In this document: piece after piece, positions 1-12,094 of the stretch
Layout: each line of letters opens with the position of its first letter
Position numbering within the stretch: position 1 is the first letter of the stretch
From: a virus
Lineage: Duplodnaviria > Heunggongvirae > Uroviricota > Caudoviricetes
Direction: 5' to 3' (one strand)
IMG/VR virus record: IMGVR_UViG_2802429253_000011
Length of the DNA stretch: 12,094 nucleotides
Translations under genes and position numbers: made by a program
The notes under the pieces: generated by a model
Seen by the model: the letters and a program-made list of their open reading frames with translations, nothing else
The model's database searches: none
What the model was told of the DNA's origin: nothing

Positions 1-78
1 CCCCAGAGAAGTCAGTGGGTTACGCAGAGAATCGTAACGGGATACCAGATCAAGGGCCTGTCCAATGTGCATAAAAAA

Positions 79-106
79 ATCCGGAAACGAGTGAGCGTTT
101 CCGGAT
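79..106 (-). terminator. Intrinsic terminator hairpin downstream of mug
   Basis: Perfect 11-bp inverted repeat ATCCGGAAACG (79-89) / CGTTTCCGGAT (96-106) with 6-nt loop; on the minus strand it is followed by a 6-T run (complement of A73-A78). Lies 70 bp past the mug stop. Confidence 0.6.
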
Positions 107-176
107 TCTTACACAGCCACTGGATCGGTCAACTGATCCTTAACTGATCGGCATTACACCTTTCTGGTGGCGTTTT

Positions 177-683
177 TTATCGCCCACGCACTACCAGTGC
201 CTGATCCAACTCCCGATATGCCTCAACCAGTTTCTCCAGAGAAACTCGACTTAAACCGCTGGGATTCGGCAATACCCAAATCTGCGTCGAACCAATGGTC
301 AGCGTTTGTTTCCCCCACTGCACGCCTCGCTGACTGAATCCCTGTTCATACGCCTGCTTACCCAGAATCGCCAACGCCTGCGGCTGATAATTCTCAATTT
401 TTTCAATTAGCTTGCGCCCACCTGCGTGCAATTCCTGCTTTGACACTTCATTAGCCTGCACCGTTGGCCTGTCAACCAGTTTGGTGACGCCACAACGATA
501 ATCCAGCAGATGCTGCGCTTCCTGCGGCTTCAACTGACGGTCGGTAAACCCGGCCTGATAAATCACCTTCCAGAAGCGATTCGCCGGATGGGCAAACGGA
601 AAACCAGACTCCGCGGAAGAAAGACCCGGATTGATGCCACAAAACACCACACGCAATCCTGGCGCAAGAATATCGTCAACCAT
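177..683 (-). CDS. mug: G/U mismatch-specific DNA glycosylase Mug (uracil-DNA glycosylase family 2), 168 aa
   Basis: Translation from the internal Met ([23 protein letters not shown]...[14 protein letters not shown]...LVVRGR) matches E. coli Mug almost residue for residue as recalled. ATG at 681-683 is preceded by AGGAG; stop TAA at 177-179. The track ORF 177..782 adds a 33-aa upstream extension that runs into the tRNA promoter region and is not supported. Confidence 0.9.
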
Positions 684-769
684 ATTAACTCCTGAACAAC
701 ACAACCCGCAGGAAGTATAACGAATTGAAAACACATTGTTTATAAAAACAGCAGCCGCGCGGTAATGGC

Positions 770-798
770 TGGATTGCGACACGGAGTTACTTTATAAT
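770..798 (+). promoter_or_regulatory. Probable sigma70 promoter of the tRNA gene
   Basis: TATAAT at 793-798 followed by a GC-rich discriminator (CCGC) about 10 bp before the mature tRNA 5' end at 809; -35 region is weak. Confidence 0.35.
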
Positions 799-808
799 CC
801 GCTACCAT

Positions 809-884
809 GGCCCCTTAGCTCAGTGGTTAGAGCAGGCGACTCATAATCGCTTGGTCGTTGGTTCAAACCCAACAGGGGCCACCA
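809..884 (+). tRNA. ileX: tRNA-Ile2 (anticodon CAU, lysidine-type; ileX/ileY class), 76 nt including encoded CCA
   Basis: Cloverleaf readable by eye: acceptor GGCCCCT/AGGGGCC, D-arm GCTC-AGTGGTTAG-GAGC, anticodon loop CTCATAA (CAT at 842-844), T-arm GTTGG-TTCAAAC-CCAAC, 3' ACCA. Overall sequence resembles E. coli ileX rather than Met/fMet tRNAs. The position next to mug matches the K-12 ileX locus as recalled. Confidence 0.85.
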
Positions 885-892
885 TATCTATC

Positions 893-929
893 AAGGGGTT
901 ACGTTAACAGCGTGACCCCTTCGTTTTTT
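893..929 (+). terminator. Intrinsic terminator of the tRNA gene
   Basis: Stem AAGGGGTTAC (893-902) / GTGACCCCTT (912-921) with one mismatch, 9-nt loop, followed by CGTTTTTT (922-929). Confidence 0.6.
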
Positions 930-1425
930 CTAGGATACCTATAGGATACCGTGACAGAGTATAAGCAGGTATAAAAACAACAAGTTACGCAACATCATAC
1001 CTGTCATGAAACTTTAACTATCCGACATGATAGCTGGTCGATAATCACGGATAATCCGTTATGTGGATCCCCATATCGGCATCAGGCCCACCAGCGTGAA
1101 GCGTTTTTCATTTTTCGCGGGTATAAAAAATCGATGGGGCTGGCAGTCCGGAAGACGTCAGGGTACAGAGATTTGACCCGCCCCTCCCTGTGCATGGGCA
1201 CAATAAGTAACCGAAGGCGGAATTCCGCCCTCGGTACTCACATATGAGAAACGATATTTCTTCCTCTGATAACCAAAATATGGGTATCACAAGTAACCCC
1301 CAAAATCTGGGTGTTGCTCTTACTACCCAAACTACGGGTAGTTTCCGTAATTTCATGGTCGAGTTGCAGATCTGCAACTCACCCACCAGCCAACGCAATT
1401 TTGCGTTATCGGGAATATCAGCAAG

Positions 1426-1713
1426 TTACCGCCGCAGCCGTTCCGGCTTCTTCCACTGGTAAGTATTTTTCGCGCTCTCCCTCCGTTGTTGAGAACGGCG
1501 ACGGTATGCCAGCAACTCAAGAACTCTGGTTCGTATGTTGCGCATATCCACGCCGTTAAGCTCAATACCGTCACGGCGCATCACCTCAGCCACCACACGC
1601 GCGTAATTTTCAGCGGTGACTGTATCCGGCTGCGCGGCCTGTTCGTCAGCCAACTGGCTGATTCCACCAGCACAGCGGATTAATCGCAGTATTTCAGATT
1701 CGGTCATTATCAT
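1426..1713 (-). CDS. Hypothetical 95-aa protein, translationally coupled to the TerS-like gene
   Basis: Its ATG (1711-1713) overlaps the TGA stop (1710-1712) of the upstream gene in an ATGA arrangement. No family recognised. The basic C-terminal tail may be read-through of non-coding DNA, so it could be a 5' fragment. Confidence 0.4.
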   Translation of the reverse strand: MIMTESEILRLIRCAGGISQLADEQAAQPDTVTAENYARVVAEVMRRDGIELNGVDMRNIRTRVLELLAYRRRSQQRRESAKNTYQWKKPERLRR

Positions 1714-2195
1714 GCCTGTTTTGCGACCTCATTCACTACGTCATTTTTTACCATCCGGCTGATAATCTGATTACACAAATCGTCAATAATTGACTGCACT
1801 CTGTTTACTGCCATCGGTTTAAGCCCGGCATCACGTGCCAGAATATTGGGGAGTTTTGCCAGTTCCTCGCTTACGATTTCCCCCCATATAGCCATCTCTT
1901 TTCGCACATCATCGGCGGGTATGAGTTGCGCCGTTTCCTGTTCGAACCTGAGGCGCTCACGTTCGGACTGATACCAGGCCTTACGGTCATGTGGCTCCAT
2001 TTCTTCCAGTGATGCCGGAACGGGAAGATCAAGAAAACAGGTCAGAATGTCAGTCACCCGATAGAGTTTCAGCTTGTCATGCCCTCCGGCTGGCTGGATG
2101 TTTTTCAACCTTGCCGCCGCAGTCTGACGACATATTCCCGCTATCGCCGCCAGTTGATTAATGTTCAGCATCAGATTTTTCAGTTCTCGATCCAT
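1710..2195 (-). CDS. Terminase small subunit-like protein (lambda Nu1-type N-terminal HTH), about 161 aa
   Basis: N-terminal LNINQLAAIAGICRQTAAARLKNIQPAGGHDKLKLYRVTDIL parallels the lambda Nu1 DNA-binding motif (KKQLADIFGASIRTIQNWQEQGMPV...EVLYDSAAVIKWY). Start chosen at the internal ATG 2193-2195 with GGAG 5 nt upstream; the track ORF runs to 2282 without an RBS. Confidence 0.55.
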   Translation of the reverse strand: MDRELKNLMLNINQLAAIAGICRQTAAARLKNIQPAGGHDKLKLYRVTDILTCFLDLPVPASLEEMEPHDRKAWYQSERERLRFEQETAQLIPADDVRKEMAIWGEIVSEELAKLPNILARDAGLKPMAVNRVQSIIDDLCNQIISRMVKNDVVNEVAKQA

Positions 2196-2348
2196 ACCCG
2201 CTCCAGAATGTTTTAAACATGCATCTTGCGAACAACTTTCAGAAGAGGTCAAAAAATGCGCTATATGTTGAGCATAAAACAAGCAAAATTAACATACTAA
2301 AAATAAAAATACTTAAAATTCAATATCATATAAAGATGATGATGACGA

Positions 2349-2421
2349 ATGAAAATGCAAAAACTAGCCTTTTTCCGCGCCGCTCCCGCCCCGTGGCAGG
2401 CCACCTCACCGGGAGGACCCA
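2349..2421. repeat. Copy A of a 73-bp direct repeat (partner at 5699-5771)
   Basis: 69 of 73 positions identical to copy B, no indels, same orientation. GC-rich core with dyad CTCCCG...CGGGAG. Lies between a terminator and the TerS-like operon. Confidence 0.8.
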
Positions 2422-2466
2422 CCCAAAAAAGGCGACTGTCACTATTGTTTATGCTCCATGAGCGAC

Positions 2467-2488
2467 AAAACCGCCCGCAGGCGGTTTT
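2467..2488 (-). terminator. Intrinsic terminator (bidirectional) after the gpI-like gene
   Basis: Perfect hairpin AAAACCGCC-CGCA-GGCGGTTTT, 18 bp beyond the gpI-like stop (2506-2508), T-runs on both sides. Confidence 0.6.
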
Positions 2489-2505
2489 ACATAAAACGTT
2501 TTGTA

Positions 2506-3177
2506 TCAGCGACCAATCACCACAATCTGGCCGCCATCCCCTTCGTCTGCCGTGCTGATCTCCTGAGAGACCACCCGCGACCCCACGCGCATTTCACCGT
2601 ACAGAACGGGCAGAACATTGCCCTGGGCAACCATGTTATCCAGTGAGGAGAAATAGGTGTTCTGTTTGCCGTTATCTGTACTTGCTGCCGTGGGCGTCCT
2701 GGCTTTCGGTGCCAGCATCTGCGCCACACCACCAAGTACCATACTGGCACCGAGAGAAAACAGGATACCGGTCATACCACCGGCCCCAATGGCTGCCCCC
2801 CATGCTGTAAGGGTGGCTCCGGCGGTAAAGAATGATCCGGCAATGGCGGCTGCTCCCAGGACAATCTGGAATACACCACCTGACTTGGCCCCGGCGACTC
2901 TGGGAACAATATGAATCACAGCGCCATCAGGCAGAGTCTCATGTAACTGCGCCGTTAATCCGGACGTGCTGACATCCTGCCCGGCAATCCGTACCTGATA
3001 CCAGCCGTCGCTCAGTTTCTGACGAAACGCCGGGAGCTGTGTGGCCAGCGCCCGGATGGCTTCGGCCCCCGTTTTCACACGCAGATCGATGCGGCGGCCA
3101 AATCGTTGTAAATCCCCGTAAAGGCAGATGCGTGCCATGCCTGGTGACGCCAGAGGGAGTGTGTGCGTCGCTGCCAT
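2506..3177 (-). CDS. Lambda tail-tip assembly protein I (gpI) homolog, 223 aa
   Basis: Translation MAATHTLPLASPGMARICLYGDLQRFGRRIDLRVKTGAEAIRALATQLPAFRQ... with a Gly/Ala-rich hydrophobic C-terminal half matches lambda gpI as recalled, nearly identical over the full length. ATG at 3175-3177, TGA at 2506-2508. Confidence 0.7.
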   Translation of the reverse strand: MAATHTLPLASPGMARICLYGDLQRFGRRIDLRVKTGAEAIRALATQLPAFRQKLSDGWYQVRIAGQDVSTSGLTAQLHETLPDGAVIHIVPRVAGAKSGGVFQIVLGAAAIAGSFFTAGATLTAWGAAIGAGGMTGILFSLGASMVLGGVAQMLAPKARTPTAASTDNGKQNTYFSSLDNMVAQGNVLPVLYGEMRVGSRVVSQEISTADEGDGGQIVVIGR

Positions 3178-3266
3178 TTGTCGGTATACCTCTCTCGTTT
3201 GCTCAGTTGTTCAGGAATATGGTGCGGCAGCTCGCCGCCCCACGTGTTCAAAGTACCGCCTTGTTG

Positions 3267-5180
3267 TCATGCTCCATTCGATTTCAGCAATCCACGATAA
3301 TCGAGGGCCGCGACACCTGCATCTATGCGCACCTTCCAGGCGACACCATCAACAGTAAAGCCCACCTGCTCCTCAAGATATGGCGTATCCATACCATCAA
3401 GATAAGCGACTTCTATTGTGTCCATCCCCTTAGCTGCGGCTACATACCATTCCTTGCTATTGGCCTTATCAAGACGTGGCTCAACAATTACTTCTGCCAT
3501 ATCTTTCACCACGTTAATGATGCCGGGGTTCTGATTGATAGTGCCCTCATCACCAACCGGAAAGACTGATGACGATGACAGAATGGCGCGACGCGCGGCA
3601 GATTCCAGCGCGGCAGGGACCAGAACAAAAGCAGGGGTAATATTCAGTGAGTCGCCGTTAGCATCCTCCTGGAGGCGCATCAGCTTACGGGCTTCATCAA
3701 GCCCCACCATGTCCATATCCTTCGCAATAAGATTTTTATGATCGGCATGGAATAACGCTTTACCATCCGTAAACTTGCCGTTGCTGGTTAACAGGAGATA
3801 AACCAGATTGCCAACTGTTCTGGCGGCTGCGCGTCCCATCGCCATGGGGATTGTAGTTAACTGGGTCAGGTCATCGTTGATAATGGCCTGACGGGTAACG
3901 GAAAAAATATTCCCGTACGTGGCCAGCGCAATAGGTACACCTTTATCGCTGGTGGTGATGTATTTATATTCCGCACCTTCCGGTACTTTATCCAGCTTTG
4001 AAAAACCATTCAGACCAACGCGCTTTGCTTCATGAAAGTTTGAAAGCGAACCGGTACGCGTCCATTTCTGGAACGTTTCGCCGCTGTCCTGCCAGCCTTT
4101 CAGTACAGATTTTTCAGCCCCACCAGCCAGAATATGAGAAAAATCACTGCTGCTGTGTGTAAAAGCCGCATTAACAACCTGCGAGCGATTAATAAAACCA
4201 CTCACAGTGATACCACGATCAACCAGTGATGCCTGGGCCATTTCAAAAAGGCTCATCATCGCGTAAGGGTTGCCTCGTTCAGGGCGTTCATACCCAAGAC
4301 GGGAATAAAGCCCCTGACGAATTGCATCACCTGTTATGTTTCCGTTTCCGGCATAGATATGAGGCGGGGTATTTTTATTGGATGGCGTGGACTCGCGCCC
4401 CAGCTCGTTCAACAGCTTTTCACGGGCCATTTCCGGTGTACATGATGCATCTTCCAGACACGCCATTTTGATCCCGTCGTAACGACTGCCGAACAGGCTA
4501 AACACTTCACTTATTCCATTGATGCGTTTCTGTTCATTACCAGCAATATTTGCCGCTCCCTGTGGCGGTGTAATCATTCCTTTAATGGTTTCCGGCATAT
4601 GTAAAAAATCTCCTGTACGTTTCGATTCAATTCGCGCCATTGCTCTGACGGATGGCAACAATTCATCAGCAAAACCGTGCTTAAGGCATTCTTTCCCATC
4701 CATCCAGGTTTCATCCTCCAGCATGGCGGTAATTTCCTGTGCTGATTTGCCCGTTTTTCTGGCATAAGCAGGGATTAACACGGTTTCCACCTTATCCAGC
4801 AAATCAGCATAATCACGCATATCGCCAGCATTTCCGCCAGAGATCCCCCACGGTTTATGGATCATCATCATGGCGTTCTCCGGCATCACTACACGATCGC
4901 CAGCCATTGCGACCACCGAAGCCATTGAAGCCGCAACACCATCGATATAAACCGTAATGTCTGCCGGATGATTCCGTAGCAGGTTATAGATGGCGATGCC
5001 TTCAAACACATCACCACCTGGTGAATGGATCCTCAGATTGATATGTGAAACATCGCCAAGGGCTTTCAGGTCTTCCGCGAACTGCTTTGCAGTAACACCG
5101 AAGCCGCCAATCTCCTCATAGATAGATATATCCGCCGCTCCGCGAACATCCGCCGCCTTAATGGTGTACCAGCGATTCAT
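3267..5180 (-). CDS. Fusion of prohead protease (ClpP/S14-like) and HK97-fold major capsid protein, 637 aa
   Basis: N-terminus carries ClpP-like motifs (INLRIHSPGGDVFEGIAIYNLL, DGVAASMASVVAMAGD, MMMIHKPWG); the C-terminal ~400 aa has the composition and length of an HK97-family capsid protein. Start ATG 5178-5180 overlaps the upstream stop (TAATG). Confidence 0.8.
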   Translation of the reverse strand: MNRWYTIKAADVRGAADISIYEEIGGFGVTAKQFAEDLKALGDVSHINLRIHSPGGDVFEGIAIYNLLRNHPADITVYIDGVAASMASVVAMAGDRVVMPENAMMMIHKPWGISGGNAGDMRDYADLLDKVETVLIPAYARKTGKSAQEITAMLEDETWMDGKECLKHGFADELLPSVRAMARIESKRTGDFLHMPETIKGMITPPQGAANIAGNEQKRINGISEVFSLFGSRYDGIKMACLEDASCTPEMAREKLLNELGRESTPSNKNTPPHIYAGNGNITGDAIRQGLYSRLGYERPERGNPYAMMSLFEMAQASLVDRGITVSGFINRSQVVNAAFTHSSSDFSHILAGGAEKSVLKGWQDSGETFQKWTRTGSLSNFHEAKRVGLNGFSKLDKVPEGAEYKYITTSDKGVPIALATYGNIFSVTRQAIINDDLTQLTTIPMAMGRAAARTVGNLVYLLLTSNGKFTDGKALFHADHKNLIAKDMDMVGLDEARKLMRLQEDANGDSLNITPAFVLVPAALESAARRAILSSSSVFPVGDEGTINQNPGIINVVKDMAEVIVEPRLDKANSKEWYVAAAKGMDTIEVAYLDGMDTPYLEEQVGFTVDGVAWKVRIDAGVAALDYRGLLKSNGA

Positions 5181-5386
5181 TATTCCCCCACCGATGCAAA
5201 ACCATTCTGATTAAGCCAGGTGTTTACGGCATGTCTGACAATCTGCGCCACACCTGGTAATGGTTTGTCAGGATGATGATTTATATGGTCGATCCTGTAC
5301 TGCTTAAGGCGCATAACGGTCTGCGCATCCAGATGAACGGAACCACCCCTGATATCGCCCGTGTTCAGGTCATTAATACAACTCAC
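5180..5386 (-). CDS. Hypothetical 68-aa protein, first gene of the capsid operon
   Basis: GTG start at 5384-5386 preceded by a strong RBS (AAGAGGAAG); stop overlaps the capsid start. Function unknown. Confidence 0.5.
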   Translation of the reverse strand: MSCINDLNTGDIRGGSVHLDAQTVMRLKQYRIDHINHHPDKPLPGVAQIVRHAVNTWLNQNGFASVGE

Positions 5387-5487
5387 AGTAACTTCCTCTT
5401 ACTGACTAAACTGTGCACATTATTGATCGATAAAAGTGGTAGATAAACATATTTCTATCATAAAAACAGATTAATGAGATTCAGACA

Positions 5488-5511
5488 CAAAAAAGCCGGA
5501 GAAAATCCGGC
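5488..5511 (-). terminator. Intrinsic terminator or attenuator in the leader upstream of the 68-aa gene
   Basis: On the minus strand GCCGGA-UUUUC-UCCGGC followed by six U (plus-strand stem 5495-5511, A-run 5489-5494). Confidence 0.5.
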
Positions 5512-5698
5512 ATAAATATCCCGCCATCTGAACACGTTTTGACACAGGCAACTCCACCTGGCAGGTGAAAAACAGATTTATTTATATATTTCAATTAATT
5601 GCAAACTGGTCTAATGACAGGGAGAAAAAAATATTGTACAGGTGAAAACAGAAATAACTTTTAATTATCAATAAATTATCACACATGCTGCCGCCGCC

Positions 5699-5771
5699 AT
5701 GAAAATGCAAAAACCAGCCTTTTTCCGCGCCGCTCCCGCCCCGTGGCAGGTCACTACACCGGGAGGACCCA
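5699..5771. repeat. Copy B of the 73-bp direct repeat (partner at 2349-2421)
   Basis: Differs from copy A only at 5715, 5751, 5755 and 5756. Abuts the terminator at 5772-5795. Confidence 0.8.
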
Positions 5772-5795
5772 TAAAAAAGCCGGATTGCTCCGGCT
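5772..5795 (-). terminator. Intrinsic terminator ending the primase/origin transcription unit
   Basis: Stem AGCCGGA (5778-5784) / TCCGGCT (5789-5795), loop TTGC; on the minus strand it is followed by six U (complement of A5773-A5778). Confidence 0.6.
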
Positions 5796-5931
5796 TCTGT
5801 CACTCGTTGCTTAAAACGGTATGTTATCCCCGTACGGATCATCATTCCCCGCCTGTTGTTTTGGTGTGCTTCGCTGTCATAGGCTTTATCTCACAGCAGT
5901 AAATTAAAATTTTTGCGTTTTAACCCTTCAC

Positions 5932-6154
5932 CTGTTCACCTTTTGATATTTTCTCTTTTAATTCATAATGTTAAGGGGTGAACAGTTTCACAAAAACTAT
6001 TCACCAACTGTTCACCACTGTTCACCCTTGAAGCTCAATAAACAATCAAAAAGGTGAACAGTGAATAGTTTGGTGAACAGTTCATAAATAACTGTTCACC
6101 CTATAATATACTGATATAAAAGATATTTATGACAGGGTGAACAGTGGTGAACAG
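5932..6154. repeat. Iteron array, candidate replication origin (P4 ori/crr-like)
   Basis: Eleven copies of CTGTTCACC or its complement GGTGAACAG (two of them variants, CTATTCACC and GTGAATAG) at 5932, 5977, 5997, 6008, 6018, 6053, 6061, 6072, 6092, 6136 and 6146, in both orientations, interleaved with AT-rich tracts (5941-5974, 6101-6134). Ends 20 bp from the primase stop. TGTTCACC is the type I iteron bound by P4 alpha protein. Confidence 0.75.
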
Positions 6155-6173
6155 TTATTCCATAAGTTTAATT

Positions 6174-7985
6174 TTAGCTATCGTCATTAGTGACCGATAC
6201 ACATGATGGCATCCAGTCTTCTGATTCCTCCGTCAGTGTCACGTTTGAACGCAAACCGTGCTTCGTTTTCCGTTTCATATACTCCCTGCCATATTCCGCC
6301 ATTGCCCCCGGCATATCTTTACCGAAGCGCGTCAGTGTTACAGGTTTACCAAACCCATGTGCCCTCATATAAGCCAGATAGGCATGATAGAGATACCTGC
6401 GTGGGCTGAATGGCACAATTTCAGCATTACCCACTAACAGGCCATCACACATTACCGACGCCATGAGATAGCCGCAGAAGTCCACCAGCGAATCCCCCTC
6501 TCGCTTTATCGCCAGTGCTTCTTCAGATTTCTGCTGCTCATATAACAGGCGTCTGGCTTCGTCCTGGTCAGCAAACCGTGTAAGCAGATGGCGAATCACT
6601 ACCGCCAGCTCACCTTCTATTTTTTCCGCCAGCATTGGATCGCGTTCGTTCTCCGGTACAACTTCCGAAAAATTGAATATCACCCGACGACGTGAGATCC
6701 CCCCGCTGCGGTCACTGAATGACATGGCGTTATTGTTAACCGCCAGCACTACTGCCGGAATACGCGTTGAGTAGGGGGCTTTGTGTTTCGGGTCAATTGC
6801 CACCTTGTCACCGCCTGTAATAGCCTTAATCCCTGCCCCATCACCAGCGTAGCGGGTCATATCCGGCATGATAATCAGCGAAAAGCCAACCACTAACGCG
6901 CGTTCCCTTGCATCTTCCAGCGCCTTCATGCTTGCCGATACTGTGTTGGCCTTACCCGCCAGCATGGTGCAAATCTCCGCCATCACGCTTTTACCACTTC
7001 CCCCTGGACCTGTTACCTCAATGAATAACTGCCAGTCGTACCGGTTCGCCAGCACCATGAATAATGCAGCCAGTACGCGATCCGCCTTGCGGTCATTCTC
7101 AGCCACCGAACGGCGTAACCACTTCCAGAAATTCGGCGCATGTGTTGCCAGCGTTTCCCCCTCTGCTGGTGGGCTGAAAGGTAATTCACTGGCAATTAAC
7201 AACCAGTCGTTTTTGTTATGCTCCCGAAAATTACCTGTTCTGGTATCAAATACCCCGTTACTGAATCCAATCAGGTTACGGGCTGTATTCCCCATAACAG
7301 GCAAACTTAACTTCATGGTATCGACCGCCGATTTAATGGCGTTCTGCGAATAGCTGATCTCCGCATCAATGAAAATCTGTGCCATAGCTCGCTGTAATTC
7401 TTTATCCTGTACTGGCTCCCATACAACGCCGTTGTAATGGTGAACAGTATCAGAGTCGGCATGAATCGCCAGTTCACCGCCATAATGTGCCAGGAGAACT
7501 TCGCCGCGTTGACTTGCTCCCATCTGGTTAAGCGCCAGTGATGAAGCGTTATCGTCTTTTACCCGCTCTTTTTTCTTTACAGGCAGTTCAACTACCTTTT
7601 TCTTTTCCGCCTGCTCTGCCCGTTCACGTTCCAGATATTCGCGCCAGTTCTCCCGTTTCTGGCTGTGCATTCCTTCAGGATAATAATCAGCATCCCTGAC
7701 ACCGGCCGCTGCCAGTTTCTGCCCGATGGTATTAACAAGCCCCGGACGCAATAACCCCGCCTGATAGAGACGCACACGATAGCGTCCGTCCGGTACGATT
7801 TGCAGGTTGTCCAGTTCGGCAAGTTGTTGCTCTCCAAGCCAGACAGGAGGCACGTTATCGCCAGCCAGTCGCCCGTCCTGTTCCTGCCACTGCTTCGCAT
7901 GTGCCCACGCATCACTACCCGCAAAAATGATGACTTCCGTCATTTTGTCACGTGGCTGGTGTTTTAAATTTGGCGCTTTTTTCAT
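6174..7985 (-). CDS. P4 alpha-type primase/helicase (N-terminal primase region, SF3 helicase with Walker A GPGGSGKS)
   Basis: Long ORF with VTGPGGSGKS, followed by residues typical of the phage/plasmid primase P4-family C-terminal domain. Start assigned to ATG 7983-7985, which overlaps the upstream stop (ATGA); track start is a GTG at 8000. Iterons lie directly downstream. Confidence 0.8.
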   Translation of the reverse strand: MKKAPNLKHQPRDKMTEVIIFAGSDAWAHAKQWQEQDGRLAGDNVPPVWLGEQQLAELDNLQIVPDGRYRVRLYQAGLLRPGLVNTIGQKLAAAGVRDADYYPEGMHSQKRENWREYLERERAEQAEKKKVVELPVKKKERVKDDNASSLALNQMGASQRGEVLLAHYGGELAIHADSDTVHHYNGVVWEPVQDKELQRAMAQIFIDAEISYSQNAIKSAVDTMKLSLPVMGNTARNLIGFSNGVFDTRTGNFREHNKNDWLLIASELPFSPPAEGETLATHAPNFWKWLRRSVAENDRKADRVLAALFMVLANRYDWQLFIEVTGPGGSGKSVMAEICTMLAGKANTVSASMKALEDARERALVVGFSLIIMPDMTRYAGDGAGIKAITGGDKVAIDPKHKAPYSTRIPAVVLAVNNNAMSFSDRSGGISRRRVIFNFSEVVPENERDPMLAEKIEGELAVVIRHLLTRFADQDEARRLLYEQQKSEEALAIKREGDSLVDFCGYLMASVMCDGLLVGNAEIVPFSPRRYLYHAYLAYMRAHGFGKPVTLTRFGKDMPGAMAEYGREYMKRKTKHGLRSNVTLTEESEDWMPSCVSVTNDDS

Positions 7986-8281
7986 TTCTGCTCTCTCCAC
8001 GCGGCAATCATGTTTTTCAGTTCCTGTAGTTTTTTATCCACATTCACACGTGACACATGGTTATTTCTGGAAAGCGGGATTTCCCGCCTGAATCTGCTAA
8101 TAAAGATCTCCACGTTCAGCGAACTATGAAATGAATAGCCATCACGAATAAAATACACACGGTCAAACATTATCGATTTTACTGTTACTCTGTTGCCGTT
8201 CTTATCCCGATAAATAGCGCCGGGGATAATTTTGGGATGTGCATAACCGCTGGCAGTCAAGCCAGATAAATACGTTCTCAT
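7982..8281 (-). CDS. Hypothetical 99-aa protein, coupled to the primase
   Basis: ATG 8279-8281; stop overlaps the primase start. No family recognised. Confidence 0.5.
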   Translation of the reverse strand: MRTYLSGLTASGYAHPKIIPGAIYRDKNGNRVTVKSIMFDRVYFIRDGYSFHSSLNVEIFISRFRREIPLSRNNHVSRVNVDKKLQELKNMIAAWREQK

Positions 8282-8287
8282 GATTAT

Positions 8288-8608
8288 TTATCCCCGATTT
8301 GAATCAGTATTCGCTTTCTTTATGGCATTTAATGCATCTGTGGCATTTTCAATGGTGCACCGTAACGAAATATCAAAATGTCCAAGCATTGCCAGTAACA
8401 AACCGATATTACCCATATCAATGCGCATGGCCTTTTCGTCATAGTCCTCATTTTCTGACGCATGCCACATCAGGCTACCAATTGACGCAACGGCCATTGA
8501 TATATTGTCAGTCGCCACATCCGCAGCGGAATAAACCTTTTTAGCAATATCATGCTCACAGTTAAAATGCGGATTAATCAGGTACTGGTAATTTGACATA
8601 TCAGGCAT
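8288..8608 (-). CDS. Hypothetical 106-aa protein
   Basis: ATG 8606-8608 overlaps the upstream stop (ATGCCTGA); RBS GGGGG. Acidic protein, no family recognised. Confidence 0.5.
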   Translation of the reverse strand: MPDMSNYQYLINPHFNCEHDIAKKVYSAADVATDNISMAVASIGSLMWHASENEDYDEKAMRIDMGNIGLLLAMLGHFDISLRCTIENATDALNAIKKANTDSNRG

Positions 8609-8804
8609 GGCACACCCCCTGACGAATACGGGCGGCGAATACCATCACGCAGCCAGCCGGGGATTGCTGGCGTGCTTCCTGTTCGCTGGTGGCCACGATG
8701 GTAATCACACGCGGTTTTGCGGCGCTCAGGGCGATAAAACGCCAGGCGAATTTATTCAGGTTGTGCGAATCCCGCCCTTGCGGGTGTATGGTATGATTTC
8801 TCAT
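8601..8804 (-). CDS. Small Icd-like protein (P4-family host cell division inhibitor-like), 67 aa
   Basis: MRNHTIHPQGRDSHNLNKFAWRFIALSAAKPRVITIVATSEQEARQQSPAGCVMVFAARIRQGVCHA; ATG 8802-8804 with GAGG 6 nt upstream. The track merges it into a 334-aa ORF whose upstream part is antisense to real plus-strand genes. Family call is from memory of Icd-like annotations. Confidence 0.5.
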   Translation of the reverse strand: MRNHTIHPQGRDSHNLNKFAWRFIALSAAKPRVITIVATSEQEARQQSPAGCVMVFAARIRQGVCHA

Positions 8805-8842
8805 AGCTACCTCGATACTCTCGTTATCGTTGGTGGTTAGAA

Positions 8843-8887
8843 GCCCTGCGAGTGGTAACGACACTTGCGGGGCTTTGTTTTTTGTTG
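8843..8887 (+). terminator. Plus-strand intrinsic terminator or attenuator in the divergent control region
   Basis: 12-bp stem (8843-8854 / 8862-8873) with two G-U wobble pairs that only pair in plus-strand RNA, 7-nt loop, then UUUGUUUUUUGUUG. Confidence 0.5.
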
Positions 8888-8899
8888 CACTTACTGTTA

Positions 8900-8950
8900 A
8901 TGTACGTACGTAATATTGATGATAATAGGAGTTACGTACGTACATGTCAA
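8900..8950 (-). promoter_or_regulatory. Leftward promoter (TTGACA-17-TATTAT) overlapped by a pair of 14-bp perfect inverted repeats (operator)
   Basis: On the minus strand, -35 TTGACA is at 8950-8945 and -10 TATTAT at 8927-8922 with a 17-bp spacer. ATGTACGTACGTAA (8900-8913) and TTACGTACGTACAT (8932-8945) are exact reverse complements and flank the RBS and start codon of the RHH gene. Confidence 0.6.
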
Positions 8951-9135
8951 CATTAAAGCGGGATAAATCACCACGCGGCGAGGGATGGTCGCCGACATTC
9001 CAGATACGAATTAGCAAAGAACTACGCCAGCAAGTAAACGAGGCAGCAACCGCCGATGGCCTAACCCTCGGCAATTGGTTTAAAGAATTAGCTCGTGCCG
9101 AACTAAAGCGACGCGGCATTGAACCTAAAGGCTGA
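8944..9135 (+). CDS. Ribbon-helix-helix (Arc/CopG-like) DNA-binding protein, 63 aa
   Basis: FQIRISKELRQQVNEAATADGLTLGNWFKELARAEL has the strand-helix-helix pattern of RHH regulators. AGGAG at 8927-8931; start codon sits inside the right operator arm. Confidence 0.55.
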   Translation: MSTLKRDKSPRGEGWSPTFQIRISKELRQQVNEAATADGLTLGNWFKELARAELKRRGIEPKG

Positions 9136-9138
9136 TGT

Positions 9139-9264
9139 ATGACTGAAAAGCAGACCGATAACAAACTTTCTCTACCAGAGAATAAACCAGCAGGCTTCTT
9201 ACCAAGAAAAATCCTTGATGAGATCAAACGCCGCCAGCGGCGCAAGGCCAAAGAGCAGGAGTAA
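9139..9264 (+). CDS. Possible 41-aa basic peptide, or 5' part of an interrupted gene
   Basis: ATG 4 nt after the RHH stop; ends at TAA 9262-9264; same frame as the next ORF. Confidence 0.2.
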   Translation: MTEKQTDNKLSLPENKPAGFLPRKILDEIKRRQRRKAKEQE

Positions 9265-9321
9265 CCATCACCAGCGCCGTGGTGCGGTGAACTGTGGCGC
9301 ACAGGGTTACAGGTATCTACG

Positions 9322-9501
9322 ATGACTGACAAATCATTAAAGAAATTATCCTCATCCAAGAAAAAACAACGCAAAAATGCGGTAAACGAACATGAACCGG
9401 AGAGATTCGCACCATGTGCGTTTATCCTTGAGAAGTACCTTAAAGAGTATTCTAGGAAAATACGCTCATTGCAGGCATGGCAGCGAATCGAGCCAGACTG
9501 A
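9322..9501 (+). CDS. Possible 59-aa Lys-rich protein, or 3' part of an interrupted gene
   Basis: ATG 9322-9324 to TGA 9499-9501; in frame with 9139-9264 and no other stops between them; followed by a terminator. Confidence 0.2.
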   Translation: MTDKSLKKLSSSKKKQRKNAVNEHEPERFAPCAFILEKYLKEYSRKIRSLQAWQRIEPD

Positions 9502-9566
9502 TAGCATTGCCCACCAGCCAACAACCTGGTATTCTGGATATGCTCAAGTTTAGTGTTATGCCACTG

Positions 9567-9594
9567 GCGGCCCTCTGCGGTCGCCTTTGTTTTA
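9567..9594 (+). terminator. Intrinsic terminator of the rightward small operon
   Basis: Stem GGCGGCC (9567-9573) / GGTCGCC (9579-9585) with one G-U pair, 5-nt loop, then UUUGUUUUAUG. Confidence 0.5.
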
Positions 9595-9611
9595 TGTGCC
9601 ATCACTCCCCC

Positions 9612-9821
9612 TTACACCGTCTGCGTTCTGCGAGTGGATGCAAGATAAGCATCGAGATCAGTGCGCATATACAGCACTTTGCGCCCCAGCTTATGGAAAG
9701 GGATTTTTACCTTGCCAGTACAGGCCCAGTTCGCCAGCGTTTGATTGTTAACGCCAAGGTAGGCAGCAGCTTCAGCACGTGTAAGGCGGTCAGTTGATAA
9801 ATCAGATTTCTTTAAATTCAT
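9612..9821 (-). CDS. AlpA/Xis-family helix-turn-helix DNA-binding protein, about 69 aa
   Basis: LTRAEAAAYLGVNNQTLANWACTGKVKIPFHKLGRKVLYMRTDLDAYL fits the small AlpA/excisionase-type HTH family. ATG 9819-9821 chosen; an alternative GTG at 9830 gives 72 aa. Confidence 0.7.
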   Translation of the reverse strand: MNLKKSDLSTDRLTRAEAAAYLGVNNQTLANWACTGKVKIPFHKLGRKVLYMRTDLDAYLASTRRTQTV

Positions 9822-9882
9822 ATCTATCACCGTGTACTTCTAAGTAACAACGGTGATAAATATCAATCAATGGGTATTTTGT

Positions 9883-9968
9883 TTTTAGCCCAATAGCCAG
9901 TTGCTGTGGGGAGGTTACCAGTTATTTAGCCTTAATAGCCAGCTATTAAGATACACTAGCCAGCTATT
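9883..9968. promoter_or_regulatory. Operator-like repeats upstream of the AlpA-like gene
   Basis: Two ~24-bp direct repeats (9883-9907, 9925-9948) each containing the ATAGCCAG motif; the second holds the perfect palindrome AATAGC-CA-GCTATT (9934-9947); a third copy TAGCCAGCTATT is at 9957-9968. Confidence 0.45.
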
Positions 9969-10689
9969 GGGGGTGAACAAGTTCAAACGAAGAATATTTA
10001 TCAGGTCTTGGTGGTTGTGCTCCTGATTCTTTAATCCATTTATCCAGAGTGTTTTTACTTACTTTCCCATGATAGTAAACAGAAAGCTCGTTCAATAAAC
10101 CTGTTTTACTGGCTTTAGGGTACTTTTCCCATGTTAGTTTAATTACGTGCATAACTTCATTGTAATAATGATTTCTTGGTTTGCGCGCTTTTTCTTTCTG
10201 TGATAAGGATAAAGCATCTTTTATTTTTTTATCTTTTTCATGGTTCGATATAATTTCTTCAAAAAAGTCATTAAGCAATAACTCAACACCAACCCTAGTA
10301 AGTTTGTCTGCGTGATTACGCATTCCGACATGGTACAATGCAACTGCTGAATTTAAAGTATCGACAACCTGACAAGATAGTTTACTATCAAATATTAAAA
10401 AACCACATGAATCCATTCTTATAGCTAATTCAATAGGATATTGCTCGATTTCTCTTAATTCTAAACCATAACACAAAAGAAATTCTCTTGTTGGATACTT
10501 TGATTTATAAAAATAATCTCTTATATCATCAATCAAGCGTTTTATAGCCTCTATGGTGGAGTTTTTCGGGGATAAAGATACAGGAACGTTTAAAACTGAA
10601 GAGTCTCGCCCACCAGTAATTAAATCATTCATAACCGAATAAATAATATATTGTTTGACCGATATATTGTTATCACCCATATATGTCAT
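9964..10689 (-). CDS. Hypothetical protein (238-241 aa), AT-rich, translationally coupled to the integrase
   Basis: ORF noticeably more AT-rich than its neighbours by eye. Candidate ATG at 10678-10680 overlaps the integrase stop (ATGGGTGA); track start is at 10689. No motif recognised (no Walker A, no transmembrane segment). Confidence 0.55.
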   Translation of the reverse strand: MTYMGDNNISVKQYIIYSVMNDLITGGRDSSVLNVPVSLSPKNSTIEAIKRLIDDIRDYFYKSKYPTREFLLCYGLELREIEQYPIELAIRMDSCGFLIFDSKLSCQVVDTLNSAVALYHVGMRNHADKLTRVGVELLLNDFFEEIISNHEKDKKIKDALSLSQKEKARKPRNHYYNEVMHVIKLTWEKYPKASKTGLLNELSVYYHGKVSKNTLDKWIKESGAQPPRPDKYSSFELVHPQ

Positions 10690-12094
10690 TCTTTTCTTGT
10701 ACTATAGCAAATAGTAAACGACGTTTTTCATCATCACTCATGCCCTCCAGTGCGGAAAGTAATTGCGCATCGATAGATTTTTTACTCTCCACCAGCCCGG
10801 CATGTTCCAGAATTGCCCGTTCTATCCGTGATGCTGGCTCCAGCAGTTCATCAGCACCGAAATGTAAATACCCCTGCGTTACGTCGGCACTTCGCATAGT
10901 GCGGTGATTCATCAGGCGCTTGAGGATGTAATTACCCACGCCCACCAGCTCAGCAACCGTTCCGAACGTCCGGCGTGCGTCGTGCCACTTAAACGGGACA
11001 GGGAAGAGCATTTCATCGTTCGCCTCAGGAATGGTAGCCGCGCTTATCCGGTCTATGATGTGCCGTGTCTCCTGAATCACTCCCTTCACGCCAGGAAACA
11101 CCAGCACATCATCAGCAGCTTTGTTTTTTAGCCTGCGAAGAAACATTTTCCGCAACGTATCAGTGATCGGCAGTTCAAGCGGATCCCCGTTTTTCGTGGT
11201 GTCTATCCAGAAAAAGCGACCGCCCATATTCACGCGATCCCACGTAAGGCCAAAAACTTCTGATTTCCTCAGTCCGGTAAACAGTGCCATTTCCACGGCA
11301 TCACATACCGTAACAGCTATATCATCCCTTTCCTGTTCGCCCTGGTCGCGCACAGCAGCTACAGCAGCAAACCAGCGGGGAAAATCATGCAGGCGGATAC
11401 GTTCCGTTTTTCTTACCGTTCCGTGCCACTGGCGCTTGGTGCTCAGTACCAGAGTCGGCGGATCCGGTAAAAGAGTATTACCCGCATCATCACGGTAATG
11501 ATCATGCGCAAACCGACACACAGCACGTAGCGCACGCGCCCATAAATCGGCCTGTGCCTTGCTTCCTGTACCAACCCCAGCCCGTAACGTGGTTTTATCA
11601 GCACCGAACCATACAGCCCCATCAGTGATGGCCTTATGCCGTTGTTCCACCCGTTCGCGGGAAATACTGGCGAGGGTATGGGCCATCCAGTCACCGGAAT
11701 AATTCTGTAATATGCTGCGGTACTGTTTTTCTGTGGAGGGTTTCAGGCGGTGGCCACGATTTTTTACGTAGGCGTCAATCGCCTCACTCAGCGTTATCAT
11801 GGCCTTGTTGTTAGTGCGCTTTGCTATGTTCGGATTTATCCCCGTTGTGGCGACTTCGCCAAGGAGTTCCATAGCTTTAGCCCTGGCATTATCCACGCTC
11901 AGATCAGGAAAACGCCCCAGCGTTGCACGAATAAATTTTCCGTTACGCTTACGGGAAATGCAGAAACTTTTCACACCAGACGAACCTACACGGACACGCA
12001 GCCCGTTAACCTCCGTATCACCATATTCGACCTGTCCATGTTCCGGCGTTGGCAGTTCTGCAATTTTTACTTTAGAGAATCTGAATAATTTCAC
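10673..12094 (-). CDS. Tyrosine recombinase/integrase (P4-type with N-terminal arm-binding DUF4102-like domain), 5' end at window edge
   Basis: N-terminus GLRVRVGSSGVKSFCISRKRNGKFIRATLGRFPDLSVDNARAKAMELL is typical of P4-family integrase arm domains; C-terminal HDARRT and downstream Tyr region fit the catalytic domain. The only in-window start is a GTG at 12092-12094, so the true start may lie beyond the window. Confidence 0.8.
   Translation of the reverse strand: MKLFRFSKVKIAELPTPEHGQVEYGDTEVNGLRVRVGSSGVKSFCISRKRNGKFIRATLGRFPDLSVDNARAKAMELLGEVATTGINPNIAKRTNNKAMITLSEAIDAYVKNRGHRLKPSTEKQYRSILQNYSGDWMAHTLASISRERVEQRHKAITDGAVWFGADKTTLRAGVGTGSKAQADLWARALRAVCRFAHDHYRDDAGNTLLPDPPTLVLSTKRQWHGTVRKTERIRLHDFPRWFAAVAAVRDQGEQERDDIAVTVCDAVEMALFTGLRKSEVFGLTWDRVNMGGRFFWIDTTKNGDPLELPITDTLRKMFLRRLKNKAADDVLVFPGVKGVIQETRHIIDRISAATIPEANDEMLFPVPFKWHDARRTFGTVAELVGVGNYILKRLMNHRTMRSADVTQGYLHFGADELLEPASRIERAILEHAGLVESKKSIDAQLLSALEGMSDDEKRRLLFAIVQEKNDIYG

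Follow-up and report, generated by a model that had tools for sequence, protein, structure and literature searches.

The stretch of DNA analysed here, a window of 12,094 nt, carries a tRNA-Ile2 gene and a long block of genes read towards it, which raises the question of what kind of element this is, where it begins and ends, and how it could spread. The answer that we favour, with a probability of about 0.9, is one integrated Gram-negative PICI of ~11.4 kb, with the architecture of EcCICFT073, inserted in the anticodon-loop region of ileX. This reading is based on the junctions, the empty sites, synteny and homology to EcCICFT073 in all zones, the replication module, the iterons, the cos sites, and TerS. 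The element is of a kind already catalogued: the definition of PICIs, their induction by AlpA, and the two cos sites of EcCICFT073 have been reported (PMC6092414), as have the core components of Type A PICIs (PMC10085698) and tRNA-Ile2 PICIs with a Clp-protease gene (PMC10111431). An earlier note had spoken of a "P4/PICI-type satellite"; the PICI half of this label stands, as the EcCICFT073 type, while membership of the P4 family does not. All major genes lie on the minus strand, i.e., run leftward, between ileX and the right window edge, with the integrase farthest from the tRNA, as that note had described and as the gene calls agree, and two small ORFs at 8944–9264 lie on the plus strand. 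An integration zone (int, p241, and an HTH_17 gene), which a small regulatory region adjoins as a separate part, is followed by a replication zone (icd-like ORF, p106, DUF4222, Pri-Rep, and iteron origin) and a late zone (cos2, p68, ClpP–capsid fusion, captured lambda gene I, cos1, TerS, and p95).

The left boundary lies within the tRNA gene itself. The tRNA-Ile2 gene ileX (809–884, plus strand, anticodon CAT; ARAGORN, Rfam 72 bits) is a hybrid that constitutes attL, as shown by aligning it to the unoccupied site of K-12 and to the attR sequences of L001 and L002, two copies of the element that are 97–99% identical to it. The 5' half of the gene, which does not differ from ileX of K-12, represents host DNA, and the element contributes the 3' part from ~858 onwards, with the T-arm GTTGGTTCAAACCCAAC. 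The 19-nt att core ACTCATAATCGCTTGGTCG (839–857, plus strand), which comprises the anticodon loop, the 3' anticodon stem, and the variable loop, is identical across attL, attR, and attB, and these alignments place the crossover somewhere inside this block. The first element-specific base is 860, so the element begins within the tRNA and not at 930; the description of an island "next to tRNA-Ile2" was right as to the identity of the tRNA but not as to adjacency. Integration swapped the tRNA 3' half for the element copy, and the native half ended up at the opposite end, beside the integrase gene. L001 and L002 each contain two cores (spacing of 11,218 and 11,090 bp, respectively), and their displaced native half is located 181 bp past the integrase start. 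The window ends exactly at the integrase start codon, with attR outside it; the attR of the window copy is predicted ~181 bp further right, its right junction being taken from copies 99.3% identical in that part. Since the native 3' half sits next to int, attP lies just 5' of int with its tRNA-like segment pointing away, which explains why int is ~10 kb from the intact tRNA. Among viral and metagenome contigs, no exact attP junction, which would mark the excised form, turned up.

These junctions also decide between the two arrangements that the earlier note had left open. The tRNA-proximal end is indeed the att site far from the integrase, with the sought repeat of the tRNA 3' end found beyond the integrase, in L001 and L002, as the displaced half; the element is inserted in ileX and does not merely abut it. 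Empty sites, in which mug, ileX, and nfeF are neighbours, are present in E. coli K-12 and in near-isogenic genomes of Escherichia marmotae with a flank 99.2–99.5% identical to that of the window; the comparison defines one island rather than conserved core genome at ileX, and the attL and attR junctions of the copies belong to a single element, not to two unrelated ones. The element also occurs at ileY, an identical tRNA gene. Directly after the rebuilt tRNA, the element supplies a terminator-like hairpin (893–921, plus strand), followed by tandem AGGATACC repeats (932–950, plus strand) that are candidate arm-type sites of the integrase in the P' arm. This motif occurs three times in the window against 0.21 expected, two of the three forming the tandem pair, and six times in L001 (0.45 expected), where it clusters at both element ends, with three copies upstream of int in the other arm.

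The tyrosine integrase (10,673–12,094, minus strand, 473 aa; Arm-DNA-bind_3 and Phage_integrase) is transcribed inward from the right end, and the exact protein is widespread, being indexed in 1450 blocks of the collection. It is followed by p241 (9964–10,689, minus strand), an AT-rich accessory gene of 241 aa from a narrow, enterobacterial family, whose C-terminal ~85 aa are conserved and whose N-terminal part is variable. Searches of p241 in Pfam, PHROG, PADLOC, and NCBIfam gave zero matches, and its structure model is all-helical, without a match in the fold search. The position of AlpA is occupied by a 72-aa HTH protein (9612–9830, minus strand). Its assignment to Pfam Phage_AlpA was rejected, as the profile match is to the HTH_17/excisionase family; the "AlpA-like regulator" noted before is thus correct in position but not in family. 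No similarity of this protein to the regulators of EcCICFT073 and P4 was detectable and, given this and its family, AlpA-style induction is an analogy. An inverted repeat, TATCACCGT-N16-ACGGTGATA (9816–9867), overlaps the start of its gene. The two opposite-strand ORFs (8944–9264) encode a 63-aa ribbon-helix-helix-like protein of YlcI/YnfO type and a 41-aa product, a pair with a counterpart at the same position in EcCICFT073, and may constitute the repressor of the replication operon. The icd-to-pri operon has a strong sigma-70-like promoter (TTGACA-17-TATTAT; 8922–8950, minus strand), bracketed by the inverted repeat ATGTACGTACGTA/TACGTACGTACAT, a candidate operator.

The replication module bears out the first description of this DNA. 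The Icd-like ORF (8601–8804, minus strand) matches NF033153 with E=1.9e-18, and positions 8614–8877, most of this ORF plus its leader, are 93% identical in nucleotides to EcCICFT073. Downstream are p106 (8288–8608, minus strand, 106 aa; phrog_15327), a DUF4222 protein syntenic with EcCICFT073 (7982–8281, minus strand), and the replication protein Pri-Rep (6174–8000, minus strand) with D5_N, SF3 helicase DUF5906, and Pox_D5 C-terminal domains. The proposed alpha-type primase/helicase is recovered in Pri-Rep, which shares 50.7% identity with the helicase and DNA-binding portion of P4 alpha (residues 320–771) and 48.6% with Pri of EcCICFT073. The iterons were likewise seen correctly: the origin (5932–6154), directly 3' of the replication gene, comprises AT-rich DNA surrounded by 10 CTGTTCACC iterons that point in both directions, and the window holds 17 copies with at most one mismatch (2.27 expected; 0 of 200 shuffles reached 17). 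This octamer equals the type-1 repeat of the P4 origin, TGTTCACC.

In the late zone, the capsid/TerS module of the earlier description is present as a ClpP-like prohead protease/scaffold/major capsid fusion (3267–5180, minus strand, 637 aa; NF045540, 900 bits) and a DUF1441 small-terminase homologue (1710–2195, minus strand, 161 aa; PHROG/Pfam profile and phage comparison). The fusion represents a diverged lineage found specifically in these PICIs: its linker has lost 29 aa, and its identity is at most ~58% to any phage copy and 56–58% to lambdoid head-module phages. The TerS homologue, of phi458/mEp460 type and from a family found beside TerL at the left end of lambdoid cos phages, is 70% identical to TerS of phage vB_EcoS-606R10 over residues 1–150, including the N-terminal DNA-binding part; its alignment to cdtI TerS is limited to residues 66–140 (47%), and it has no similarity to RppA. 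The exact TerS and capsid fusion proteins recur in public assemblies, on 63 and 44 contigs, respectively. The zone also encodes p68 (5180–5386, minus strand, 68 aa; phrog_4934), whose stop overlaps the capsid gene start and whose homologue lies upstream of the capsid gene in EcCICFT073, and the conserved terminal PICI protein p95 (1426–1713, minus strand, 95 aa; phrog_1561, E=1e-52), 74% identical to the last gene product of EcCICFT073 by tblastn. Between the capsid gene and cos1 lies a captured lambda segment (2451–3243, minus strand), ~94–96% identical to lambda-type phages; lambda 14,713–15,497 aligns with window positions 3237–2453. It contains the 60 nt that immediately precede gene I and lie within K, the intact tail-assembly gene I (2506–3177, minus strand), whose product matches lambda gpI at 216 of 223 aa, and the I–J terminator. 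The junction of this segment with the capsid gene occurs in 23 of 5426 complete E. coli genomes. A tail gene of lambda I type is a "forbidden" component in the SatelliteFinder PICI model (PMC10085698), and its presence within the element speaks against the PICI reading.

An 80-nt direct repeat represents two lambda-like cos sites, on the minus strand. Alignments to the cos sites of lambda, phi458, cdtI, and EcCICFT073, together with phage matches, identify cos1 (cosQ–cosN, 2349–2428), with the predicted 12-nt cohesive end GGGCGGGAGCGG at 2391–2380, then ~185 nt of phage-like cosB, and then terS, the same layout as in lambda; this region is 78–81% identical to lambdoid phages with DUF1441-TerS and ClpP-capsid genes. 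The second site, cos2 (5538–5778), contains the other repeat copy (5699–5778) and cosN GGGCGGGAGCGG at 5741–5730. The 204 nt after this cosN share 93–94% identity with the left end of the cdtI and Tritos phages, both of whose records have as their very first base the one that aligns with 5741. The earlier note had overlooked both cos sites as well as the captured gene I.

Among studied elements, EcCICFT073 (PMC6092414, PMC6739421), an experimentally characterized cos-type PICI of E. coli of similar size (~11.4 kb), shares the order int, HTH, reversed YlcI/YnfO pair, icd-like, DUF4222, pri, ori, p68, capsid gene, packaging-specificity gene, and p93/95, with cos directly upstream of the packaging-specificity gene. 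However, it is located between ycfD and phoQ and not in a tRNA, its integrase is unrelated beyond family level, it carries lambda E- and D-like capsid genes instead of the ClpP–capsid fusion, its packaging gene is RppA, a 144-aa TerS-binding mimic, instead of a near full-length DUF1441 TerS, and its cosN is that of lambda, GGGCGGCGACCT, instead of GGGCGGGAGCGG. The tRNA-Ile2 PICIs with a CLP_protease gene and no alpA, described with capture of late genes by Mageeney et al. (2023, NAR Genom Bioinform; PMC10111431), resemble the element, by description, in tRNA-Ile2 integration, a ClpP-protease late gene, a distinctive integrase, HTH_17 instead of Phage_AlpA, an inward int with four zones, and a late zone that captures helper late genes. 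That paper mentions this genotype briefly, as the target of helper-embedded PICIs, without the two cos sites, the TerS homologue, or the captured gene I; the copy analysed here differs in residing in an E. marmotae-type chromosome.

A P4-like satellite dependent on a P2-type helper, with its sid–delta–psu hijacking operon lost or replaced, would account for the Pri-Rep similarity to alpha and the shared iteron, as well as for a tyrosine integrase with the same Arm-DNA-bind_3 and catalytic architecture; P4 also resembles the element in integrating in a tRNA gene and in its size of ~11.5 kb. We consider this reading very improbable, as it is contradicted by gene content: tblastn with sid, delta, and psu, whose absence had been noted before, gave zero matches, and epsilon, the cI region, vis/orf88, gop, beta, and cII gave none better than E=0.1. 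No immunity RNA of C4/isrK type was found, the cos sites are lambda-type and not P2/P4-type, the late genes are homologous to lambdoid head genes, and the gene order is that of EcCICFT073 throughout. Unlike in P4, the origin lies downstream of the replication gene and the integrase is distal to the intact tRNA, not beside it.

Scarcely less improbable is a capsid-forming PICI, which would build its own capsids and take tails alone from its helper. The complete protease–scaffold–capsid fusion, the TerS homologue, and the tail-assembly gene are compatible with such an element, but cf-PICIs are defined by additionally carrying TerL, portal, and head–tail adaptor/connector genes (PMC10085698), all of which are missing, and no sizeable ORF in the 11.4 kb is left unexplained. 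The lambda-like gene I, cos, TerS, and capsid sequences, together with the absence of an excised form from the public contigs searched, could alternatively indicate a decayed lambdoid prophage or non-mobile island that by chance retained an integrase and a few head genes. This, too, is very unlikely, as no ORF is broken, several of the proteins are found in exact form across public assemblies, the four-zone PICI gene order with int aiming inward (PMC10111431) is preserved, lysis genes, lambda-type early genes, and tail genes besides I are lacking, and the backbone occurs at ileX and ileY in several species with identity far above that of the flanks.

Under the preferred reading of an EcCICFT073-type PICI, the likely helpers are lambdoid cos phages with DUF1441-TerS and ClpP-capsid genes (mEp460, phi458, Ayreon, cdtI, Tritos, Stx2a phages, and Gifsy-2), which also encode the TerL, portal, connectors, tails, lysis, and early genes that the element lacks, save gene I. 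By analogy with EcCICFT073 and other PICIs, a helper with such a head module (mEp460, phi458, cdtI, Tritos, or Stx-phage type) would turn on the HTH regulator, Int and the HTH excisionase-type protein would excise the element, and Pri-Rep would fire the iteron origin to generate concatemers. Helper TerL would then cut cosN, with guidance from PICI TerS at cos1 or, at cos2, from a helper TerS of cdtI type, and the cut DNA would be packaged into helper-made particles. Four element units amount to 45.7 kb, matching helper genomes of 44.5–47.0 kb, and packaging of multimers into full-size heads would be the default expectation; alternatively, the diverged PICI capsid fusion may make small heads.

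Genomes that share the identical integrase and front half differ behind them: some have this late zone and its two GGGCGGGAGCGN cos sites, the others a late zone of cap_E/Nu1 type with the cosN of lambda; late zones are exchanged as modules. Moreover, the element is 97–99% identical to E. coli copies, whereas its host flank matches E. coli at just 89–90% identity but E. marmotae-type genomes at 99%. This far higher identity of the element than of its flanks, together with its presence at ileY, points to horizontal transfer. Because it has its own replication genes and lambda-type packaging signals, a helper phage could, by analogy with other PICIs, spread the element.

Megablast against 5426 complete E. 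coli genomes revealed copies of the element, 97–98% identical, at the ileX locus between mug-ileX and nfeF (e.g., strain GF4, hereafter L001), and further copies at the second tRNA-Ile2 gene, ileY (e.g., strain L73, hereafter L002), and E. coli K-12 represents the empty site, in which ileX is followed directly by nfeF. When the empty K-12 site and the tRNA of the window were aligned with the distal ends of L001 and L002, the block ACTCATAATCGCTTGGTCG (window 839–857), comprising the anticodon loop, the 3' anticodon stem and the variable loop, was identical in all aligned sites. The tRNA gene (809–884, anticodon CAT) retains a 5' half identical to that of K-12 ileX, and its T-arm, GTTGGTTCAAACCCAAC versus the native GCTGGTTCAAGTCCAGC, carries compensating changes and is supplied by the element. 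In L001, the native ileX 3' half, CTCATAATCGCTTGGTCGCTGGTTCAAGTCCAGCAGGGGCCACCA, followed by the native ileX terminator, is found 181 bp beyond the integrase start. The element is therefore inserted in ileX, and integration in the anticodon-loop region replaces the 3' half of the tRNA. The earlier note, which placed a satellite next to tRNA-Ile2, had the right locus, although the insertion lies within the gene (core 839–857) and the right end falls just outside the window; the first of its two alternatives, that the tRNA-proximal end is the att site far from the integrase, proved correct. The integrase is distal to the tRNA because attP, with the junction sequence …ATCAACCAACTCATAATCGCTTGGTCGTTGGTTCAAACCC…, lies just upstream of int with its tRNA-like segment pointing away.

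Since the window ends precisely at the start codon of the integrase gene, the right end can only be projected from the relatives, the rightmost 6.2 kb being 99.3% identical to L001. The spacing of the core repeats is 11,218 bp in L001 and 11,090 bp in L002, and the end of the element is projected about 181 bp past the window edge, which would give a length of ~11.4 kb. Tandem AGGATACC repeats occur on either side of the reconstructed attP, at window 932–950 and, in L001, as a set of three ahead of int; they are far above chance expectation and may serve as arm-type sites. A 2018 table of eight E. coli PICI att sites does not include ileX. At the ileY attR of L002 (20150–20170), the displaced tRNA fragment carries a G-to-A change in the acceptor stem (CAGCAAGGGCC versus native), and damaged attR tRNA fragments have been reported for some tRNA-Ile2 PICIs (PMC10111431). 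Exact-match scans of IMG/VR and JGI metagenome contigs yielded no attP junction, and 0/80 IMG/VR loci encoding the primase contained attP or ended at cosN, a weak negative because most of these loci look like trimmed provirus calls.

From the tRNA to the right window edge, all substantial ORFs are on the minus strand. The tyrosine integrase (10673–12094, 473 aa, Arm-DNA-bind_3 and Phage_integrase domains) is followed inward by an AT-rich (~33% GC) orphan ORF of 241 aa, p241 (9964–10689), located between int and the gene for a 72-aa HTH_17/excisionase-family protein (9612–9830). Two small ORFs on the plus strand, opposite to the main genes (8944–9264), precede an Icd-like ORF (8601–8804; NF033153, E=1.9e-18), a 106-aa ORF, a DUF4222 gene and the gene for a 608-aa replication protein with D5_N/DUF5906/Pox_D5 domains (6174–8000), all on the minus strand. 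An iteron cluster (5932–6154, 10 copies in both orientations) is located immediately 3' of this primase-replicase gene, and the iteron CTGTTCACC occurs 17 times in the window at ≤1 mismatch versus 2.27 expected. Beyond the iterons, the minus strand encodes a 68-aa ORF, a 637-aa ClpP-protease/major-capsid fusion (3267–5180), a lambda gpI homologue (2506–3177), a DUF1441 small-terminase (TerS) homologue (1710–2195) and a 95-aa ORF (1426–1713). The observation in the earlier note, of an integrase, an Icd-like ORF, a primase/helicase, iterons and a capsid/TerS module with the major genes running leftward, is thus confirmed.

The gene content was compared with the definition of Gram-negative PICIs after Fillol-Salom 2018 and SatelliteFinder Type A, and with that of P4-like satellites after de Sousa and Rocha. 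Of the five components of the Type A core (PMC10085698), integrase, primase-replicase, capsid morphogenesis and terS are present and the regulator has a candidate, the capsid component being the ClpP-capsid fusion, a homologue of phage capsid proteins, and the packaging component the TerS homologue together with two lambda-like cos sites. The projected length lies within the PICI range of ~8–15 kb, with att repeats at the ends and empty sites in related genomes, and the layout, with the integrase at one end, inward transcription and co-oriented main genes, is that of EcCICFT073, the experimentally studied cos-type PICI of E. coli CFT073. With EcCICFT073 the element shares the order int, HTH gene, reversed small pair including a YlcI/YnfO-type ORF, icd-like ORF, DUF4222 gene and pri, and thereafter the 68-aa ORF, capsid gene(s), a packaging-specificity gene and a terminal ORF (93 aa in EcCICFT073). 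The Pri proteins are 48.6% identical, the terminal ORFs 74%, and the icd leader regions 93% at the nucleotide level. The same four-zone order with inward-facing int has been described for PICIs (PMC10111431). At the position next to int where an alpA/merR-type regulator would be expected, the 72-aa gene matches the HTH_17/excisionase family and not Phage_AlpA, and its product shows no similarity to the regulators of EcCICFT073 or P4. This fits the reported tRNA-Ile2 genotype, in which PICIs with a CLP_protease gene and a distinctive integrase lack alpA and HTH_17 is filed in the integration zone (PMC10111431). The genotype is therefore already catalogued in the literature, and its novelty is low.

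A link to P4 is seen in replication. The element carries an alpha-type primase/helicase with TGTTCACC iterons, the same octamer as the type-1 repeat of the P4 ori, and residues 320–771 of P4 alpha align with its replication protein at 50.7%, the N-terminal primase part of alpha remaining unaligned. However, tblastn of P4 sid, delta, psu and epsilon against the window gave nothing better than E=0.36, which bears out the reported absence of the P4 late genes sid, delta and psu, and the P4 cI region and vis gave no match; together with a gene order that is that of EcCICFT073, this led to rejection of a P4-family element. The initial designation as a P4/PICI-type satellite is supported, with the refinement that the element is a PICI and not a member of the P4 family. 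A capsid-forming PICI, as defined in PMC10085698, was likewise ruled out, since no ORF or domain for TerL, portal or head-tail adaptor/connector is found in the window. Holin, lysin and structural tail genes are also absent from the window, and the rule that PICIs lack tail or lysis genes is broken only by one intact lambda tail-assembly gene, gene I. Because single captured late genes of this kind have been reported in PICI late zones (PMC10111431), gene I was not counted against assignment to the PICIs.

Homologues of p241 form only 13 clusters, all hypothetical, in a tiny enterobacterial family whose C-terminal ~85 residues are highly conserved and whose N-terminal ~150 are variable. No match was obtained in Pfam, PHROGs, PADLOC or NCBIfam, and a Foldseek search of the PDB with the all-helical AlphaFold model (pLDDT 79.6) returned nothing below E=0.98. 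The C-terminal region resembles a DNA-binding helix-turn-helix. This protein could be a regulator or sensor, or the product of an accessory defence gene.

A strong, near-consensus sigma-70-like promoter (TTGACA-17-TATTAT, 8950–8922, minus strand) is bracketed by an inverted repeat of the ACGTACGTA type, ATGTACGTACGTA/TACGTACGTACAT. It overlaps the first codons of an RHH-like ORF of 63 aa that runs divergently, an arrangement which suggests that this ORF encodes a local repressor of the replication operon. The leader contains a stable hairpin (8876–8840, fold z-score −2.6), and the adjoining 8614–8877, leader plus Icd-like gene, is 93% identical to EcCICFT073, against only 36–49% for the neighbouring proteins. 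Rfam searches of the leader region and of the whole window gave no C4/isrK-type RNA or other convincing match besides the tRNA. An inverted repeat, TATCACCGT-N16-ACGGTGATA (9816–9867), spans the start codon of the HTH_17 gene, with half-sites resembling the lambda operator half-site TATCACCGC, and may be a regulatory site for the activator gene of the satellite.

The packaging region is distinguished by an 80-nt direct repeat whose copies, 2349–2428 (cos1) and 5699–5778 (cos2), are 91% identical to each other. Alignment with lambda cosQ–cosN and with the cos upstream of rppA in EcCICFT073 identifies them as two cos sites: lambda has GGGTCCTTTCCGGTGATCCGACAGGTTACG on the left, the cosN GGGCGGCGACCT and CGCGGG on the right, and the element has GGGTCCTCCCGGTGAGGTGGCCTGCCACG, GGGCGGGAGCGG and CGCGGA, respectively. 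The cohesive ends are predicted at 2391–2380 and 5741–5730 on the minus strand. The records of the phages cdtI and Tritos, independent of each other, both start exactly at the base matching 5741, which supports cleavage at the lambda-equivalent position. From cos1, ~185 nt lead to terS as in lambda, and the cos1–terS region is 78–81% like that of phi458/mEp460-type phages. After cos2, the next 204 nt are 93–94% identical to the left end of cdtI/Tritos, reaching 20 nt into their terS, where homology stops. The PICI TerS is 70% identical to that of vB_EcoS-606R10, N-terminus included, whereas only residues 66–140 align with cdtI TerS, at 47%. It shows no similarity to RppA, and its sequence matched none of the solved structures, RppC and lambda Nu1 among them; its interpretation as an Rpp was dropped accordingly. 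The phi458/mEp460 and cdtI/Tritos phage groups share a head module of DUF1441 TerS, TerL, gpW, portal and ClpP-capsid fusion.

As cos references, phi458, cdtI and lambda were used, and Ayreon was set aside because a rearranged or duplicated terS fragment adjoins its cos. In the Ayreon record (end and start; L009/L007), the left and right cos halves are separated by a "late gene regulator" ORF holding a duplicate of ~65 nt from the 3' part of terS, which is either an assembly artefact or a genuine rearrangement. In some relatives (L051, L052 and L053; cos at ~16351 and ~18887), the cosN pair of one element shows differences of 1–2 bases in the 12-mer, towards its 3' end (GAGCGG, GAGCGT, GAACGG, GAGAGT), and ends from different cos sites would therefore not be fully complementary; the two cosN copies of the window are identical to each other.

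One possible, though doubtful, reading is that cos1 and cos2 constitute a dual-specificity packaging device, the captured gene I perhaps further adapting the satellite to helper tail-tip assembly. The diverged cos1 (~79–81% versus phage cos) may be read by the PICI TerS, whose DNA-binding N-terminus is of the phi458/mEp460/606R10 type, and cos2 could be directly readable by a cdtI/Tritos-type helper terminase, because it is a near-exact (93–94%) copy of the cos and cosB of these phages and their TerS differs at the N-terminus. If so, one satellite would be packaged by two terminase-specificity groups sharing the same head module. Neither dual-cos specificity nor a tail-tip role of gene I is described in the PICI papers cited here.

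No phage copy is more than ~58% identical to the capsid fusion, and 29 residues are missing from its linker. The fusion represents an old lineage of PICIs and was not captured recently. Two kinds of late zone occur in genomes that share the identical 473-aa integrase and front half, either that of the window, with the ClpP-capsid fusion, DUF1441 TerS and two GGGCGGGAGCGN cos sites flanking the capsid gene, or a lambda-type zone with cap_E, a gpD-like gene and Phage_Nu1 and with the lambda cosN (GGGCGGCGACCT) directly upstream of Nu1. Therefore, the cos, the terminase specificity gene and the capsid gene travel together, matching the helper head, and the late zone is exchanged as a unit on an otherwise identical backbone, matching the head modules of different lambdoid helpers. 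Among the loci L047–L054, the identical integrase and front half are joined to at least three different late zones, with the cos type switching along with the TerS and capsid type, and in L053 the element adjoins clpS/clpA and a lymphostatin island, not ileX.

Gene I illustrates, with one gene, the capture of late genes reported in PMC10111431. Window 3237–2453 is 93.9% identical to lambda 14713–15497, a segment that comprises all of gene I with the 60 nt ahead of it and the I–J terminator, ending 8 nt before J, and 216 of the 223 gpI residues are identical to lambda. The junction between the capsid gene and gene I is present in 23 of the 5426 complete E. coli genomes and absent in the GF4 copy. 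Since it breaks the SatelliteFinder rule of no tail genes, rule-based detectors forbidding such genes would miss or reject elements of this kind.

The host is probably Escherichia marmotae. The mug–ileX flank (157–857, with mug at 177–683 on the minus strand) is 89–90% identical to E. coli K-12 and GF4, and the exact Mug protein is named E. marmotae in public records; six genomes with this protein have flanks 99.2–99.5% identical to that of the window, an empty ileX and no IS4. The element itself is 97–99% identical to the E. coli copies. Database entries for exactly its proteins come from E. coli and Shigella sonnei or are labelled multispecies Escherichia, and closely related cluster members belong to E. 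fergusonii and Klebsiella pneumoniae. Because cross-species identity far exceeds that of the flanks, two identical tRNA genes are occupied and near-isogenic genomes have empty sites, the island must have moved horizontally, and recently. For helper-dependent induction, packaging and high-frequency transfer, this excess of identity would be an indirect sign at most. At its left edge (1–156) the window contains the terminal part of an IS4 copy that matches E. coli IS4 (insG) at 99.4% identity and sits just beyond the mug 3' end, where K-12 has the mug–rpoD intergenic region. Many contigs of Kosakonia oryziphila and of a Scandinavium MAG also end in this sequence. Since the left flank is IS4, a scan of the genome collection with a pattern taken from it matched nothing but multi-copy contig ends.

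The element has a modular layout with an iteron origin 3' of a P4-alpha-like helicase/DNA-binding protein, two lambda-type cos and a phage-positioned TerS. By analogy with EcCICFT073 and other PICIs (PMC6092414, PMC6739421), a lambdoid helper would switch on the HTH regulator, Int and the HTH protein would excise the element, and Pri-Rep would replicate it into concatemers. The helper TerL would then cut cosN, guided at cos1 by the PICI TerS or at cos2 by the TerS of a cdtI-type helper, and the cut DNA would fill helper-derived heads. Four units amount to 45.7 kb, matching helper genomes of 44.5–47.0 kb, so packaging of multimers into heads of full size, the mode reported for EcCICFT073, would be expected by default; the PICI capsid fusion may instead direct the formation of small heads.

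Whereas EcCICFT073 carries Rpp, this element carries in its place a near full-length cos-type TerS, and this replacement, together with the cos pair and the precisely captured gene I, adds modest new detail and leaves the picture of what PICIs are unchanged. The main value of the element is that of a dissected E. coli-type PICI residing in the anticodon-loop region of ileX/ileY and crossing Escherichia species, whose two cos flanks, matching two phage lineages, suggest a way of widening the helper range.

Follow-up and report, generated by a model that had tools for sequence, protein, structure and literature searches.

The stretch of DNA analysed here, hereafter the window, covers 12,094 nt and begins with the E. 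coli gene mug and the tRNA-Ile2 gene ileX (anticodon CAT), which are followed by a PICI-type phage satellite of about 11 kb. The empty site has the order mug-ileX-nfeF, with nfeF lying directly after the tRNA in K-12-like genomes, and in the window, as in 56 complete genomes of E. coli, the two are separated by an island. A near-identical island occupies the same site in strain 143, where about 10.7 kb separate the tRNA from nfeF and a tyrosine integrase is encoded at the far end, adjoining nfeF. The island genes, all on the minus strand, include orf95 (phrog_1561), a DUF1441 small terminase (TerS), a copy of the lambda tail gene I, a fusion of a ClpP protease with a major capsid protein, a D5/P4-type primase and the integrase. 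Virion and packaging functions in the window amount to one capsid/protease gene, one TerS and gpI, with neither lysis genes nor a complete virion module in the island, which in its size (within about 10-15 kb), its flanking att sites and its combination of integrase with primase/replicase agrees with the Gram-negative PICIs. The island is thus a Gram-negative PICI-type phage satellite inserted in tRNA-Ile2. The available part of PMC10111431 mentions tRNA-Ile2 PICIs that carry a CLP_protease gene and distinctive integrases, so that insertion site, integrase context and ClpP-protease/capsid gene are all alike; there, these PICIs are treated as targets of helper-embedded PICIs, and that part of the paper does not describe their att arms, cos or the conserved element dealt with below.

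Positions 930-1425, between the tRNA and orf95, represent the integrase-distal end of the island. It is very probable that this interval is a string of separate cis-acting modules and not one structure, the modules being an attP arm, a cos site, a hairpin and a conserved element designated D (Table 1), which is an ordinary layout for such islands. A sequence-only reading had drawn attention to a tandem repeat, a 14-bp palindrome and a 20-bp palindrome in the interval, and all three are present. The palindromes GGCGGAATTCCGCC (1216-1229) and GAGTTGCAGATCTGCAACTC are the only perfect ones of at least 12 bp in the 12-kb window. In 300 dinucleotide-preserving shuffles of the window, perfect palindromes of 14 bp or more occurred 0.75 times per shuffle, meaning that the 14-mer alone is not significant, and neither is the tandem, since an exact repeat of at least 9 nt at a spacing of 10-12 bp was seen in 45 of the 300 shuffles (15%). 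Palindromes of 20 bp or more appeared in three of them (1%), and the 20-bp palindrome is the sole flagged motif improbable by chance. The tandem and the 14-mer are nevertheless taken as real because comparison with relatives validates both.

The same reading had called the interval ORF-free, which holds for annotated or recognisable genes (RefSeq shows no annotation between the tRNA and a 94-aa gene in the strain 143 island) but not for mechanical ORFs, four of which (96, 72, 82 and 73 aa) overlap it. That one of them encodes a small protein, either the 72-aa ORF at 1244-1462 (plus strand) or the 96-aa ORF at 1108-1398 (minus strand), is highly improbable. Both frames exist, the plus-strand frame is open across element D in the capsid-forming PICI (cfPICI) L017, and one relative has suffered a 9-nt in-frame deletion; yet the two longest ORFs of the interval match no PHROG or Pfam family, no Shine-Dalgarno sequence precedes the ATG at 1244, and the 10 variable positions of D have no third-codon-position bias, about three of the 10 falling there whichever frame is taken. 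With neither family matches nor a codon-phase signal, coding potential was rejected for the interval.

Table 1. Features of the mug-ileX junction and of the integrase-distal island end (window coordinates).
Feature	Position	Strand	Basis or remark
mug	177-782	-	E. coli gene
tRNA-Ile2 (ileX; anticodon CAT)	809-884	+	ARAGORN, Rfam, RefSeq 'tRNA-Ile'
att core ACTCATAATCGCTTGGTCG, 19 bp	839-857		identical in attL and attR; crossover within
Distal attP arm (predicted), specific to the present integrase	858-1054		sequence shared with other-integrase islands starts at 1055
Island-borne tRNA terminator	889-930	+	hairpin 893-921 plus T-run; terminator scan
Two putative arm-type integrase sites AGGATACC	932-939, 943-950	+	inside 21-mer AGGATACCTATAGGATACCGT (932-952)
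Imperfect palindrome CCGTTATGTGGATCCCCATATCGG	1056-1079		repeat search; terS-proximal side of cosN
cos site (predicted), HK97-like HNH-dependent group	1103-1193	-	homology to phage HNH-terS intergenic region
Predicted cohesive end (cosN) GGGGCTGGCA	1136-1145	-	reads TGCCAGCCCC on the minus strand
GC-rich hairpin with 14-bp palindrome	1210-1235	-	terminator-like in terminator scan
Element D (core 1299-1380)	~1255-1385		conserved, satellite-specific, ~130 bp
Inverted repeat GATAACC-N7-GGGTATC	1268-1288		in D
Three ACCCA-N5-TGGGT-like dyads	1272, 1299, 1326		in D
AAACTAC-GG-GTAGTTT dyad	1329-1344		in D
20-bp perfect palindrome GAGTTGCAGATCTGCAACTC	1361-1380		in D
Small hairpin AACGCAATTTTGCGTT	1391-1406	-	20 nt after the orf95 stop; read from sequence
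orf95 (phrog_1561)	1426-1713	-	last gene of island packaging operon; PHROG match 1e-52

The insertion was mapped by aligning attL (from the window and from the related locus L001), attR (L001) and an empty site (L002). The block common to attL and attR extends from the anticodon loop of the tRNA to the start of its T-arm. An att junction had been expected within 930-1425, to be checked by comparison with an empty site, and that comparison places it elsewhere, the island beginning at the core inside the tRNA gene. Because the crossover falls within 839-857, all DNA from 858 onwards, and with it the entire interval, belongs to the island. The resident ileX is consequently a hybrid, with 809-857 of chromosomal origin and the last 27 nt (858-884) supplied by the island. 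The T-arm reads GTTGG..CCAAC in the window versus GCTGG..CCAGC in the empty-site gene, a C-G pair of the T-stem having become T-A in the island copy, where the T-loop is altered as well; this T-stem change is compensating, so that the hybrid tRNA still folds. The tRNA terminator that had been taken as the left boundary of the interval, that is, the hairpin and T-run at 893-930, is itself island DNA and differs from the terminator of the empty site.

By comparison with related islands, positions 858-1054 are the predicted distal attP arm, which in the excised circle would adjoin int. Islands that carry other integrases and reside at the clpS-cspD site (for instance L003) are similar to the window from 1055 rightwards but not to the left of that point, and they have a tandem motif of their own, AACTACACC, in both arms. 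The tandem of the window reads in full TAGGATACC at 931-939 and 942-950, 11 bp start to start, and the 21-mer containing it recurs unchanged in the integrase-proximal arm, upstream of int and about 120 bp from the core, followed 30 bp further on by a third, inverted copy, GGTATCCT (both within L001 ~30608-30658). A repeated motif distinct from the core is therefore found in both arms, and it co-varies with the integrase, being kept with orthologues and replaced with other integrases. In Kluyvera and Leclercia, whose integrases are 74-77% identical to the present one and are likewise encoded at ileX, CGGTATCCTATAGGTATCCTGGAGC precedes int within flanks that have diverged, and an Aeromonas integrase with 63% identity is accompanied by a variant motif, ATATCC, three times at 11-bp spacing; in these three genera the comparison covers the int-proximal arm, the other island end lying beyond the 10-kb flank. 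The AGGATACC tandem is accordingly best read as a pair of putative integrase arm-type sites, and the earlier expectation of recombinase arm sites in the interval agrees with how it behaves. An IHF consensus, TATCAAGGGGTTA, is located at 889-901, overlapping the terminator, between the core and the arm sites; it is a perfect match to WATCAANNNNTTR, of which the window has two against 0.66 expected, a number reached in 30 of 200 shuffles.

The organization recalls the P' arm of lambda attP, with its P'1-P'3 repeats and H' IHF site. In both cases short direct repeats distinct from the core are placed about one helical turn apart and 75-95 bp from the crossover region, further copies occur in the other arm beside int, and an IHF consensus, in the island a candidate site, stands between core and arm sites. 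The island differs from lambda in the motif of its putative arm sites (AGGATACC), in having its core within a tRNA gene, between anticodon and T-arm, and in replacing the 3' end and the terminator of that tRNA. Excision would link 858-1054 and the integrase-proximal arm by way of the 19-bp core; the arm-binding domain of the integrase would be expected to occupy the pair of AGGATACC sites in 858-1054 as well as the three copies of the other arm, with IHF bending the DNA at 889-901 in the manner of lambda-type intasomes. Outside the window, at L001 30598-30633, the inverted arm site is framed by an AAGCGAT...ATCGCTT inverted repeat, the right half of which (AATCGCTTG) repeats part of the att core sequence; near the int promoter, AATCGCTTG could be a candidate core-type site.

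The homology of 1103-1193 to phage cos regions is, as a matter of sequence comparison, the strongest result of the analysis. When 885-1430 was searched against 50,697 phage records, matches were confined to 1106-1188, which is 92-95% identical over 83 bp to SfII, ST64B and vB_EcoM-720R4 and 82% to phiP27, where the matching segment overlies a feature annotated 'cos-site'. Alignment widens the similarity to about 1103-1193, corresponding to most of the phage HNH-terS intergenic region on both sides of the cut. The phage group concerned comprises SfI, SfII, SfV, ST64B, phiP27 and vB_EcoM-720R4, and the cos of SfI, SfV, SfII, ST64B and phiP27 is 92-95% identical to that of the island over about 85 bp, both flanks of the cut site included. 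The annotated 10-nt cos of phiP27 aligns with 1136-1145. The termini of SfI were sequenced from virion DNA and showed a 10-nt gap, TGCCCGCCCC (PMC3636060), and the SfI record ends with this decamer; the homology is therefore to a cos with experimentally determined ends. Positions 1136-1145 are the reverse complement of the SfI end except for one central base (nine of the 10 match), and the conserved flanks extend about 30 and 48 bp on the two sides. GGGGCTGGCA is the commonest satellite variant of the cohesive end (18 loci), and GGGGCGGGCA occurs in six satellite loci as well as in SfII and vB_EcoM-720R4.

The surroundings of this segment are not those of the phages. Whereas in the latter cos lies between the HNH gene and terS, in the island it stands alone between the att arm and the hairpin, away from any HNH gene and terS/terL of the same system. 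Neither an HNH gene nor a P27-type terminase is present in the island, whose sole TerS is the DUF1441 protein, and because the matching HNH and terminase are lacking, the site would be used in trans by a helper. The TerS, TerL and HNH proteins of the helper would cut satellite concatemers at 1136-1145 and package them. Phage satellites P4 (helper P2) and SaPIbov5 (HNH-cos phages phi12 and phiSLT) carry a copy of the helper cos. The island resembles them in being a satellite that bears a helper-type cos but no matching terminase, so that the helper enzyme can cut and package its DNA; host, helper family and sequence are all different, and the island has, in addition, TerS and capsid genes along with cos copies that belong to another, unrelated type of phage. 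A packaging signal had been anticipated in the interval; it is indeed there as a predicted cos, although at 1103-1193 and in none of the flagged motifs, and was found only by homology to phage cos regions. The sequence-only reading is in this respect partly supported, right in kind as regards arm sites and packaging signal and wrong in their assignment. The analysis as a whole provides base-level coordinates, at this end of a satellite common in E. coli, for the crossover core, the putative integrase arm sites and the predicted packaging cut.

The imperfect palindrome CCGTTATGTGGATCCCCATATCGG is terS-proximal to cosN, in the place where the example of EcCICFT073 would lead one to look for a cosB specific to the satellite. 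An element like it is found in inverted orientation at 5847-5873 of the cfPICI L017, which has no HK97-type cos.

Besides this HK97-type site, the island contains two lambda-type cos regions at ~2292-2428 and 5645-5771, in the minus sense and each with a cosN-like core ACGGGGCGGGAGCGGCGCGG; an IHF consensus (5666-5678) is included in the second. Both segments match, at 82-89% identity, the sequence that precedes terS in the lambdoid phages phi458 and 606R10, and one of them is placed directly upstream of the island terS, as in phages. This brings the island to three cos-like sites of two unrelated types, a combination present in at least 12 of 69 related loci. The island TerS shares 65-70% identity with its counterparts in lambdoid phages such as phi458 and PhiR40_1 but about 52% with the mEp043 and mEp213 proteins, and the capsid fusion likewise matches the lambdoid mEp460/phi458 group. 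Among the records consulted for physical ends, only the start of the cdtI record falls inside the lambda-type cos match, and weakly; the end of the mEp043 record was discarded as a lambda-type cos end, since the record starts arbitrarily at terS, and ON470578 and ON470618, considered as packaged satellites, proved to be partial phage genomes; a third such record, CP025902, is unannotated. An unexpected cargo is the copy of the lambda tail-tip assembly gene I (gene 2506-3177, minus strand), which together with the 3' end of K occupies 2451-3237 at 94-96% nucleotide identity and is accompanied by no other tail genes in the island.

Functional cos sites have been demonstrated in E. coli PICIs, and one of these, EcCICFT073, has two lambda-type cos sites (PMC6092414, PMC6739421). 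EcCICFT073 and the present island are both E. coli PICIs with more than one cos site, in which the cosN/cosQ side is helper-like and the terS-proximal side island-specific. The published cos1 and cos2 of Gram-negative PICIs are, however, both of the lambda/phi80 type and work with Rpp, whereas one of the three sites of the island is of the HK97 type. An island-encoded Rpp, such as goes with the cos of the EcCICFT073 type, was not found when orf95 and a 190-aa TerS-like protein were compared with the PDB, which should hold the RppC structure of PMC6739421; neither matched a chain, and the 190-aa protein was dropped as an Rpp candidate on that account.

In these circumstances the HK97-type cos may be secondary or a relic. 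One could suppose that it was left unused after recombination with an HK97-like prophage, packaging being effected through the lambda-type copies with the island's own DUF1441 TerS and a lambdoid helper. The TerS, the capsid fusion and gpI do match lambdoid siphophages and not SfI-type phages, the ACGGGGCGGGAGCGGCGCGG core is present twice, once directly upstream of terS, the sister islands L004 and L018 lack any HK97-type cos, and the satellite cohesive end has a base change. Against this, the segment is 92-100% identical, at a fixed distance from element D, in about 24 of the 69 related loci (cfPICIs and islands with different integrases among them), it covers the phage intergenic region on either side of the cut, and the sharing of GGGGCTGGCA by 18 loci fits a maintained sequence better than random decay. 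A relic therefore seems unlikely, and conservation together with fixed position, in so far as sequence can tell, argues for the site being used. If all cos sites work, the island would be mobilisable by two different helper phage families. A type of island noted, in the available part of PMC10111431, only as the target of other satellites carries a helper-type cos, and this from a phage group other than that imitated by its capsid and TerS, a finding relevant to the presence of multiple cos sites in some PICIs. Two further readings, jointly a serious possibility that falls short of even chances, are that the satellite keeps cos sites of two unrelated packaging systems and that element D, nearly invariant and shared by cfPICIs and classical PICIs, is an undescribed cis-element or small RNA.

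Between the cos segment and element D lies the GC-rich hairpin, in which GGCGGAATTCCGCC forms the core of a 26-nt imperfect palindrome. As read on the minus strand it has 11 pairs, eight of them GC and one G-U, and a 4-nt loop AATT, a GC-rich stem-loop such as an intrinsic terminator would have. The flagged motifs had been held not to be terminators for want of a following T-run, and this is correct for the plus strand, where the hairpin also has an A/C mismatch, but not for the minus strand, on which the hairpin (1235 to 1210) runs into TACTTATTGT, an interrupted T-run that just passes the scan and is absent in L018. A homologue of the hairpin is present in about 47 of the 69 loci. Its stem is kept in L003, L004, L018 and L019, with the imperfect pair being A/C, G/T or G-C according to the island, though L019 has its better stem on the plus strand. 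Placed after the terS-orf95 operon and immediately ahead of cos, the hairpin may be assigned with moderate confidence as the terminator of that operon, the confidence going no further because the U-tract is weak. It would probably end leftward terS-orf95 transcription before the cos site is reached. The 14-mer is thus neither att nor cos but belongs to the stem of this hairpin, terminator-like when read on the minus strand.

In element D, columns 1255-1385 are at least 90% identical across 54 distinct sequences (IMG/VR and E. coli), a degree of conservation above that of the neighbouring orf95 coding sequence; 43 sequence variants of the element were recorded. Of 69 loci, 66 have D beside a homologue of orf95, 49-527 bp downstream of this gene. 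D is shared by cfPICIs and the present island family, accompanies several integrases, occurs whether or not the HK97-type cos is present, and is absent from the 50,697 phage records searched. D is hence neither att nor cos, and the same applies to the 20-bp palindrome, which is part of this separate element. The ACCCA-N5-TGGGT dyads are exactly 27 bp apart; the window has five matches to this pattern against 1.26 expected, three of them in D. Where D varies, it does so in loops or spacers, at the centre of the 20-mer and within the N7 of GATACCC-N7-GGGTATC, and a common variant of the former, GCAAATCTGC, breaks its perfect symmetry.

D is a conserved satellite element tied to orf95 and would act either as a structured 3' end of the transcript of that gene or as an array of protein-binding dyads, two readings that are about equally likely. 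According to the first, which is a real possibility though short of probable, D and the hairpin at 1210-1235 make up a structured 3' end of the RNA that is transcribed leftward from terS-orf95, and would work at the RNA level, be it as a 3'-UTR, as a processed small RNA or as a terminator region. The placement of D downstream of orf95, on the sense strand, in nearly all loci, the confinement of its variable positions to hairpin loops and spacers and the terminator-like hairpin that closes the region are consistent with this. The minus-strand RNA of D folds with -94.6 kcal/mol (z = -6.6 versus shuffles) and is the more stable strand in 52 of the 54 variants, a figure that comes from closely related sequences; the plus strand, as for any set of palindromes, reaches z = -6.2 too. 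Searches of Rfam, one of the whole window with gathering thresholds and one of 880-1450 with E <= 5, returned only the tRNA and three chance-level matches, so that D matches no Rfam family at these settings. Within the core, unpaired positions are as invariant as paired ones, D varies so little that no double compensatory changes can be scored, and the 20-mer variant of L018 keeps its pairing on the plus strand only. A tRNA-like or tmRNA-like nature was discarded, ARAGORN finding nothing there, and assignment of a strand from RNAalifold or from the asymmetry in folding energy was given up, the sequences being too alike and the flanks too heterogeneous to decide.

The second reading, which is tentative, sees in D a DNA-level binding array, made up of the three dyads and the 20-mer, for a satellite or helper protein, possibly the basic product of orf95, with a role in packaging or late regulation. 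The exact phasing of the dyads and their excess over expectation, the perfect symmetry of the 20-mer, an invariance above that of the neighbouring coding gene and the obligatory linkage to orf95 all point in this direction, as does a predicted C-terminal helix of the orf95 product that is rich in arginine and lysine. On the other hand, orf95 has no recognisable DNA-binding fold or family, the frequent GCAAATCTGC form is without perfect symmetry, and D is situated 120-240 bp from cosN on the side opposite to that of the phage terS, which does not correspond to a canonical cosB.

The constant partner of D, the 95-aa orf95, belongs to a narrow, enterobacterial family (36 clusters among 1.84 billion representatives). 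Its AlphaFold model consists of three helices (pLDDT 75), of which the C-terminal, arginine/lysine-rich one is long, and Foldseek gave no match to this model better than E = 1.8. A TerS-, Rpp- or HTH-like DNA binder was considered for orf95 and set aside, with no PDB sequence match and no Pfam family. The gene comes last in the packaging operon of cfPICIs and classical PICIs alike. In four IMG/VR loci (L028, L039, L056 and L075) D is found twice in tandem, the copies being about 434 bp apart. Between D and orf95, the small hairpin AACGCAATTTTGCGTT is a further recurrent feature, whose variants, such as ACCCATTTTGGGG, keep a stem.

Follow-up and report, generated by a model that had tools for sequence, protein, structure and literature searches.

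The core gene set of PICIs has been described as an integrase, a regulator, a primase-replicase, a capsid-morphogenesis gene and terS, with no other structural genes (PMC10085698). A capsid gene was reported in 21 of 29 reference Gram-negative PICIs, and PICIs that are integrated at tRNA-Ile2 and carry a CLP_protease gene were explicitly listed (PMC10111431). Among the studied elements, the closest relative of the island described here is EcCICFT073 (Fillol-Salom 2018, 2019), the E. coli island that serves as the model of Gram-negative PICIs and whose DNA is packaged in the form of concatemers into heads of phage size (PMC6092414, PMC6739421). Phage lambda was not freed from interference when the EcCICFT073 capsid gene, c1499, was deleted (PMC6092414), and PICI capsid genes have been said, with citation of that work, not to be required for helper-assisted transfer (PMC10111431).

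The segment considered herein lies within a window of 12,094 nucleotides, the whole stretch of DNA that was analyzed. With a probability of roughly 80%, it is the late part, with the packaging and capsid genes, of a classical Gram-negative PICI of 11-12 kb at tRNA-Ile2, a sibling of EcCICFT073 whose late module fits lambdoid helpers with heads of the mEp460/cdtI/Gifsy type and not lambda or phi80. The island is an E. coli phage satellite of the ordinary type, in which a capsid gene and terS without portal or TerL constitute the usual PICI set. An earlier sequence-only reading had presented this combination as unlike known systems, a view that does not hold, as the published PICI core set consists of the same genes and tRNA-Ile2 PICIs with CLP_protease have already been catalogued. 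The island shares with the latter both its integration target and the CLP_protease late gene, and the four-zone layout proposed for PICIs (integration, Bro, replication, late) fits it as well (PMC10111431).

The boundaries of the element were established from a copy in strain GF4, 97.9% identical and at the same locus, where the island measures 11.2 kb. A 65-nt direct repeat, which duplicates the 3' half of the tRNA, forms its edges, and the whole is flanked by mug-ileX and the core gene nfeF; by this comparison, the window lacks only about 200 bp at the attR side. The integration target, tRNA-Ile2 (ileX, CAT anticodon; 809..884, plus strand), was detected with ARAGORN and Rfam and is annotated as tRNA-Ile in GF4, and from near position 839 onward the 3' half of the tRNA is island-derived. 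In locus L001, the att repeat occupies 12682-12746 and 23900-23964, corresponding to 839-903 of the window. The motif GGATACCTATAGGATACC, repeated at 929..973 near attL (direct repeat family D3 in L001) and with a second copy near attR, outside the window, is probably an arm-type binding site of the integrase. The tyrosine integrase itself (10673..12094, minus strand; Pfam Arm-DNA-bind_3 and Phage_integrase) is intact in the window and frameshifted in GF4.

The remaining genes follow the PICI order of int, HTH_17, Icd-like, DUF4222, primase, iterons and late zone. The early and regulatory block (7982..9830), arranged as in EcCICFT073, comprises an AlpA-type HTH_17 regulator (9612-9830, minus), a divergent YlcI/YnfO-like gene (8944-9135, plus), an Icd-like gene (8601-8840, minus), a 106-aa ORF (8288-8608, minus) and a DUF4222 gene (7982-8281, minus). 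The tRNA-Ile2 CLP_protease PICIs were reported to lack alpA (PMC10111431), whereas in the window the HTH_17 protein stands in the alpA position. Between this block and the integrase lies an AT-rich ORF of 241 aa (9964..10689, minus; GC 33%), for which no significant Pfam family and no PHROG or PADLOC match was found and which is possibly accessory cargo. The primase/D5-type helicase (pri-rep; 6174..8000, minus) matches Pfam D5_N, DUF5906 and Pox_D5 and the P4-family primase model TIGR01613, and is 49% identical to the EcCICFT073 primase over its full length. Just 3' of this gene, iterons (GGTGAACAG, direct and inverted; repeat families D2, D4, D6, D10, I1, I2, I5 and I6) at 5930..6169 mark the probable replication origin, in agreement with the published location of the PICI ori (PMC6092414).

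Phage-derived genes without the rest of a phage, together with past deletions evident from a gene K fragment and a terS vestige (see below), could be taken to mean that the head module of a lambdoid prophage has decayed here and that the region is no mobile satellite. This is highly improbable in view of the precise att repeats and intact integrase, the element's own primase and iteron origin, the recurrence of one architecture at three distinct integration sites, each with an integrase of its own, and the presence of intact genes under selection in 184 genomes.

The central late gene (3267..5180, minus strand) encodes a 637-aa fusion of a ClpP-like prohead protease, a scaffold-linker and an HK97-type major capsid protein. 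Pfam CLP_protease (E=1.7e-35, aa 31-175) and Phage_capsid_4 (E=3.3e-54, aa 335-634) were both matched, the NCBIfam model NF045540, 'ClpP-like prohead protease/major capsid protein fusion protein', was reached with 900 bits against a cutoff of 475, and the catalytic motifs GVAASMA (Ser85) and MIHKP (His108) are kept. The protease-capsid fusion described by the sequence-only reading was recovered, intact and with family matches far beyond chance, and the possibility that it had decayed in relatives was not borne out: 184 of 5426 complete E. coli genomes carry the gene in intact form, and its dN/dS of 0.06-0.09 (about 0.07) in relatives denotes strong purifying selection. The fusion is 57-58% identical to the orthologues of helper phages (mEp460/PhiR40/cdtI/Stx-phage), the best copy in the phage collection reaching only about 57%. 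Homologues of at least 71% identity, spread over eight enterobacterial genera, were found in a satellite context in all 11 satellite loci scored (the window included), with an adjacent portal or TerL in none of them. At 59% identity or below, among loci with enough upstream sequence, a portal gene lies directly 5' in nearly all, usually with TerS and TerL ahead of it. Satellite copies form a clade of their own that includes this fusion (100/100 bootstrap support) and has in common a linker deletion of about 24 aa and a 7-aa insertion. Judged from these sequence comparisons, the fusion gene is functional and specific to satellites.

Translationally coupled to the fusion is p68, a 68-aa gene (5180..5386, minus strand; PHROG 4934). 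A homologue stands immediately 5' of the fusion in 10 of the 11 satellite loci scored (the window again included), the exception being L013, where the fusion gene is 5'-truncated, and none was found in the prophage loci scored; p68 is a hallmark of the satellite cassette. A low-confidence AF2 model consists of a short extended segment followed by two helices, and p68 may have a ribbon-helix-helix DNA-binding fold. It showed similarity neither to the phage W-like protein nor to the 68-aa ORF of CFT073.

These observations bear on whether the fusion serves the satellite at all. It might have been captured from the late genes of a helper and be dispensable for the spread of the satellite; such a passenger or back-up copy would be of use, if at all, only where related islands lie within helper head genes and interrupt them. 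The persistence of lambda interference after deletion of the EcCICFT073 capsid gene (PMC6092414), the description of PICI capsid genes as dispensable for transfer and the proposal of the Williams laboratory that late genes are captured and then lost (both PMC10111431) speak for such a passenger, as do the occurrence of the same late module in a helper-embedded island (L007) and the ongoing capture visible in a tail-gene insert and a cdtI-type cos-terS vestige. Conversely, divergence from every phage copy in the collection, the satellite-only clade with common indels across eight genera, strong purifying selection, and linkage to p68 in all but one 5'-truncated copy point to long-term retention for a satellite function and not to transient capture; a passenger role is accordingly considered rather unlikely.

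Only the integrase, the primase and the fusion exceed 300 aa among the ORFs, and tblastn searches with the mEp460 portal and TerL gave no match in the window, L001 or L006, confirming that both genes are missing. A search past the integrase, within the att-bounded GF4 island, also yielded neither gene in the same element. What emerges is a satellite whose capsid-fusion gene is intact and under selection and which also encodes a small-terminase homologue; having no portal, TerL or tail genes, it must borrow all three, as the earlier reading had proposed. Capsid protein, protease and TerS are also encoded by cf-PICIs (bioRxiv 10.1101/2022.09.08.507074), and the island resembles these elements (EcCIEDL933) in its PICI backbone and in having capsid genes in lineages apart from phage homologues. 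However, cf-PICIs add portal, connectors, HNH and TerL and steal tails only. Derivation from a cf-PICI by loss of portal, TerL, HNH and connector genes is very unlikely: no trace of these genes was found in the 11 satellite-clade loci, and the order capsid, cos, terS with a fused ClpP-capsid gene is that of the helper phage family, unlike the proteobacterial cf-PICI layout of capsid, protease, portal, connectors, hnh, terS and terL.

Downstream of the fusion lies a DUF1441 small-terminase homologue (1710..2195, minus strand; Pfam DUF1441, E=3e-35; PHROG 141 'terminase small subunit', E=1e-56). The long ORF spans 1710-2282 (minus), and the ATG at 2195 is the likely true start, giving 161 aa as compared with 164 aa in helper TerS. 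Its earlier description as Nu1-like holds in a functional sense only: the protein is a small-terminase homologue and does not belong to Pfam Phage_Nu1. It is 63-70% identical to TerS of mEp460-, phi458- and PhiR40-type phages, with a dN/dS of 0.08. The start of the last island gene, p95 (1426..1707, minus; PHROG 1561, unknown function), overlaps the terS stop; p95 shares 74% identity with the gene that follows rppA as the last ORF in EcCICFT073, and showed no Pfam or NCBIfam family and no TerL similarity.

Two cos sites accompany these genes. The first, cos1 (2200..2428, minus strand), shares 83-86% identity with the cos region of phages of the mEp460 type and consists of a cosQ-like/cosN core (2367-2396) followed by a diverged cosB (about 2200-2366) running into terS. 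The second, cos2 (5540..5797, minus), was defined by alignment to the end and start of the cdtI genome, whose record begins at GGGCGGGAGCG, inside the cos core. It contains a terminator-like hairpin (5772-5797), a cosQ/cosN core (5717-5746), a cosB of cdtI type (about 5566-5716) and, at about 5540-5565, the vestigial first ~8 codons of a terS of the same type, and lies about 300 bp beyond position 5386, where the sequence-only reading had ended the module. That reading had made no mention of cos1, p68 or the tail-assembly gene I (see below) within the module. The sites share an 80-nt direct repeat (2349-2428 and 5699-5778, 91% identical), and both are conserved in L001, L006 and L007; the 2.5 kb preceding the fusion in satellites from other genera contained no repeated cos sequence. 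At a distance of 3.35 kb, direct cos sites would give sub-genomic cuts if both efficiently ended packaging, which speaks against the main explanation.

The late order of a small ORF coupled to the capsid gene, cos, a DNA-binding packaging protein and a conserved last gene is common to EcCICFT073, as is the possession of two cos sites in which cosQ/cosN match the helper and cosB differs (PMC6739421). The components are nevertheless distinct. EcCICFT073 has a lambda E-type capsid gene with a D-type decoration gene in place of the NF045540 fusion, Rpp in place of the DUF1441 homologue, two inverted cosN copies flanking rppA instead of direct repeats flanking the capsid cassette, another integrase and integration site, and lambda/phi80 instead of mEp460/cdtI-type phages as likely helpers.

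The DUF1441 protein occupies the rpp slot, directly 3' of cos1 and 5' of the conserved last gene, and may act as an Rpp-like partner and not as a stand-alone TerS, pairing with helper TerS, blocking helper cosB and steering the complex to cos1. TerL would then be recruited via helper TerS; this would affect one step and is compatible with the main explanation. Comparison with helper TerS shows a highly conserved central region but a different DNA-binding region and C-terminal tail, DUF1441 proteins reduced to the DNA-binding domain fill the same slot in Kluyvera and Yersinia satellites, and RppC itself has a TerS-like DNA-binding domain (PMC6739421). Since the island tail is not acidic, unlike that of helper TerS, and related satellites have the DNA-binding part only, direct recruitment of TerL is doubtful. 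On the other hand, the protein is full length and has no sequence similarity to RppA or RppC, and the TerS proteins of Buttiauxella and Phytobacter satellites retain acidic tails, as phage TerS do. An Rpp-like role is a serious contender, if somewhat less likely than not. Pac-type SaPIs provide a precedent for a TerS in its own right, as they too encode a close homologue of helper TerS that could redirect helper TerL to satellite DNA. They differ in using headful packaging and not cos, and TerL binding by the island protein is uncertain because its C-terminal tail is unlike that of the helper. No Ppi-like inhibitor was identified in the island.

As judged by these features, the late module is suited to mEp460/cdtI/Gifsy-type lambdoid helpers. 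A natural pair is provided by L007, in which an island with a late module 98.4% identical to that of the window lies inside the terL gene of a prophage encoding DUF1441 TerS, gpA, portal and a fusion protein. L007 is comparable to described helper-embedded PICIs (PMC10111431); the window copy is chromosomal instead. We infer, with good support, that the island redirects packaging. Upon induction by a helper, the island would excise and replicate from its own primase and iteron origin, as homology suggests. Helper TerL is expected to cut at the island cos, because cosQ/cosN are exactly those of the helper. Specificity would come from the island TerS homologue acting on the diverged cosB at cos1, either replacing helper TerS in the manner of SaPI TerS or mixing with it in the manner of Rpp, and the cdtI-type cosB of cos2 could permit direct recognition by a cdtI-type helper terminase. 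Portal, TerL, connectors and tails would be provided by the helper, as the island lacks them. In the least certain step, the fusion, paired with p68, would be the PICI 'capsid morphogenesis' component, most likely co-assembling with or substituting for the helper capsid protein on the helper portal and perhaps altering capsid size. SaPIbov5 Ccm and PmCI172 similarly use or carry homologues of the helper major capsid protein, associated with small capsids, without portal or TerL and with cos-type packaging. The island differs in retaining the protease and scaffold parts, and in EcCICFT073, a closer relative, no change of capsid size was seen.

The late zone is visibly dynamic, with a terS vestige at cos2 and a tail-gene capture, and part of its content may be passenger DNA. 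The captured segment (2451..3243, minus strand; Pfam Lambda_tail_I) derives from a lambdoid prophage tail module and comprises a fragment of gene K, its final 66 nt (3178-3243), all of the tail-assembly gene I (2506-3177) and a further 55 nt downstream, in which a GC-rich hairpin followed by a T run forms a probable terminator. It interrupts the terminator hairpin between the fusion gene and cos1, and is 94-96% identical at the nucleotide level to K-I of resident prophages in thousands of genomes. The insert is missing in L001 and L006 and present in L007, and 23 genomes cover at least 80% of the late-module query, a coverage that requires it.

The window carries E. coli chromosomal DNA, with mug at 177-782 (minus strand) and, at 809-884, a tRNA gene with a CAT anticodon that is annotated as tRNA-Ile (ileX, tRNA-Ile2) in RefSeq relatives. 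The island adjoins this tRNA, and nearly all of its genes lie on the minus strand. Its boundaries were read from the copy at the same locus in strain GF4 (97.9% identical), the window's own attR lying outside the window. In GF4, the element measures 11.2 kb and is bounded by direct repeats of 65 nt that correspond to the 3' half of the tRNA; next to the integrase gene lies the core gene nfeF, with nothing in between. Portal and large-terminase (TerL) genes are therefore not hidden just beyond the window.

Reading from the integrase end, the island begins with a tyrosine integrase gene (10673-12094, minus strand; Pfam match), which is frameshifted in GF4 and intact in the window. It is adjoined by an AT-rich ORF of 241 aa (9964-10689; GC 33%), which gave no significant Pfam or NCBIfam family and no PHROG or PADLOC match and may be accessory or defence cargo. 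Next comes a gene for a 72-aa HTH_17 protein of the AlpA type (9612-9830, minus strand; Pfam E=1.4e-11), which also matched excisionase/regulator PHROGs, followed by a divergent YlcI/YnfO-like gene. Just upstream of the latter, at 8900-8945, lies a perfect 14-nt inverted repeat, ATGTACGTACGTAA / TTACGTACGTACAT, which could be an operator of the regulatory region. An Icd-like gene, a 106-aa ORF with nothing significant in Pfam or NCBIfam, and a DUF4222 gene then lead to a D5/P4-type primase-helicase (6174-8000, minus strand; Pfam D5_N, DUF5906 and Pox_D5; P4-family primase). A repeat search placed GGTGAACAG iterons at 5930-6169, directly downstream of the primase gene. Beyond the iterons, toward the tRNA, the last block of the island is the late module, comprising the capsid fusion, cos and terS zone.

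This layout was compared with the core set of de Sousa (2023) and the features of Fillol-Salom (2018) for phage-inducible chromosomal islands (PICIs). The island ends in an integrase gene on one side and is integrated site-specifically, with att direct repeats (the att sites taken from GF4). It has an AlpA/MerR/Stl-type gene downstream of int with a predicted regulatory role, its own primase-replicase with the probable origin (the iterons) directly downstream, and cos sequences matching helper phages, both copies carrying the cosQ and cosN of mEp460- and cdtI-type phages. It carries a capsid gene and terS but lacks portal, TerL and lysis genes; the tail-assembly gene I that is also carried is atypical and missing from most relatives. 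The window copy is not helper-embedded, as it sits at tRNA-Ile2 between mug and nfeF. Membership among the capsid-forming PICIs (cf-PICIs), which encode portal, head-tail connectors, HNH and TerL besides capsid, protease and TerS, was rejected, as neither the window nor its att-bounded relatives contain such ORFs or tblastn matches. A P4-like satellite was likewise ruled out: Pfam and PHROG scans of the window found no sid, psu or delta families (the capsid-size and transactivation genes of such satellites), an Rfam scan for CI/C4/isrK immunity RNAs returned the tRNA as its sole match, and the cos is of the lambdoid mEp460/cdtI type, not the P2 type.

The sequence-only reading had taken the difference from both P4 and the cf-PICIs as a sign of a new, partly autonomous hijacking strategy. 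This does not hold, because the published definition of a complete Proteobacterial PICI asks for an integrase, a regulator, a primase-replicase, a capsid gene and terS, and for no further structural genes (PMC10085698). Furthermore, a capsid gene occurs in 21 of 29 reference Gram-negative PICIs, and PICIs in tRNA-Ile2 "bearing a CLP_protease gene" have been described (PMC10111431). A portal-less combination of capsid gene and terS is thus ordinary, and the genotype is already present in published satellite catalogues. What the present analysis adds is descriptive: a swap of the late module, and a conserved, satellite-only clade of fused capsid genes spanning eight enterobacterial genera.

The module swap becomes apparent in the comparison with EcCICFT073, the model PICI of Gram-negative bacteria, in which the order of genes is the same: int, HTH regulator, divergent YlcI-like gene, Icd-like gene, DUF4222, primase and (SSB), continuing with a small ORF that overlaps the capsid gene, then cos, the gene for a DNA-binding packaging protein and, at the end, one more small gene. 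The two primases are 49% identical over their full length. A hypothetical gene and ssb form a pair between the origin and cos2, the second cos copy, in EcCICFT073 and in three other comparison loci, L001 (the GF4 copy), L006 and L007; the pair is missing from the window (5778-6174 vs L001:16800-17792). The late modules differ at three corresponding points. Where EcCICFT073 has a lambda E-type capsid gene and a D-type decoration gene, RppA (a redirecting phage packaging protein, Rpp) and a lambda cosN, the island has a ClpP-scaffold-capsid fusion, a DUF1441 homologue of the small terminase (TerS) and a cos of the mEp460/cdtI type. EcCICFT073 also has two cos sites (PMC6092414, PMC6739421). Its two cosN copies are inverted and flank rppA, whereas those of the island are direct repeats flanking the capsid cassette. 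By gene order and homology, the island is an EcCICFT073-type PICI whose late module appears matched to mEp460/cdtI/Gifsy-type helpers, that is, an EcCICFT073-type backbone in which a complete module has been exchanged, tracking a different family of helper heads and packaging machinery.

The capsid gene of this module is intact and conserved. The 637-aa ORF at 3267-5180 (minus strand) joins a ClpP-type protease at the N-terminus (Pfam E=1.7e-35) to a capsid domain of the HK97 type at the C-terminus (Phage_capsid_4, E=3.3e-54). Its score for NCBIfam NF045540 ('ClpP-like prohead protease/major capsid protein fusion protein') is 900 bits, where the cutoff lies at 475, and the protease motifs GVAASMA (Ser) and MIHKP (His) are kept. 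The protease-capsid fusion, the small-terminase-like protein and the lack of portal and TerL, all proposed from the sequence alone, are confirmed. Decay of the capsid ORF in related strains, which would have undermined the proposal, is not seen: the gene occurs in 184 of 5426 complete E. coli genomes (coverage at least 80%) at 93-99% nucleotide identity, the five full-length copies listed are annotated as intact, and dN/dS is 0.06-0.09. Four of five sampled island-bearing genomes also contain a prophage-type fusion gene, compared with a background of roughly 27%, a sample too small to weigh.

The genomic context of the fusion was surveyed with one genome per species, giving 80 loci whose neighbouring genes were scored by tblastn. 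Homologues of at least 71% identity occur in Escherichia, Trabulsiella, Kluyvera, Phytobacter, Yersinia, Buttiauxella, Moellerella and Rahnella. None of these loci had an adjacent portal or TerL gene in searches with E. coli-derived queries, which distant portal or TerL types could escape, and the att-bounded E. coli copies leave no space for either gene. Most of these loci are flanked by PICI-type integrase and/or primase genes, and two of them, in Kluyvera and Rahnella, are helper-embedded. Homologues of at most 59% identity, by comparison, have a portal gene directly upstream in nearly all cases, usually preceded by TerS and TerL, where enough upstream sequence is present. The satellite fusions form one clade with 100/100 neighbour-joining bootstrap support and have two indels in common: about 24 aa are missing from the linker after residue 210, and 7 aa are inserted at 538-544. 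Because the inserted residues follow the predicted spine helix, they probably fall within the A-domain. Conservation of the capsid domain is 82% within the satellite clade vs 69% among the phage copies sampled. Taken together, the satellite-only clade, its common indels and its higher capsid-domain conservation argue against recent or passive capture and for retention of the fusion for a satellite function. Separately, about 90 nt of the fusion gene (window about 4339-4428; aa ~250-285), whose product includes REKLLNELGRESTPSNKNTPPHIYAGNGN, stand out by an identity of 92-95% to the prophage-type fusion genes of roughly 1400 E. coli genomes, compared with 50-70% for the remainder of the gene. 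This patch could represent a gene-conversion tract or the region of a maturation site.

The likely helpers can be recognized from the cos region. The intergenic DNA upstream of the island terS shares 83-86% identity with the cos region of mEp460, phi458 and PhiR40/47/55. When this DNA is aligned with the genome ends of mEp460 and cdtI, the start of the cdtI record, GGGCGGGAGCG, falls within a block that the island shares without a difference, which places the cohesive-end site there. The lambda cosN, GGGCGGCGACCT, was discarded as a candidate, since its one match with a single mismatch is at chance level and lies inside the captured fragment of tail gene K (K'). Phages of the mEp460/phi458/PhiR40 type have the gene order cos, DUF1441 terS, gpA-type terL, W-like gene, portal, ClpP-capsid fusion, DUF2190 and tail, and their proteins are 63-70% (TerS) and 57-58% (fusion) identical to those of the island.

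The island has two cos copies in direct orientation, 3350 bp apart and on either side of the capsid cassette. The first, cos1 (2349-2428), has an mEp460-like cosB; cos2 (5699-5778) is 91% identical to cos1 over 80 nt, and its cosB matches cdtI, not mEp460. After cos2 come the cdtI-type cosB, the first ~8 codons of a cdtI-type terS and a terminator; cos2 resembles what is left of a phage cos-terS junction after capture. Both copies are kept in the E. coli relatives examined, and in satellites of other genera a search of the 2.5 kb upstream of the fusion gave no second cos. A natural satellite-helper pair is provided by locus L007 (L007:1-23975), where a near-identical island with a different integrase lies inside the terL of an mEp460-type prophage, its late module 98.4% identical to that of the window. 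The cosQ-like and cosN blocks of this island match those of its prophage bar a few single-base differences, and the cosN variant of its cos2 is that of the surrounding helper; in contrast, the cosB between cosN and terS has diverged, and the two TerS proteins are 67% identical. In published PICI packaging redirection, the satellite keeps the cutting site of the helper and alters the recognition site together with the protein that reads it (PMC6739421, PMC9026076). As judged from these alignments, the pattern of cos and TerS in island and helper is that same logic.

The reader protein here would be the product of the ORF at 1710-2195 (minus strand), a DUF1441 protein assigned to PHROG 141 ('terminase small subunit'), with dN/dS of 0.08. 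It is full length and ends in KNDVVNEVAKQA, compared with the acidic ADDEEELQQEE of the helper TerS. It could act in the manner of an Rpp, through the helper TerS, instead of recruiting the helper TerL itself as the TerS of SaPIs does. This is a tentative reading, for which the island terS has the same setting as rpp genes, adjoining a cos whose cosB differs from that of the helper. The same slot in the Kluyvera (85 aa, L048:9772-10029) and Yersinia (74 aa, L011:12077-12301) satellites holds only the N-terminal DNA-binding part of DUF1441, and these short proteins seem to represent an Rpp-type solution that arose from another family of TerS; in Buttiauxella and Phytobacter satellites, the slot is filled by a full-length DUF1441 protein with an acidic tail. 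Membership of the Rpp family was ruled out by lack of similarity to RppA or RppC: BLASTP against RppA gave E=0.68, and a PDB sequence search, deposited RppC chains included, matched the island protein to neither RppC, Nu1 nor any other terminase. RppA itself has only weak N-terminal HTH/Phage_Nu1 matches, as opposed to the DUF1441 assignment of the island protein.

Several precedents bear on what the fusion may do. In EcCICFT073, interference with lambda persisted when the capsid or the decoration gene was deleted (PMC6092414), and PICI capsid genes have been described, citing that study, as dispensable for helper-assisted transfer (PMC10111431). EcCICFT073 is packaged in phage-sized heads (PMC6092414, PMC6739421). 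On the other hand, the capsid homologue Ccm of SaPIbov5 co-assembles with the helper capsid protein and alters capsid shape (PMC8569155), PmCI172, which also has a capsid homologue, makes small heads (PMC6092414), and the authors of SatelliteFinder consider that the PICI capsid gene modifies hijacked capsids (PMC10085698). With protease, scaffold and shell in one chain, the fusion would co-assemble with, or replace, the helper capsid protein on the helper portal, the favoured reading, to which a probability of roughly 0.4 was assigned. The stronger proposal, in which the fusion forms the shell unaided or gives rise to small heads, is unlikely. Genome length does not help to decide on capsid size, since 11.2 kb fits either as four copies in a helper head of 42-47 kb or as one copy in a T=4-like head. 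It is similarly doubtful that the satellite fusion lineage and p68, the product of the small gene coupled to the fusion, build the shell of the transducing particle on a stolen helper portal, possibly a smaller shell fitted to a single 11-kb genome. If they did, this group of PICIs would stand midway between the classical ones and the cf-PICIs, as a 'half capsid-forming' intermediate, and the two cos copies with different cosB types would allow packaging by two helper terminase specificities. The conserved satellite-only clade in eight genera sharpens the question of why most Gram-negative PICIs keep a capsid gene, given that capsid deletion in EcCICFT073 left lambda interference intact and that transfer is described as independent of the capsid gene. 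The fusion-bearing family offers a clean experimental test of this question.

The small genes at either end of the late module were also compared. The p68 gene (5180-5386, minus strand) has a homologue directly upstream of the fusion in 10 of 11 satellite loci scored, the exception being L013, where the fusion gene is 5'-truncated. These proteins of 59-80 aa are translationally coupled to the fusion gene, are absent from phage loci and have in common the pattern TVHIDAET...IVR..V..W; homologues lie at L010:9268-9510, L048:7525-7716, L011:9825-10004, L012:9792-10004, L067:9825-10004 and L087:9825-10004 in the comparison loci. AF2 modelling from the single sequence gave a strand-helix-helix layout at a mean pLDDT of 62, too low for a fold search; with the conserved pattern, this weak model suggests a ribbon-helix-helix DNA binder. 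Kinship with the W-like head-tail adaptor of phages or with the 68-aa ORF in the same position in CFT073 was rejected, as p68 has similarity to neither. The last island gene, p95 (1426-1707, minus strand), is 74% identical to the last ORF of EcCICFT073 (L009:15374-15655) despite the swapped packaging gene beside it. Its product has a basic C-terminus, and its dN/dS of 0.28-0.35 is above that of its neighbours. Pfam and NCBIfam gave nothing significant for p68 or p95. No similarity of p95 to helper TerL was found, and a relation to TerL was dismissed. PADLOC identified no defence family among the unassigned ORFs besides a single marginal match of p95 to BrxA (E=0.008), which was disregarded.

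Between the fusion and cos1, a segment at 2451-3243 is inserted in a terminator hairpin. It consists of the K' fragment and a complete lambda tail-assembly gene I, with 94-96% nucleotide identity to the tail genes of resident prophages, and was captured from a prophage of this type. Its carriers are the 23 genomes with at least 80% coverage of the late-module query, a coverage that requires the insert. Tail-assembly-interference (Tai) systems were considered as a reason for carrying the gene and set aside, because the paper on them draws no link to gpI, the product of gene I; gpI matched no defence family in the PADLOC scan. More diverged gene-I-like genes lie downstream of the TerS-like gene in the satellites of Kluyvera (L048:10016-10615), Rahnella (L087:12442-13050) and probably Yersinia (L011:12401-13024), so that gene I seems to have been acquired repeatedly by satellites.

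Follow-up and report, generated by a model that had tools for sequence, protein, structure and literature searches.

The pair of 73-bp direct repeats in the window, the whole 12,094-nt stretch of DNA analysed here, very probably represents the cosQ-cosN-I2 cores of two lambdoid cos sites, the signals cut by the packaging enzyme of a helper phage, carried by an EcCICFT073-type PICI at tRNA ileX. Paired cos sites in such islands are already known, and the pair described here is a fresh example of them, not a new regulatory element. This reading rests on the identity of the repeats to phage cos, their position relative to terS, and the co-variation of the adjacent cosB regions with the type of TerS. 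What looked like a regulatory repeat thereby becomes an established kind of functional element, namely packaging sites that were taken from helper phages.

The repeat itself is exceptional within the window. The top repeat family comprised positions 2349-2428 and 5699-5778 (80 nt, 91% identical, ungapped, spacing 3,350 bp), the runners-up being only 24-29 nt long with 66-79% identity. Within this family, the 73-bp direct repeat described in the initial annotation held exactly (2349-2421 versus 5699-5771, 69 of 73 matches, no indels, 3,350 bp apart), whereas in five mononucleotide shuffles of the window no ungapped direct pair of 73 nt exceeded 39-41 matches. Conservation at the DNA level, as claimed there, was confirmed as well, the MKMQK... 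ORFs of the + strand being mechanical ORFs on the non-coding strand. The repeat is bordered by cosQ on one side and by the onset of the divergent cosB on the other, because only the TerL-facing core is common to both copies while the TerS-facing cosB differs. Separately, we noted the 8-mer CTGTCACT upstream of both copies, which may be left over from a shared terminator flank or may have arisen by chance.

Phage genome ends provided indirect evidence for the cos assignment. The records of phages cdtI and Tritos (the latter linear) end with ...CCTGCCACG and start with GGGCGGGAGCG..., and this junction falls in the exact middle of both repeat copies; at the homologous position the records start at G and end at ...CCACG. 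The junction is collinear with that of lambda, between ...GGTTACG and GGGCGGCGACCT, and with the lambda heptamer GGGTCCT, and the break in a third phage assembly lies 5 nt from it. The cosN termini listed in the table are read from the starts and ends of deposited phage records, not from experiment on the island, and the 12-nt overhang length is given by analogy with lambda. In both copies the heptamer, whose element cosQ has a role in termination (PMC9026076, PMC6739421), lies 29 nt before the nick, compared to 30 nt before the right end in lambda. Two-fold symmetry of cosN amounts to 12 of 22 self-complementary positions, versus 10 of 22 in lambda. From cosQ to ~43 nt past the nick the sequence is common to all compared phages, beyond which it splits into cosB classes. 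The searchable literature yielded no experiments on this island or cos type, and a search for the cohesive-end sequence GGGCGGGAGCG returned irrelevant matches only.

Features of the two cos sites and their surroundings in the window
Feature	Position	Strand	Evidence or remark
DUF1441 TerS homologue, 161 aa	1710..2195	-	Pfam DUF1441, E 1.8e-35; occupies the slot of Rpp in EcCICFT073
cosB-A, island-specific variant of the mEp460-type predicted TerS-binding region	2196..2348	-	identity comparisons
cos-A core (cosQ, cosN, I2-like spacer; repeat copy A)	2349..2421	-	69/73 to copy B; aligns with joined cdtI, Tritos and lambda ends
cosN-A, presumed 12-nt cohesive end GGGCGGGAGCGG	2380..2391	-	top-strand nick between 2392 and 2391
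cosQ-A heptamer GGGTCCT	2414..2420	-	29 nt upstream of nick; identical to lambda heptamer
Intrinsic terminator after gpI gene, 44 nt upstream of cosQ-A	2465..2490	-	hairpin -15.7 kcal/mol, then TTTTGT
cos-bracketed segment: 68-aa ORF, ClpP-protease/major-capsid fusion (637 aa), gpK fragment, gpI	2506..5386	-	ORFs, domain matches
Terminator-like hairpin separating cos-B from the 68-aa/capsid operon	5485..5511	-	terminator scan
cdtI-type terS stump, start codon region and ~6 codons	5536..5557	-	aligned with cdtI 185-204
cosB-B, cdtI/Tritos-type predicted TerS-binding region	5558..5698	-	TTTTCACCTG present twice
cos-B core (cosQ, cosN, I2-like spacer; repeat copy B)	5699..5771	-	identity to copy A; phage-end alignment
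cosN-B, presumed cohesive end GGGCGGGAGCGG	5730..5741	-	nick between 5742 and 5741
cosQ-B heptamer GGGTCCT	5764..5770	-	match to lambda cosQ
Intrinsic terminator abutting cosQ-B, end of replication module	5773..5798	-	hairpin -15.4 kcal/mol and T6

The core also occupies the expected place in phage genomes. In the UTI89 and O157:H7 prophages it lies between the lysis genes and a DUF1441 terS-terL, and TerL was encoded near it in 97 of 120 IMG/VR loci, with the core just upstream of terS-terL; at 95 sites both TerS and TerL started just downstream. Among 5,426 complete E. coli genomes, 2,532 carried the core, at 4,091 places in total (per-genome median 1, maximum eight), and lambdoid prophages harbour it far more often than satellites do, always just upstream of terS-terL. 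BLASTN, proposed initially as a check for satellite specificity, gave a negative answer, placing the core mostly in lambdoid prophages upstream of terS-terL. As for unrelated chromosomal loci outside mobile elements, every context inspected was either a prophage cos position or a PICI. In a one-genome-per-species collection, the exact 20-mer core was found in Escherichia (E. coli and E. ruysiae) and in scattered unrelated taxa, the latter taken as chance matches, with a pattern that is too strict for judging the range in other Enterobacteriaceae.

Beyond the core, the two copies belong to different cosB classes. The cosB-A region is 82% identical to the mEp460 cosB, 76% to that of the UTI89 prophage and 62-63% to those of cdtI and Tritos, and the same variant occurs in the related islands L027, L032, L047 and L092. 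By comparison, cosB-B together with the terS stump (5540-5698) matches the cdtI and Tritos cosB at 147-148 of 157 positions (94%); phage homology stops after this stump, and no TerS ORF follows it. The TerS homologue of the island is 65-67% identical to the mEp460 and UTI89-prophage TerS and diverges from them at its C-terminus. Across ~110 loci, cosB class and N-terminal TerS type co-varied: a cdtI-type cosB was followed by a cdtI-type TerS in all 29 loci having a TerS, and an mEp460-type cosB by an mEp460-type TerS at 62 loci, by the island TerS at 5 and by a UTI89-type TerS at 1. The five cdtI-type cos sites without an identifiable TerS were all in PICI-like contexts. Judged from sequence, cosB is a TerS-type-specific region between cosN and terS and is predicted to bind TerS. 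We also considered the DUF1441 protein as a possible Rpp, which was ruled out, given that phmmer against the PDB returned no RppC match and BLASTP no similarity to RppA; as a positive control for this search, CFT073 RppA matched RppC 6HLK (E 5e-31). A literature search for DUF1441 returned nothing on PICIs.

The window is an EcCICFT073-like Gram-negative PICI of E. coli, ~11 kb in size. Its gene set (int, an HTH_17 alpA-like gene, DUF4222, primase, iterons at 5930-6170, a capsid homologue and a p95 homologue) is ordered as in EcCICFT073, and it combines int, an alpA-type regulator, a primase with adjacent iteron ori, a size of 10-20 kb, unidirectional genes and site-specific insertion, as PICIs do. 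In the closest genome a 46-nt tRNA ileX att repeat delimits an 11,016-bp unit, and a relative has been deposited as a 10,790-bp circle. An Rpp, which redirects the helper TerS, was not found in the island, the DUF1441 TerS-like protein lying in its slot; this is compatible with PICI membership because Rpp is not universal among PICIs. The capsid-fusion gene between the two cos sites is only ~66% identical at the nucleotide level to its phage counterparts. This divergence marks the module as a long-standing island paralogue and led us to reject a recent phage remnant, even though cosB-B is 94% phage-like. Positions 2441-3255 are missing from the relatives L092 and L027.

The initial annotation had placed each copy, on the coding strand, just downstream of an intrinsic terminator and upstream of the next operon, and had proposed a shared cis-element that co-induces the two operons. 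A terminator indeed abuts copy B and is homologous to the one abutting EcCICFT073 cos1; at copy A, the terminator is 44 nt upstream, and directly at the copy there is only a degenerate hairpin remnant (-1.4 kcal/mol). Copy A does precede the next operon, by 153 bp to the DUF1441 gene, while for copy B this holds only loosely, with ~310 bp to the 68-aa ORF and a terminator-like hairpin at 5495-5511 in between. The notion of a shared cis-acting, non-coding DNA element was borne out, and it lies in the morphogenesis/packaging part of the satellite; its proposed role as a late promoter, antitermination or processing site gave way to the helper-phage cosQ-cosN. Indeed, we regard a transcriptional or RNA element co-inducing the morphogenetic operons, be it an activator-dependent late promoter, an HK022 put-like antitermination site or an RNA processing site, as highly improbable. 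The arrangement of both copies after terminators and before genes on the coding strand would suit such an element, and some promoter must exist downstream of the terminators. However, a consensus scan found no sigma-70-like site in or beside either copy, an Rfam scan at a permissive E-value returned only tRNA and chance matches, and the two copies folded no better than shuffles on either strand (z -1.0, -1.2, +0.3 and -0.4). Moreover, most occurrences of the core mark the cos position of complete lambdoid prophages, to which the ends of phage genomes map, its borders coincide with cosQ and the start of the divergent cosB, and a terminator-like hairpin separates copy B from the capsid operon. 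Even less credible is a repeat of the REP/ERIC type, scattered between chromosomal genes and without a link to phages: the sheer number of places in E. coli genomes would speak for it, but the median of one copy per genome with a maximum of eight and the exact 20-mer found in Escherichia and elsewhere only as scattered matches taken as chance do not fit such a repeat, and the sampled contexts, all of them prophage cos positions or PICIs, refute it.

A more serious contender, albeit still an unlikely one, holds that only cos-A works and that copy B is an inert cdtI-type phage scar (cos and the first terS codons) left by capture of the capsid module, with the repeat marking the borders of the swapped module. 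Cos-B could be such a non-functional relic of phage DNA; its terS stump is followed by the break in phage homology. The fallback suggestion of the initial annotation, that the repeats bound a swappable capsid module, likewise gained some support from the relative L032, in which a single hybrid cos joins the left flank of copy B to the right side of copy A and everything between the copies is absent. PICI lineages with common left flanks and differing right sides (L034, L053 and CFT073 cos1) point in the same direction, as does EcCICFT073 cos2, which is dispensable and whose deletion even raised transfer (PMC6092414). On the other hand, the cosQ, cosN and whole cosB of copy B are intact, at 69/73 to copy A in the core and 94% to live phages in cosB, and cloned cos1 and cos2 of EcCICFT073 each enabled plasmid transfer (PMC6092414, PMC6739421). 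Furthermore, the terminator-cos-B configuration was present at ≥80% coverage in 162 complete genomes, and 57 of the 60 best-matching genomes had two or more places, in line with retention of both copies.

Returning to the two repeats as cos sites, packaging of the island might proceed as follows. The induced island would replicate to form concatemers, on which the helper terminase would be positioned by TerS on cosB, downstream of the core. The terminase would then nick cosN and package towards the - strand 3' side, ending at a later cosQ and cosN when the head is full; four units of ~11.0 kb would give 44 kb, compared to phage genomes of 44.5-47 kb. We infer that both cos sites are cut in this island, with cos-B probably used directly by cdtI-type helpers and cos-A via the island TerS homologue, which would either substitute for TerS or act as a partner similar to Rpp. 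Against this stands the closest genome, which contains no resident prophage with this cos, the only copies there being the two of the island. Taken one step further, the pair might form a dual-specificity device, an idea we put forward tentatively and consider rather less probable than its alternatives combined: cos-B would perfectly mimic the cdtI/Tritos cos and be usable without an island protein, while cos-A, with its private cosB, would hijack mEp460/UTI89-type helpers through the island TerS homologue in an Rpp-like manner. If so, and with direct repeats bearing identical cohesive ends, a start at cos-A with a stop at cos-B, or end-joining between molecules, would delete or swap the module. 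The cos would then be a natural junction for module exchange between satellites and helpers, and such exchanges would have left the hybrid cos of L032, L034 and L053 behind as footprints.

With ~160-190 of the 5,426 complete genomes carrying island-type cos contexts, the assignment corrects how a common E. coli island family is annotated. Its comparative value is modest, the island offering the same TerL-facing core with the cosB of two helper classes and a TerS homologue in place of Rpp, and it offers a concrete, testable entry point into the reasons why PICIs maintain a pair of cos sites and into how helper packaging specificity is tracked.

The closest known system is EcCICFT073, whose paired cos sites, cos1 and cos2, are both functional (Fillol-Salom et al. 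2018, PMC6092414; 2019, PMC6739421; reviewed by Murialdo and Feiss 2022, PMC9026076) and were both located by us in the CFT073 sequence. The two islands share the order of int, alpA, DUF4222, primase, ori, 68-aa ORF, capsid homologue, cos, a wHTH packaging-specificity gene and a p93/p95 homologue. In each island the pair of cos sites agrees with the helper phage in cosQ and cosN, with cosB regions that differ, and the cos1 terminator-cosQ junction, ...GGCCGGAGAAATCCGGCTTTTTTTAT followed by GGGTCCT, is homologous to the copy B junction. Unlike the island described here, EcCICFT073 has a lambda-type cosN (GGGCGGCGACCT instead of GGGCGGGAGCGG), its sites are inverted and flank rppA rather than being direct and flanking a capsid module 3,350 bp apart, its specificity gene encodes Rpp rather than a DUF1441 TerS homologue, and it lacks a recognisable phage cosB, whereas one site of the present island has a bona fide one. 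Phage-mediated transfer conferred by cos was assayed for EcCICFT073 cos1 and cos2 (PMC6092414), and the cos type of the window island is predicted to confer packaging and transfer.

The lambda cos resembles the island sites in the cosQ GGGTCCT, the nick after ...ACG and before GGGCGG, the partial dyad symmetry of cosN, an A/T-rich I2-like spacer and a cosB between cosN and terS; it differs in the cosQ-nick distance (30 versus 29 nt), in 5 of the 12 cohesive-end bases, in its unrelated cosB sequences and in its TerS, Nu1 instead of the DUF1441 type. The same cosQ-cosN core is found in cdtI, Tritos, mEp460 and the UTI89 and O157 prophages, the cosB of copy B being that of cdtI/Tritos and the cosB of copy A of the mEp460 class, but these phages have a full terS-terL, whereas in the island copy B leads into a terS stump and copy A into a diverged terS homologue without terL. 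Finally, a preprint on helper-embedded satellites described a cos-like segment common to satellite and helper (bioRxiv 10.1101/2022.07.18.500453). The relatives L027, L047, L084 and L091 similarly lie within TerL genes, in prophages that share this cos type, while the window island is located at tRNA ileX, outside any prophage.

The top repeat family of the window is a pair of 80-nt stretches (2349-2428 and 5699-5778) that are 91% identical without gaps and lie 3,350 bp apart, and alignment of the 73-nt pair described in the initial annotation confirmed 69 of 73 matches. By comparison, the best ungapped 73-nt direct pair reached 39-41 matches in shuffled versions of the window (n=5). The real genes of the window lie without exception on the - strand, and we therefore read the element on that strand. 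Its 5' border is then the heptamer GGGTCCT, exactly where homology among all compared phages starts.

Of 5,426 complete E. coli genomes, 2,532 contained BLASTN matches to copy A and its flanks, at 4,091 places in all and with a median of one place per genome. The element is not satellite-specific. In UTI89 and one O157:H7 strain, the match lies in a lambdoid prophage and is bordered by lysis genes on one side and, on the other, by a DUF1441 gene and then the large terminase gene, which is the position of cos. Moreover, the records of phages cdtI and Tritos start inside the match. We joined the record ends of cdtI, Tritos and lambda and aligned them beside both window copies (see Table). GGGTCCT is the lambda cosQ heptamer, which lies 30 nt before the lambda right end, and 12 positions are self-complementary in the 22 bp that surround the presumed nicks, compared with 10 in lambda. 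Given the aligned record ends, cosQ and the nick symmetry, the repeat very probably consists of cosQ, cosN (the nick and cohesive end) and an I2-like spacer of ~31 nt, making both copies cos cores; by analogy with lambda, the presumed cohesive ends would be 12 nt long. For phage mEp460_4F5 (LR595868.1; ends L144/L145), the first base of the record lies 5 nt upstream of that of cdtI and Tritos, and 3 nt are missing from the presumed cohesive end; this probably reflects faulty assembly at the cos ends.

Features of the window, with the aligned phage ends and cosB classes (a slash marks a nick or the junction of joined ends)
Feature	Position	Strand	Sequence or remark
Copy A (cos-A core)	2349-2421	-	...GGGTCCTCCCGGTGAGGTGGCCTGCCACG / GGGCGGGAGCGGCGCGGAAAAAGGC...
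Copy B (cos-B core)	5699-5771	-	
Presumed top-strand nicks	2392/2391 and 5742/5741	-	from homology to phage record ends
Lambda joined ends			...GGGTCCTTTCCGGTGATCCGACAGGTTACG / GGGCGGCGACCTCGCGGGTTTTCGC...
cdtI joined ends			...GGGTCCTTCCGGTGGGGTGGCCTGCCACG / GGGCGGGAGCGTCGCGGAAAAAGGC...
cosB class cdtI/Tritos			GGCGGCGGCAGCATG...TTTTCACCTG...
cosB class mEp460			TCGTCATCACCAC...
cosB class UTI89/O157 prophages			CGGCCACCATCAT...
Terminator-like hairpin	5485-5511		GCCGGATTTTCTCCGGC, then T-run
Interval that must hold the 68-aa/capsid promoter	5387-5485		
Iteron field	5930-6170		at least 10 copies of GGTGAACAG(T), both orientations
Inserted tail-gene debris	2441-3255		gpK fragment, gpI (Lambda_tail_I), terminator
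tRNA ileX, window	809-884		T-arm GTTGGTTCAAACCCAAC
tRNA ileX, closest complete genome	L001 3652-3727		T-arm GCTGGTTCAAGTCCAGC
Last island gene, window	1426-1713		95 aa
Last island gene, EcCICFT073	L013 18373-18654		93 aa

On the 3' side, ~43 nt past the nick, the aligned phages diverge into classes; the copies share 73 nt only, because the sequence beyond is cosB, the binding region of the small terminase (TerS), and belongs to different classes. Among 120 IMG/VR loci carrying the exact 20-mer core, the cosB class co-varied with the type of N-terminal, DNA-binding region in the TerS whose gene lies directly downstream. Indeed, cdtI-type cosB preceded a cdtI-type TerS in 29/29 loci having TerS, mEp460-type cosB an mEp460-type TerS in 62 loci (island TerS in 5, UTI89-type TerS in 1) and UTI89-type cosB a UTI89-type TerS in 13. 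The cdtI and mEp460 TerS have their C-terminal two-thirds in common and differ in their N-terminal domains. Because the cosB class tracks the N-terminal type while the C-terminal parts are common, the shared 73 nt appear to be the part facing the large terminase subunit, and the divergent part would face TerS. For cdtI-type cos sites without TerS, all identifiable ones (5/5) were in contexts resembling phage-inducible chromosomal islands (PICIs).

The two window copies differ in what follows them. The 157 nt past copy B are 94% identical to cdtI/Tritos and comprise the whole cosB and the first ~6 codons of terS, where homology stops; no TerS ORF follows this stump. The 153 nt past copy A are 82% identical, with indels, to the mEp460 cosB and only 62-64% identical to the cosB of cdtI/Tritos or copy B, and this island-specific variant also occurs in four island relatives (L027, L032, L047, L092). 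The DUF1441 protein encoded after copy A is 65-67% identical to the TerS of mEp460 and the UTI89 prophage, which its winged-helix N-terminus resembles, and carries KNDVVNEVAKQA at its C-terminus in place of the acidic phage tail ADDEEELQQEE.

The initial annotation had read the repeat as a late promoter, antitermination or processing site co-inducing two morphogenetic operons. This role was not borne out, as we detected no promoter-like site in or beside either copy and no RNA family match to the copies, folding was unremarkable on both strands, and a terminator-like hairpin (5495-5511) separates copy B from the capsid operon. The terminator-like hairpin listed in the Table lies between the terS stump and the 68-aa/capsid operon; because it separates this operon from cos-B, the operon's promoter must lie beyond it. 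The terminator-repeat arrangement itself is real and recurs in PICIs, including CFT073 cos1, and reflects a cos at a transcription-unit boundary rather than a cos driving transcription units. The repeat as such is confirmed, and its late-promoter reading gives way to a well-supported and largely known explanation as cos sites.

By analogy with lambda (PMC9026076), packaging would run from each cos toward the - strand 3' side and end at a later cosQ and cosN when the head is nearly full; four island units (4 x 11.0 kb = 44 kb) approximate the phage genomes of 44.5-47 kb. As cosB class and TerS type co-vary, cos-B might serve cdtI-type helpers directly and cos-A mEp460/UTI89-type helpers via the island TerS homologue, a tentative reading to which we give somewhat less than even weight. 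That cos-B is instead an inert relic is possible but unlikely.

The island has the architecture of a Gram-negative PICI. In the direction of transcription (right to left on the + strand), it carries a tyrosine integrase, a 241-aa ORF, an HTH_17 AlpA-like regulator, an Icd-like gene, other small genes including a DUF4222 gene, the primase, the iteron field, copy B, a 68-aa ORF, a 637-aa ClpP-protease/major-capsid fusion, a gpK fragment, gpI, copy A, the 161-aa DUF1441 protein and a 95-aa ORF, followed by tRNA ileX and mug. The iteron field, which comes right after the primase gene, constitutes the replication origin of iteron type expected of a PICI. The closest complete genome carries the element as a unit of 11,016 bp, delimited by a 46-nt repeat of the 3' end of the tRNA. 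The ileX T-arm differs between this genome and the window, suggesting that different island att sequences supply the 3' part of the tRNA. The last island gene, which has no Pfam family match, is kept across PICIs with differing cos type and packaging-specificity gene.

The PICI-type copy B context was found in 162 complete genomes at ≥80% coverage and the island-type cosB-A plus TerS homologue in ~194 genomes at ≥90% identity; 57 of the 60 best cos-B matches had at least two places per record, consistent with the presence of both copies. The collinear relative L032 (primase region 98% identical at the nucleotide level) has a single cos and lacks everything between the two copies. Its cos is a hybrid, with the left flank of copy B and B-type SNPs upstream of the nick and an A-type SNP and cosB-A downstream. 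Homologous recombination between the direct repeats would be expected to yield such an arrangement, as would packaging from cos-A to cos-B followed by cohesive-end closure; alternatively, the single cos could be the ancestral state. In two loci of a different PICI lineage (L034, L053), the same PICI left flank is joined to an mEp460-type phage right side. Relatives L092 and L027 lack the segment of tail-gene debris; in both, a terminator abutting cosQ-A comes after the capsid gene, and of its hairpin the window retains only a degenerate remnant; the segment is a recent insertion into the island. A record annotated as a plasmid (circular, 10,790 bp) within one complete E. coli assembly (L146, NZ_CP148328.1, 1-10790) has both cos copies and the window's gene set (int, HTH, Icd-like, DUF4222, primase, capsid fusion, gpK fragment, gpI, DUF1441, 93-aa gene), and appears to be a PICI that has excised or replicates autonomously rather than a plasmid. 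An IMG/VR contig (L127, 4698-13279) encodes a primase 100% identical in amino acids to the window's, and its capsid-fusion gene is interrupted after ~128 aa by another satellite-like element (int-like gene, primase 59%, 68-aa ORF 73%, capsid 79%), a satellite inside a satellite.

Four relatives (L027, L047, L084, L091) interrupt large-terminase genes near aa 332-349 of 699; they are helper-embedded satellites, matching those of bioRxiv 10.1101/2022.07.18.500453. The cos/TerS of the host prophage is mEp460-type for L027 and cdtI-type for L084 and L091, and embedding in both prophage types fits, without proving, a helper role of both phage classes for this island family.

The window island is the same kind of element as EcCICFT073, which has two cos sites with helper-like cosQ and cosN and non-helper-like cosB regions. 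Both sites support plasmid transfer, and for island transfer cos1 is required while deletion of cos2 raises transfer (PMC6092414). RppA binds the TerS of the helper and diverts it to cosB at cos1; the authors did not settle why two cos sites are present in some PICIs (PMC6739421). Murialdo and Feiss emphasize that cos and rpp are arranged like cos and terS in phages, and that cosQ and cosN suffice for termination (PMC9026076). We located both sites in CFT073: cos1, whose identity the supplementary deletion primers confirm, lies directly upstream of rppA, with a terminator abutting cosQ that is homologous to the one abutting copy B, and cos2 is inverted between rppA and the 93-aa gene. The DUF1441 protein showed no sequence similarity to RppC or RppA, in a search whose positive control worked. 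Gene order is the same in both islands, including the homologue of the last gene. Unlike EcCICFT073, the window island has a different cosN type, its sites are direct rather than inverted and bracket the capsid module, one of them has a genuine phage cosB, and the specificity slot held by Rpp there is occupied here by a diverged helper-type TerS, DUF1441.

Follow-up and report, generated by a model that had tools for sequence, protein, structure and literature searches.

The window, by which we mean the whole 12,094-nt stretch of IMG/VR record IMGVR_UViG_2802429253_000011 that was analysed, carries an island in which all genes are encoded on the minus strand. The gene order runs from the integrase through the regulatory and replication genes to the capsid fusion gene, gpI, the DUF1441 gene and a gene for a 95-aa protein (Table 1). 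Further minus-strand genes encode a DUF4222 protein, between the Icd-like gene and the primase gene, and a 68-aa protein, between the iterons and the capsid fusion gene. Across positions 177-12094, IMG/VR contig UViG_2802429247_000011 and the window are 100% identical. A search of the whole window against Rfam (E<=1) returned the tRNA as the sole match, with none at the gpI cassette or at the 80-nt repeat.

Table 1. Coordinates of the features in the window, and of Pseudomonas loci carrying the orphan gpI module
Feature	Position	Strand	Basis
gpI (lambda tail-tip hub/plug) CDS, 223 aa	2506..3177	-	ORF, Pfam, phmmer
Nucleotide homology to lambdoid phages: the final ~60 nt of K ahead of the I start, the whole of I and the greater part of the I-J spacer	2451..3237	-
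Whole insertion relative to the cassette-free sister islands L001 and L002 (7 bp there)	2435..3255	-	alignment
3' remnant of K (C40 peptidase), sharing 103 nt with the start of I, as phage K does	3075..3237	-
89-nt spacer from the capsid-fusion stop codon to the gpI ATG	3178..3266	-	structure z = 0.08
Imported lambda I-J hairpin, AAAACCGCC-TGCG-GGCGGTTTT, likely transcript end after gpI	2467..2488	-
Left half of the original post-capsid terminator, CAACAAGGCGG, parted from its partner by the insertion	3256..3266	-
Right half of the original terminator (TCGCC + T-run)	2425..2435	-
First copy of the 80-nt cos-like element, immediately after the cassette and ahead of the TerS-like gene	2349..2428	-
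cos-like 80-nt element, copy 2	5699-5778
ClpP-like prohead protease/major capsid fusion, presumably the cistron ahead of gpI on a shared transcript	3267..5180	-
DUF1441/phrog_141 small-terminase-like (TerS-like) gene, downstream neighbour of gpI	1710..2195	-
GGTGAACAGTT iterons, direct and inverted cluster just downstream of the primase gene	5954-6169
D5_N/DUF5906 primase	6174-8000	-	Pfam
Icd-like cell-division-inhibitor gene (NF033153)	8601-8810	-
HTH_17 (AlpA-like) regulator	9612-9830	-	Pfam
241-aa protein, no family	9964-10689	-
Integrase, cut by the window end	10673-12094	-
tRNA abutted by the island, next to mug	809-884
Pseudomonas orphan-module loci	L112 10604-12061; L113-L116, L156, L174, L175, L190; L194-L212

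The gpI reading frame starts with ATG, and its product was matched by the Pfam family PF06805 (Lambda_tail_I) over residues 14-97 with 97.7 bits against a cutoff of 23.8 (E 5.5e-28), showing that the N-terminal ubiquitin-like domain passes the gathering threshold. NCBIfam gave no model for gpI. A phmmer search against the PDB aligned residues 1-223 with residues 1-223 of the lambda 'Tail tip assembly protein I' (8iyk_I; E 8.9e-138), and 216 of the 223 residues are identical from end to end. The seven substitutions are R67Q, A124T, R163T, I164A, Q165A, T166S and V218I. The hydrophobic helices H1 and H2, the plug (residues 159-175) and the C-terminal strands are all colinear with lambda gpI. An earlier note on this DNA had described the gene as a full-length, near-identical homolog of lambda gpI, which this alignment confirms; the full-length match also excludes that the similarity is local or confined to a Gly/Ala-rich segment. 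Thus, judged by its sequence, the product of 2506-3177 is a member of the gpI family.

The nucleotide sequence of the gene shares 95-96.6% identity with the I genes of lambdoid phages. The closest prophage allele, which is flanked by K and J, differs from the window allele at 9 nucleotides and a single amino acid, the conservative V218I. There is no truncation and no satellite-specific domain change. The variant TAAS plug (residues 163-166) was considered as a change specific to satellites and ruled out, as it is also present in phage PhiR26_1 and in one helper prophage. Being one residue away from a natural prophage allele, the window allele looks like a working gpI and not like a modified decoy. 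It differs from its relatives in location: all 80 close IMG/VR relatives of the gene adjoin K and/or J, whereas the window gene does not. Rather than K and J of a siphovirus tail operon, its neighbours are the capsid fusion gene and the DUF1441 gene.

Homology to lambda within the window is restricted to a cassette of about 0.8 kb, which is also the sole helper-like DNA of high identity in the satellite. In phages, the 3' end of K and the first 103 nt of I overlap, and 60 nt separate the end of I from J. The cassette includes 55 of the 60 nt of the I-J spacer and ends just short of the ribosome-binding site of J. Neither a full K nor any part of J was found in the window, based on its ORFs and on homology to phages. 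The claim that gpI is isolated from both genes therefore stands, with the addition that a 3' stub of K has been retained. RefSeq annotates this stub in related islands as a 162-bp pseudogene. It corresponds to a 58-codon ORF (3251-3075, minus strand) with a TTG start 16 nt past the capsid stop codon, preceded by AAGG. Translation of this ORF, if it occurs, would extend past the gpI start, like that of K in lambda, and translational coupling might thereby be kept. The GC content is 0.55-0.59 in the cassette, as compared to approximately 0.46-0.51 in the capsid gene.

At the site of the insertion, one terminator has given way to another. In the empty site of sister islands L001 and L002, an intrinsic terminator (GGGCGGC-GATA-GCCGCC-TTTTTTT; dG -19.8, z -3.9) immediately follows the capsid stop codon, and in the window the two halves of this terminator stand on either side of the insert. 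The spacer between the capsid gene and gpI shows no terminator-like structure and carries the GAGAGG ribosome-binding site of lambda. Downstream of gpI, the hairpin is stable (dG -22.7 kcal/mol, z -3.65) and is the one that lambda itself has between I and J; the record of phage Ayreon lists a terminator feature at the corresponding site. The earlier note had placed gpI between a capsid gene and a terminator, and both neighbours proved to be real, the terminator having arrived with the gene. With the original terminator lost and the I-J hairpin gained, gpI would be the downstream cistron of the late (capsid) transcript of the satellite. A scan for sigma-70 promoters across 1300-6200 gave no candidate on the minus strand, so gpI is probably silent until the late operon fires.

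The heptanucleotide ATGGAGC is present both in the I-J spacer of phages and at the capsid gene 3' end, which suggests that the cassette was captured through a microhomology join. A scan of the GTDB species representatives for the exact junction gave no match. An assembly artefact or a degraded prophage was ruled out as an explanation for the arrangement, since the same junctions occur in 23 complete genomes, at several loci and on one circular molecule.

The two 80-nt elements are direct repeats with 91% identity, and they flank the block of the 68-aa, capsid and gpI genes in direct orientation. Their counterpart in mEp460-like phages is the sequence ahead of terS. In two phage records base 1 falls inside this match, corresponding to a cut at approximately window positions 2391-2396. 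Since two records start inside it, the 80-nt element is taken to contain a cohesive-end site. The DUF1441 terS of the helper is preceded by the same element. The repeat was also considered as a structured RNA, but it folds no better than shuffled sequences (z -0.7 and -1.5) and cos explains it better. The cassette thus lies approximately 40 nt from a cos-like site.

That the element is a satellite, as the earlier note had assumed, is supported by its integrase, HTH_17 (AlpA-like) regulator, Icd-like gene, D5_N primase with iterons, capsid-protease fusion, TerS-like DUF1441 gene and cos-like sites. Gram-negative PICIs are defined as excisable elements of 10-20 kb with site-specific insertion. 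In the present family of islands, the integrase and the HTH_17 regulator are located at one end, followed by the primase and then by the iterons, presumably with the GGTGAACAGTT cluster as the satellite origin. The late zone is related to that of helpers and contains a helper-type cos, insertion is at a tRNA or in a helper late gene, and one gpI-bearing relative (L004, NZ_CP148328.1, strain Z1323HEC0475) is a 10,790-bp circular 'plasmid' record. Based on this organization, we classify the element as a Gram-negative PICI-type satellite. The chromosome of strain Z1323HEC0475 has a match to the DUF1441 terS at 80% identity, possibly in a helper prophage.

Several smaller observations were made on the island. 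The Phage_AlpA profile itself gave no score on the HTH_17 protein. The Icd-like gene is nested in a 334-codon ORF (8601-9605) that is probably spurious. The 241-aa protein beside the integrase has no match in Pfam, PHROG, NCBIfam or PADLOC, and this end of the island may be a variable accessory slot; HEPN-domain proteins and IS903B are among the features of related islands. A PDB search with the DUF1441 protein gave no match, and hence no link to the solved Rpp/TerS structures. ARAGORN predicts the tRNA as tRNA-Met (CAT), whereas RefSeq annotates the same gene in related genomes as tRNA-Ile, a disagreement that probably accounts for the published 'tRNA-Met PICIs'. The match to some related islands, which lie at other chromosomal positions, starts at base 806.

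Other satellites with gpI reside within the terminase gpA gene of lambdoid prophages (L024 24853-36181, L014 and L015), co-oriented with the late operon, and are therefore helper-embedded PICIs. Their integrases differ from that of the window island, which indicates that the late module with gpI has been combined with several integration modules.

To assess the distribution of the cassette, 5,426 complete E. coli genomes were searched, counting the satellite capsid gene at >=90% nucleotide identity. The capsid gene was present in 196 genomes, and the cassette was found in satellite context in 23 of these (approximately 12%). The nearest island overall, GF4 (97.9% identity), does not carry it. 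Thus, with the cassette missing from approximately 88% of the islands including the closest relative, it is an accessory and not a core gene of the satellite. The earlier note had named absence or loss of function in related islands as grounds for abandoning its reading: absence is indeed the rule, whereas a broken reading frame was seen at none of 25 cassette-bearing loci. At all 25, the junctions are identical and the gene is intact, encoding 223 or 213 aa, and no decayed or partial cassette was found among these loci or among the top matches in the 5,426 genomes. Neighbouring satellite genes are broken elsewhere, with an internal stop in the DUF1441 gene of L73 and a frameshift in the integrase gene of GF4. 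The exact window protein is encoded on seven contigs, all in satellite context and at no fewer than three chromosomal sites, and the cassette as a whole is spread over at least four integration contexts, several continents and several hosts.

The variable sites revealed a gene body composed of blocks that match different phage I alleles, between flanks that are constant. The 3' marker I218 is present at 24 of the 25 satellite loci as compared to 1 of 80 prophage alleles. In FDAARGOS_1259 (L011), the 3' end of the capsid gene is 100% identical to the window over 834 nt (3267-4100), yet the gpI allele is the 213-aa one, which points to a very recent replacement of the allele, limited to the cassette. 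We read these patterns as a single capture, after which internal segments were replaced repeatedly by homologous recombination. The 213-aa allele, which carries the AIWMPGISIAFSDILF segment, is at least 99.6% identical in its centre among 14 satellites, while the best prophage match is 93.5%; its central 281 nt are 100% identical in 13 of 14 complete genomes.

The question is then whether the gene is kept for what it encodes. One alternative is that the cassette is a neutral passenger, a by-product of recombination near cos between the satellite and a co-replicating helper, which hitchhikes on a successful satellite lineage with no effect on fitness. The reading frame would then be open only because the cassette is young and repeatedly overwritten by phage copies. 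The presence of the cassette in only 23 of 196 capsid-bearing genomes and its absence from the nearest island agree with this explanation, as do the very high identity to phage alleles and the little diversity within allele classes. Moreover, capture of helper late genes by Gram-negative PICIs has been described as common, and knockout of a PICI capsid gene was tolerated (PMC10111431). Recombination with homologous phage copies might alone suffice to maintain an open frame, and since many copies are near-identical by recent descent, the finding that all are intact is weak evidence for selection. Against a passenger speak the lack of decayed copies in a setting where neighbouring satellite genes do pseudogenise, and the spread over integration contexts, continents and hosts. 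The satellite-private changes lean synonymous, with five synonymous and two non-synonymous changes, a small count that gives weak support for purifying selection on the satellite I gene (p ~ 0.01-0.03 on a 3:1 expectation). A further argument comes from Pseudomonas satellites that keep gpI homologs with 47-100% mutual identity on a backbone with 81-99% identity (see below). Taken together, we consider a passenger rather unlikely, although it is the strongest of the alternatives.

The cassette might also serve as DNA rather than as a gene, with its 0.8 kb of near-identity to helpers aiding recombination, co-integration and further capture. The clear signs of repeated homologous exchange within the cassette alone speak for such a homology patch, but an intact frame is not required for it and all copies are intact. 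Furthermore, homology to helpers was already provided by cos and the TerS-like gene, and co-integrates were not seen. This explanation therefore appears very improbable.

The relationship between satellite and helper alleles was compared in three helper-embedded pairs. In one pair, the helper is a lambdoid prophage with a DUF1441 terS, a gpA-type terL, a portal gene, a ClpP/capsid fusion, a lambda-like tail and an intact K-I-J segment. The I genes of this satellite and its helper are 96.0% identical at the nucleotide level with five amino acid differences, as compared to amino acid identities of 57% for the capsid fusion and 67% for the TerS-like protein. In the two other pairs, the satellite carries the 213-aa allele and the helper a 215-aa allele of the same broad class; these are 84% identical in nucleotide sequence and differ mostly in the hydrophobic helices. 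Compatibility with the helper is thus not guaranteed in these two pairs. The helper's own I gene is intact in all three prophages, which shows that complementation is not needed in those three.

In the solved lambda tails, gpI forms a trimeric plug inside the distal tail-tip complex, where it contacts gpJ and the C-terminus of gpH (PMC11101478, PMC12617516). The plug (residues 159-175; domain map from PMC11101478) closes the lumen, and strands of gpI thread through gpJ; binding to LamB opens the plug, and insertion of the two hydrophobic helices into the outer membrane has been proposed (PMC11101478, PMC12617516). The earlier note had proposed that gpI adapts the satellite head to lambdoid tails. 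Because gpI is located at the distal tip, far from the head-tail joint (PMC11101478, PMC12617516), it cannot adapt the head to the tail, and we discard this proposal.

Since the satellite needs tails and the window protein reads as a working gpI, we favour, with a confidence that is moderate at best, the hypothesis that a captured and still functional tail-tip gene, co-transcribed with the satellite capsid gene, joins helper tail-tip assembly. In outline, a genuine, assembly-competent lambdoid I gene would have been captured once, as a cassette of about 0.8 kb, from a helper similar to lambda or mEp460. Illegitimate recombination would have placed it in the terminator behind the protease-capsid fusion gene, beside the cos-like site, thereby removing the terminator between the capsid gene and gpI and bringing in the lambda I-J hairpin. 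When the helper switches the satellite on, satellite gpI would be made alongside the helper's own and would enter helper tail-tip assembly, with three copies per tail. The cassette would travel with the satellite to several integration sites, swapping internal segments with helper I alleles by homologous recombination. The likeliest benefit may be a modest 'spare part' or an effect of dosage or compatibility on the tails on which the satellite depends.

The opposite effect on tails has also been considered. According to an interference or defence hypothesis, of which the decoy suggested in the earlier note is a version, satellite gpI in excess or mismatched to J and H of an infecting phage would be a poison subunit in tail tips. 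Non-cognate lambdoid phages would then yield tail-less or non-ejecting particles, as with the Tai systems by another route. Such a role is suggested by the tail-assembly inhibitors of PICIs and P4-like satellites, which act through J and are located in accessory hot spots including one beside cos (PMC11364771), a position comparable to that of the cassette. It is also suggested by the 213-aa allele, which is satellite-specific and unlike the alleles of two embedded helpers mainly in the region of the hydrophobic helices. However, helper tails are needed by the satellite itself, and the window allele is one conservative residue (V218I) from a natural prophage allele, with a TAAS plug that also occurs in PhiR26_1 and a helper prophage. 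The BLASTP comparison of gpI with the right-end ORFs of phi80, the region of TaiEcA, gave no match at E<=10, and in PADLOC no defence model matched gpI or its small neighbours. The lack of a sigma-70-like promoter, by which the gene is probably silent before the late operon fires, also disagrees with a role against infecting phages. A decoy that disturbs helper tails is thus not favoured, and we consider interference in general to be distinctly unlikely for the window gene.

Satellites of Pseudomonas provide an independent view of the gene. Phage phiAH14b (KU708005) is a satellite of phiAH14a that encodes a 'tail assembly protein I' (Dziewit lab 2016, PMC4936722). The element has an integrase-AlpA-primase/helicase organization, in which the gpI homolog follows the replication genes and is the sole tail gene. 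The homolog is full-length and matched by PF06805, and since its identity to the window protein is only 31% (E 1e-27), it represents an independent acquisition. Among 80 loci with gpI homologs in Pseudomonas species representatives, eight have the phiAH14b-type primase/helicase backbone, and the gene is intact in all eight; one of these loci also has a long downstream ORF. When sampling was instead based on the helicase, gpI was present in 10 of 19 informative IMG/VR loci of the phiAH14b family, and the module is thus accessory in these satellites as well. In this family, the gene is always paired with a gene for the 126-aa protein p19, often with a lipoprotein gene, and never with K, L or J. 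The gpI homologs are at most approximately 84% identical in amino acid sequence to prophage alleles, a far greater divergence than that of the window gene. Among themselves they range from 47 to 100% identity, as compared to 81-99% for the helicases. The orphan module of p19 and gpI, often followed by the lipoprotein, was observed in phiAH14b-like satellites and also at six other loci without tail genes, some of which are near DUF4062 or AAA_13 proteins.

We conclude from these comparisons that satellites have acquired gpI at least twice, and that at least one family has kept it over a long divergence. The Pseudomonas data also bear on interference. The phiAH14a/phiAH14b pair gave only tail-less particles (PMC4936722), and the orphan gpI homolog occurs always with p19 and never with tail genes, both of which would fit a poisoning role, but the tail-less phenotype has not been linked to the gpI gene. 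A broader hypothesis is that, among the tail genes, gpI alone is repeatedly acquired and retained by satellites, for control of helper tails, either by poisoning non-cognate tips or by setting the ejection or compatibility of the particles that carry the satellite. We offer this generalization as a speculation that is unlikely.

A lack of tail genes is usually part of what defines a satellite. In SatelliteFinder, tail profiles are listed as forbidden components (PMC10085698). A satellite with a tail-tip gene that exchanges alleles with its helpers is an exception to this definition, and one that current detectors would filter out. If gpI is recurrently acquired, such satellites would be systematically missed because tail genes are 'forbidden' in SatelliteFinder. 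The single 0.8-kb cassette, which is naturally present or absent in otherwise near-identical islands, also offers a handle on the influence of satellites over the helper tail tip. Even as a mere passenger, it would be a clean, base-resolved example of late-gene capture by a PICI, with insertion in a terminator beside cos, a replacement terminator and later allele swapping.

In comparison with known systems, the window gene is most similar to lambda gpI itself (PF06805; PDB 8IYK/8IYL/8K35/8XCG/9E7M), with which it shares length, domains, ribosome-binding site and downstream hairpin. It differs from lambda gpI by its location outside a tail operon, behind a satellite capsid gene, and by the 3' marker I218. 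The Tai systems of PICIs, prophages and P4-like satellites (He et al. 2024, PMC11364771) are likewise satellite-borne and accessory and touch J-centred tail-tip assembly, and in P4-like satellites they share the position beside cos. However, Tai proteins are not tail components, whereas gpI is a tail component itself. Capsid-forming PICIs share with the window island the structural virion genes and the dependence on helper tails, but they encode terL, a portal and a head-tail adaptor/connector (Alqurainy 2023; bioRxiv 10.1101/2025.02.19.639094). None of these genes was found among the window ORFs with Pfam or PHROG, and gpI acts at the opposite end of the tail. As far as can be judged from these sequences, the window gene is not a Tai homolog and the island is not a capsid-forming PICI.

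A parallel for the event itself is provided by the Gram-negative PICIs, for which both late-gene capture and embedding in helpers have been described (Tommasini, Mageeney & Williams 2023, PMC10111431; Fillol-Salom 2018/2019). The window island shares with them the integration, regulatory, replication and late zones, helper-derived DNA in the late zone and, for some copies, insertion in a helper terminase gene (PMC10111431). The same study reports tRNA-'Met' islands that carry a CLP_protease gene, and these fit the window (PMC10111431). A search of the supplement of the helper-embedded satellite preprint for Lambda_tail_I and DUF1441 returned none. The captures described previously are mostly of capsid genes or long clusters, with tail M or L in 0 of 476 satellite models (PMC10111431), whereas the capture in the window is a precise one-gene cassette with a single tail-tip gene that was later diversified by allele exchange. 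Thus, the event is an instance of the late-gene capture described for these satellites, unusual in that a single tail-tip gene was taken.

Follow-up and report, generated by a model that had tools for sequence, protein, structure and literature searches.

A probable replication origin with phage P4 octamers in a phage-inducible chromosomal island of Escherichia coli

What is the role of a dense cluster of short repeats lying immediately behind a helicase gene, and is this where the element that carries it begins to replicate? The stretch of DNA analysed here in full, hereafter the window (12,094 bp), contains 11 exact copies of the octamer TGTTCACC where dinucleotide-preserving shuffles predict 0.36, and none of 200 such shuffles reached this number (the maximum was three). 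Nine of the copies lie within 5933-6153, in both orientations. One further site in the same region has a single mismatch (TATTCACC), and two degenerate sites, each abutting an exact one, are occupied by full iterons in relatives; the nine exact and three degenerate copies thus make a 12-site array (Table 1). The preliminary description of this locus had counted eleven copies in 5932-6154, which is about right for that interval, with one more site 7 bp to its left. It had also placed them, in both orientations, directly downstream of the helicase gene, and the array does lie 20 bp past the stop codon of the minus-strand rep ORF. The match then proposed to the octamer recognised by the alpha protein of phage P4 is borne out by the P4 GenBank record (NC_001609), which labels TGTTCACC 'ori type 1 repeat' and marks it in ori as well as in crr. 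We argue below that the array is very probably the site at which vegetative replication begins in a phage-inducible chromosomal island (PICI) of E. coli, ~11 kb in length, a reading built on its geometry, on the adjacent initiator and on comparison with relatives.

Table 1. Positions of the features discussed in the text (window coordinates unless stated otherwise).
Feature	Position	Strand	Remarks
mug	177-782		chromosomal junction marker
tRNA, anticodon CAT	809-884		chromosomal junction marker
DUF1441 terminase-like gene			encoded by the island
ClpP-protease/major-capsid fusion	3267-5180	-	single 637-aa ORF: ClpP-like prohead protease + major capsid protein
Helper-phage-type cos region	5538-5745	-	phage identity; not part of the origin
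Array, 12 sites	5925-6153		229 bp; predicted origin
Exact TGTTCACC sites in the array	5933+, 5977-, 6009+, 6019+, 6053-, 6072-, 6093+, 6136-, 6146-	both	
Exact TGTTCACC outside the array	7439, 9972		single copies
Degenerate site CCTTCACC	5925		abuts 5933 site; read from sequence
Degenerate site TATTCACC	5998		one mismatch
Degenerate site AGTGAATA	6060		abuts 6053 site; read from sequence
Rep-distal half-origin	5925-6026	+	sites 5925 (degenerate), 5933, 5977 (inverted), 5998 (one mismatch), 6009, 6019; relative starts 0, 8, 52, 73, 84, 94
Spacer A	5941-5976		36 bp, 80.6% A+T; bracketing iterons face each other
Central linker	6027-6052		26 bp, 73% A+T; holds dyad centre
Rep-proximal half-origin	6053-6153	-	sites 6053, 6060 (degenerate), 6072, 6093 (inverted), 6136, 6146; relative starts, read from the rep side, 0, 10, 53, 74, ~86, 93
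Spacer B	6101-6135		35 bp, 80.0% A+T; predicted first melting site
P4 ori1	9310-9413 (P4)		relative starts 0, 10, 53, 75, 86, 96
rep (initiator gene)	6174-8000	-	603/608 aa
Rep domains			N-terminal alpha/beta, ~115 aa; D5_N + SF3 helicase, ~aa 150-500; winged-helix origin-binding, aa 502-598
ORF with Icd-like C-terminus	8601-9605	-	334 aa; last ~50 residues are an Icd-like cell-division inhibitor domain
HTH_17 regulator	9612-9830		
Tyrosine integrase			start coincides with the window end

The island and its initiator

The window holds the PICI nearly entire, inserted at the tRNA(CAT) gene beside mug, with ~280 bp of the element lying outside. After the capsid fusion come, in this order, the cos-like block, the array, rep, DUF4222, the protein with the Icd-like C-terminus, the HTH_17 regulator and the integrase, and the gene order of the window is that of the island EcCICFT073. 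A complete island in E. coli DCE7 (L003) is 98-99% identical to the window and presents the same gene picture, and the rep-ori region is found at a coverage of at least 80% in 431 of 5,426 complete E. coli genomes. The capsid gene and a match to vB_KppS-Ant first suggested the label cf-PICI; we dropped it because the window has no portal, large terminase or connector genes and because the gene order matches EcCICFT073. At the place of the ClpP-protease/capsid fusion, EcCICFT073 has a plain major capsid protein and a decoration protein. The segment 2434-3256 (ORF 2506-3177, minus strand) is missing from L003; its product resembles the lambda tail-assembly protein I, which is unexpected in an island otherwise equipped with head and packaging genes only. 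The first ~250 residues of the ORF with the Icd-like C-terminus have no match at all, and its L003 counterpart is annotated as a truncated pseudogene.

Compared with L003, the window lacks 583 bp (L003:9472-10054; junction at 5859-5870), which comprise a small ORF and most of ssb. This gene lies between the origin and cos in L003, and the window retains its 3' end alone. In relatives ssb follows the origin, and its loss from the window suggests that the element may be partly decayed. Following the ssb remnant, a hairpin with a T-run lies on the minus strand at ~5775-5800.

The homologues of Rep begin MKxAPN, so that translation probably starts at the ATG at 7985 (603 aa). The protein has Pfam matches to D5_N, DUF5906 and Pox_D5, and its residues 150-608 align with P4 alpha 320-777, the part with the SF3 helicase and the origin-binding domain (51% identity over 452 aa, E=1e-163). 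Within this region, the crystal structure solved for the origin-binding domain of P4 (PDB 1KA8) is matched by residues 502-598 (E=1.8e-24), and Rep has in common with alpha both a helix segment, YLYHAYLAYM, and a wing motif, TKxG-[IL][RQ][ST]N. The 1KA8 structure reportedly comes from work by Yeo et al. in 2002. Rep shows no similarity to alpha 1-320, the zinc-finger/Toprim primase region, which is replaced by an unrelated domain of ~115 aa. Residues 1-149 gave no primase family match and no detectable primase motifs, and a fold search gave an equivocal result, with a weakly DnaG-core-like fold. The gene had been described as a primase/helicase: the helicase is there, together with an origin-binding domain, but a P4-type primase is not, because the counterpart of alpha 1-320 is missing. 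Rep having no recognisable primase, gene and array would form a self-contained replicon only with primers supplied by the host.

The N-terminal domain (window 7551-8000, residues 1-150) is also fused to RepA/AAA_25-type helicases in other E. coli elements. It behaves as a mobile module (proteins P0002, P0004, P0017, and P0018), found on helicases of either the alpha-type SF3 or the RepA/AAA_25 type, and in two records it is joined directly to an SSB domain in proteins of 233 aa. These last fusions probably arose via deletions like the 583-bp one of the window.

Layout of the array and its counterparts in P4

The array is a near-perfect mirror about 6039/6040, made of two inverted six-site half-origins: relative to 6039.5, the site centres fall at -111, -103, -59, -38, -27, and -17 on one side and at +17, +24, +36, +57, +100, and +110 on the other. 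Within a unit, two direct sites are followed by a spacer of 35-36 bp, one site facing back, 13 bp, and three direct sites spaced by about one helical turn. A repeat finder reports inverted arms of 54 nt across the array, which as single-stranded DNA would fold into one long hairpin (z=-8.1 relative to shuffles). A search for structured RNA returned only far-sub-threshold Rfam models of plant and animal miRNA hairpins, spanning 5924-6152, which we rejected as an artefact of the dyad symmetry.

No 30-mer in the window is less stable than the one that starts at 6101, within spacer B. It had been proposed that A+T-rich tracts flanking the iterons serve in unwinding. The flanks are indeed A+T-rich (71% in 5890-5924, 80% in 6154-6173), but the strongest tracts are internal, and the two spacers would therefore be better candidates for melting.

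Outside the array, an inverted pair lies within the rep coding region, with an exact octamer at 7439-7446 (minus strand) and a one-mismatch site at 7471-7478 (plus strand), 24 bp apart, in codons for ...HADSDTVHHY.... Many Xenorhabdus homologues also have an exact octamer ~570 bp before the stop codon, where the motif AVNNN is encoded. These in-gene octamers, like the single copy at 9972, are probably coding coincidences.

P4 replication is bipartite: ori and crr are kilobases apart and both are needed in cis. Ziegelin et al. are said to have described ori1 and crr together with the alpha protein in 1993. The six-site geometry of ori1 is reproduced twice in the window, in inverted orientation and with spacings within 1-3 bp, and the 35-bp A+T-rich spacer of P4 has its equivalents in the 35-36 bp spacers of the two halves. 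The arrangement of the units differs. In P4, a single half-unit (ori1) lies ~2.3 kb upstream of alpha and a pair of direct 120-bp repeats (crr) downstream of it, whereas the window has two half-units that are contiguous and inverted, and both the window and the L003 element have this one contiguous array in place of a split. Matches to the P4 type 2 repeat (CAYTTAAAG, at most one mismatch) number five in the window against 6.1 expected, none of them near the array.

The spacers add a further distinction. Spacer A resembles the spacers of both P4 crr repeats, with a 15-nt identical run, and its alignment with the crr2 spacer scores 16, compared with -0.8 +/- 3.3 for shuffles; spacer B has a weak similarity to the spacer of ori1 (p ~0.0035). 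The rep-distal half, which also has the position and orientation of P4 crr relative to the alpha-type gene, is thus the crr-related part of the locus. Since its spacer resembles crr rather than ori, the two halves may not be equivalent.

Relatives and alternative readings

We scanned one genome per species for relatives and obtained 80 loci, in which locus-specific iterons were defined de novo; with the window, P4 and EcCICFT073 this makes 83 sequences. The array starts within ~90 bp of the stop codon in all but about seven of them, namely one with too short a flank, two with misplaced ORF ends (L055 and L075) and four from Pantoea and Ewingella (L080-L083). In ~70 loci from many genera, alpha-type genes are followed by the same layout. 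The same orientation string, ++-+++--+--, is found in Klebsiella, Raoultella, Pectobacterium, Erwinia, Zobellella, Pseudocitrobacter, and CFT073, and a close variant of it in Xenorhabdus and Photorhabdus. In an alignment of 11 sequences from eight genera, 58% of the iteron columns are invariant, compared with 9% of the others (Fisher p=6e-16).

The layout is conserved, but the iteron itself varies, with TGTCTACC, TCTCCACC, TGTCCGCC, TGTATACC, TATACACC, and GTGTTCAT occurring in the same arrangement. A group of relatives with helicase domains 88-91% identical to that of the window has binding domains only 62-65% identical, with a 5-aa insertion in the wing hairpin, and uses TGTCTACC. Every user of TGTTCACC keeps the wing TKxG-[IL][RQ][ST]N, including P4, at 44% identity in the binding domain. 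Of the evidence from sequence alone, this co-variation speaks most strongly for a reading of the octamers by the C-terminal domain of Rep. The rule linking wing to iteron is not one-to-one, since EcCICFT073 has a very different binding domain and yet TGTCTACC-like sites.

The four Pantoea/Ewingella loci have no array adjoining the gene. Three of them have a single six-site unit ~2 kb upstream, like P4 ori1, and the arrangement of P4 is thus not unique to P4. In the P4-like elements of Pantoea, alpha is followed by a terminator and no iterons; the single unit lies at L082:3024-3130 and near 3001 in L080 and L083, and these remote units have a spacer like that of P4 ori1. The six-site unit, found alone at a distance from the gene in some elements and as an inverted pair next to it in others, thus looks like the basic module.

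Could the array be only a crr-like cis-acting enhancer of replication, with initiation taking place elsewhere, for example inside rep, as P4 is reported to have a second origin (ori2) inside alpha? Its place directly after an alpha-type gene is that of P4 crr, its distal spacer is significantly similar to crr spacers, and rep does contain the inverted pair at 7439/7471. Yet there is no second iteron cluster in the window or in the complete L003 element, and none within 6 kb in ~75 related loci, P4 being the only one to have it. Moreover, each half has the six-site geometry of ori1, unlike the crr unit. Finally, the rep-ori segment of EcCICFT073, i.e. rep and the adjacent array, was enough to maintain a plasmid in E. 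coli; rep was required, and significantly fewer colonies were obtained once ori had been deleted (Fillol-Salom et al. 2018, ISME J, PMC6092414). For these reasons we regard a role limited to that of crr as improbable.

Less probable still is that the sites are mainly regulatory, as operators of Rep or as copy-number ('handcuffing') sites. Plasmid iterons often have both roles, and in relatives the transcription of rep passes through the array into the small ORF and ssb. But the array lies downstream of rep and not at a promoter, a consensus scan found no sigma-70-like promoter in 5380-6300, and both the ori1 geometry and the conservation of A+T-rich spacers suggest a place of melting and loading. 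Regulation could be an additional role of the origin; taken as the sole one, it would leave the layout unexplained.

The cos-like block bears on two further proposals. Positions 5538-5741 are 93-94% identical to positions 1-204 of the lambdoid phages cdtI and Tritos, and HannyBb has a subterminal match of 92.3% identity to 5538-5770 (233 bp). The cdtI and Tritos records are independent and begin at the same nucleotide, and terS of cdtI starts at 185; the block is thus the left genome end of these phages, just upstream of terS. We infer a cohesive-end site near 5741, which on the reverse strand reads GGGCGGGAGCGG (compare lambda GGGCGG...), and two CAGGTGAAAA repeats lie 77 bp apart in the region. 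By its identity to these phage ends, 5538-5745 is a helper-type cos site and not an alpha-binding site, and it points to the likely helper phages of the island. The motifs at 5564-5575 and 5641-5651, which had been put forward as a second, crr-like site, fall within this block, with an IHF consensus between them (5666-5678 is the position of this consensus as scanned), and are conserved in cdtI, Tritos and HannyBb as GGTGAAAATCAG and GGTGAAAAGAG (also given as CAGGTGAAAATCAG and CAGGTGAAAAGAG). The stretches of these three records that we examined have no annotated gene of the P4 alpha type, and we rejected the second site, as the motifs belong to a phage block that is 92-94% identical. That the array itself is a packaging recognition site for the small terminase-like protein of the island is highly improbable: the cos-like region is only ~185 bp away and the DUF1441 protein is a product of the island, but the cos block is a separate phage-derived segment, and iteron sequence goes with the Rep binding domain even where packaging genes are quite different (P4-like elements and vB_KppS-Ant included).

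A working model and comparison with known origins

The reading that we favour, and hold with considerable confidence, is that the array is an origin to which Rep, encoded next to it, binds via a winged-helix domain. The proposal of an iteron origin for the neighbouring initiator, already made in the preliminary description, is well supported by the 1KA8 match, the ori1 geometry, the layout conserved across genera with its co-varying iterons, and the replication of the EcCICFT073 homologue. Upon induction, the adjacent gene would produce Rep, an SF3 helicase with a P4-alpha-type winged-helix C-terminus, and this domain would bind TGTTCACC. The twelve sites would act as two inverted six-site half-origins, each of which could recruit a hexamer of Rep with one binding domain per site, a correspondence that is numerology for now. 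The spacers would melt first, probably the rep-proximal one, and the mirror layout would load two helicases leaving in opposite directions. Priming would probably be carried out by the host DnaG, because Rep is devoid of the primase domain of P4. The rep-distal spacer of EcCICFT073 is G+C-rich (…gccgcgccattactggcatggtggcc…), unlike its rep-proximal spacer, which hints that only one spacer needs to melt.

A broader reading is tentative, and we consider it rather doubtful: the six-site unit would be a universal hexamer pad for alpha-type helicases, P4 ori and crr would be a split derivative of it, and P4-like satellites and this island would recognise each other's origins. If so, the usual form of the origin, and perhaps the ancestral one, would be two contiguous units placed head to head right after the gene, with P4 ori1 and its distant crr as a rearranged derivative brought together by looping. 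As the octamer, the geometry and the recognition residues are common to the island and to P4-like satellites, P4 alpha and Rep should recognise each other's origins, in which case two unrelated satellite families sharing an E. coli cell could activate each other's replication or compete for it.

As the comparisons show, the island has taken on the specificity module of P4 alpha and left out the primase. This connects two satellite families that are commonly regarded as separate, and cross-talk between them becomes a prediction open to testing. The analysis also provides exact coordinates for the predicted binding sites and for the likely melting spacer of this type of E. coli island. Furthermore, the same layout with at least six iteron sequences, each with a different wing, is a ready-made system to study how winged-helix initiators change specificity.

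How does this origin compare with known ones? Classical iteron-plasmid origins (of the RepA, pi or TrfA type) have tandem direct iterons of 17-22 bp and nearby DnaA boxes. The window departs from this type: its sites are of 8 bp and occur in both orientations, and there are no DnaA boxes within 1.8 kb of the array, the nearest being at 8034. SV40 large-T and papillomavirus E1 are SF3 initiators that act at palindromic sites by A+T-rich DNA and form head-to-head double hexamers (for background, PMC12137749). The window resembles these systems in having an SF3 helicase initiator with its own origin-binding domain and palindromic sites, but the origins have no sequence relationship and a double hexamer would be an extrapolation here. 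The likeness to P4 goes further, with octamers in both orientations, a six-site unit with its spacer and an alpha-type winged-helix domain. What separates the two is the split between ori and crr, the type 2 decamers beside ori1 and the zinc-finger/Toprim primase region of alpha, the helicase and origin-binding domains of which Rep shares.

The SaPI origins of Staphylococcus aureus, where a Rep helicase acts with iterons flanking an A+T-rich region 3' of rep, are likened by description to those of the Gram-negative islands, and the window shares with them the position relative to rep and the general logic (PMC6092414). The closest parallel is the origin of Gram-negative PICIs: the array of the window lies 3' of pri-rep, with two six-site sets around a centre of 73% A+T, and its Rep is homologous to Pri-Rep proteins. 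Rep is 49% identical to that of EcCICFT073 (WP_000761835) over 596 aligned positions, including the N-terminal domain. Both islands have the origin immediately 3' of pri-rep in an int/HTH/Icd-like/DUF4222/rep context, both have a helper-type cos, and the EcCICFT073 array (L086:7008-7235) has the same 2-1-3/3-1-2 mirror layout. They differ in their iterons (TGTCTACC/TATCTACC in EcCICFT073, TGTTCACC in the window), in the binding domain, which in the window is much closer to that of P4 alpha, in the attachment site (ycfD-phoQ in EcCICFT073, the tRNA beside mug in the window) and in the deletion of ssb in the window. PICI Pri-Rep proteins have been treated as only distantly related to alpha (PMC6092414), and a later survey considered satellite replicases as possibly analogous and not homologous. 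By its sequence, the variant in the window is unambiguously alpha-like and appears to use alpha's own octamer. Since the class and the position of the origin were already published, current understanding is not overturned: the class of PICI origins was known, and what is added here is a predicted PICI origin with the specificity of P4 alpha, which refines the published picture within an existing class.

Follow-up and report, generated by a model that had tools for sequence, protein, structure and literature searches.

Three small genes with coupling-type junctions head the replication operon of a phage satellite, probably of the PICI type, in a layout resembling the left operon of P4

The left operon of P4 runs in the order vis, eta/kil (nested), epsilon, orf151, orf106 and alpha primase, and the immI operon of P1 consists of c4 RNA, icd and ant1/ant2. 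One account of PICIs lists Int, AlpA and Pri-Rep as the only items that they have in common with P4 (PMC6092414). A further point of reference is RgdR, a studied prophage regulator that alters host LEE and motility expression, for which DNA binding and host-gene regulation have been reported, and some variants of which require the RGD motif at residues 20-22 for LEE activation (PMC3378721).

The present analysis concerned the front of a primase operon in a 12,094-nt stretch of viral DNA (IMG/VR record IMGVR_UViG_2802429253_000011), referred to here as the window. A preliminary description of this DNA had placed three small ORFs of 67, 106 and 99 aa at the head of that operon, and their coordinates proved to be exact, with all three on the minus strand (Table 1). 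The three small ORFs are genuine genes that form the front of a phage-satellite replication operon. We consider it probable that the host island is a PICI-type satellite, with ORF1-ORF3 as the leading cistrons of an early/replication operon that resembles the P4 left operon. The island encodes int, alpA, a P4-type primase and a ClpP-capsid gene of its own, is flanked by the tRNA ileX and nfeF, and shows the features by which PICIs are recognised, namely the int-alpA-pri-rep order, packaging/capsid genes, tRNA adjacency and a length of ~11 kb, within the 10-15 kb expected. Searches of a phage collection by tblastn returned a sole relative of ORF1, in the 16.5-kb capsid-forming PICI-like record vB_KppS-Ant, and no relatives of ORF2 or ORF3, and sequence searches of the PDB gave no match to any of the three.

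Table 1. Features at the front of the primase operon and upstream of it, in window coordinates.
Feature	Position	Strand	Remarks
Primase/helicase (pri-rep), P4-type	6174..7985	-	D5_N, DUF5906, Pox_D5; TIGR01613 95 bits
ORF3	7982..8281	-	ATG 8281 to TGA 7982; 99 aa; SD GGGGA
ORF2	8288..8608	-	ATG 8608 to TAA 8288; 106 aa
ORF1	8601..8804	-	ATG 8804 to TGA 8601; 67 aa; SD GAGG 6 nt 5'
Eta-like frame	8601..9605	-	334 codons; ORF1 is its 3' end; GTG 9605 / ATG 9602
Extended -10-like element (TGGTATGAT)	8789..8797	+	Candidate antisense-RNA promoter, 7 nt upstream of the 5' end of the two-hairpin motif
Two-hairpin motif	8805..8890	+	Candidate cis-antisense sRNA of ~85 nt; opposite ORF1 leader, SD and start
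Perfect 14-bp inverted repeat (8900-8913, 8932-8945)	8900..8945	.	Brackets the -10 element
Sigma-70 promoter, TTGACA-17-TATTAT	8922..8950	-	11/12 consensus positions; consensus match only
Divergent RHH gene	8944..9135	+	63 aa; HicB/Arc/YlcI-YnfO-like; weak family matches
Intrinsic terminator	9566..9595	+	Closes the RHH unit
alpA-like gene	9612..9830	-	HTH_17/excisionase family; PF12728 and TIGR01764 matches

The proposal that the small ORFs are tightly coupled down to a satellite primase was borne out. ORF2 begins within the tail of ORF1 (CATGCCTGA), giving an 8-nt overlap; the start of ORF3 lies 6 nt past the stop of ORF2, and ORF3 therefore abuts rather than overlaps it; and the ORF3 stop and the primase ATG at 7985 form an ATGA overlap. 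That ATG is the primase start chosen by PGAP in E. coli A36 and is also the start kept in relatives; the mechanical ORF call had begun at GTG 8000. The check on conservation and synteny that had been suggested was carried out, and the chaining recurs in 21 Enterobacterales islands, in P4 and in Sp7 of E. coli Sakai. Throughout this set, whose 21 loci represent several genera, the gene after the Icd-like ORF begins 8 nt (in a few loci 11 nt) before the stop of the latter, at a conserved SD-CATGCnTRA motif, and the primase is preceded by a chain of one to five small ORFs. Overlaps of 4 nt account for 24 of the ~62 junctions in the chained loci and overlaps of 8 nt for at least 13. Coupling-type junctions are conserved across genera from ORF1 through to the primase.

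ORF1 is a Kil/Icd-family peptide. It scored 66.2 bits against the NCBIfam model NF033153 (cutoff 25), for which the scores of P1 Icd and the P4 kil region were 52.6 and 73.9, so the Icd-like assignment made at the outset was correct, and it can be aligned with both P1 Icd and P4 Kil. The peptide is basic (pI 11.3) and its gene is the first cistron 3' of an internal promoter, with an SD and ATG that are conserved in 20 loci and in P4. Its length within 60-75 aa, its position as first translated cistron and its coupling to the next gene are those of Icd/Kil genes. By analogy with P1 Icd and P4 Kil, ORF1 is likely to be a dose-dependent division inhibitor or killer. The PHROG label of "transcriptional repressor" was set aside, having probably been inherited from an obsolete P4 "cI protein" CDS that spans kil. 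A programmed frameshift between ORF1 and ORF2 was also rejected; the fused versions in databases differ by a single G in the run at 8615-8619, and they are probably homopolymer errors since their source assemblies mostly carry other frameshifts. Single-sequence AlphaFold modelling of a natural ORF1-ORF2 fusion (P0001) reached a pLDDT of 32 and was unusable.

ORF2 encodes an acidic protein (pI 4.8) whose only family match is phrog_15327. A search of 1.8 billion representative proteins yielded just 15 relatives, and members of the family are present in 10 of the 21 loci; it belongs to a small family restricted to operons of this type. An AF2 model built from a nine-sequence alignment predicts a helical hairpin (helices 19-51 and 58-104) with a pLDDT of 79. 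Multi-repeat HMMER matches to a TPR protein reflect one TPR-like helix pair, and homology was not accepted. ORF2 is most likely an exchangeable acidic helical-hairpin protein that would act by binding another protein.

The statement that only the first ORF has a family must be revised, as ORF3 scored 65.5 bits against Pfam DUF4222 (PF13973; cutoff 27) and aligned from end to end with RgdR (ECs1581) at 33% identity (E 1e-15), both proteins being 99 aa long. The alignments establish ORF3 as a member of the RgdR/DUF4222 family. RgdR, the founding DUF4222 member, comes from the cryptic EHEC prophage CP-933C / Sp7 (OI-51) and has a pI of ~10, similar to the value of 10.4 for the basic ORF3. The RGD motif is missing in ORF3, in which IIPGAIYRD is aligned to FMRGDIYRD of RgdR and residues 20-22 are PGA. 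The genetic setting is also shared, with the RgdR gene lying immediately 5' of a primase gene (ECs1582), joined to it by an ATGA overlap, and preceded by an Icd-like ORF; the small genes that separate the latter from the DUF4222 gene differ, Sp7 having three cassettes of 61-80 aa where the window has ORF2. By comparison with RgdR, ORF3 is likely to be a small basic DNA-binding regulator or a replication accessory. The island DNA also contains 21-nt repeats at 6071-6165. RgdR, an EHEC virulence regulator, can now be set in its native context, a satellite early operon in which its gene stands next to the primase, and this placement suggests that it acts primarily within the satellite and affects host genes only secondarily.

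It could be argued that ORF2 and ORF3 serve outside satellite replication and regulation, as effectors directed at the helper or host (for example in epsilon-like derepression) or as anti-defence proteins, a possibility that we consider rather unlikely. ORF2 does occupy the slot of epsilon in P4, with the same 8-nt junction, but it resembles epsilon neither in sequence nor in profile (hhalign probability 0.2%, separate clusters) and lacks a significant fold match, as searches of the PDB and BFVD yielded nothing beyond generic helical hairpins (spectrin repeat, TraM, UvsY and EsxB), all with E > 0.1. The slot is filled by exchangeable, non-homologous small acidic helical proteins, which is typical of arms-race accessory genes, and the changes in host LEE and motility expression caused by RgdR-family proteins (PMC3378721) would also suit an effector. 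Against this, of the seven loci with a DUF4222 gene, five have it immediately 5' of the primase and two have it within one short ORF of that gene, a proximity that points to a replication-linked role.

The description of ORF1 as a small ORF is right in that it is a real 67-aa gene and incomplete in that the gene is also nested in a long, eta-like frame coupled to alpA. This frame starts 6-9 nt past the alpA stop with an SD (TAA-GGGGGA-GTGATG) and contains no stops, compared with 9-22 in the other five frames. Dinucleotide shuffles of the window's frame never remained open (0/2000). The long frame is open in 12 independent loci (the window and 11 others), for which 0-1 of 2000 shuffles stayed open, and for 10 of these loci coupling was seen between its start and a preceding ORF that is alpA-like or of ~180-290 aa, with gaps of -20 to +8 nt. 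A long frame arising as a by-product of opposite-strand genes was rejected, as composition-preserving shuffles almost never stay open. The locus accordingly has the nested eta/kil design of P4, its sequence showing a Kil frame that is open far upstream and starts beside alpA. The frame is not universal, since it is broken into 247 + 98 codons in Sakai Sp7 and is short in 7 of 20 loci.

Less probable than the effector explanation is a system triggered by a phage protein and modelled on the ECOR61 prophage system, in which the Icd-like protein would kill the cell and ORF2, ORF3 and the primase would be required co-factors. In that system, described by Silas et al., removal of the Icd-like gene abolished the reported effect, and the selection that keeps the long frame open in the loci studied here would be consistent with a functional long protein. 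However, no Pfam domain was found in the eta-like extension in any of the 12 loci, its amino-acid conservation is confined to the overlap with the RHH gene, and its composition resembles that of non-coding sequence. In addition, it is the 67-aa form that is preceded by a strong promoter, a near-consensus one that sits inside the long frame and is directed at ORF1, and by a conserved SD and ATG, and PADLOC found no defence-system match among eight proteins. The weakest alternative, that not every small ORF is a gene and that the coupling is a by-product of a compact pre-primase leader, might appeal to the shortness of the ORFs, the lack of a curated family for ORF2 and the poor single-sequence fold, but it is already close to refuted by the conservation of all three across genera at matching lengths with their SDs and junctions, identical CDS calls by PGAP in independent genomes, the absence of internal stops from the annotated frames (2-15 in alternative frames), pN/pS values that are lowest in those frames (0.52, 0.39 and 0.31 for ORF1, ORF2 and ORF3 in comparison with an E. 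coli relative of 94-97% identity, from only 10-17 substitutions per gene) and the pLDDT of 79 reached by the ORF2 model.

Control of the operon appears to differ from that in P4. Rfam models for C4 and isrK found their targets in P4 and in one other locus (L014) and found none in the window or six similar loci, and because these elements are absent the control logic cannot equal that of P4. The leader hairpin was considered as a divergent C4 RNA and rejected, the C4 architecture not being present. Within the eta-like frame lies an antisense RHH gene, in a region with a coding signal, and the other loci have an opposite-strand RHH gene in the same position. The RHH protein contains no Tyr or His and few Gln, which partly helps to keep the opposite frame open. 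The 14-bp inverted repeat is probably the operator at which the divergent RHH protein acts. The terminator of the RHH unit is itself part of the long frame, its reverse complement encoding the conserved "KTKAT" N-terminus.

A second candidate element of control is the two-hairpin motif over the ORF1 start, which consists of a first stem-loop, a terminator hairpin (8840-8876) and a U-run, and which a terminator prediction tool scored as a plus-strand terminator. The motif is conserved in 17 loci with compensatory changes in 12 of 23 pairs, is more stable on the plus strand in 15 of the 17, and in the window folds with z = -5.9. A covariance model (R1) matched 22 sites, every one of them at an Icd-like start. 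In Sakai Sp7 the motif is located at ~1597421-1597505 of NC_002695. The -10-like hexamer, at 8792-8797 in the window, is found at equal distance in all 21 aligned sites; it is a weak element and falls within conserved codons. Literature searches turned up no account of an antisense RNA located at an Icd-like gene of a PICI. The operon design itself was previously known, and the antisense RNA is the sole lead that may be novel.

Returning to the reading that we favour, a P4-like replication operon in a PICI-type satellite, analogies with P4 (Forti et al. 1999, as summarised in PMC10111431) and with PICIs (PMC6092414) suggest how expression might proceed. In the resting island the internal promoter would be the sole route to ORF1. 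The divergent RHH protein, bound at the 14-bp inverted repeat, would repress this promoter, and an antisense RNA masking the ribosome-binding site of ORF1 might add to the repression. A helper phage would turn on alpA, and transcripts would then come in from upstream. Translation would be reinitiated at the start of the eta-like frame and run on to the ORF1 stop, thereby shielding the RNA from Rho-dependent termination, a role that we infer from the selection for openness without amino-acid conservation. The overlapping junctions would then carry the ribosomes on into ORF2, ORF3 and finally the primase.

Potentially, the trans-acting CI/C4 immunity RNA of P4 and P1 has been replaced in this class of satellites by a gate within the eta-like frame, made up of a divergent RHH repressor that would act on the internal promoter and a cis-antisense sRNA. 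The latter, with an anti-SD in its 5' stem-loop and an intrinsic terminator, would mask the start codon and SD of the Kil-like ORF1. ORF1 and this RNA would form a type I toxin-antitoxin-like pair governing entry into the primase operon, and alpA-driven eta-like translation would override both the repressor and the RNA. We advance this model tentatively, as one that may well prove wrong in part or in whole. If the antisense RNA is real, it would be a new RNA family, absent from Rfam, that gates a toxic peptide, the locus would be an instance of a protein-plus-cis-RNA module displacing an RNA-only immunity system, and there would be a handle on the silencing of Gram-negative PICIs, which is still open (PMC6092414). 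As in type I systems of the hok/sok kind, a small gene of a toxic peptide family has its SD and start under a short structured candidate RNA on the opposite strand with a terminator. Unlike in hok/sok, ORF1 is no membrane peptide, and it leads a long operon rather than being free-standing.

In both P4 and the present locus, an alpA/vis-type gene is followed by a long frame that contains an internal promoter (PLE in P4) and ends in an Icd-like/Kil ORF of 65-67 aa, which has an SD and ATG to itself and overlaps the small gene after it by 8 nt; further small genes and a P4-type primase follow. The locus differs from P4 in having no CI/C4 RNA or isrK, in the opposite-strand RHH gene inside the long frame and in the lack of homologues of epsilon, orf151 and orf106, while the island as a whole lacks sid, delta and psu and has a ClpP-capsid gene instead. 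The immI operon of P1 likewise opens with an Icd-family gene that is translationally coupled to its neighbour, through a 4-nt overlap of icd with ant1. Unlike in immI, the genes downstream of ORF1 include no antirepressor, C4 RNA was not detected in the window, and ORF1 is without the C-terminal tail of P1 Icd.

Sakai Sp7 has the same gene order and the same 8-nt junction between the Icd-like ORF and the next gene, with RgdR in the position of ORF3, and E. coli A36 has the same regulatory-replication module with a different capsid module; the module is also carried by E. coli 06-00048. In terms of annotation, the analysis provides names and context for three ORFs, as Kil/Icd-like, an orphan helical cassette and RgdR-family, respectively. 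In its int, alpA, pri-rep and packaging/capsid genes, its length and its place beside a tRNA, the island resembles Gram-negative PICIs and capsid-forming PICIs (EcCICFT073, EcCIEDL933), and its alpA-like gene is the counterpart of both P4 vis and the PICI activator AlpA. Beyond the genes already listed as common to PICIs and P4, E. coli PICI-type islands share with P4 an Icd-like/Kil gene, a nested eta/kil frame and the SD-CATGCnTRA hand-over junction.

Our analysis confirmed the three small minus-strand ORFs that the preliminary description had placed ahead of the primase (see table), and an identical set of CDSs is called by PGAP in the E. coli strains A36, 06-00048, TUM1886, GF4 and EC21Z-151. 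Of 5426 complete E. coli genomes, 1666 contain parts of the region. Each start does overlap or abut the previous stop, as had been described: ORF1 ends in ...GGG GTG TGC CAT GCC TGA, and the ATG within CATGCC is the start codon of ORF2, an 8-nt overlap; 6 nt lie between the ORF2 TAA and the ORF3 start; and the primase ATG at 7985 forms ATGA with the ORF3 stop, the upstream GTG at 8000 being merely the mechanical first start.

Features of the small-ORF operon, its control region and the surrounding island
Feature	Position	Strand	Remarks
ORF1	8804 to 8601	-	67 aa (ORF listing and direct reading)
ORF2	8608 to 8288	-	106 aa (ORF listing and direct reading)
ORF3	8281 to 7982	-	99 aa (ORF listing and direct reading)
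Primase	ends 6174	-	603-608 aa (ORF listing and direct reading)
ORF1 promoter	8950-8922	-	TTGACA-17-TATTAT, 11/12 positions; points at ORF1
Inverted repeat	8900-8913 and 8932-8945		perfect, 14 bp; brackets promoter -10 element
RHH gene	8944-9135	+	63 aa; weak HicB/Arc/YlcI-YnfO similarity; diverges from ORF1 promoter
Terminator	9566-9585	+	closes RHH unit
Candidate antisense motif	8805-8890	+	two hairpins and terminator; -10-like element at 8789-8797
alpA-like gene	9612-9830		HTH_17/excisionase-type
ClpP-capsid fusion gene	3267-5180
lambda gpI-like gene	2506-3177		tail assembly
tRNA	809-884	+	anticodon CAT; adjoins mug, as for ileX
Integrase	10673-12094	-	P4-type

The interpretation of these ORFs as a tightly co-expressed early operon of which only the first has a tentative family is partly supported, with two corrections. 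The Icd-like assignment of ORF1 was upheld by a score of 66.2 bits against NCBIfam NF033153 (cutoff 25), a model that P1 Icd matches with 52.6 bits and the P4 kil gene, which is the C-terminal portion of a former P4 "cI protein" CDS, with 73.9 bits. ORF1's PHROG label, "transcriptional repressor", is therefore most plausibly a holdover from this outdated naming in P4. The first correction is that ORF3 also has a family, Pfam DUF4222 (65.5 bits, cutoff 27), of which one member has been studied, RgdR/ECs1581 of the EHEC cryptic prophage CP-933C/Sp7 (PMC3378721, PMC10877973). Both proteins have 99 aa, align end to end (33% identity, E 1e-15), lie directly upstream of the primase of their own island with a 4-nt overlap, and are preceded by an Icd-like ORF, which in Sp7 is ECs1577 (64.7 bits). 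The pI of ORF3 (10.4) is near the 10.09 reported for RgdR. The RGD tripeptide of RgdR is PGA in ORF3.

ORF2 had no match in Pfam or NCBIfam. Fifteen relatives emerged when 1.8 billion representative proteins were exhaustively scanned with HMMER; those that were informative have 100-106 aa and 29-65% identity. ORF2 is acidic (pI 4.8), and its AlphaFold model (pLDDT 79, 9-sequence alignment) has two long helices forming a hairpin, for which fold searches returned generic hairpins and nothing else. Several database proteins (P0001, P0003, P0016-18 and P0176) are in-frame ORF1-ORF2 fusions with one G fewer in the run at 8615-8619 (G5 on the coding strand, C on the plus strand). The assemblies behind most of them have further frameshifts, with which the copy in E. 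coli A33 (L026) is riddled, and such fusions are likely due to homopolymer errors.

The operon was compared across related islands by walking downstream from the Icd-like stop in 20 loci of different Enterobacterales genera, retrieved with the Icd-like profile, and in P4 and Sp7. In nearly every locus, as well as in P4 and Sp7, the gene after the Icd-like ORF starts 8 nt (sometimes 11 nt) ahead of its stop. The final codons of the Icd-like ORF (Q-G/E-V-x-H-A) hold both the Shine-Dalgarno sequence (GGAGG or GGGGG) and the start codon used by the next gene, making this junction a conserved hand-over signal. There follow one to five small ORFs (56-150 aa), mostly with overlaps of 4 or 8 nt, and the chain ends at a primase of 454-901 aa. 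The small ORFs represent about 25 unrelated families in combinatorial use, none with a Pfam model except DUF4222. The ORF2 family was found in 10 of 21 loci and DUF4222 in seven, abutting the primase in five and no more than one short ORF away from it in the remaining two. In P4 the slot of ORF2 is occupied by epsilon, to which ORF2 is unrelated.

The second correction is that ORF1 is nested in a long frame (8601-9605, minus strand) of 334 open codons that reaches back to GTG 9605 or ATG 9602, which lie 6-9 nt past the alpA stop and just after GGGGGA. Icd-like frames in 11 other loci are open for 235-418 codons. The extensions have no stops in any locus, versus 4-22 in every other frame, and only 0-1 of 2000 dinucleotide-preserving shuffles kept them open. 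At its start, the long frame overlaps or directly adjoins the stop of a same-strand ORF lying upstream, either alpA-like or of roughly 180-290 aa, in 10 of these 12 loci; no such ORF was found in L020 and L024. The extension does not resemble a conserved protein: no Pfam domain matches it, its middle is not alignable, its amino-acid sequence is not conserved in the 11 loci, and it has no excess of synonymous change except at the opposite-strand RHH (ribbon-helix-helix) gene, where the wobble positions of both frames coincide. The frame overlaps the plus-strand RHH unit in antisense. This is the eta/kil arrangement of P4, where, in the summary of Forti et al. 1999 in PMC10111431, kil is the 3' end of eta, and eta, coupled to the alpA homologue, is translated from transcripts of the upstream late promoter only, this translation preventing termination. 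The long frame is not universal: it is short in seven loci, and in Sakai Sp7 (L025, 2147-3113) it is broken in two, ECs1576 (247 aa) and a frame of 98 codons whose end is the Icd-like ORF. On the opposite strand, Sp7 has the RHH gene and a homolog of the 59-aa ORF, unannotated in that record.

The 14-bp inverted repeat at the predicted ORF1 promoter (ATGTACGTACGTAA / TTACGTACGTACAT), a probable operator, overlaps the RHH start codon. Equivalent opposite-strand RHH genes are present in the other loci. Different palindromes, such as GGTG-N-CACC, occupy the repeat site in other loci, which suggests repressor-operator pairs of different specificities. The plus-strand ORFs at 8944-9135, 9139-9264 and 9322-9501 share one reading frame, the first two being parted by a single stop; the 41-aa ORF is similar to the C-terminal tail that RHH proteins have in other loci, so a repressor gene may have been duplicated or have decayed here. 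Rfam matches to C4 (the CI RNA) and isrK were found in P4 and the P4-like locus L014, and in neither the window nor six similar loci, which argues that immunity of this island is probably protein-based.

A candidate regulatory RNA was also identified at the ORF1 start. The leader hairpin at 8840-8876, with a U-rich stretch after it, is scored as an intrinsic plus-strand terminator, antisense to ORF1, and is kept in 17 loci with compensatory changes at 12 of 23 pairs. The antisense fold is the more stable in 15 of the 17 (mean -23.7 vs -18.5 kcal/mol) because its G-U pairs would be C-A mismatches on the sense strand. A second conserved stem-loop 5' of the terminator hairpin carries an anti-Shine-Dalgarno sequence, and the window RNA at 8805-8888 folds at -38.7 kcal/mol (z = -5.9). 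A covariance model of the motif, which is absent from Rfam, found 22 sites, all coinciding with Icd-like ORF starts and four of them not used in model building (L005, second copies in L020 and L023, and Sakai Sp7), with no matches in P4, P1 or the C4-type locus. A -10-like hexamer (TGGTATGAT in the window; TATGCT, TAGACT or TATGAT elsewhere) stands exactly 7 nt upstream of the motif in all 21 aligned sites; it lies within conserved codons, and the -35 element is weak. Together, these features point to a candidate cis-antisense sRNA, about 85 nt long, that would cover the site where ORF1 translation begins. Alternatively, the plus-strand terminator might do no more than protect the RHH promoter from transcription arriving from upstream. 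L020 (682-965) and L023 (1318-1583) each have, some kb upstream, another copy of the RHH gene, motif and Icd-like ORF; the one in L023 is next to another integrase and may be a remnant of a tandem island.

The gene content of the window, which spans mug and the tRNA through the integrase, at opposite island ends, and includes a DUF1441 gene, is that of a Gram-negative or capsid-forming PICI (a class of phage-satellite islands). Strain A36 carries this regulatory-replication module linked to another type of capsid module. The A36 locus (L001) also has a second integrase and capsid module in tandem, suggesting tandem or recombined islands at this site. An 80-nt direct repeat (2349-2428 and 5699-5778, plus strand, 91% identical) flanks the ClpP-capsid fusion and lambda gpI-like genes and could represent late-promoter or terminator copies, or the edge of an acquired block. 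Just 3' of the primase stop, a 21-nt repeat (TGGTGAACAGTT...) at 6071-6091 and 6145-6165 represents possible replication-origin iterons.

Based on these features, we propose that in the resting island the RHH protein, and perhaps the candidate antisense RNA, would keep ORF1 and all that follows it silent. Transcription of alpA triggered by a helper phage (PMC6092414) would then enter from upstream, with ribosomes reinitiating at the eta-like start, keeping the RNA clear of Rho, running through ORF1 and passing to ORF2, ORF3 and the primase. Potentially, ORF1 is a dose-dependent division inhibitor or killer, ORF2 a protein-binding cassette, and ORF3 a small, basic regulator that binds DNA or an accessory factor in replication. 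The operon follows a design already known from the P4 left operon and the early operons of PICIs. Its parts that merit experiment are the candidate antisense motif and the placement of the RHH gene inside the eta-like frame.

Follow-up and report, generated by a model that had tools for sequence, protein, structure and literature searches.

The ribosome-binding site and start codon of the Icd-like gene of a phage-satellite island are faced, on the opposite (plus) strand, by a two-hairpin element that is very probably a cis-antisense RNA. Comparison of related loci documents a plus-strand structure that is conserved and covaries, a fixed place of this structure opposite the ribosome-binding site, and conserved positions in a -10 hexamer ahead of it. 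On this evidence, the existence of a structured plus-strand RNA is highly likely. The fuller explanation, namely that a cis-antisense RNA of ~79 nt is made from its own promoter and represses the Icd-like gene (icd) together with its operon, is the one we favor as probable.

The window, i.e., the whole 12,094-nucleotide stretch of DNA that was analyzed, represents a phage-satellite island of ~10 kb that adjoins a tRNA with a CAT anticodon at 809-884; the features of interest are collected in Table 1. The Icd-like protein matched its family model, NF033153, with 66.2 bits against a curated cut-off of 25, and the identical protein is named ‘host cell division inhibitor Icd-like’ in RefSeq. Its gene is the first of an operon with the order icd, orf106, DUF4222 and D5-type primase-helicase, in which the icd stop overlaps the orf106 start (8608). 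The icd start codon, ATG, occupies 8804-8802 on the minus strand, preceded by a Shine-Dalgarno (SD) sequence, GAGG, at 8813-8810. On the plus strand, pointing away from icd, are the gene of a small RHH protein (8944-9135) and two small ORFs. The chromosome of E. coli A36 contains the stretch 8600-9150 in identical form, and the RefSeq annotation there places no feature between icd and the RHH gene. A 77-aa ORF on the plus strand at 8607-8840 was treated as an antisense by-product of icd.

Table 1 Features of the antisense RNA, its surroundings and the island (positions are those of the window)
Feature	Position	Strand	Basis and details
Whole antisense RNA unit (covariance-model match)	8802-8889	+	cmsearch, 85.7 bits, E 2.5e-35
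Hairpin 1	8804-8839	+	Fold; outer stem 8804-8811/8832-8839, inner stem 8813-8817/8825-8829, loop 8818-8824
7-nt loop of hairpin 1, hypervariable (window sequence CTCTCGT)	8818-8824	+	Nucleotide diversity
Hairpin 2 and T-run	8840-8883	+	Terminator scan; stem 8840-8854/8862-8876, loop 8855-8861, T-rich run 8874-8883
Candidate promoter of the RNA, extended -10 TGgTATGAT (TGGTATGAT)	8789-8797, hexamer 8792-8797	+	Sequence; predicted +1 8803-8805
P_icd, sigma-70 promoter	8922-8950	-	Promoter scan, 11/12 matches; TTGACA (8950-8945), 17 nt, TATTAT (8927-8922)
Two copies of palindrome TACGTACGTA, presumed operators	8903-8912 and 8933-8942		2 matches vs 0.16 expected
Presumed RHH promoter, extended -10 TGtTAATGT	8895-8903	+	Face to face with P_icd
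RHH (Arc/HicB/YlcI-like) protein, presumed repressor binding the TACGTACGTA sites	8944-9135	+	Weak matches only
Icd-like protein, 67 aa	8601-8804	-	NCBIfam NF033153, E 1.9e-18
DUF4222 protein	7982-8281	-	Pfam
D5-type primase-helicase	6174-8000	-	Pfam D5_N/Pox_D5
ClpP-capsid fusion	3267-5180	-	
AlpA-type HTH protein	9612-9830	-	
Tyrosine integrase	10673-12094	-	
Lambda tail-I-like protein and small-terminase-like protein		-	

The fold of the RNA from 8803 to 8890 (+) had an energy of -40.1 kcal/mol, as against -20.8 +/- 2.8 kcal/mol for shuffled sequences (z -6.9), and none of 200 shuffles was as good. Two hairpins account for the fold, the stem of hairpin 2 containing three G-U pairs (8840/8876, 8847/8869 and 8850/8866) that become A-C mismatches on the minus strand, and hairpin 1 containing two further G-U pairs (8806/8837 and 8808/8835). 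Hairpin 1 is a second hairpin, absent from the description in the original prediction. Inside it lies CCUC (8810-8813), the complement of the icd SD; the RNA is indeed complementary to the ribosome-binding site and start region of its target, and its 5' end is predicted to fall at the icd start codon. With a predicted +1 at about 8803-8805 and a predicted 3' end at about 8880-8883, the expected transcript would run from ~8804 to ~8882, or ~79 nt, which agrees with the ~80 nt that had been proposed. No AUG was seen in the RNA when it was checked by eye.

The block from 8600 to about 8885 is present in 1338 of 5426 complete E. coli genomes, usually with 86-94% identity and in up to five copies per genome; genomes with several copies contribute some 320 additional places. 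Beyond E. coli, a total of 249 loci encoding Icd-like proteins were gathered from species-level genomes, viral contigs and metagenomes; the scan of species-level genomes with a single-protein query gave 8 loci, and the diversity came from alignment-based scans of the viral and metagenome contigs. The genera named among these loci are Escherichia, Cedecea, Citrobacter, Rahnella, Rosenbergiella, Enterobacter, Superficieibacter and Intestinirhabdus. All but five of the 249 loci share one order of parts: a -10-like hexamer within the first icd codons, the start codon, hairpin 1, hairpin 2 and a T-rich tail. Four of the five exceptions are cut by the end of a contig, and the fifth is a sequence variant that still has the same order. 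The loci fall into two subfamilies. In the E-type, to which the window belongs, hairpin 1 is built of two stems, one outer and one inner; the hairpin 1 of the D-type is a single stem of 8-10 bp whose 7-nt loop bears the anti-SD CCUC or CUCC.

A covariance model, derived from an alignment of the relatives, found one strong match in the window, which is the unit listed in Table 1. It also matched all of 87 diverse Icd-like loci from several Enterobacterales genera and metagenomes, always on the strand antisense to icd, with E values from 1e-10 to 5e-40; it is to be noted that the start of the match on the complement of the start codon in these 87 loci follows from the model's own construction. 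Covariation was equally clear. RNAalifold, applied to 45 distinct E-type sequences, recovered both helices with 20 pairs, ten of them with compensatory changes, and 98.1% of the cells in this alignment were standard pairs, compared to 87.6% in shuffles. None of 500 shuffles reached the observed value on any of five measures, and registers that were slid out of place paired at 29-58%. In the model-based alignment of the 87 loci, 97.9% of the cells were paired, with 12 compensatory pairs, and helices 1 and 2 were 98-100% paired. Hairpin 1 alone comprises 10 pairs that are 99.8% paired, including compensatory changes between A-U and U-A, and hairpin 2 shows compensatory changes in eight of its ten pairs and occurs in at least 36 sequence forms, all of which pair. 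Since the unit is conserved with covariation in every related locus examined, the whole goes beyond what chance would give.

The complement of this structure lies in the 5' untranslated region of icd, and so it was also considered that the structure acts in the minus-strand icd mRNA leader, in stability or translational control, with no antisense RNA being made. The minus strand does fold better than its shuffles (-29.6 kcal/mol, z -3.4, over the longer span 8790-8916), and the SD is partly paired in this fold. The strand comparisons nonetheless make this reading very unlikely. In the 45-sequence alignment, the same columns were 82.2% paired when read on the minus strand, and the cells included 143 G-U and no A-C. 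Across 103 distinct homologues, the mean fold was -34.8 for the plus strand and -23.1 for the minus strand, the plus strand being better in 102 of them, and G-U made up 17-19% of the minimum-free-energy pairs on the plus strand as compared to 2-5% on the minus strand. The abundance of G-U over A-C cells, together with the better plus-strand fold in 102 of 103 sequences, assigns the structure to the plus-strand RNA. The covariance model concurs, as its score on the minus strand of the window was 9.7 bits, from hairpin 2 only, and the succession of a stem and a T-run is likewise confined to the plus strand. The original prediction of a plus-strand RNA opposite the Icd-like ribosome-binding site and start is thus borne out by the covariation, by the strand asymmetry and by the matches of the model at all 87 loci.

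The same observations bear on the idea that the element works as DNA, whether as a single-strand initiation site, a protein-binding palindrome or a recombination joint. Its position at the border of conserved and variable blocks, in an island that encodes a primase, would suit such a role. Against this stand an iteron-type origin elsewhere in the island, consisting of 10 copies of GGTGAACAGTT (one mismatch allowed) in 5930-6156, the abundant G-U wobble and compensatory changes, which are a signature of RNA, and the promoter-like -10 and U-tail that flank the hairpins in the correct order. Taken together, these leave the DNA-level reading with hardly any probability.

The second hairpin has the features of an intrinsic terminator. 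A terminator scan reported, on the plus strand only, a stem of 15 pairs at 8840-8876 with a 7-nt loop, followed by GTTTTTTGTT; the first three T of the T-rich run pair with the base of the stem, and the minus strand lacks a T-run after the stem. A terminator for one strand, with G-U pairs and a U-run on the plus strand only, had been proposed at 8843-8887, and this description is upheld. Across the relatives, the mean free energy of hairpin 2 is about -22 kcal/mol; the 10 nt after the stem contain a mean of 5.3 T in the E-type and 4.8 in the D-type, and the 10 nt before it a mean of 1.1 and 1.7 A, respectively. The tail in the window, TTTGTTTTTT, is among the best of the relatives. Many relatives have an interrupted U-tract, in which T accounts for 4-6 of the first 10 nt past the stem, and termination may therefore be partial in them.

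The RHH gene is encoded on the same strand and starts 57 nt downstream of this hairpin, and the original prediction had held that the hairpin could equally be an attenuator in front of it. In such a reading, transcription from 8792-8797 would run on into the RHH operon, with hairpin 2 serving as a regulated terminator. Read-through is plausible in view of the imperfect U-tracts of many relatives. The surroundings of the RNA block, however, disfavor this idea. Matches in E. coli genomes usually stop at window positions 8875-8889, just past the T-rich tail, and downstream of the tail unrelated operator and promoter modules are found in different elements, so that the RNA block is joined to many modules that are unrelated to each other. 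The RHH module, moreover, has its own conserved extended -10 (TGtTAATGT, 8895-8903) past the terminator. No conserved alternative pairing of the antiterminator kind was found, and hairpin 1 is also conserved, exactly on the icd ribosome-binding site, which attenuation leaves unexplained. We thus consider attenuation of the RHH gene to be quite unlikely, and prefer the reading of hairpin 2 as the end of a short antisense RNA.

A candidate promoter for this RNA is the extended -10 TGGTATGAT, located where the original prediction had placed it and lying within icd codons 3-5. No recognizable -35 accompanies it. As stand-alone evidence the motif was dropped, as the window contains 24 matches to TGNTANNNT where 24.1 are expected. 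It is the comparison of loci that lends it weight. In 117 of 117 distinct promoter regions, T1, A2 and T6 of the hexamer are invariant while the icd-encoded residues beneath them vary. The forms of the hexamer are TATGAT, TATAAT, TATTAT, TACGAT, TAAGAT, TATGCT, TAGACT and TACACT. The icd codon whose third base is opposite A2 is CAT, TAT, AAT, TCT or TGT, and the synonymous NNC is never used, although this constant third-base T rests on few independent events since the sequences are related. Conservation reaches at least 90% over the entire 5' part of icd within the E-type, which is the E. coli subfamily, and the -10 is therefore not conspicuous there. The E-type carries a canonical TGn extension, and the D-type carries TGGG ahead of the hexamer. 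The distance from hexamer to start codon is 4 nt in one subfamily and 10 nt in the other, and still the predicted +1 would in each of them be only a few bases away from the start codon. The conserved hexamer positions fit a real promoter, from which transcription would begin at or beside the icd start codon. The gene that contains a second promoter-like site on the plus strand, at 8541-8568, hardly varies between close relatives, and conservation is for that reason uninformative about this site.

Facing the candidate promoter is P_icd, the sigma-70 promoter of the icd operon, whose TTGAC(A/G) is found at the same place in unrelated upstream modules. The icd mRNA should start at ~8916, giving a 5' untranslated region of ~112 nt, and with this predicted start the icd leader would hold the full complement of the antisense RNA. 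Both copies of the palindrome TACGTACGTA are conserved in eight distinct relatives; one falls within the P_icd spacer, and the other overlies the presumed promoter of the RHH gene, for which TGnTA(A/T)(T/C)GT was found beside the first operator in 8 of 8 distinct relatives with this module. The RHH protein had weak matches to HicB (E 0.0038), YlcI_YnfO_N (E 4e-4) and the Arc-like repressor phrog_228 (E 1.8e-4), and is presumed to be an Arc-like repressor that acts on both P_icd and P_RHH. Two promoters that stand face to face under the presumed RHH repressor also make an attenuator for the RHH gene unnecessary.

From the arrangement of these elements we infer how the RNA would be transcribed, where it would end, and how repression would be exerted and relieved. 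Rightward transcription would start from the extended -10 buried in icd, two stem-loops would form, and hairpin 2 with its U-rich tail would end the transcript. By geometry, the RNA is perfectly complementary to the last ~80 nt of the predicted ~112-nt leader of the icd/orf106/DUF4222/primase-helicase mRNA, including the SD. Pairing, probably opened by loop-loop contacts, would block ribosomes on icd and may create a substrate for RNase III. An untranslated leader RNA is prone to Rho termination, and as orf106 overlaps the icd stop, the block should reach the replication genes as well. In the resting island, the antisense RNA would remove the leaky expression that escapes the protein repressor at P_icd. 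Once repression at the strong P_icd is lifted, the transcripts from this promoter would exceed the antisense RNA in number (titration), and polymerases from P_icd would run over the convergent antisense promoter (transcriptional interference); by these two effects the operon would switch on sharply.

A tight control of icd appears reasonable in view of what is known of related proteins: the Icd of P1 blocks Z-ring formation and growth (PMC11897509), the P1 icd gene is under antisense (C4) control (PMC8198154), and cell death caused by an ECOR61 prophage is likely effected by an Icd-like protein that is linked to a primase (bioRxiv 10.1101/2023.04.06.535777). The same toxicity invites the thought that the RNA is mainly the antitoxin to a putatively toxic Icd-like protein, in a type I toxin-antitoxin or abortive infection system that would serve island maintenance or phage defense, not replication control. 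The growth inhibition by P1 Icd speaks for this, as does a geometry like that of SymR/SymE, in which a promoter within the 5' coding region of the toxin makes a 77-nt RNA (PMC1891008). Yet icd heads the primase operon, with an overlap into the gene that follows, so that a block of any kind also affects the replication genes, and PHROGs labels the family of the Icd-like protein ‘transcriptional repressor’. An antitoxin as the main role is thus rather unlikely, and control of the whole icd operon by the RNA remains the preferred explanation.

One part of the RNA departs from the overall conservation. When 60 distinct sequences of the E. coli type were compared, nucleotide diversity amounted to 0.364 in the loop of hairpin 1, as compared to 0.063 at 4-fold sites in icd and 0.0 in the 5-bp stems that flank the loop; the loop is thus about six times as diverse as the synonymous sites of icd. 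There are 20 loop variants and 36 variants of hairpin 2, of which 62 combinations were seen, and a single hairpin 2 with its downstream module was found with six different loops; the loops are thus freely reassorted with respect to hairpin 2 as well as to the repressor modules downstream. This pattern is as in the specificity loops of plasmid antisense RNAs and may have a similar cause; relaxed constraint with recombination may alternatively account for it. By this analogy, it is conceivable, though doubtful at present, that the loops are specificity determinants that split the satellites into RNA-defined groups of immunity or incompatibility. If so, diversifying selection on the kissing loops would free co-resident satellites from each other's antisense RNA, and matching loops would let one satellite silence the replication operon of a newcomer. 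Two copies with different loops do occur in one genome, IMG 2778261179 (loci L028 and L114), a single case that is too little for a test of loop specificity.

Searches of databases and literature suggest that the RNA is apparently undescribed as a family, while its kind, the cis-antisense regulator, is well known. A scan against Rfam 15, which should include families for SymR, RNA-OUT, sar, Sok and CopA, returned no family match at the gathering score or at E <= 1 over the whole window, nor at E <= 10 over 8600-9150, the output being tRNA and chance hits only. In particular, C4 (RF01695) and IsrK/seqA gave nothing at the gathering score or E <= 1 over the window and nothing at E <= 10 in 8600-9150. 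The best of the chance hits was to the R1162-like family RF00043, on the minus strand; its 16.7 bits (E 2.7) fall short of the gathering score, which is 55, and it was rejected as a match. A DNA search of 50,697 phage records with 8600-8900 retrieved nothing, i.e., no listed phage record carries the block. Published literature, searched by sequence words and by topic, yielded no paper that describes the RNA, and the papers on PICI that mention Icd-like genes mention no RNA.

Several known systems resemble the proposed one in part. RNA-OUT of IS10 and sar of P22 are short, terminator-ended stem-loop RNAs that start inside or beside their target, run outwards over its ribosome-binding site, act by pairing and face a convergent target promoter. 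The immI (arc-ant) region of P22 has an Arc-type RHH repressor, and the locus studied here likewise has an RHH repressor candidate, Arc-like by weak matches. In contrast to RNA-OUT, which pairs with the first 35 nt, and to sar, which pairs with an intercistronic region, the RNA described here would use two hairpins and pair over ~80 nt of leader. The antisense RNAs that set plasmid copy number, such as CopA of R1, RNA I of ColE1 and that of R1162, have at least two stem-loops, are made from a constitutive promoter, target a replication-gene leader and bear loops that determine specificity. The stem-loops and the presumed target in the leader of replication genes are shared by our RNA, although its carrier is an integrated satellite and not a plasmid. 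SymR of E. coli has the same layout, as a 77-nt RNA with a promoter inside the coding sequence of its target that represses a harmful protein, SymE (PMC1891008). However, the SymR family was without a match in the Rfam scan at E <= 10, SymE is under LexA whereas a protein repressor with palindromic operators is presumed here, and the target here is an Icd-like protein that heads a satellite replication operon. The C4 RNA of P1 and P7 exerts antisense control of icd-type and downstream genes by masking of the ribosome-binding site (PMC8198154), and P4-like satellites are reported to use C4/IsrK-like RNAs for immunity (PMC3632133). The likeness is that of an antisense RNA masking the ribosome-binding site of icd-type genes in a mobile element; C4 and CI, unlike the RNA proposed here, are processed out of the transcript that also contains their targets and use short loops for pairing, whereas ours would come from the opposite strand with full complementarity, and it is thus a system other than C4/CI with IsrK/seqA.

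The silencing of the replication module in Gram-negative PICI and P4-like satellites is, to our knowledge, poorly understood beyond AlpA and the CI RNA of P4. If the explanation given here is true, the RNA would lock the Icd-like/primase operon a second time, at the post-transcriptional level, in an element that occurs in roughly one in four complete E. coli genomes and also in other Enterobacterales. The proposal makes a precise prediction, as the single change A8793G, which turns the icd His codon CAT into CAC, should abolish the RNA with no protein altered. The sequence family assembled here also constitutes a well-supported candidate RNA family that is missing from Rfam. Lastly, an RNA gene at this place would explain the doubtful N-terminal extensions that run through it in many database entries of Icd-like proteins.

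The control region between the gene of the presumed Arc-like repressor (RHH) and the icd operon was found to contain two promoters, a presumed one for the RHH gene and one for the icd operon, which are oriented face to face, with predicted starts approximately 6 nt apart in the window. Both are overlapped by two TACGTACGTA palindromes. A face-to-face promoter switch is found in P2/186 phages, and the RHH/icd pair resembles this arrangement, although here an Arc-like RHH protein would run the switch.

Features of the control region and of the long direct repeat
Feature	Position	Strand	Remark
G+C-rich palindrome CCCGC-CCTT-GCGGG	8771-8784		within icd codons 7-11
Presumed RHH promoter, extended -10	8895-8903	+	
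icd-operon promoter	8950-8922	-	
TACGTACGTA palindromes, two copies	8903-8912 and 8933-8942		spacing 30 bp
80-nt direct repeat	2349-2428 and 5699-5778		91% identity between copies

In hairpin 1 of the predicted antisense RNA, diversity in the 7-nt loop (8818-8824 and the homologous positions in loci L010-L249) was about six times that at synonymous sites of the adjoining gene, while the stems, unlike the loop, were invariant. The loop variants were also seen to reassort independently of hairpin 2. The G+C-rich palindrome inside icd occupies the place expected for the -35 element of the antisense promoter; it is at least 90% conserved in the E-type subfamily, to which the window belongs, and is missing from the D-type, and it could form an mRNA hairpin or be a protein-binding site.

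The icd reading frame itself remains open for 334 codons upstream, extending across the RNA gene and along the complementary strand of the RHH gene (8601-9605, minus strand). Many Icd-like proteins in the databases are 97-117 amino acids long, and the PHROG profile of the family has 26 additional N-terminal positions; both probably reflect start calls that were over-extended across a non-coding leader. Some Icd-like genes, namely those of Escherichia ruysiae (L002) and of a viral contig (L167), carry an insertion of about 60 residues behind the N-terminal MAGTQHTQTHPKF, giving a protein of 121 amino acids in L002, and these genes retain the same antisense RNA module.

The regulatory block consisting of int, AlpA, RHH, RNA, icd, orf106 and DUF4222 is common to the window and E. 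coli A36, but its partners differ. In the window they are a D5-type primase and a ClpP-capsid fusion (3267-5180); in E. coli A36 they are a DUF927 primase and capsid and decoration proteins encoded by separate genes (L001 2474-8386). This change of partners places the exchange point near the DUF4222 gene. At the island border, a tRNA-Met called by ARAGORN (CAT anticodon) adjoins a gene of the UDG superfamily (Mug-like), the two together spanning 177-884, and nfeF, nfeR and aer come next after the integrase end in E. coli A36 (L001 12775-16077). In the gene order of E. coli K-12 these surroundings are those of the ileX (tRNA-Ile2) locus, which makes ileX the probable integration site of the island.

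Directly downstream of the primase-helicase gene, GGTGAACAGTT occurs in ten copies in both orientations (5930-6156, one mismatch allowed), against 0.17 expected across the whole window; this cluster is most likely an iteron-type replication origin of the satellite. Lastly, the terminase-small-like gene and the capsid operon are each preceded on the minus strand by a copy of the 80-nt repeat, whose folds are no better than those of shuffles. The repeat is G+C-rich, with CUUUUU/AAAAAG arms at its flanks and then a U-run on the minus strand, and may serve both units as a terminator, an antiterminator or a late-promoter element.

Follow-up and report, generated by a model that had tools for sequence, protein, structure and literature searches.

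What keeps the replication genes of a Gram-negative phage satellite silent while the element sits in its host chromosome? AlpA has been described as an activator in the PICIs of E. coli; whether a repressor exists as well was left open, and the difference of these elements from Gram-positive PICIs was called 'a mystery' (Fillol-Salom et al. 2018, PMC6092414). The stretch of DNA analysed here, 12,094 nucleotides long and hereafter called the window, raises the same question at a single intergenic region. A first-pass annotation, made from the letters alone, had proposed that a near-consensus leftward promoter, embedded in a pair of inverted repeats at 8900–8950, forms a compact switch through which a small ribbon-helix-helix (RHH) protein represses both the replication operon and its own synthesis.

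The window represents an E. coli phage satellite of the PICI type, located beside tRNA-Met. It carries the gene set of the Gram-negative type (tRNA-Met, integrase, HTH_17/AlpA-like gene, D5-type primase, protease–capsid fusion and DUF1441), and its regulatory region has homologues in EcCICFT073 and EcCIEDL933. At the left end, a uracil-DNA glycosylase-family gene is followed by tRNA-Met (809–884), and DUF1441 and a lambda tail-I-like gene lie between tRNA-Met and a ClpP-protease/capsid fusion (3267–5180). The leftward operon occupies the minus strand and consists of an Icd-like gene in first position (8601–8804; NCBIfam phage_ICD_like, E = 1.9e-18), orf106 (8288–8608), DUF4222 (7982–8281) and a D5-type primase/helicase (6174–8000). 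The RefSeq annotation of an identical locus agrees with the Icd-like gene. Annotations of its product conflict: the protein is a 'transcriptional repressor' in PHROGs (phrog_6196, E = 1e-42) and carries a cell-division inhibitor Icd-like domain in NCBIfam. On the 3′ side of the primase gene, positions 5976–6136 hold a dense cluster of inverted and direct repeats of 10 nt or more around GTGAACAG, which is likely to be a replication origin with iterons.

Rightward of the operon lies a small cassette on the plus strand, opened by the gene for the RHH protein (8944–9135; Shine–Dalgarno sequence AGGAG at 8927–8931). Its 3′ neighbour orf41 (9139–9264) is a probable remnant: the last 14 residues of its product (EIKRRQRRKAKEQE) recur identically at the C-terminus of the YlcI/YnfO-type protein in EcCICFT073 and in a further locus, L003, and because of this shared end orf41 is probably the leftover 3′ end of a replaced allele, marking a recombination joint. 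The conserved small gene orf59 follows (9322–9501; phrog_21027, E = 5e-30), with homologues in L004, L005 and L087, and a plus-strand terminator-like hairpin with a T run (9566–9595) closes the cassette just before the stop codon of the AlpA-like HTH_17 gene (9612–9830, minus strand). The AlpA-like gene is thus upstream of the leftward operon and on the same strand as it; its transcripts would run head-on against the RHH cassette. Beyond it on that strand lie orf241 and a tyrosine integrase gene that is cut by the window end. A minus-strand open reading frame of 334 aa that spans 8601–9605 was considered as the real gene and rejected for three reasons: as an antisense frame, it has its third codon positions in line with those of the RHH frame; 35 of 67 homologues interrupt it (the antisense frame over the RHH gene is open in just 32 of the 67); and it has no family match apart from its Icd-like end.

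The region from 8500 to 9400 is present at ≥99.8% identity in four complete genomes. Part of it is matched by 1,406 of 5,426 genomes and just seven cover at least 80% of it; this wide partial and rare full coverage indicates that the RHH/operator segment is exchanged as a module. The same region gave no matches in a DNA search of a phage database, and a protein search with the Icd-like protein returned one satellite-sized record, P4 not being among the matches. In strain A36 (L001), the regulatory region is 99.9% identical to that of the window, and the structural module consists of a separate major capsid gene, a head decoration protein gene and a small terminase gene, as against the protease–capsid fusion, lambda tail-I-like gene and DUF1441 of the window. 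Comparison of this module with positions 1–5400 of the window shows that the satellites are mosaic.

The proposed switch region (8880–8960) reads TTTTGTTGCACTTACTGTTA ATGTACGTACGTAA TATTGATGATAATAGGAG TTACGTACGTACAT GTCAACATTAAAG. Within it, a repeat finder located two predicted operator arms, O-left (ATGTACGTACGTAA, 8900–8913) and O-right (TTACGTACGTACAT, 8932–8945), which are complementary at 14 of 14 positions and are separated by 18 nt. No other perfect 14-nt inverted repeat with a loop of ≤40 nt occurs in the 12-kb window, and 200 first-order Markov simulations of the window produced none. Each arm contains the self-complementary core GTACGTAC (8902–8909 in O-left, 8936–8943 in O-right) inside a 10-bp palindrome, TACGTACGTA. 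The two copies of this palindrome also form a direct repeat 30 nt apart; the arm pair is a direct and an inverted repeat at once because the core is self-complementary. Elsewhere in the window, the core has no occurrence.

The arms are interleaved with a leftward promoter on the minus strand, TTGACA-17-TATTAT, which a promoter scan scored at 11 of 12 consensus matches. Its −35 hexamer (TTGACA, 8945–8950) overlaps codons 1–3 of the RHH gene (ATG TCA Axx), and its −10 hexamer (TATTAT, 8922–8927) lies between the arms, giving a predicted start near 8915. This is the sole promoter match of at least 10/12 in the window, and Markov simulations lead one to expect about 0.25 matches of at least 11/12 per window. 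Given that predicted start, O-left lies at about +3 to +16, and O-right lies at about −17 to −30, filling the spacer between the −35 and −10 hexamers. The 63-codon RHH reading frame starts within O-right, which contains the A and the T of its ATG (8944) and has base 8945 in common with the −35 hexamer. The perfect inverted repeat and the near-consensus promoter of the first-pass annotation therefore hold as written, each occurring just once in the window and neither being expected by chance, and the positions that it gave to the arms, one near the predicted transcription start and one in the spacer, with the right arm at the RHH start codon, were likewise borne out.

The gene that starts within the right arm encodes a protein of 63 aa, the proposed repressor, in which a β-strand (PTFQIRI, residues 17–23) and two helices (25–37 and 42–56) follow a 16-residue N-terminal extension. 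In a profile search of the PDB with a profile of 20 homologues, the best solved relative was Arc of phage P22 (E = 0.035). PHROGs matched the protein to 'Arc-like repressor' (PHROG 228, E = 1.8e-4), Pfam HicB reached 17.6 bits (cut-off 21; only the C-terminal DNA-binding part of the model matched) and NCBIfam YlcI_YnfO_N reached 20.3 bits (cut-off 30); all of the RHH-family sequence matches lie below curated cut-offs, and these weak matches agree with one another. An AlphaFold2 monomer model contains both helices, with pLDDT of 81–88 over residues 21–60, and the strand is not formed in it. The top Foldseek matches of this model are all Arc, with a target-normalized TM-score of 0.85, an r.m.s.d. 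of 1.4 Å over 42 columns and weak E-values. From the profiles and the model taken together, the 63-aa protein is predicted to have the strand–helix–helix fold of an Arc-like ribbon-helix-helix protein. Alignment of SPTFQIRI with MPQFNLRW of Arc places T18, Q20 and R22 opposite Arc Q9, N11 and R13, which make the base contacts in the Arc–operator structure (PDB 1par). Among homologues of the window protein, the residue aligned with Arc R13 is invariant and those aligned with Q9 and N11 vary.

Conservation of the promoter and the arms was assessed by a scan of one genome per species, which yielded 80 loci from Morganella, Yersinia, Xenorhabdus, Erwinia, Pectobacterium, Brenneria, Pantoea, Citrobacter and others, or 84 regions when E. 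coli variants are included. Two arms with ≤1 mismatch, 30–36 bp apart and with the right arm abutting the start codon, are present in 60 of the 84 regions, and the matched pair is kept while the intervening DNA drifts. Among 56 distinct upstream regions, 54 have a perfect minus-strand TTGACA at the same place, 45 have a TAnnnT hexamer 17–18 nt from the −35 and 55 have a total promoter score of at least 9/12. In the 54 TTGACA regions, the Ser2 codon is TCA and the third codon always begins with A, though it encodes T, R, I or M, which points to a constraint on the DNA and not on the protein. Seven loci have one arm only, and L074 has mismatched arms. A Pantoea subfamily, with AFQLRI as the strand in 12 loci and AFQIRI in one, has no arms. 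Members of the Pantoea group (L064, L066, L069, L071–L073, L076, L078, L079, L081 and L082) have RHH homologues that begin MPKTKD, carry no TTGACA at the start codon and place the RHH gene about 35 nt 3′ of a hairpin; this arrangement suggests that the gene is co-transcribed with the upstream plus-strand unit. Immediately beyond the left arm (8893–8899 in the window), a TGnTA motif is kept across specificity classes; it might belong to the operator or serve as the −35 of an RHH promoter.

This conservation bears on another account of the repeats, in which the RHH protein would be the antitoxin of a small toxin–antitoxin pair, with orf59 or orf41 as the toxin, and the arms would serve its autoregulation, their overlap with the leftward promoter being incidental. 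Many homologues are named 'HicB family antitoxin' in RefSeq, in keeping with the weak Pfam HicB match; RHH antitoxins typically autoregulate at palindromes, and orf59 is conserved beside the RHH gene. However, Pfam and NCBIfam match nothing in the cassette to HicA or another toxin, PADLOC gives no defence-system match, the protein, with just 63 aa, lacks the N-terminal domain of HicB, and orf41 looks like a recombination remnant. Moreover, 54–55 of the 56 regions keep the −35 and −10 hexamers of the leftward promoter in register with the arms, which is not what an incidental overlap would give. We therefore consider the antitoxin account improbable.

If the RHH protein reads the arms, their sequence should follow its contact residues, and eight β-strand variants were found, each with its own arm sequence and with both arms changing together. 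The strand of the window, PTFQIRI, goes with GTACGTAC (in full GTACGTAC(C/G)) in about 45 distinct proteins, from E. coli to Pantoea. PPFHMRI goes with GTGTACAC (both arms GTGTACACC), PAFQIRM with GTGTGTAC (left GTGTGTACC, right GGTACACAC), PIFSVRL with GTATGGAC (left GTATGGACC, right GGTCCATAC) and PMFNVRI with GTATAGAC (left GTATAGACC, right GGTCTATAC). The remaining variants are PQFKMRI with GTGGCCAC (both arms GTGGCCACC), PMLPIRI with GTATATGC (left GTATATGCC, right GGCATATAC) and PQFRMRI, the strand of EDL933, with GTGACCAC (AGGTGACCAC twice). One exception, L026, combines a PTFQIRI strand with GTATGTAC arms. Among protein pairs that are 50–60% identical outside the strand, the arm is shared (≤1 mismatch) in 79% of pairs with the same contact residues and in 10% of pairs with different ones, a statistic that ignores phylogeny; the same contrast is seen in every protein-identity band. 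Part of this covariation could be shared descent, because the gene and its sites are adjacent. The comparative evidence is consistent with alternate residues of the β-strand reading the DNA bases. Because the promoter, the arm pair and the covariation with contact residues are all conserved, binding of the RHH protein to the arms with repression of the icd-like/primase operon is the best reading of the locus, and as a prediction from comparative sequence analysis it is strongly supported.

The same architecture was found in the satellites EcCIEDL933 and EcCICFT073, which are the type capsid-forming PICI and the type Gram-negative PICI, respectively. EcCIEDL933, from E. coli O157:H7 EDL933, encodes an intact and unannotated RHH homologue (L087, 6891–7082, plus strand, TTG start) and has its own site pair and the same leader hairpin; RefSeq places at this locus a 247-aa 'hypothetical protein' (6782–7525) on the strand opposite the RHH homologue, an antisense frame of the kind that the window has at 8601–9605. 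In EcCICFT073 (L089, 7474–7870), a YlcI/YnfO-family gene occupies the RHH position, divergent from the icd-like operon, and two copies of the near-palindrome AGGTGTGGCCCAC, 23 bp apart, bracket the −10 of a TTGACG-18-TATAGT promoter. Like the cassette of the window, the YlcI/YnfO cassette is flanked by alpA and the icd-like operon and shares the leader hairpin; its gene, however, begins about 60 bp farther away from the promoter than the RHH gene does. The two proteins have a weak profile likeness (NCBIfam E = 4e-4, hhalign E = 0.007) and no detectable pairwise similarity. On these profiles, the YlcI/YnfO family may be remotely related to RHH proteins.

The operon leader carries a second conserved unit, on the plus strand. 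A predicted promoter with the −10 element TATGAT (8792–8797) and a TGn just upstream lies inside the first Icd-like codons, on the other strand. All 25 of the diverse loci compared have the T, A and T of this plus-strand TAnnnT without variation, despite their different first genes, which are Icd-like, SymE-like or of unknown families. These first genes of different families have a common N-terminal coding stretch that holds the plus-strand −10, and in L061, L080 and L077 (Citrobacter and Enterobacter) the first leftward gene is SymE-like (NCBIfam PRK13605, E = 4e-15) behind the same leader. The predicted transcript, an antisense RNA of ~81 nt (8805–8885, plus strand), would fold into two stem-loops and a U tail (−38.7 kcal/mol, z = −5.75). 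Its 5′ stem-loop would cover the Icd-like Shine–Dalgarno sequence to within one base of the start codon (8802–8804), its 3′ end is a 15-bp terminator hairpin (8840–8876) with the U tail at 8877–8885, and the whole would be fully complementary to the Icd-like leader and ribosome-binding site.

Nearly all loci have a counterpart of the hairpin at 8840–8876 in this position, and the stems differ greatly among them. In an ungapped alignment of 18 equal-length versions, read against the stated structure, pairing holds in 93.7% of cells, and compensatory changes occur in 13 of the 14 pairs; none of 500 shuffles reached the observed value, and controls in which the structure was slid gave about 40%. 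RNAalifold predicted no structure on a MAFFT alignment of the leaders, because stems of different length were misaligned in it. All 37 versions of the hairpin are more stable as plus-strand RNA, by a mean of 6.6 kcal/mol, and G–U pairs number 97 on the plus strand versus 13 on the minus strand. A plus-strand T run follows the hairpin in 23 of the 37 versions and is absent from 14. In Rfam searches there was no C4 or CI match, at E up to 10 on 8760–8960 and up to 1 on the whole window, and the plus-strand matches to ctRNA families were weak, far below gathering scores. By this absence of an Rfam match, the predicted RNA is unrelated to the CI RNA of P4 and the C4 RNA of P1. An antisense RNA made from its own plus-strand promoter is likely to be a second control layer, as judged from these alignments, and would pair with the operon leader and ribosome-binding site.

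The presence of an upstream plus-strand promoter gives some room to the idea that the arms themselves act as RNA, with a 14-bp hairpin in a rightward transcript begun upstream of 8900 hiding the RHH start codon and controlling its translation, so that matched changes of the arms would be RNA covariation and not operator evolution. Complementarity of the arms has been kept through many sequence changes, a separate RHH promoter was not found, and read-through of the hairpin at 8840–8876 is conceivable in the 14 of 37 versions without a T run. However, a stem need not track the β-strand residues of the RHH protein; most arms are palindromic in a fixed GT....AC frame, which suits a dimer and is pointless for a stem; loci with a single arm exist; the EcCICFT073 copies are direct repeats; and the leftward transcript would include one arm only. 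The chance that the arms work in this way is, in our judgement, very small. Weaker still is the view in which the AlpA-like protein or a host factor binds the repeats and the RHH protein has another target: among regulators of E. coli PICIs, AlpA alone has been demonstrated by experiment (PMC6092414), and the conserved TGnTA lies just outside the left arm, but the arms change with the RHH contact residues, the core is present only at the arms within the element, and L005 has an AlpA-like protein 100% identical to that of the window and yet GGTGTACACC arms instead of GTACGTAC, which argues against AlpA as the binder, so that this view deserves hardly any credence.

We therefore return to repression by the RHH protein, and consider it probable that an RHH repressor on two promoter sites silences the operon, with the antisense RNA as a likely second layer. 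RHH dimers would bind two matched sites 32–34 bp apart, centre to centre, one of which fills the −35/−10 spacer while the other lies just downstream of the leftward start. A dimer on each site would block the binding of polymerase or its escape, and the operon of icd-like, orf106, DUF4222 and primase/helicase genes would stay silent for as long as the satellite remains integrated. Dimer–dimer contact of the Arc kind cannot span the distance between the sites, so independent binding, or cooperativity by other means, is assumed. The same binding should limit synthesis of the RHH protein, because any σ70 promoter for its gene must overlap an arm: the distance from the hairpin end (8885) to the Shine–Dalgarno sequence (8927) is 42 bp, and the left arm lies inside it. 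A search of the related loci for a conserved rightward σ70 promoter of the RHH gene gave just weak matches at scattered positions. We infer, in sum, the steps of binding, repression, autoregulation, antisense control and the lifting of the block by a helper phage.

Of the switch first proposed for this region, the repression of the operon is thus upheld by the conserved promoter, the matched arms and the covariation with contact residues, whereas autoregulation is argued from geometry, with no clear rightward promoter. The accompanying description of the locus as protein-based immunity where P4 uses an RNA probably places the emphasis wrongly, given the conserved plus-strand antisense unit over the operon leader.

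Several known systems resemble parts of this arrangement. Arc of P22 is a small RHH protein and the best match in both sequence and fold, and the residues aligned with its Q9 and N11 vary with the site. In the immI region of P22, a strong promoter overlaps a divergent one and has the Arc operator between its −35 and −10. However, Arc has one 21-bp operator bound by two touching dimers, whereas the window has two separate sites that bracket the −10; Arc is encoded by the first gene of its own repressed operon, whereas the RHH gene is divergent from its target; and the window protein has its N-terminal extension and sequence similarities that all fall below family cut-offs. In the plasmid pMV158/pLS1, the RHH repressor CopG acts at the repB promoter and an antisense RNA, RNAII, covers the translation start region. 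The window resembles this dual control of replication genes by protein and RNA, its own RNA being predicted. By contrast, copG is co-transcribed with repB and the RHH gene is divergent, no sequence relationship exists, and pMV158 is a rolling-circle plasmid whereas the window is a phage satellite.

Among satellites, Stl of the SaPIs is derepressed by a helper-phage protein. In the layout of SaPI Stl and of Rpr in Gram-positive PICIs, the regulator is divergent from the excision/replication operon and its sites are intergenic (PMC6092414); the window shares the divergent regulator and the sites in the intergenic region of a satellite. Stl is, however, a larger helix-turn-helix protein encoded in the same direction as int, whereas int and alpA of the window lie on the strand of the repressed operon. 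The likeness to P4 CI and P1 C4 is that a left (replication) operon is controlled through its leader, with an icd-type gene after the leader as in immI of P1. The CI and C4 RNAs are processed from the sense transcript; the window RNA, unlike them, would be a separate antisense transcript with a protein repressor alongside.

The mechanism is thus of a well-known kind, and the novelty lies in its context, its family, the geometry of two sites and the probable RNA partner. In a 2026 survey, HicB and YlcI/YnfO count among the accessory or toxin–antitoxin genes of PICIs and P4-like elements, with the label 'prophage-associated' accessory genes for YlcI/YnfO (PMC13612085), and the word repressor does not occur in the cf-PICI preprint. 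The literature searched, mostly outside subscription journals, contained neither an RHH repressor nor an antisense RNA in PICIs. The RHH protein is accordingly presented as a candidate repressor for Gram-negative satellites that is absent from that literature, a candidacy based on comparative genomics.

It is possible, though we lean somewhat against it, that Gram-negative PICIs, cf-PICIs and some P4-like satellites share a hitherto unnoticed master switch, made of an Arc-like RHH repressor and a cis-antisense RNA over the leader of the replication operon and flipped by helper-induced transcription that AlpA drives. In such a switch, the AlpA-driven transcription induced by the helper would run head-on through the RHH cassette. 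If this were true, the switch would correspond in function to SaPI Stl and P4 CI, and it would comprise at least eight DNA-specificity ('immunity') classes, to which the YlcI/YnfO-type allele would add another. The one-to-one table of strand residues and operators also provides a small natural data set for the study of DNA reading by RHH proteins. A repressor/operator pair with readable classes would offer a way into the silence of satellites, into their mutual immunity and into the override of that silence by AlpA-dependent induction.

What the first reader, a model, noticed from the sequence alone, without database searches (positions are those of the whole stretch)
9964..10689. AT-rich unknown ORF translationally coupled to the integrase: candidate accessory or anti-phage cargo
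The ORF is markedly AT-richer than the island core, overlaps the integrase stop (ATGGGTGA) and sits between int and alpA, a position where satellites often carry variable cargo such as defence systems. No recognisable motif was found, so it may be an uncharacterised single-gene function.
Basis: partly seen in the sequence, partly recalled or inferred. Interest (0 to 1): 0.7.

Follow-up and report, generated by a model that had tools for sequence, protein, structure and literature searches.

The report
Conserved satellite regulator, not variable cargo
The AT-rich gene after the integrase is real, but it is a fixed core gene of this phage-satellite lineage rather than swappable defence cargo: an uncharacterised protein with a DNA-binding tail and a fast-changing head that probably controls the switch gene next to it.

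Summary
A 238-aa ORF (9964-10680, minus strand) has 33% GC against 51% for int. Its ATG overlaps the int stop (ATGGGTGA), and it lies upstream of an alpA-like excisionase-family HTH gene.

The cargo or defence reading is not supported. Every relative I could place (44/44 loci) sits in the same int-X-alpA-like triad, across at least six genera, several integration sites and three types of replication module. Starting from the integrase instead, 24 of 25 loci carry X. The exception carries a Mor-family transcription activator in the same slot. AT-richness is a trait of the whole family.

X has no Pfam, PADLOC, PDB-sequence or phage match. Its C-terminal ~75 aa are conserved, basic, and fold as a winged helix. 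Its N-terminal ~100-160 aa are hypervariable and are exchanged as a cassette.

Four dyad sites (AATAGCCAGCTATT-like) lie between the X stop codon and the alpA-like promoter, with cores exactly 21 bp apart. They co-vary with the X C-terminus rather than with AlpA.

Best reading, inferred and not shown: X is a site-specific regulator co-made with integrase that gates alpA-like expression, with a variable sensor head. That makes it functionally comparable to SaPI Stl, but it is not a member of that family.

The parts
9964..10680 (-). Gene X: 238-aa protein of an uncharacterised family. An alternative upstream ATG lies at 10689. The stop codon TAG is at 9964-9966.
   Evidence: ORF list. RefSeq CDS in an identical locus. 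Homologues and family size. dN/dS 0.11-0.27.
10673..10680 (-). ATGGGTGA overlap between the X start codon and the int stop codon (translational coupling).
   Evidence: Sequence. A 1-20 nt overlap recurs in the related loci.
10190..10760 (-). Exchangeable variable cassette: the last ~28 codons of int plus X residues 1 to ~163 (hypervariable N-terminal part and long helix).
   Evidence: Window versus L012: 95-98% identity in int, 35-60% from ~10760 to ~10190, then 100% downstream. Domain shuffling in both directions. N-terminal dN/dS reaches above 1 in close pairs.
9967..10190 (-). Conserved basic C-terminal domain of X (residues ~164-238): KPRN arm, three helices and a short strand. Predicted winged-helix DNA-binding fold.
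9955..9968 (.). Operator-like dyad O1 (ACTAGCCAGCTATT). It overlaps the X stop codon.
   Evidence: Pattern search, 1 mismatch. Phase analysis.
9934..9947 (.). Operator-like dyad O2 (AATAGCCAGCTATT). This is the best palindrome; its arms extend to 9 bp (CTTAATAGC/GCTATTAAG).
   Evidence: Exact match..
9913..9926 (.). Operator-like site O3 (GGTTACCAGTTATT). Degenerate, but keeps the CCAG core and one half-site.
   Evidence: Core exactly 21 bp from O2 and from O4. The same position is occupied in most related loci.
9892..9905 (.). Operator-like dyad O4 (AATAGCCAGTTGCT). It is the site nearest the promoter and ends about 20 bp upstream of the -35-like hexamers.
9816..9867 (-). Conserved inverted repeat (TTATCACCGT...ACGGTGATAG) bracketing the weak -10-like region. 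Its 3' arm covers the Shine-Dalgarno-like GGTGA and the AUG of the alpA-like gene.
   Evidence: Repeat I1. RNA fold -23.3 kcal/mol, z -5.65. Kept in 17 diverse loci, with compensatory changes in 4 of 7 pairs.
9612..9821 (-). alpA-like excisionase-family HTH gene (69 aa), the presumed regulatory target.
   Evidence: Pfam HTH_17. TIGR01764 at 38.8 bits and phrog_66 'excisionase and transcriptional regulator'.
10673..12094 (-). Tyrosine integrase (473 aa) with an arm-binding domain and a ~65-aa extension after the catalytic region. It is the upstream partner in the same operon.
   Evidence: Pfam Arm-DNA-bind_3 and Phage_integrase. RefSeq annotation.

Best explanation
X is a core regulatory protein of the integration/induction module of a lineage of Enterobacterales phage satellites (PICI / capsid-forming PICI type). 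It is not cargo.

X is translated together with the integrase from one mRNA, so it should be present while the island sits quietly in the chromosome. Its conserved, basic C-terminal winged-helix domain most likely binds the four dyad sites. Those sites lie on one face of the DNA, 21 bp apart, between X's own stop codon and the weak promoter of the alpA-like gene.

Bound there, X would decide whether the alpA-like switch/excision gene fires. I lean towards repressor or roadblock: X would stop int-X read-through and promoter leak from setting off AlpA's positive feedback. The conserved hairpin that hides the alpA-like ribosome-binding site on read-through transcripts would help. An activator role is not excluded.

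The hypervariable, cassette-exchanged N-terminal part would be the input domain. It might recognise a helper-phage protein, as the SaPI Stl repressors do.

Shown here: the gene is real and under purifying selection; the synteny is strict; the protein is modular; the fold class of the C-terminus; the phased site array and its co-variation with the C-terminus.

Inferred: DNA binding by X, the target promoter, the sign of regulation, and any phage-sensing role.
For: 1. Core status. The same int-X-alpA-like triad occurs in Escherichia, Salmonella, Klebsiella, Pectobacterium, Serratia, Yersinia and metagenomes. It occurs at different integration sites and next to three replication-module types. All 44 X loci have the alpA-like gene downstream, and 33 of 34 have int overlapping upstream. 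24 of 25 loci found through int carry X.

3. Binding-site array. Three 14-bp matches cluster within 77 bp, and the pattern gave 7 matches in the window against 1.14 expected (0 of 200 shuffles reached 7). The four CCAG/CTGG cores are spaced 21, 21 and 21 bp. The same phase is kept in most diverged loci while the spacers change, with 20 bp in L007 and L011. No further sites occur elsewhere in the island or near int.

4. Specificity co-variation. Similarity of the repeat zone follows the X C-terminus (partial rho 0.79, permutation p about 0.0005). It does not follow AlpA (0.22, p about 0.06). L011 and L017 have a different X C-terminus and a different motif (AAnCCAGAT), although the L011 AlpA is 78% identical to the window's. 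L038 and L015 have similar AlpA recognition helices but different X types and different motifs.

5. Modularity. Cassette breakpoints fall at the domain boundary. Shuffling occurs in both directions. The C-terminus is strongly constrained and the N-terminus is relaxed or diversifying.

6. A regulatory slot. The one int relative without X has a Mor-family transcription activator in the same position.

7. Context from the literature. [quoted passage not shown]
Against: - No experiment supports any of this. DNA binding, target and sign of regulation are all inferred.
- The site array lies wholly upstream of the -35 region. That position suits activators or roadblocks better than a classical repressor.
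- Co-variation of the sites with the X C-terminus is confounded by physical linkage, because O1 overlaps the X stop codon. The loci are also phylogenetically related, so the permutation p-value overstates independence.
- AlpA is known to activate its own promoter in EcCICFT073 (PMC6092414). It could be the protein that uses these sites.
- The island also has a separate, divergently transcribed Arc-like small gene (8944-9135). That gene could be the real master repressor.
- The N-terminal domain has no recognisable fold match, so its 'sensor' role is conjecture.
Confidence: 0.55

Rival explanations
1. X is an anti-phage or phage-interference protein. The variable N-terminal domain would recognise or block a phage component, and the protein would protect the host or favour the satellite.
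For: - PICIs are reported to carry immune systems at their 5' or 3' ends (PMC11364771, citing earlier work).
- X has a hypervariable, recombining N-terminal part with dN/dS up to above 1 in close pairs, as arms-race genes do.
- The gene is AT-rich and has no known family.
- Repressor-like proteins can also give immunity, so this reading need not exclude a regulatory role.
Against: - No PADLOC hit.
- The slot shows no gene turnover: the same family is always present.
- No enzymatic or toxin-like motif; the model is all-alpha with a winged-helix end.
- No relatives in 50,697 phage records, and no structural match among viral proteins.
- A dedicated phased site array lies next to the gene.
- Recognisable defence cargo in a relative sits elsewhere (GAPS4 after pri in L005).
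Confidence: 0.12
2. X is a partner of the integrase: an accessory or directionality factor that is made in step with Int. It would act on Int or on recombination complexes rather than on transcription.
For: - Strict translational coupling to int in the related loci.
- The integrase has an unusual ~65-aa C-terminal extension, and its last ~28 codons travel in the same exchange cassette as the X N-terminus.
- Winged-helix and HTH proteins often serve as architectural recombination factors.
Against: - The site array is about 2.2 kb from the int-proximal island end. No copy of the motif lies upstream of int or elsewhere in the island, so the sites are not att arm sites.
- An excisionase-family protein is already encoded next door.
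- Co-travel of the int tail with the X N-terminus is expected from simple linkage and from the overlap of the two reading frames.
Confidence: 0.12
3. The four phased sites belong to AlpA (autoactivation) or to another host or island protein, and X has some unrelated function still unknown. The link between X and the sites would be an effect of adjacency only.
For: - AlpA activates its own promoter in EcCICFT073 (PMC6092414).
- The sites lie upstream of the -35 region, as activator sites usually do.
- Linkage confounds the co-variation test.
Against: - Repeat-zone similarity tracks the X C-terminus far better than AlpA (partial rho 0.79 against 0.22).
- Loci with near-identical AlpA DNA-reading regions carry different motifs when X differs (L011 against the window; L015 against L038).
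- Dyad sites spaced two helical turns apart fit a dimeric winged-helix protein better than the head-to-tail arrays typical of Xis-type proteins. This last point rests on general knowledge, not on a test here.
Confidence: 0.15

Closest known systems
SaPI Stl / Rpr master repressors of Gram-positive PICIs
   Same: - Encoded next to int and co-expressed with it in the quiescent island.
- Sits at the boundary with the excision/induction genes.
- Two-module build: a conserved DNA-binding domain plus a highly divergent domain. In Stl that divergent domain binds different helper-phage proteins (PMC6092414).
- X shows the same conserved/variable split, with allele diversity on one island backbone.
   Different: - No sequence relation, and no XRE-type HTH hit.
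- Domain order is reversed: the DNA-binding domain is C-terminal.
- X is transcribed in the same direction as its presumed target rather than divergently.
- The sites lie upstream of the promoter rather than over it.
- Repression and phage-protein binding are untested.
Mor/C family transcription activators (phage Mu middle and late regulators)
   Same: - A Mor-family gene (PF08765, 30.2 bits) occupies the identical int-to-alpA-like slot in a relative whose integrase is 62% identical.
- Both are small, have a C-terminal HTH, and would act at dyad sites just upstream of a weak promoter.
   Different: - X gives no Mor hit.
- X is about twice as long.
- X has a variable N-terminal domain and a four-site phased array.
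Winged-helix repressors that bind phased dyad boxes (ArgR/AhrC, PadR, MecI/BlaI, MarR/SarX types)
   Same: - The fold class of the C-terminal domain.
- Palindromic sites repeated at a 21-bp period. From general knowledge, this recalls the paired ARG boxes of ArgR.
   Different: - Sequence identity is 5-20% only, and no profile match.
- The wing is formed with the extreme C-terminal strand.
- The rest of the protein has no counterpart.
AlpA / Vis / excisionase-family HTH proteins of PICIs and P4
   Same: Small DNA-binding regulators of the same module. The neighbour gene is one of them.
   Different: X has no HTH_17, TIGR01764 or Phage_AlpA signal, is 3-4 times longer, and has a different fold.

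Membership tests
Known anti-phage defence systems (PADLOC-DB v2) | Significant match to a model of a known or candidate defence protein | tested here: not met
   0 families at E up to 1.
Variable cargo slot ('hotspot') of a satellite | Unrelated genes, or no gene, at the same position in related islands | tested here: not met
   The same family fills the slot in 44/44 X loci, 24/25 int-ascertained loci and all related E. coli islands inspected. The only replacement seen is another regulator, Mor.
SaPI Stl/Rpr-type master repressor | XRE-type N-terminal HTH and sequence relation to Stl | tested here: not met
   No HTH_3 or XRE hit in X or in 83 family members. The DNA-binding domain is C-terminal.
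SaPI Stl/Rpr-type master repressor | Encoded beside int, co-expressed with it, at the border of the induction/excision genes | tested here: met
   Overlaps the int stop, and lies 142 nt upstream of the alpA-like gene.
SaPI Stl/Rpr-type master repressor | Transcribed divergently from the operon it represses, with operators over that promoter | tested here: not met
   X is co-directional with the alpA-like gene. The sites lie about 20 to 100 bp upstream of the -35-like hexamers.
SaPI Stl/Rpr-type master repressor | Repression lifted by binding of a specific helper-phage protein | not testable with these tools
   Only indirect evidence: a hypervariable, shuffled N-terminal part.
Winged-helix DNA-binding domain superfamily | Three-helix bundle with recognition helix plus beta wing; structural match to solved members | tested here: inconclusive
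Sequence-specific transcription regulator | Cognate repeated binding sites near a promoter | tested here: inconclusive
   A phased four-site dyad array was found that co-varies with the X C-terminus. Binding itself is not tested.
Mor transcription activator family (PF08765) | Match to the Pfam model above its gathering score | tested here: not met
   No hit for X or its family. The L072 slot protein does match.
Excisionase / AlpA family (HTH_17, TIGR01764, Phage_AlpA) | Match to these models; about 60-80 aa | tested here: not met
   No hit for X. X is 238 aa. The neighbour gene matches instead.
Phage-derived gene | Homologues in phage genomes | tested here: not met
   tblastn against 50,697 phage records gave no match. 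BFVD fold search gave nothing at E up to 0.001.

The most novel reading that the evidence does not exclude
X is the missing helper-phage sensor and master gatekeeper of a Gram-negative PICI lineage. It would be made with integrase and would sit on the four phased operators to keep the alpA-like switch off. A specific helper-phage protein binding its variable N-terminal domain would release it, or convert it to an activator. Cassette exchange of that domain would retarget the satellite to new helpers. This would be a convergent, structurally unrelated counterpart of SaPI Stl. It would explain how helper phages turn on alpA in these islands.
Probability: 0.25. Interest if true: 0.8.

Novelty: new variant of a known kind. 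Interest (0 to 1): 0.55.

Why it matters
How Gram-negative PICIs sense their helper phage is an open point. The founding paper says a global repressor is 'unclear' and that helper phage induces alpA by an unknown route (PMC6092414). I found nothing later that resolves this in the papers I could search.

This gene family offers a concrete, testable candidate for at least one lineage:
- a protein co-made with integrase;
- a conserved DNA-binding end matched to a phased operator array in front of the switch gene;
- a swappable head that could set helper specificity.

If this is right, it gives a handle for predicting which phages mobilise which islands, and for engineering satellite induction. 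If it is wrong, the result still corrects an annotation habit: an AT-rich unknown gene next to int in a satellite is not automatically defence cargo.

Tried and rejected
- Sequence libraries. Pfam, NCBIfam, PHROGs and PADLOC on X gave nothing usable. A family profile against PDB sequences gave nothing.
- Pfam scan of 83 family members. Only scattered weak HTH_32 and HTH_Tnp_Tc3_2 hits.
- Genome-contig scan with the family alignment found no confirmed locus, because there is one genome per species and the family is strain-variable. The broader alignment A3 was too diverse to seed a scan.
- YfjH of prophage CP4-57 also lies between intA and alpA. I rejected it as a relative: it is on the opposite strand, is 318 aa, and hhalign gives probability 0.15%.
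- A guess at the position of EcCICFT073 in the CFT073 genome landed in a lambdoid prophage and told me nothing. Whether the experimentally studied PICIs carry X therefore remains unchecked.
- The Cell 2022 paper on PICI immune systems is not held in the library.
- Sigma-70 consensus scan. No promoter-like site on the gene strand between X and the alpA-like gene, and no terminator there. So the promoter assignment (-35 at 9861-9870, -10 at 9838-9847) is weak and made by eye.
- Int arm-type sites as an explanation for the repeats. Rejected because the motif is absent near int and near the island end.
- Rfam. Only the tRNA was found.
Full report
**Setting.** The window holds mug (177-~683), a tRNA with anticodon CAU (809-884, annotated tRNA-Ile in RefSeq) and then a phage satellite whose main genes all lie on the minus strand. 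In gene order these are:
- int, 10673-12094;
- the ORF in question, called X here;
- an alpA-like gene, 9612-9821;
- an Icd-like gene;
- a DUF4222 gene;
- a D5-type primase, 6174-8000;
- a ClpP-capsid fusion, 3267-5180;
- a small terminase, 1710-2282.

A 1501-nt stretch spanning part of int, X and the alpA-like gene is 100% identical in E. coli 06-00048, between tRNA-Ile and nfeF.

**Observation.**
- The ORF is there: 9964-10689, 241 aa.
- RefSeq starts it at the second ATG (10680, 238 aa). That start aligns with residue 1 of the homologues.
- GC is 0.326 for X, 0.511 for int and 0.476 for the alpA-like gene. The X region holds the lowest GC windows of the 12 kb.
- The ORF is a real gene. About 144 clusters at 50% identity exist in a library of 1.84 billion proteins. 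Pairwise dN/dS is 0.11-0.27 overall.
- One label needs correcting. The 'alpA' neighbour is an excisionase-family HTH protein (TIGR01764 38.8 bits, Pfam HTH_17, phrog_66). It gives no hit to the Pfam Phage_AlpA model.

**Cargo or core?** I placed relatives of X in their genomic context in three independent ways.

1. Exact-protein look-ups of eight diverse homologues gave the same picture every time. The sources were Salmonella, Klebsiella, Pectobacterium, Serratia, Yersinia and metagenomes.
   - Each locus had an integrase of 473-505 aa, then an overlap of a few bases, then X (205-268 aa), then 100-170 nt, then an HTH_17 gene.
   - This held at different chromosomal sites.
   - It held next to three kinds of replication gene: D5/Pox_D5 primase, AAA_25, and Toprim/DUF927.

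2. A scan of viral contigs with the X family brought the set to 44 loci in all.
   - All 44 have the alpA-like gene just downstream.
   - 33 of the 34 with enough upstream sequence have the integrase ending inside the start of X.

3. Starting from the integrase instead, 24 of 25 loci with a complete integrase (62-100% identical) carry X.
   - The exception is L072, the most distant integrase.
   - It has a 127-aa Mor-family transcription activator in the same slot (PF08765, 30.2 bits against a cut-off of 24.9).

In complete E. coli genomes, every related island I opened at the nfeF site carries an X allele of 228, 238, 245 or 266 aa. The window allele is in 22 genomes and the L011 allele in 54-58, out of 5426.

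X is AT-rich in all 12 loci measured (GC 0.30-0.38, against 0.48-0.52 for int). Low GC is therefore a family trait and not a sign of recent import.

PADLOC finds nothing. No phage record encodes a relative. In the Klebsiella relative, a recognisable defence system (GAPS4) lies downstream of the primase. The literature names that position as a PICI cargo site (PMC11364771).

The slot is therefore not a cargo hotspot in this lineage. X is a core gene.

**Anatomy of the protein.**
- Alignments show a sharp split.
  - The last ~75 residues are highly conserved: EKAxKPRNxYYxEVMxVIxLTWEKYPxASKTGL...YHGKVSxNTLxxWIKxSGxxPPKPxKYxxFELVxPQ.
  - A middle segment (~100-163) is moderately conserved.
  - The first ~100 residues are barely alignable across the family.
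- The AF2 model of the whole protein (pLDDT 80) is all-alpha, with a 45-residue helix (121-165) leading into a three-helix end.
- Modelled alone, the C-terminal 93 residues reach pLDDT 86.
- These scores are ordinary for so small a domain, but they are not proof.
- Weak profile hints point the same way: HTH_32, HTH_Tnp_Tc3_2, the HTH part of an ISNCY transposase, and phrog_2345 'transcriptional regulator'.
- The domain is basic (pI 9.7, family median 9.8). The rest of the protein is acidic (median 5.3).
- The N-terminal part has no convincing structural relative in the PDB or among viral proteins.

**Modular evolution.**
- Against an E. coli island with the same backbone (L012), identity changes in steps.
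  - It is 95-98% through int down to about 10760.
  - It falls to 35-60% down to about 10190.
  - It is 100% from there on, through the X C-terminus, the intergenic region and the alpA-like gene.
  - The downstream breakpoint is at residue ~163, the domain boundary.
- Against L011, the exchanged block is larger. It takes in the int tail, all of X, the intergenic region and the first ~25 codons of the alpA-like gene.
- Across 138 full-length members, some pairs have above 90% identical C-termini but only 15-29% identical N-termini. The reverse also occurs: P0160 and P0124 are 98% identical in the N-terminus and 40% in the C-terminus.
- dN/dS is 0.05-0.11 in the C-terminus. It is much higher in the N-terminus and exceeds 1 in the two closest pairs, though those values rest on few substitutions.

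**DNA next to the gene.** Between the X stop codon and the alpA-like start lie four related 14-bp dyads:
- O1 at 9955-9968, which overlaps the stop codon;
- O2 at 9934-9947, AATAGCCAGCTATT, whose arms extend to 9 bp;
- O3 at 9913-9926, which is degenerate;
- O4 at 9892-9905.

The evidence that this array is real:
- With up to three mismatches the pattern gives 7 matches in the window against 1.14 expected. None of 200 shuffles reached 7. All the good matches are in this 77-bp stretch.
- The CCAG/CTGG cores are exactly 21, 21 and 21 bp apart, which is two helical turns.
- The same register (cores 33, 54, 75 and 96 nt into the extracted intergenic segment) is kept in most diverged loci although the spacers differ. 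It is 20 bp in L007 and L011.
- No further copies lie near int or elsewhere in the island. That argues against integrase arm sites.

**Whose sites are they?**
- The motif changes with the type of X C-terminus.
  - Loci of the ...FELV(H/F)PQ type have ATAGC-YR-GCTAT-like dyads.
  - L011 and L017 carry an insertion before the recognition helix (KWNDxP...) and have AAnCCAGAT-type sites.
  - L041 and L042 have CATAGCCTGGCTATG-like or CATAACCGGCTATG-like sites.
- L011 keeps an AlpA-like protein 78% identical to the window's, with its C-terminal 44 residues identical, yet has the other motif.
- L038 and L015 share the AlpA recognition-helix sequence SPQTLANWA but have different X types and different motifs.
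- Over 30 distinct loci, k-mer similarity of the repeat zone correlates with X C-terminal identity after controlling for AlpA (partial rho 0.79, permutation p about 0.0005). It correlates only weakly with AlpA after controlling for X (0.22, p about 0.06).
- Two caveats apply. O1 touches the X coding sequence, so linkage favours X. The loci are also not independent.

**The alpA-like start region.**
- A conserved inverted repeat (TTATCACCGT-N16-ACGGTGATAG, 9816-9867) brackets the weak -10-like region. As RNA, it pairs the Shine-Dalgarno-like GGTGA and the AUG. The fold is -23.3 kcal/mol, z -5.65, and 0 of 200 shuffles did as well.
- Its core is kept in 17 diverse loci, with compensatory changes in 4 of 7 pairs.
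- No terminator and no consensus sigma-70 promoter was found on the gene strand between X and the alpA-like gene.
- One consistent reading: int-X transcripts run on into the alpA-like gene but cannot be translated there. Only transcripts that start between the two arms can be translated. This resembles the fold-back protection of IS10/IS50 transposase genes against outside transcription (general knowledge; not tested here).
- The repeat could equally be a protein-binding palindrome.

**Most likely mechanism.**
- Putting this together, X is best explained as a site-specific DNA-binding regulator.
- It is produced with integrase while the island is integrated.
- It occupies the phased O1-O4 array and so controls the alpA-like gene.
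- I lean towards a gatekeeping role: a roadblock to read-through and damping of a promoter that feeds back positively through AlpA. An activator that is switched on by a signal fits the upstream position of the sites just as well, and a Mor activator occupies the same slot in L072.
- The variable, cassette-exchanged N-terminal part is the obvious candidate for the input domain. The parallel with SaPI Stl suggests a helper-phage protein as the signal. In Stl, a conserved DNA-binding domain is joined to divergent domains that bind different phage proteins (PMC6092414).
- For Gram-negative PICIs, the literature I could search still describes a global repressor as unclear and helper induction of alpA as unexplained (PMC6092414).
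- All steps from 'binds DNA' onward are inference.

**Rivals.**
- A defence or interference function cannot be excluded, because the N-terminal part evolves like an arms-race domain. It has no positive support, and the cargo-slot premise fails.
- An integrase-partner role is suggested by the coupling and by the integrase's C-terminal extension. Against it, the sites are 2.2 kb from the island end and an excisionase-family gene is already present.
- The sites might belong to AlpA, which autoactivates in EcCICFT073. The co-variation argues against this, but not decisively.
- The island also has a divergently transcribed Arc-like small gene (8944-9135) with its own palindromes. That gene could be the principal repressor, leaving X a narrower role at the alpA-like promoter.

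**Verdict.**
- The cargo/defence interpretation is not supported. Translational coupling to int and the gene's uncharacterised status are.
- X belongs to an unnamed family specific to satellites of Enterobacterales.
- In kind it is a transcription-factor-like regulator of a mobile element. Its unusual features are its build, its strict coupling to int, its phased operator array and its exchangeable head.
- I rate it a new variant of a known kind, of moderate to good interest. The interest lies mainly in giving a testable candidate for how these islands are kept silent and switched on.

Noticed in passing
window 9816-9867 (minus strand): A conserved hairpin or palindrome, TTATCACCGT-N16-ACGGTGATAG, covers the Shine-Dalgarno-like sequence and the AUG of the alpA-like gene (-23.3 kcal/mol, z -5.65). 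Compensatory arm changes occur across loci. It could silence translation on int-X read-through transcripts. From memory, its half-site TATCACCG equals the consensus half-site of lambda operators.
   Followed up: partly
L072 3935-4318: In a satellite whose integrase is 62% identical, the int-to-alpA-like slot holds a 127-aa Mor-family transcription activator (PF08765, 30.2 bits) instead of X.
   Followed up: partly
window 8944-9135 (+) and 8880-8943: A small plus-strand gene has a weak Arc-like repressor hit (phrog_228, E 1.8e-4). RefSeq calls the gene at the equivalent position in relatives a YlcI/YnfO family protein. It is transcribed divergently from the Icd-like/primase operon. Its upstream region carries paired TACGTACGTAA / TTACGTACGTA palindromes. 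It is a second candidate control point for the island.
   Followed up: no
window 2506-3177 (minus strand): The satellite encodes a 223-aa homologue of lambda-type tail assembly protein I (phrog_32, E 7e-83), although satellites of this kind are said to lack tail genes. It lies next to a ClpP-capsid fusion gene (3267-5180) and a small terminase (1710-2282). No large terminase or portal gene was seen in the window.
   Followed up: no
window 10673-10870 (int C-terminus) and related loci: The integrase carries a ~65-aa extension after the catalytic region, with a conserved LS(D/E)EEKR(K/R)L(I/L)F motif and a variable last ~10 residues. The last ~28 codons belong to the same exchange cassette as the X N-terminus.
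   Followed up: partly
L005 13265-14618 (Klebsiella quasipneumoniae): A relative of the island carries a GAPS4 defence pair (PDDEXK_GAPS4, GAPS4b_N) downstream of the primase. Recognisable defence cargo in this lineage therefore sits there, not between int and the alpA-like gene.
   Followed up: no
L001 3336-6224 (E. coli 06-00048): The island whose int-X-alpA-like stretch is 100% identical to the window has a different packaging module (separate major capsid and decoration genes). Its terminase gene is split by an IS21-family insertion (ISEc10). The regulatory module and the late module are therefore mosaic.
   Followed up: no
window 5400-6170: An AT-rich stretch (GC 0.36-0.42) without a convincing gene lies downstream of the primase. 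It may be the replication origin region. Not examined.
   Followed up: no

What the first reader, a model, noticed from the sequence alone, without database searches (positions are those of the whole stretch)
9883..9968. Direct and palindromic TAGCCAG repeats in front of the AlpA-like gene
Three related sites, one a perfect 6-2-6 palindrome (AATAGC-CA-GCTATT), lie between the upstream ORF stop and the alpA start. They are positioned to be an operator for a dimeric regulator that controls alpA, which is the likely induction switch of such islands.
Basis: seen in the sequence. Interest (0 to 1): 0.4.

Follow-up and report, generated by a model that had tools for sequence, protein, structure and literature searches.

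The report
Phased operator array controlling satellite alpA
The repeats are real and form four evenly spaced palindromic protein-binding sites in front of the switch gene (alpA) of a phage-parasitic island; comparison with about 80 related islands points to the uncharacterised protein encoded just upstream, not AlpA, as the protein that reads them.

Summary
On the gene (minus) strand there are four, not three, 14-bp sites (core TAnCnnGnTA). They sit at exactly 21-bp spacing (9892-9968), and the first contains the stop codon of the upstream ORF.

About 80 non-identical relatives share this layout:
- int, then an ORF of 200-266 aa;
- 2-4 palindromic 5-2-5 sites at 20-22 bp spacing;
- a promoter with a poor -35 and a conserved -10;
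- an SD-sequestering hairpin, then alpA.

In 12 non-redundant arrays of the window's class, core positions are conserved (1.79 bits) and spacers are not (0.93 bits). The site sequence changes from island to island together with the third helix of the ORF's conserved C-terminal three-helix domain. It does not change with AlpA or with the 68-aa protein. Relatives without the ORF lack the array and instead carry a P2-type TGT-N12-ACA dyad at about -54.

Best reading: the array is the upstream control region of an activator-dependent alpA promoter, and it is read by dimers of the ORF238 protein. That protein's variable N-terminal domain may sense the helper phage.

Nothing has been shown biochemically. 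Physical linkage confounds the covariation. Whether the protein activates or represses alpA is open. Verdict: a new variant of a known kind, of moderate interest.

The parts
9955..9968 (-). Site 1 (AATAGCTGGCTAGT on the gene strand), centre about -109.5 from the inferred start of transcription. It contains the TAG stop codon of ORF238 (9964-9966).
9934..9947 (-). Site 2 (AATAGCTGGCTATT), a perfect 6-2-6 palindrome (9-2-9 with flanks 9931-9950), centre about -88.5.
9913..9926 (-). In relatives it reads AATAGCTGGTAAT.
9892..9905 (-). Site 4 (AGCAACTGGCTATT), the promoter-proximal site, centre about -46.5. It abuts the poor -35 region.
9883..9888 (-). Weak -35-like hexamer (CTAAAA), 18 nt upstream of the -10-like hexamer. 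The -35 is poor throughout the family.
   Evidence: inference
9859..9864 (-). -10-like hexamer GATATT. A hexamer with at least 4 of 6 matches, A2 and T6 starts at -43 or -42 from the ATG in 44 of 49 non-redundant relatives.
   Evidence: The resulting start site (about 9852) puts the Ogr-type dyad of ORF-less relatives at about -54.
9850..9858 (-). Hairpin arm 1 (UAUCACCGU). The inferred transcription start (about 9852) lies at its 3' end, so mRNA from the alpA promoter would lack it.
   Evidence: (I2)
9825..9833 (-). Hairpin arm 2 (ACGGUGAUA), which contains the Shine-Dalgarno sequence GGUGA of alpA.
   Evidence: 84.6% of cells paired in 39 sequences, 21 double-change cells, many U.G wobbles.: -21 kcal/mol, z -6.5.
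9612..9821 (-). alpA (69 aa, HTH_17 / excisionase-type winged HTH).
9964..10680 (-). ORF238, an uncharacterised protein whose start overlaps the int stop by 8 nt. The N-terminal ~160 aa are variable. The C-terminal ~75 aa (9967-10191) form a conserved three-helix domain and are the candidate reader of the sites.
10673..12094 (-). Tyrosine integrase (473 aa), first gene of the int-ORF238 unit that reads towards alpA with no terminator in between.

Best explanation
The repeats are a four-unit operator array. Each unit is a 5-2-5 palindrome (ATAGC-YR-GCTAT, conserved core TAnCnnGnTA). The units are spaced two helical turns apart, so bound dimers lie on one face of the DNA. They occupy about -46.5 to -109.5 upstream of an alpA promoter that has a conserved -10 and a poor -35. 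The protein that reads them is most likely the product of the gene that ends inside site 1, ORF238, acting as a dimer through its conserved C-terminal three-helix (HTH-like) domain. ORF238 is co-transcribed with int and probably translationally coupled to it. Its variable N-terminal domain is a plausible sensor of a helper-phage protein. This would make ORF238 plus the array the helper-responsive switch for alpA in this lineage of islands. A second layer acts on the RNA. Transcripts reading through from int-ORF238 fold a hairpin that buries the alpA ribosome-binding site, whereas transcripts started at the alpA promoter lack the 5' arm and are translatable. Shown here: the sites, their phasing, their conservation, the fixed geometry, the covariation with ORF238 helix 3, and the RNA pairing covariation. 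Inferred: binding by ORF238, the transcription start site, sensing of the helper, and the sign of regulation. I lean towards activation, because the array replaces an Ogr-type activator site found in ORF-less relatives.
For: (1) Exact 21-bp register of four sites.
(2) The spacer length is modular: 142 nt with four units and 121 nt with three units.
(3) Footprint in 12 non-redundant arrays of this class: core positions carry 1.79 bits against 0.93 elsewhere. The in-register mask is the best of 21 shifts. C, G and T of the core are invariant in all non-coding units.
(4) When 14-mers are read at fixed positions anchored on the -10 hexamer (-46.5, -67.5, -88.5, -109.5), site-like palindromes fall in register in nearly all classes.
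(5) At least nine helix-3 signatures of the ORF each go with their own site consensus. Examples: VS[KR]N[TA]L with TAGC-NN-GCTA; VSEETLAR and similar with ATAAC-GC-GTTAT; PV[AV]GT[VI]E with AAATC-CA-GATTT; PEPGTIK with TTAAG-TA-CTTAA.
(6) Islands with the same ORF class but AlpA only 54-71% identical keep the same site class and register: window vs L117 and L158, L043 vs L084 and L095, L017 vs L124.
(7) Islands with an identical AlpA DNA-binding region but a different ORF class have different sites, for example L010 vs L014.
(8) The 8 unique alpA loci of this subfamily without the ORF lack the array. Six of them carry TGT-N12-ACA at about -54 instead, against 1 of 78 ORF+ loci.
(9) The ORF's C-terminal 75 aa are near-invariant while its N-terminus falls to 25-40% identity.
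(11) No sigma-70 consensus promoter and no terminator lie between the ORF and alpA.
(12) The hairpin is supported by covariation and by folding energy.
Against: - There are no binding or expression data.
- The array physically abuts the 3' end of the ORF, so co-inheritance alone could produce the ORF-site association. Crude whole-segment similarity measures show only a linkage-like gradient.
- The transcription start is inferred, not measured.
- Two ORF classes (VDEGTVDS, ISEETIKY) have less regular arrays.
- A site centre at -46.5 is not a textbook activator position.
- A constitutively co-expressed activator would need to be held inactive, which is unproven.
Confidence: 0.6

Rival explanations
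1. The sites are AlpA's own autoregulatory binding sites. AlpA dimers or filaments would bind the phased repeats and activate their own promoter.
For: In EcCICFT073 and EcCIMP1, AlpA boosts its own promoter (PMC6092414 read; PMC11773190). Excisionase-type HTH proteins often bind phased repeats (general knowledge).
Against: All AlpA proteins compared share the recognition-helix core QTLANWA, because the search selected for it. Even so, the site classes differ widely. Each variant of the two residues preceding that core (NA, NS, SP and others) occurs with several site classes. L010 and L014 have identical AlpA DNA-binding regions but different arrays. ORF-less islands with the same AlpA type have no array. 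The AlpA proteins studied experimentally belong to a different subfamily, and EcCICFT073 has neither the ORF nor these sites.
Confidence: 0.12
2. The sites are read by a protein not encoded in the island, such as a helper-phage activator or a host factor. ORF238 would have an unrelated function.
For: Helper phages induce alpA by an unknown factor. In ORF-less relatives the same position holds a site typical of a helper-encoded activator: TGT-N12-ACA, the P2 Ogr consensus (PMC3931495).
Against: E. coli alone carries at least three site classes, which argues against a single host factor. Site class follows ORF helix 3 in every class examined, and the array is present only where the ORF is. A helper factor would have to co-vary with an island gene through linkage alone.
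Confidence: 0.15
3. The array is a protein roadblock or structural element at the end of the int-ORF238 unit. It would only stop read-through into alpA and would have no role at the alpA promoter.
For: There is no intrinsic terminator after ORF238. The first site overlaps the stop codon. The hairpin shows that read-through into alpA is selected against.
Against: A roadblock does not need a fixed distance to the promoter. Yet the proximal site is centred at -46.5 or -47 from the inferred start in classes A, A', B and C, and the spacer changes only in whole 21-bp units.
Confidence: 0.06
4. The repeats are replication-origin iterons, integrase arm-type sites, or excisionase sites of attP.
For: Phased repeats of about 21 bp are typical of iterons. 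The island encodes an integrase with an arm-binding domain.
Against: The origin is identified elsewhere: nine TGTTCACC iterons at 5933-6153, downstream of the primase gene. Salmonella relatives keep the same array with a different replicase (AAA_25 instead of D5). The sites are palindromes rather than direct repeats. They lie more than 2.1 kb from the int-proximal end of the island.
Confidence: 0.02

Closest known systems
OmpR-type tandem activator arrays (ompF/ompC upstream regions); recalled from memory, not tested
   Same: Several dimer sites of about 20 bp lie head to tail on one DNA face, from about -40 to -100. They directly abut a promoter with a poor -35.
   Different: The sites here are palindromes rather than direct-repeat half-sites. 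The candidate protein is not a response regulator. Activation is not shown.
SaPI Stl, the master regulator of Gram-positive PICIs (PMC6092414 introduction, and memory)
   Same: An island-encoded DNA-binding regulator sits next to int. It has one conserved DNA-binding part and one diversified part that, in SaPIs, binds helper-phage proteins. It controls the operon that starts the island's cycle.
   Different: Stl is a repressor transcribed divergently from its target. ORF238 is co-directional with alpA, its sites lie upstream of the -35 rather than over the core promoter, there is no sequence or fold relationship, and the sign of regulation is unknown.
P2 Ogr / P4 delta-dependent late promoters (TGT-N12-ACA; PMC3931495). 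The -55 position is from memory.
   Same: The promoter design is the same: a good -10, a poor -35, and an upstream site for an activator. ORF-less sister islands have exactly this dyad at about -54 in front of the same alpA promoter and hairpin.
   Different: The window has no TGT-N12-ACA. The dyad is replaced by four palindromes plus an island-encoded candidate regulator.
Phage repressor/operator specificity groups (lambdoid immunity regions); general knowledge
   Same: Multiple related palindromic operators co-vary with the recognition helix of a cognate HTH protein, giving discrete specificity classes among mosaic relatives.
   Different: Operator spacing and position differ (upstream of -35, strict 21-bp register). 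The protein family is unrelated. No lysogeny or immunity function is implied.
IS10/IS50 'fold-back inhibition' of read-through transcripts (from memory)
   Same: The hairpin's 5' arm lies upstream of the gene's own start site. Only externally initiated transcripts would sequester the ribosome-binding site.
   Different: This concerns the hairpin next to the finding, not the repeats themselves. The start site here is inferred.

Membership tests
Operator array of a dimeric HTH regulator | Palindromic (dyad-symmetric) sites | tested here: met
   Site 2 is a perfect 6-2-6 palindrome. The class consensus is TAnCnnGnTA. Other classes are also 5-2-5 palindromes.
Operator array of a dimeric HTH regulator | Site cores conserved more than spacers in related elements | tested here: met
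   1.79 against 0.93 bits; the in-register mask is the best of 21 shifts.
Operator array of a dimeric HTH regulator | Site sequence co-varies with the recognition helix of a cognate protein | tested here: met
   At least nine ORF helix-3 signatures each have their own site consensus. This is confounded by physical linkage.
Operator array of a dimeric HTH regulator | Specific binding by the protein | not testable with these tools
   Needs EMSA or footprinting.
Operator array of a dimeric HTH regulator | The candidate protein has a recognisable DNA-binding fold | tested here: inconclusive
AlpA autoregulatory sites of Gram-negative PICIs | Sites follow AlpA specificity | tested here: not met
   The same AlpA DNA-binding region occurs with different arrays. 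ORF-less islands with the same AlpA type lack the array.
P2/P4-type late promoter | TGT-N12-ACA dyad upstream of the promoter | tested here: not met
   Absent from the 160 nt upstream of alpA in the window and in 77 of 78 ORF+ loci. Present in 6 of 8 ORF-less relatives.
Replication-origin iterons | Direct repeats next to, and co-varying with, the replicase | tested here: not met
   The origin iterons (TGTTCACC, nine copies) lie at 5933-6153. The array is unchanged in islands with a different replicase.
attP arm-type or excisionase sites | Within a few hundred bp of the recombination core | tested here: not met
   The island ends are beyond 12094 and near the tRNA at 809-884. The sites are more than 2.1 kb from either end.
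SaPI Stl-type master repressor system | Regulator divergently transcribed from its target, with operators over the target promoter | tested here: not met
   ORF238 and alpA are co-directional. The sites lie upstream of the -35.
SaPI Stl-type master repressor system | Regulator inactivated by binding a helper-phage protein | not testable with these tools
   There is only an indirect hint: a hypervariable N-terminal domain on a constant DNA-binding domain.

The most novel reading that the evidence does not exclude
ORF238 and its roughly 120 cluster-level relatives could be the missing helper-sensing master regulators of a large lineage of enterobacterial phage satellites. The hypervariable N-terminal domain would capture a helper-phage protein. 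The constant C-terminal domain would sit as four phased dimers on a private operator array and switch the alpA promoter. The discrete site and helix-3 classes would define induction-specificity groups, so that co-resident satellites do not cross-talk.
Probability: 0.3. Interest if true: 0.75.

Novelty: new variant of a known kind. Interest (0 to 1): 0.55.

Why it matters
How Gram-negative phage-inducible islands sense their helper is an open question. The 2018 founding paper states that no repressor is known and that the phage inducer was still being sought (PMC6092414). The later papers found here still treat alpA induction as a black box (PMC11773190; bioRxiv 10.1101/2022.09.08.507074).

This analysis supplies, for one widespread island lineage, four things that ordinary experiments can test:
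- a concrete cis element with base-level predictions;
- a candidate trans factor with a domain structure suited to sensing;
- a predicted specificity code (helix 3 against half-site);
- a predicted second, RNA-level safeguard.

It also shows that sister islands solve the same problem with a P2 Ogr-type site. This suggests the upstream module is swapped according to the type of helper.

Tried and rejected
- Rfam gathering scan of the window found only the tRNA.
- The consensus sigma-70 scan found nothing in 9500-10300.
- Searching the ORF C-terminal 87 aa in the word-indexed protein database returned one hit.
- Foldseek of the full-length ORF model against PDB and BFVD gave nothing with E <= 0.001. 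AFDB50 was unavailable.
- A profile search against PDB sequences gave nothing meaningful.
- Three quantitative association measures were too crude and are not used as support. Whole-segment identity correlations give array~ORF-C 0.42, array~proximal region 0.37 and array~AlpA 0.17, which is compatible with a linkage gradient. A strict regex classification left most arrays unclassified. The 6-mer cosine is low (0.09) even for same-class arrays when the sequences have diverged.
- A strict chained-palindrome detector found arrays in only 25 of 76 ORF+ loci, against 0 of 8 ORF- loci and 14 of 420 shuffles.
- I tried to exclude the 68-aa protein through EcCICFT073. That failed because the proteins are unrelated. 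It was excluded instead through L101 and L001.
- EcCICFT073, the experimentally studied PICI, turned out to lack the ORF and the array, so its published reporter data cannot be transferred directly.
- I considered and rejected an RNA hairpin or terminator role for the palindromes: a 2-nt loop is impossible and no U-tract follows.
- I noted that the hairpin arms (TATCACCGT) resemble a lambda operator half-site (from memory). I dropped the idea because the arms co-vary with G.U wobbles, as RNA helices do.

Full report
**What is in the window**

All genes of interest lie on the minus strand. In order they are:
- a 473-aa tyrosine integrase, 12094..10673;
- a 238-aa ORF with no Pfam, NCBIfam or informative PHROG match, 10680..9964, whose start overlaps the int stop by 8 nt;
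- a 142-nt spacer;
- a 69-aa HTH_17/excisionase-type AlpA, 9821..9612;
- an Icd-like gene, a DUF4222 gene and a D5-type primase-helicase;
- a ClpP-capsid fusion, a lambda gpI-like tail gene and a DUF1441 small terminase;
- then a tRNA (CAT anticodon, annotated tRNA-Ile in RefSeq) and mug.

This is an E. coli phage satellite, related to P4-like and PICI elements and carrying its own capsid genes, inserted at the tRNA next to mug. The int-ORF-alpA segment is 100% identical to E. coli 06-00048. It is found at 80% coverage or more in only 22 of 5426 complete E. coli genomes.

**The observation**

TAGCCAG occurs three times in the window, all in the spacer. The 14-mer with up to 3 mismatches is strongly over-represented: 7 matches against 1.14 expected, 0 of 200 shuffles. 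The palindrome is perfect and extends to 9-2-9.

Read on the gene strand, there are four sites, not three:
- AATAGCTGGCTAGT (9968..9955);
- AATAGCTGGCTATT (9947..9934);
- AATAACTGGTAACC (9926..9913);
- AGCAACTGGCTATT (9905..9892).

Their CTGG centres are exactly 21, 21 and 21 bp apart. Self-similarity of the region peaks at offsets 21 and 42, and 0.3% of shuffles reach the observed value. The stop codon of the ORF is part of site 1.

**Conservation**

I collected relatives in four ways:
- contigs encoding homologues of the ORF;
- a scan of one genome per species with AlpA;
- other E. coli islands;
- a scan of IMG/VR for the AlpA codons QTLANWA.

Of 139 usable loci, 102 have a member of the ORF family directly upstream of alpA. 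This family was defined by an HMM of the conserved C-terminal domain. The distance from the ORF stop to the alpA ATG is quantised: 142 nt in 36 loci, 141 in 18 and 121 in 10. Stacking the spacer in 21-nt rows shows four units in the 142-nt class and three in the 121-nt class.

In 12 non-redundant arrays of the window's class, the non-coding units 2-4 carry 1.79 bits at the core positions T A. C.. G. T A, against 0.93 bits elsewhere. This mask is the best of all 21 possible registers. The C, G and T of the core are invariant.

**Who reads the sites**

All classes of array are 5-2-5 palindromes at 20-22 bp spacing, but the half-site differs:
- ATAGC-YR-GCTAT (the window's class);
- ATAAC-GC-GTTAT;
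- AAATC-CA-GATTT;
- TTAAG-TA-CTTAA;
- ATAGCC-T-GGCTAT, and others.

I then read 14-mers at fixed positions anchored only on the -10 hexamer. Site-like palindromes fall in register in nearly all classes, and each signature of the ORF's third C-terminal helix has its own consensus.

Three kinds of natural swap bear on the binder:
- Islands with the same ORF class but AlpA only 54-71% identical keep the same site class and register.
- Islands with identical AlpA DNA-binding regions but different ORF classes have different arrays, for example L010 against L014.
- The eight unique alpA loci of this subfamily that lack the ORF lack the array.

The 68-aa protein at 5183-5386 is 100% identical in L101, which has a class-B array. 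It is absent from the 25-kb L001 locus, whose array is identical to the window's.

**The ORF238 protein**

The protein has a hypervariable N-terminal ~160 aa and a near-invariant C-terminal ~75 aa. An exhaustive profile search finds 123 cluster representatives, all 190-280 aa long with the domain at the extreme C-terminus.

The fold evidence is therefore weak, and the covariation evidence is the main support. Its main weakness is that the array abuts the ORF's 3' end, so linkage alone could contribute. Crude whole-segment statistics cannot separate the two explanations.

**The promoter**

No consensus sigma-70 promoter and no terminator lie between the ORF and alpA. A -10-like hexamer (at least 4 of 6 matches, with A2 and T6) starts 43 or 42 nt before the ATG in 44 of 49 non-redundant relatives. 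The -35 is poor throughout. This predicts a transcription start near 9852.

An independent check supports that prediction. Six of the eight ORF-less relatives carry TGT-N12-ACA, the consensus of Ogr-dependent P2 late promoters (PMC3931495), centred 85 nt before the ATG. That is about -54 from the inferred start, which is where such dyads normally sit (from memory).

With this start, the window's sites are centred at about -46.5, -67.5, -88.5 and -109.5. The proximal site is at -46.5 or -47 in classes A, A', B and C. The array therefore occupies the place of an activator site in front of an activator-dependent promoter, at a fixed distance. This is why I favour a promoter-control role over a mere roadblock, and why I lean towards activation. 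The sign of regulation is not established.

**The hairpin**

Immediately after the -10 hexamer, arm 1 (9858..9850) pairs with arm 2 (9833..9825), which contains the Shine-Dalgarno sequence. In 39 diverse sequences:
- 84.6% of cells pair;
- three pairs show compensatory double changes (21 cells);
- U.G wobbles are frequent;
- no shuffle out of 500 reaches the observed covariation, and slid controls score far lower.

RNA that starts upstream folds at -21 kcal/mol (z -6.5). RNA that starts at the inferred start site is unstructured.

The simplest reading is that read-through transcripts from int-ORF238 cannot translate alpA, while promoter-initiated transcripts can. This is the logic known from IS10 (from memory). 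It rests on the inferred start site.

**Comparison with the literature**

In Gram-negative PICIs, alpA is the master activator. It is switched on by the helper phage through an unidentified factor, and no repressor is known (PMC6092414; PMC11773190; bioRxiv 10.1101/2022.09.08.507074). A general map of these islands mentions only int and AlpA in the integration zone (PMC10111431).

The prototype EcCICFT073 has a different AlpA type, no ORF between int and alpA, and different repeats. Its data therefore cannot be transferred directly.

I found no description of the ORF family or of the array. This judgement is limited to the open-access library searched.

**Verdict**

- The repeats are a genuine, conserved, helically phased operator array. 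Confidence: high.
- They belong to the control region of alpA. Confidence: fairly high.
- The best candidate reader is the upstream ORF238 protein rather than AlpA. Confidence: moderate, about 0.6.
- Whether it activates or represses, and whether its variable domain senses the helper, remain hypotheses.

Noticed in passing
window 5933-6153 (also 7439-7446 and 9972-9979): TGTTCACC occurs 11 times in the window against 0.36 expected. Nine copies, in both orientations, cluster just downstream of the primase-helicase gene, so this is very probably the island's replication origin. The octamer equals the P4 type I iteron as I recall it. The copy at 9972-9979 lies in the last codons of ORF238 and is not conserved in relatives.
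   Followed up: partly
window 9825-9833 / 9850-9858: A covarying RNA hairpin buries the alpA Shine-Dalgarno sequence. The conserved -10 hexamer sits directly 5' of arm 1, so only read-through transcripts would contain both arms. The loop carries conserved GTTAAC and ATACA motifs of unknown role.
   Followed up: yes
L019, L020, L071, L129, L131, L150 (about 85 nt before the alpA ATG): ORF-less relatives of this alpA module (L019 and L020 are Xenorhabdus genomes; the other four are IMG/VR viral contigs of unchecked host) carry a TGT-N12-ACA dyad, the P2 Ogr-type activator site, at about -54 from the inferred start. This suggests direct activation by a P2-like helper.
   Followed up: partly
window 9964-10680 and relatives P0002-P0012: ORF238 homologues that share near-identical C-terminal domains and arrays have N-terminal domains only 25-40% identical. 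This points to frequent domain shuffling at a boundary near residue 160.
   Followed up: partly
window 8805-9611: Between alpA and the Icd-like gene lie two small plus-strand ORFs (8944-9135 and 9139-9264). They end at a plus-strand terminator-like hairpin (9566-9585) that abuts the alpA stop. Other islands carry a YlcI/YnfO gene there. The 334-aa minus-strand ORF across this region looks spurious.
   Followed up: no
window 1-5400 vs L001: The late half of the island is mosaic. The window has a ClpP-capsid fusion (3267-5180) and a lambda gpI-like tail gene (2506-3177). Strain 06-00048 has an identical int-ORF-alpA segment but a separate capsid gene, a decoration protein and an IS21 insertion.
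   Followed up: no
L167 6160-6260 and 6440-6500 (EcCICFT073): The int-alpA spacer of the prototype PICI contains runs of (G/A)ACAAC-type direct repeats at about 10-bp spacing. These are candidate AlpA or Int sites in that different lineage.
   Followed up: no
window 5183-5386: This 68-aa protein upstream of the capsid gene is possibly ribbon-helix-helix (PHROG 4934, function unknown). It is shared at 100% identity with an island of a different array class, so it is unlikely to read the alpA array.
   Followed up: yes
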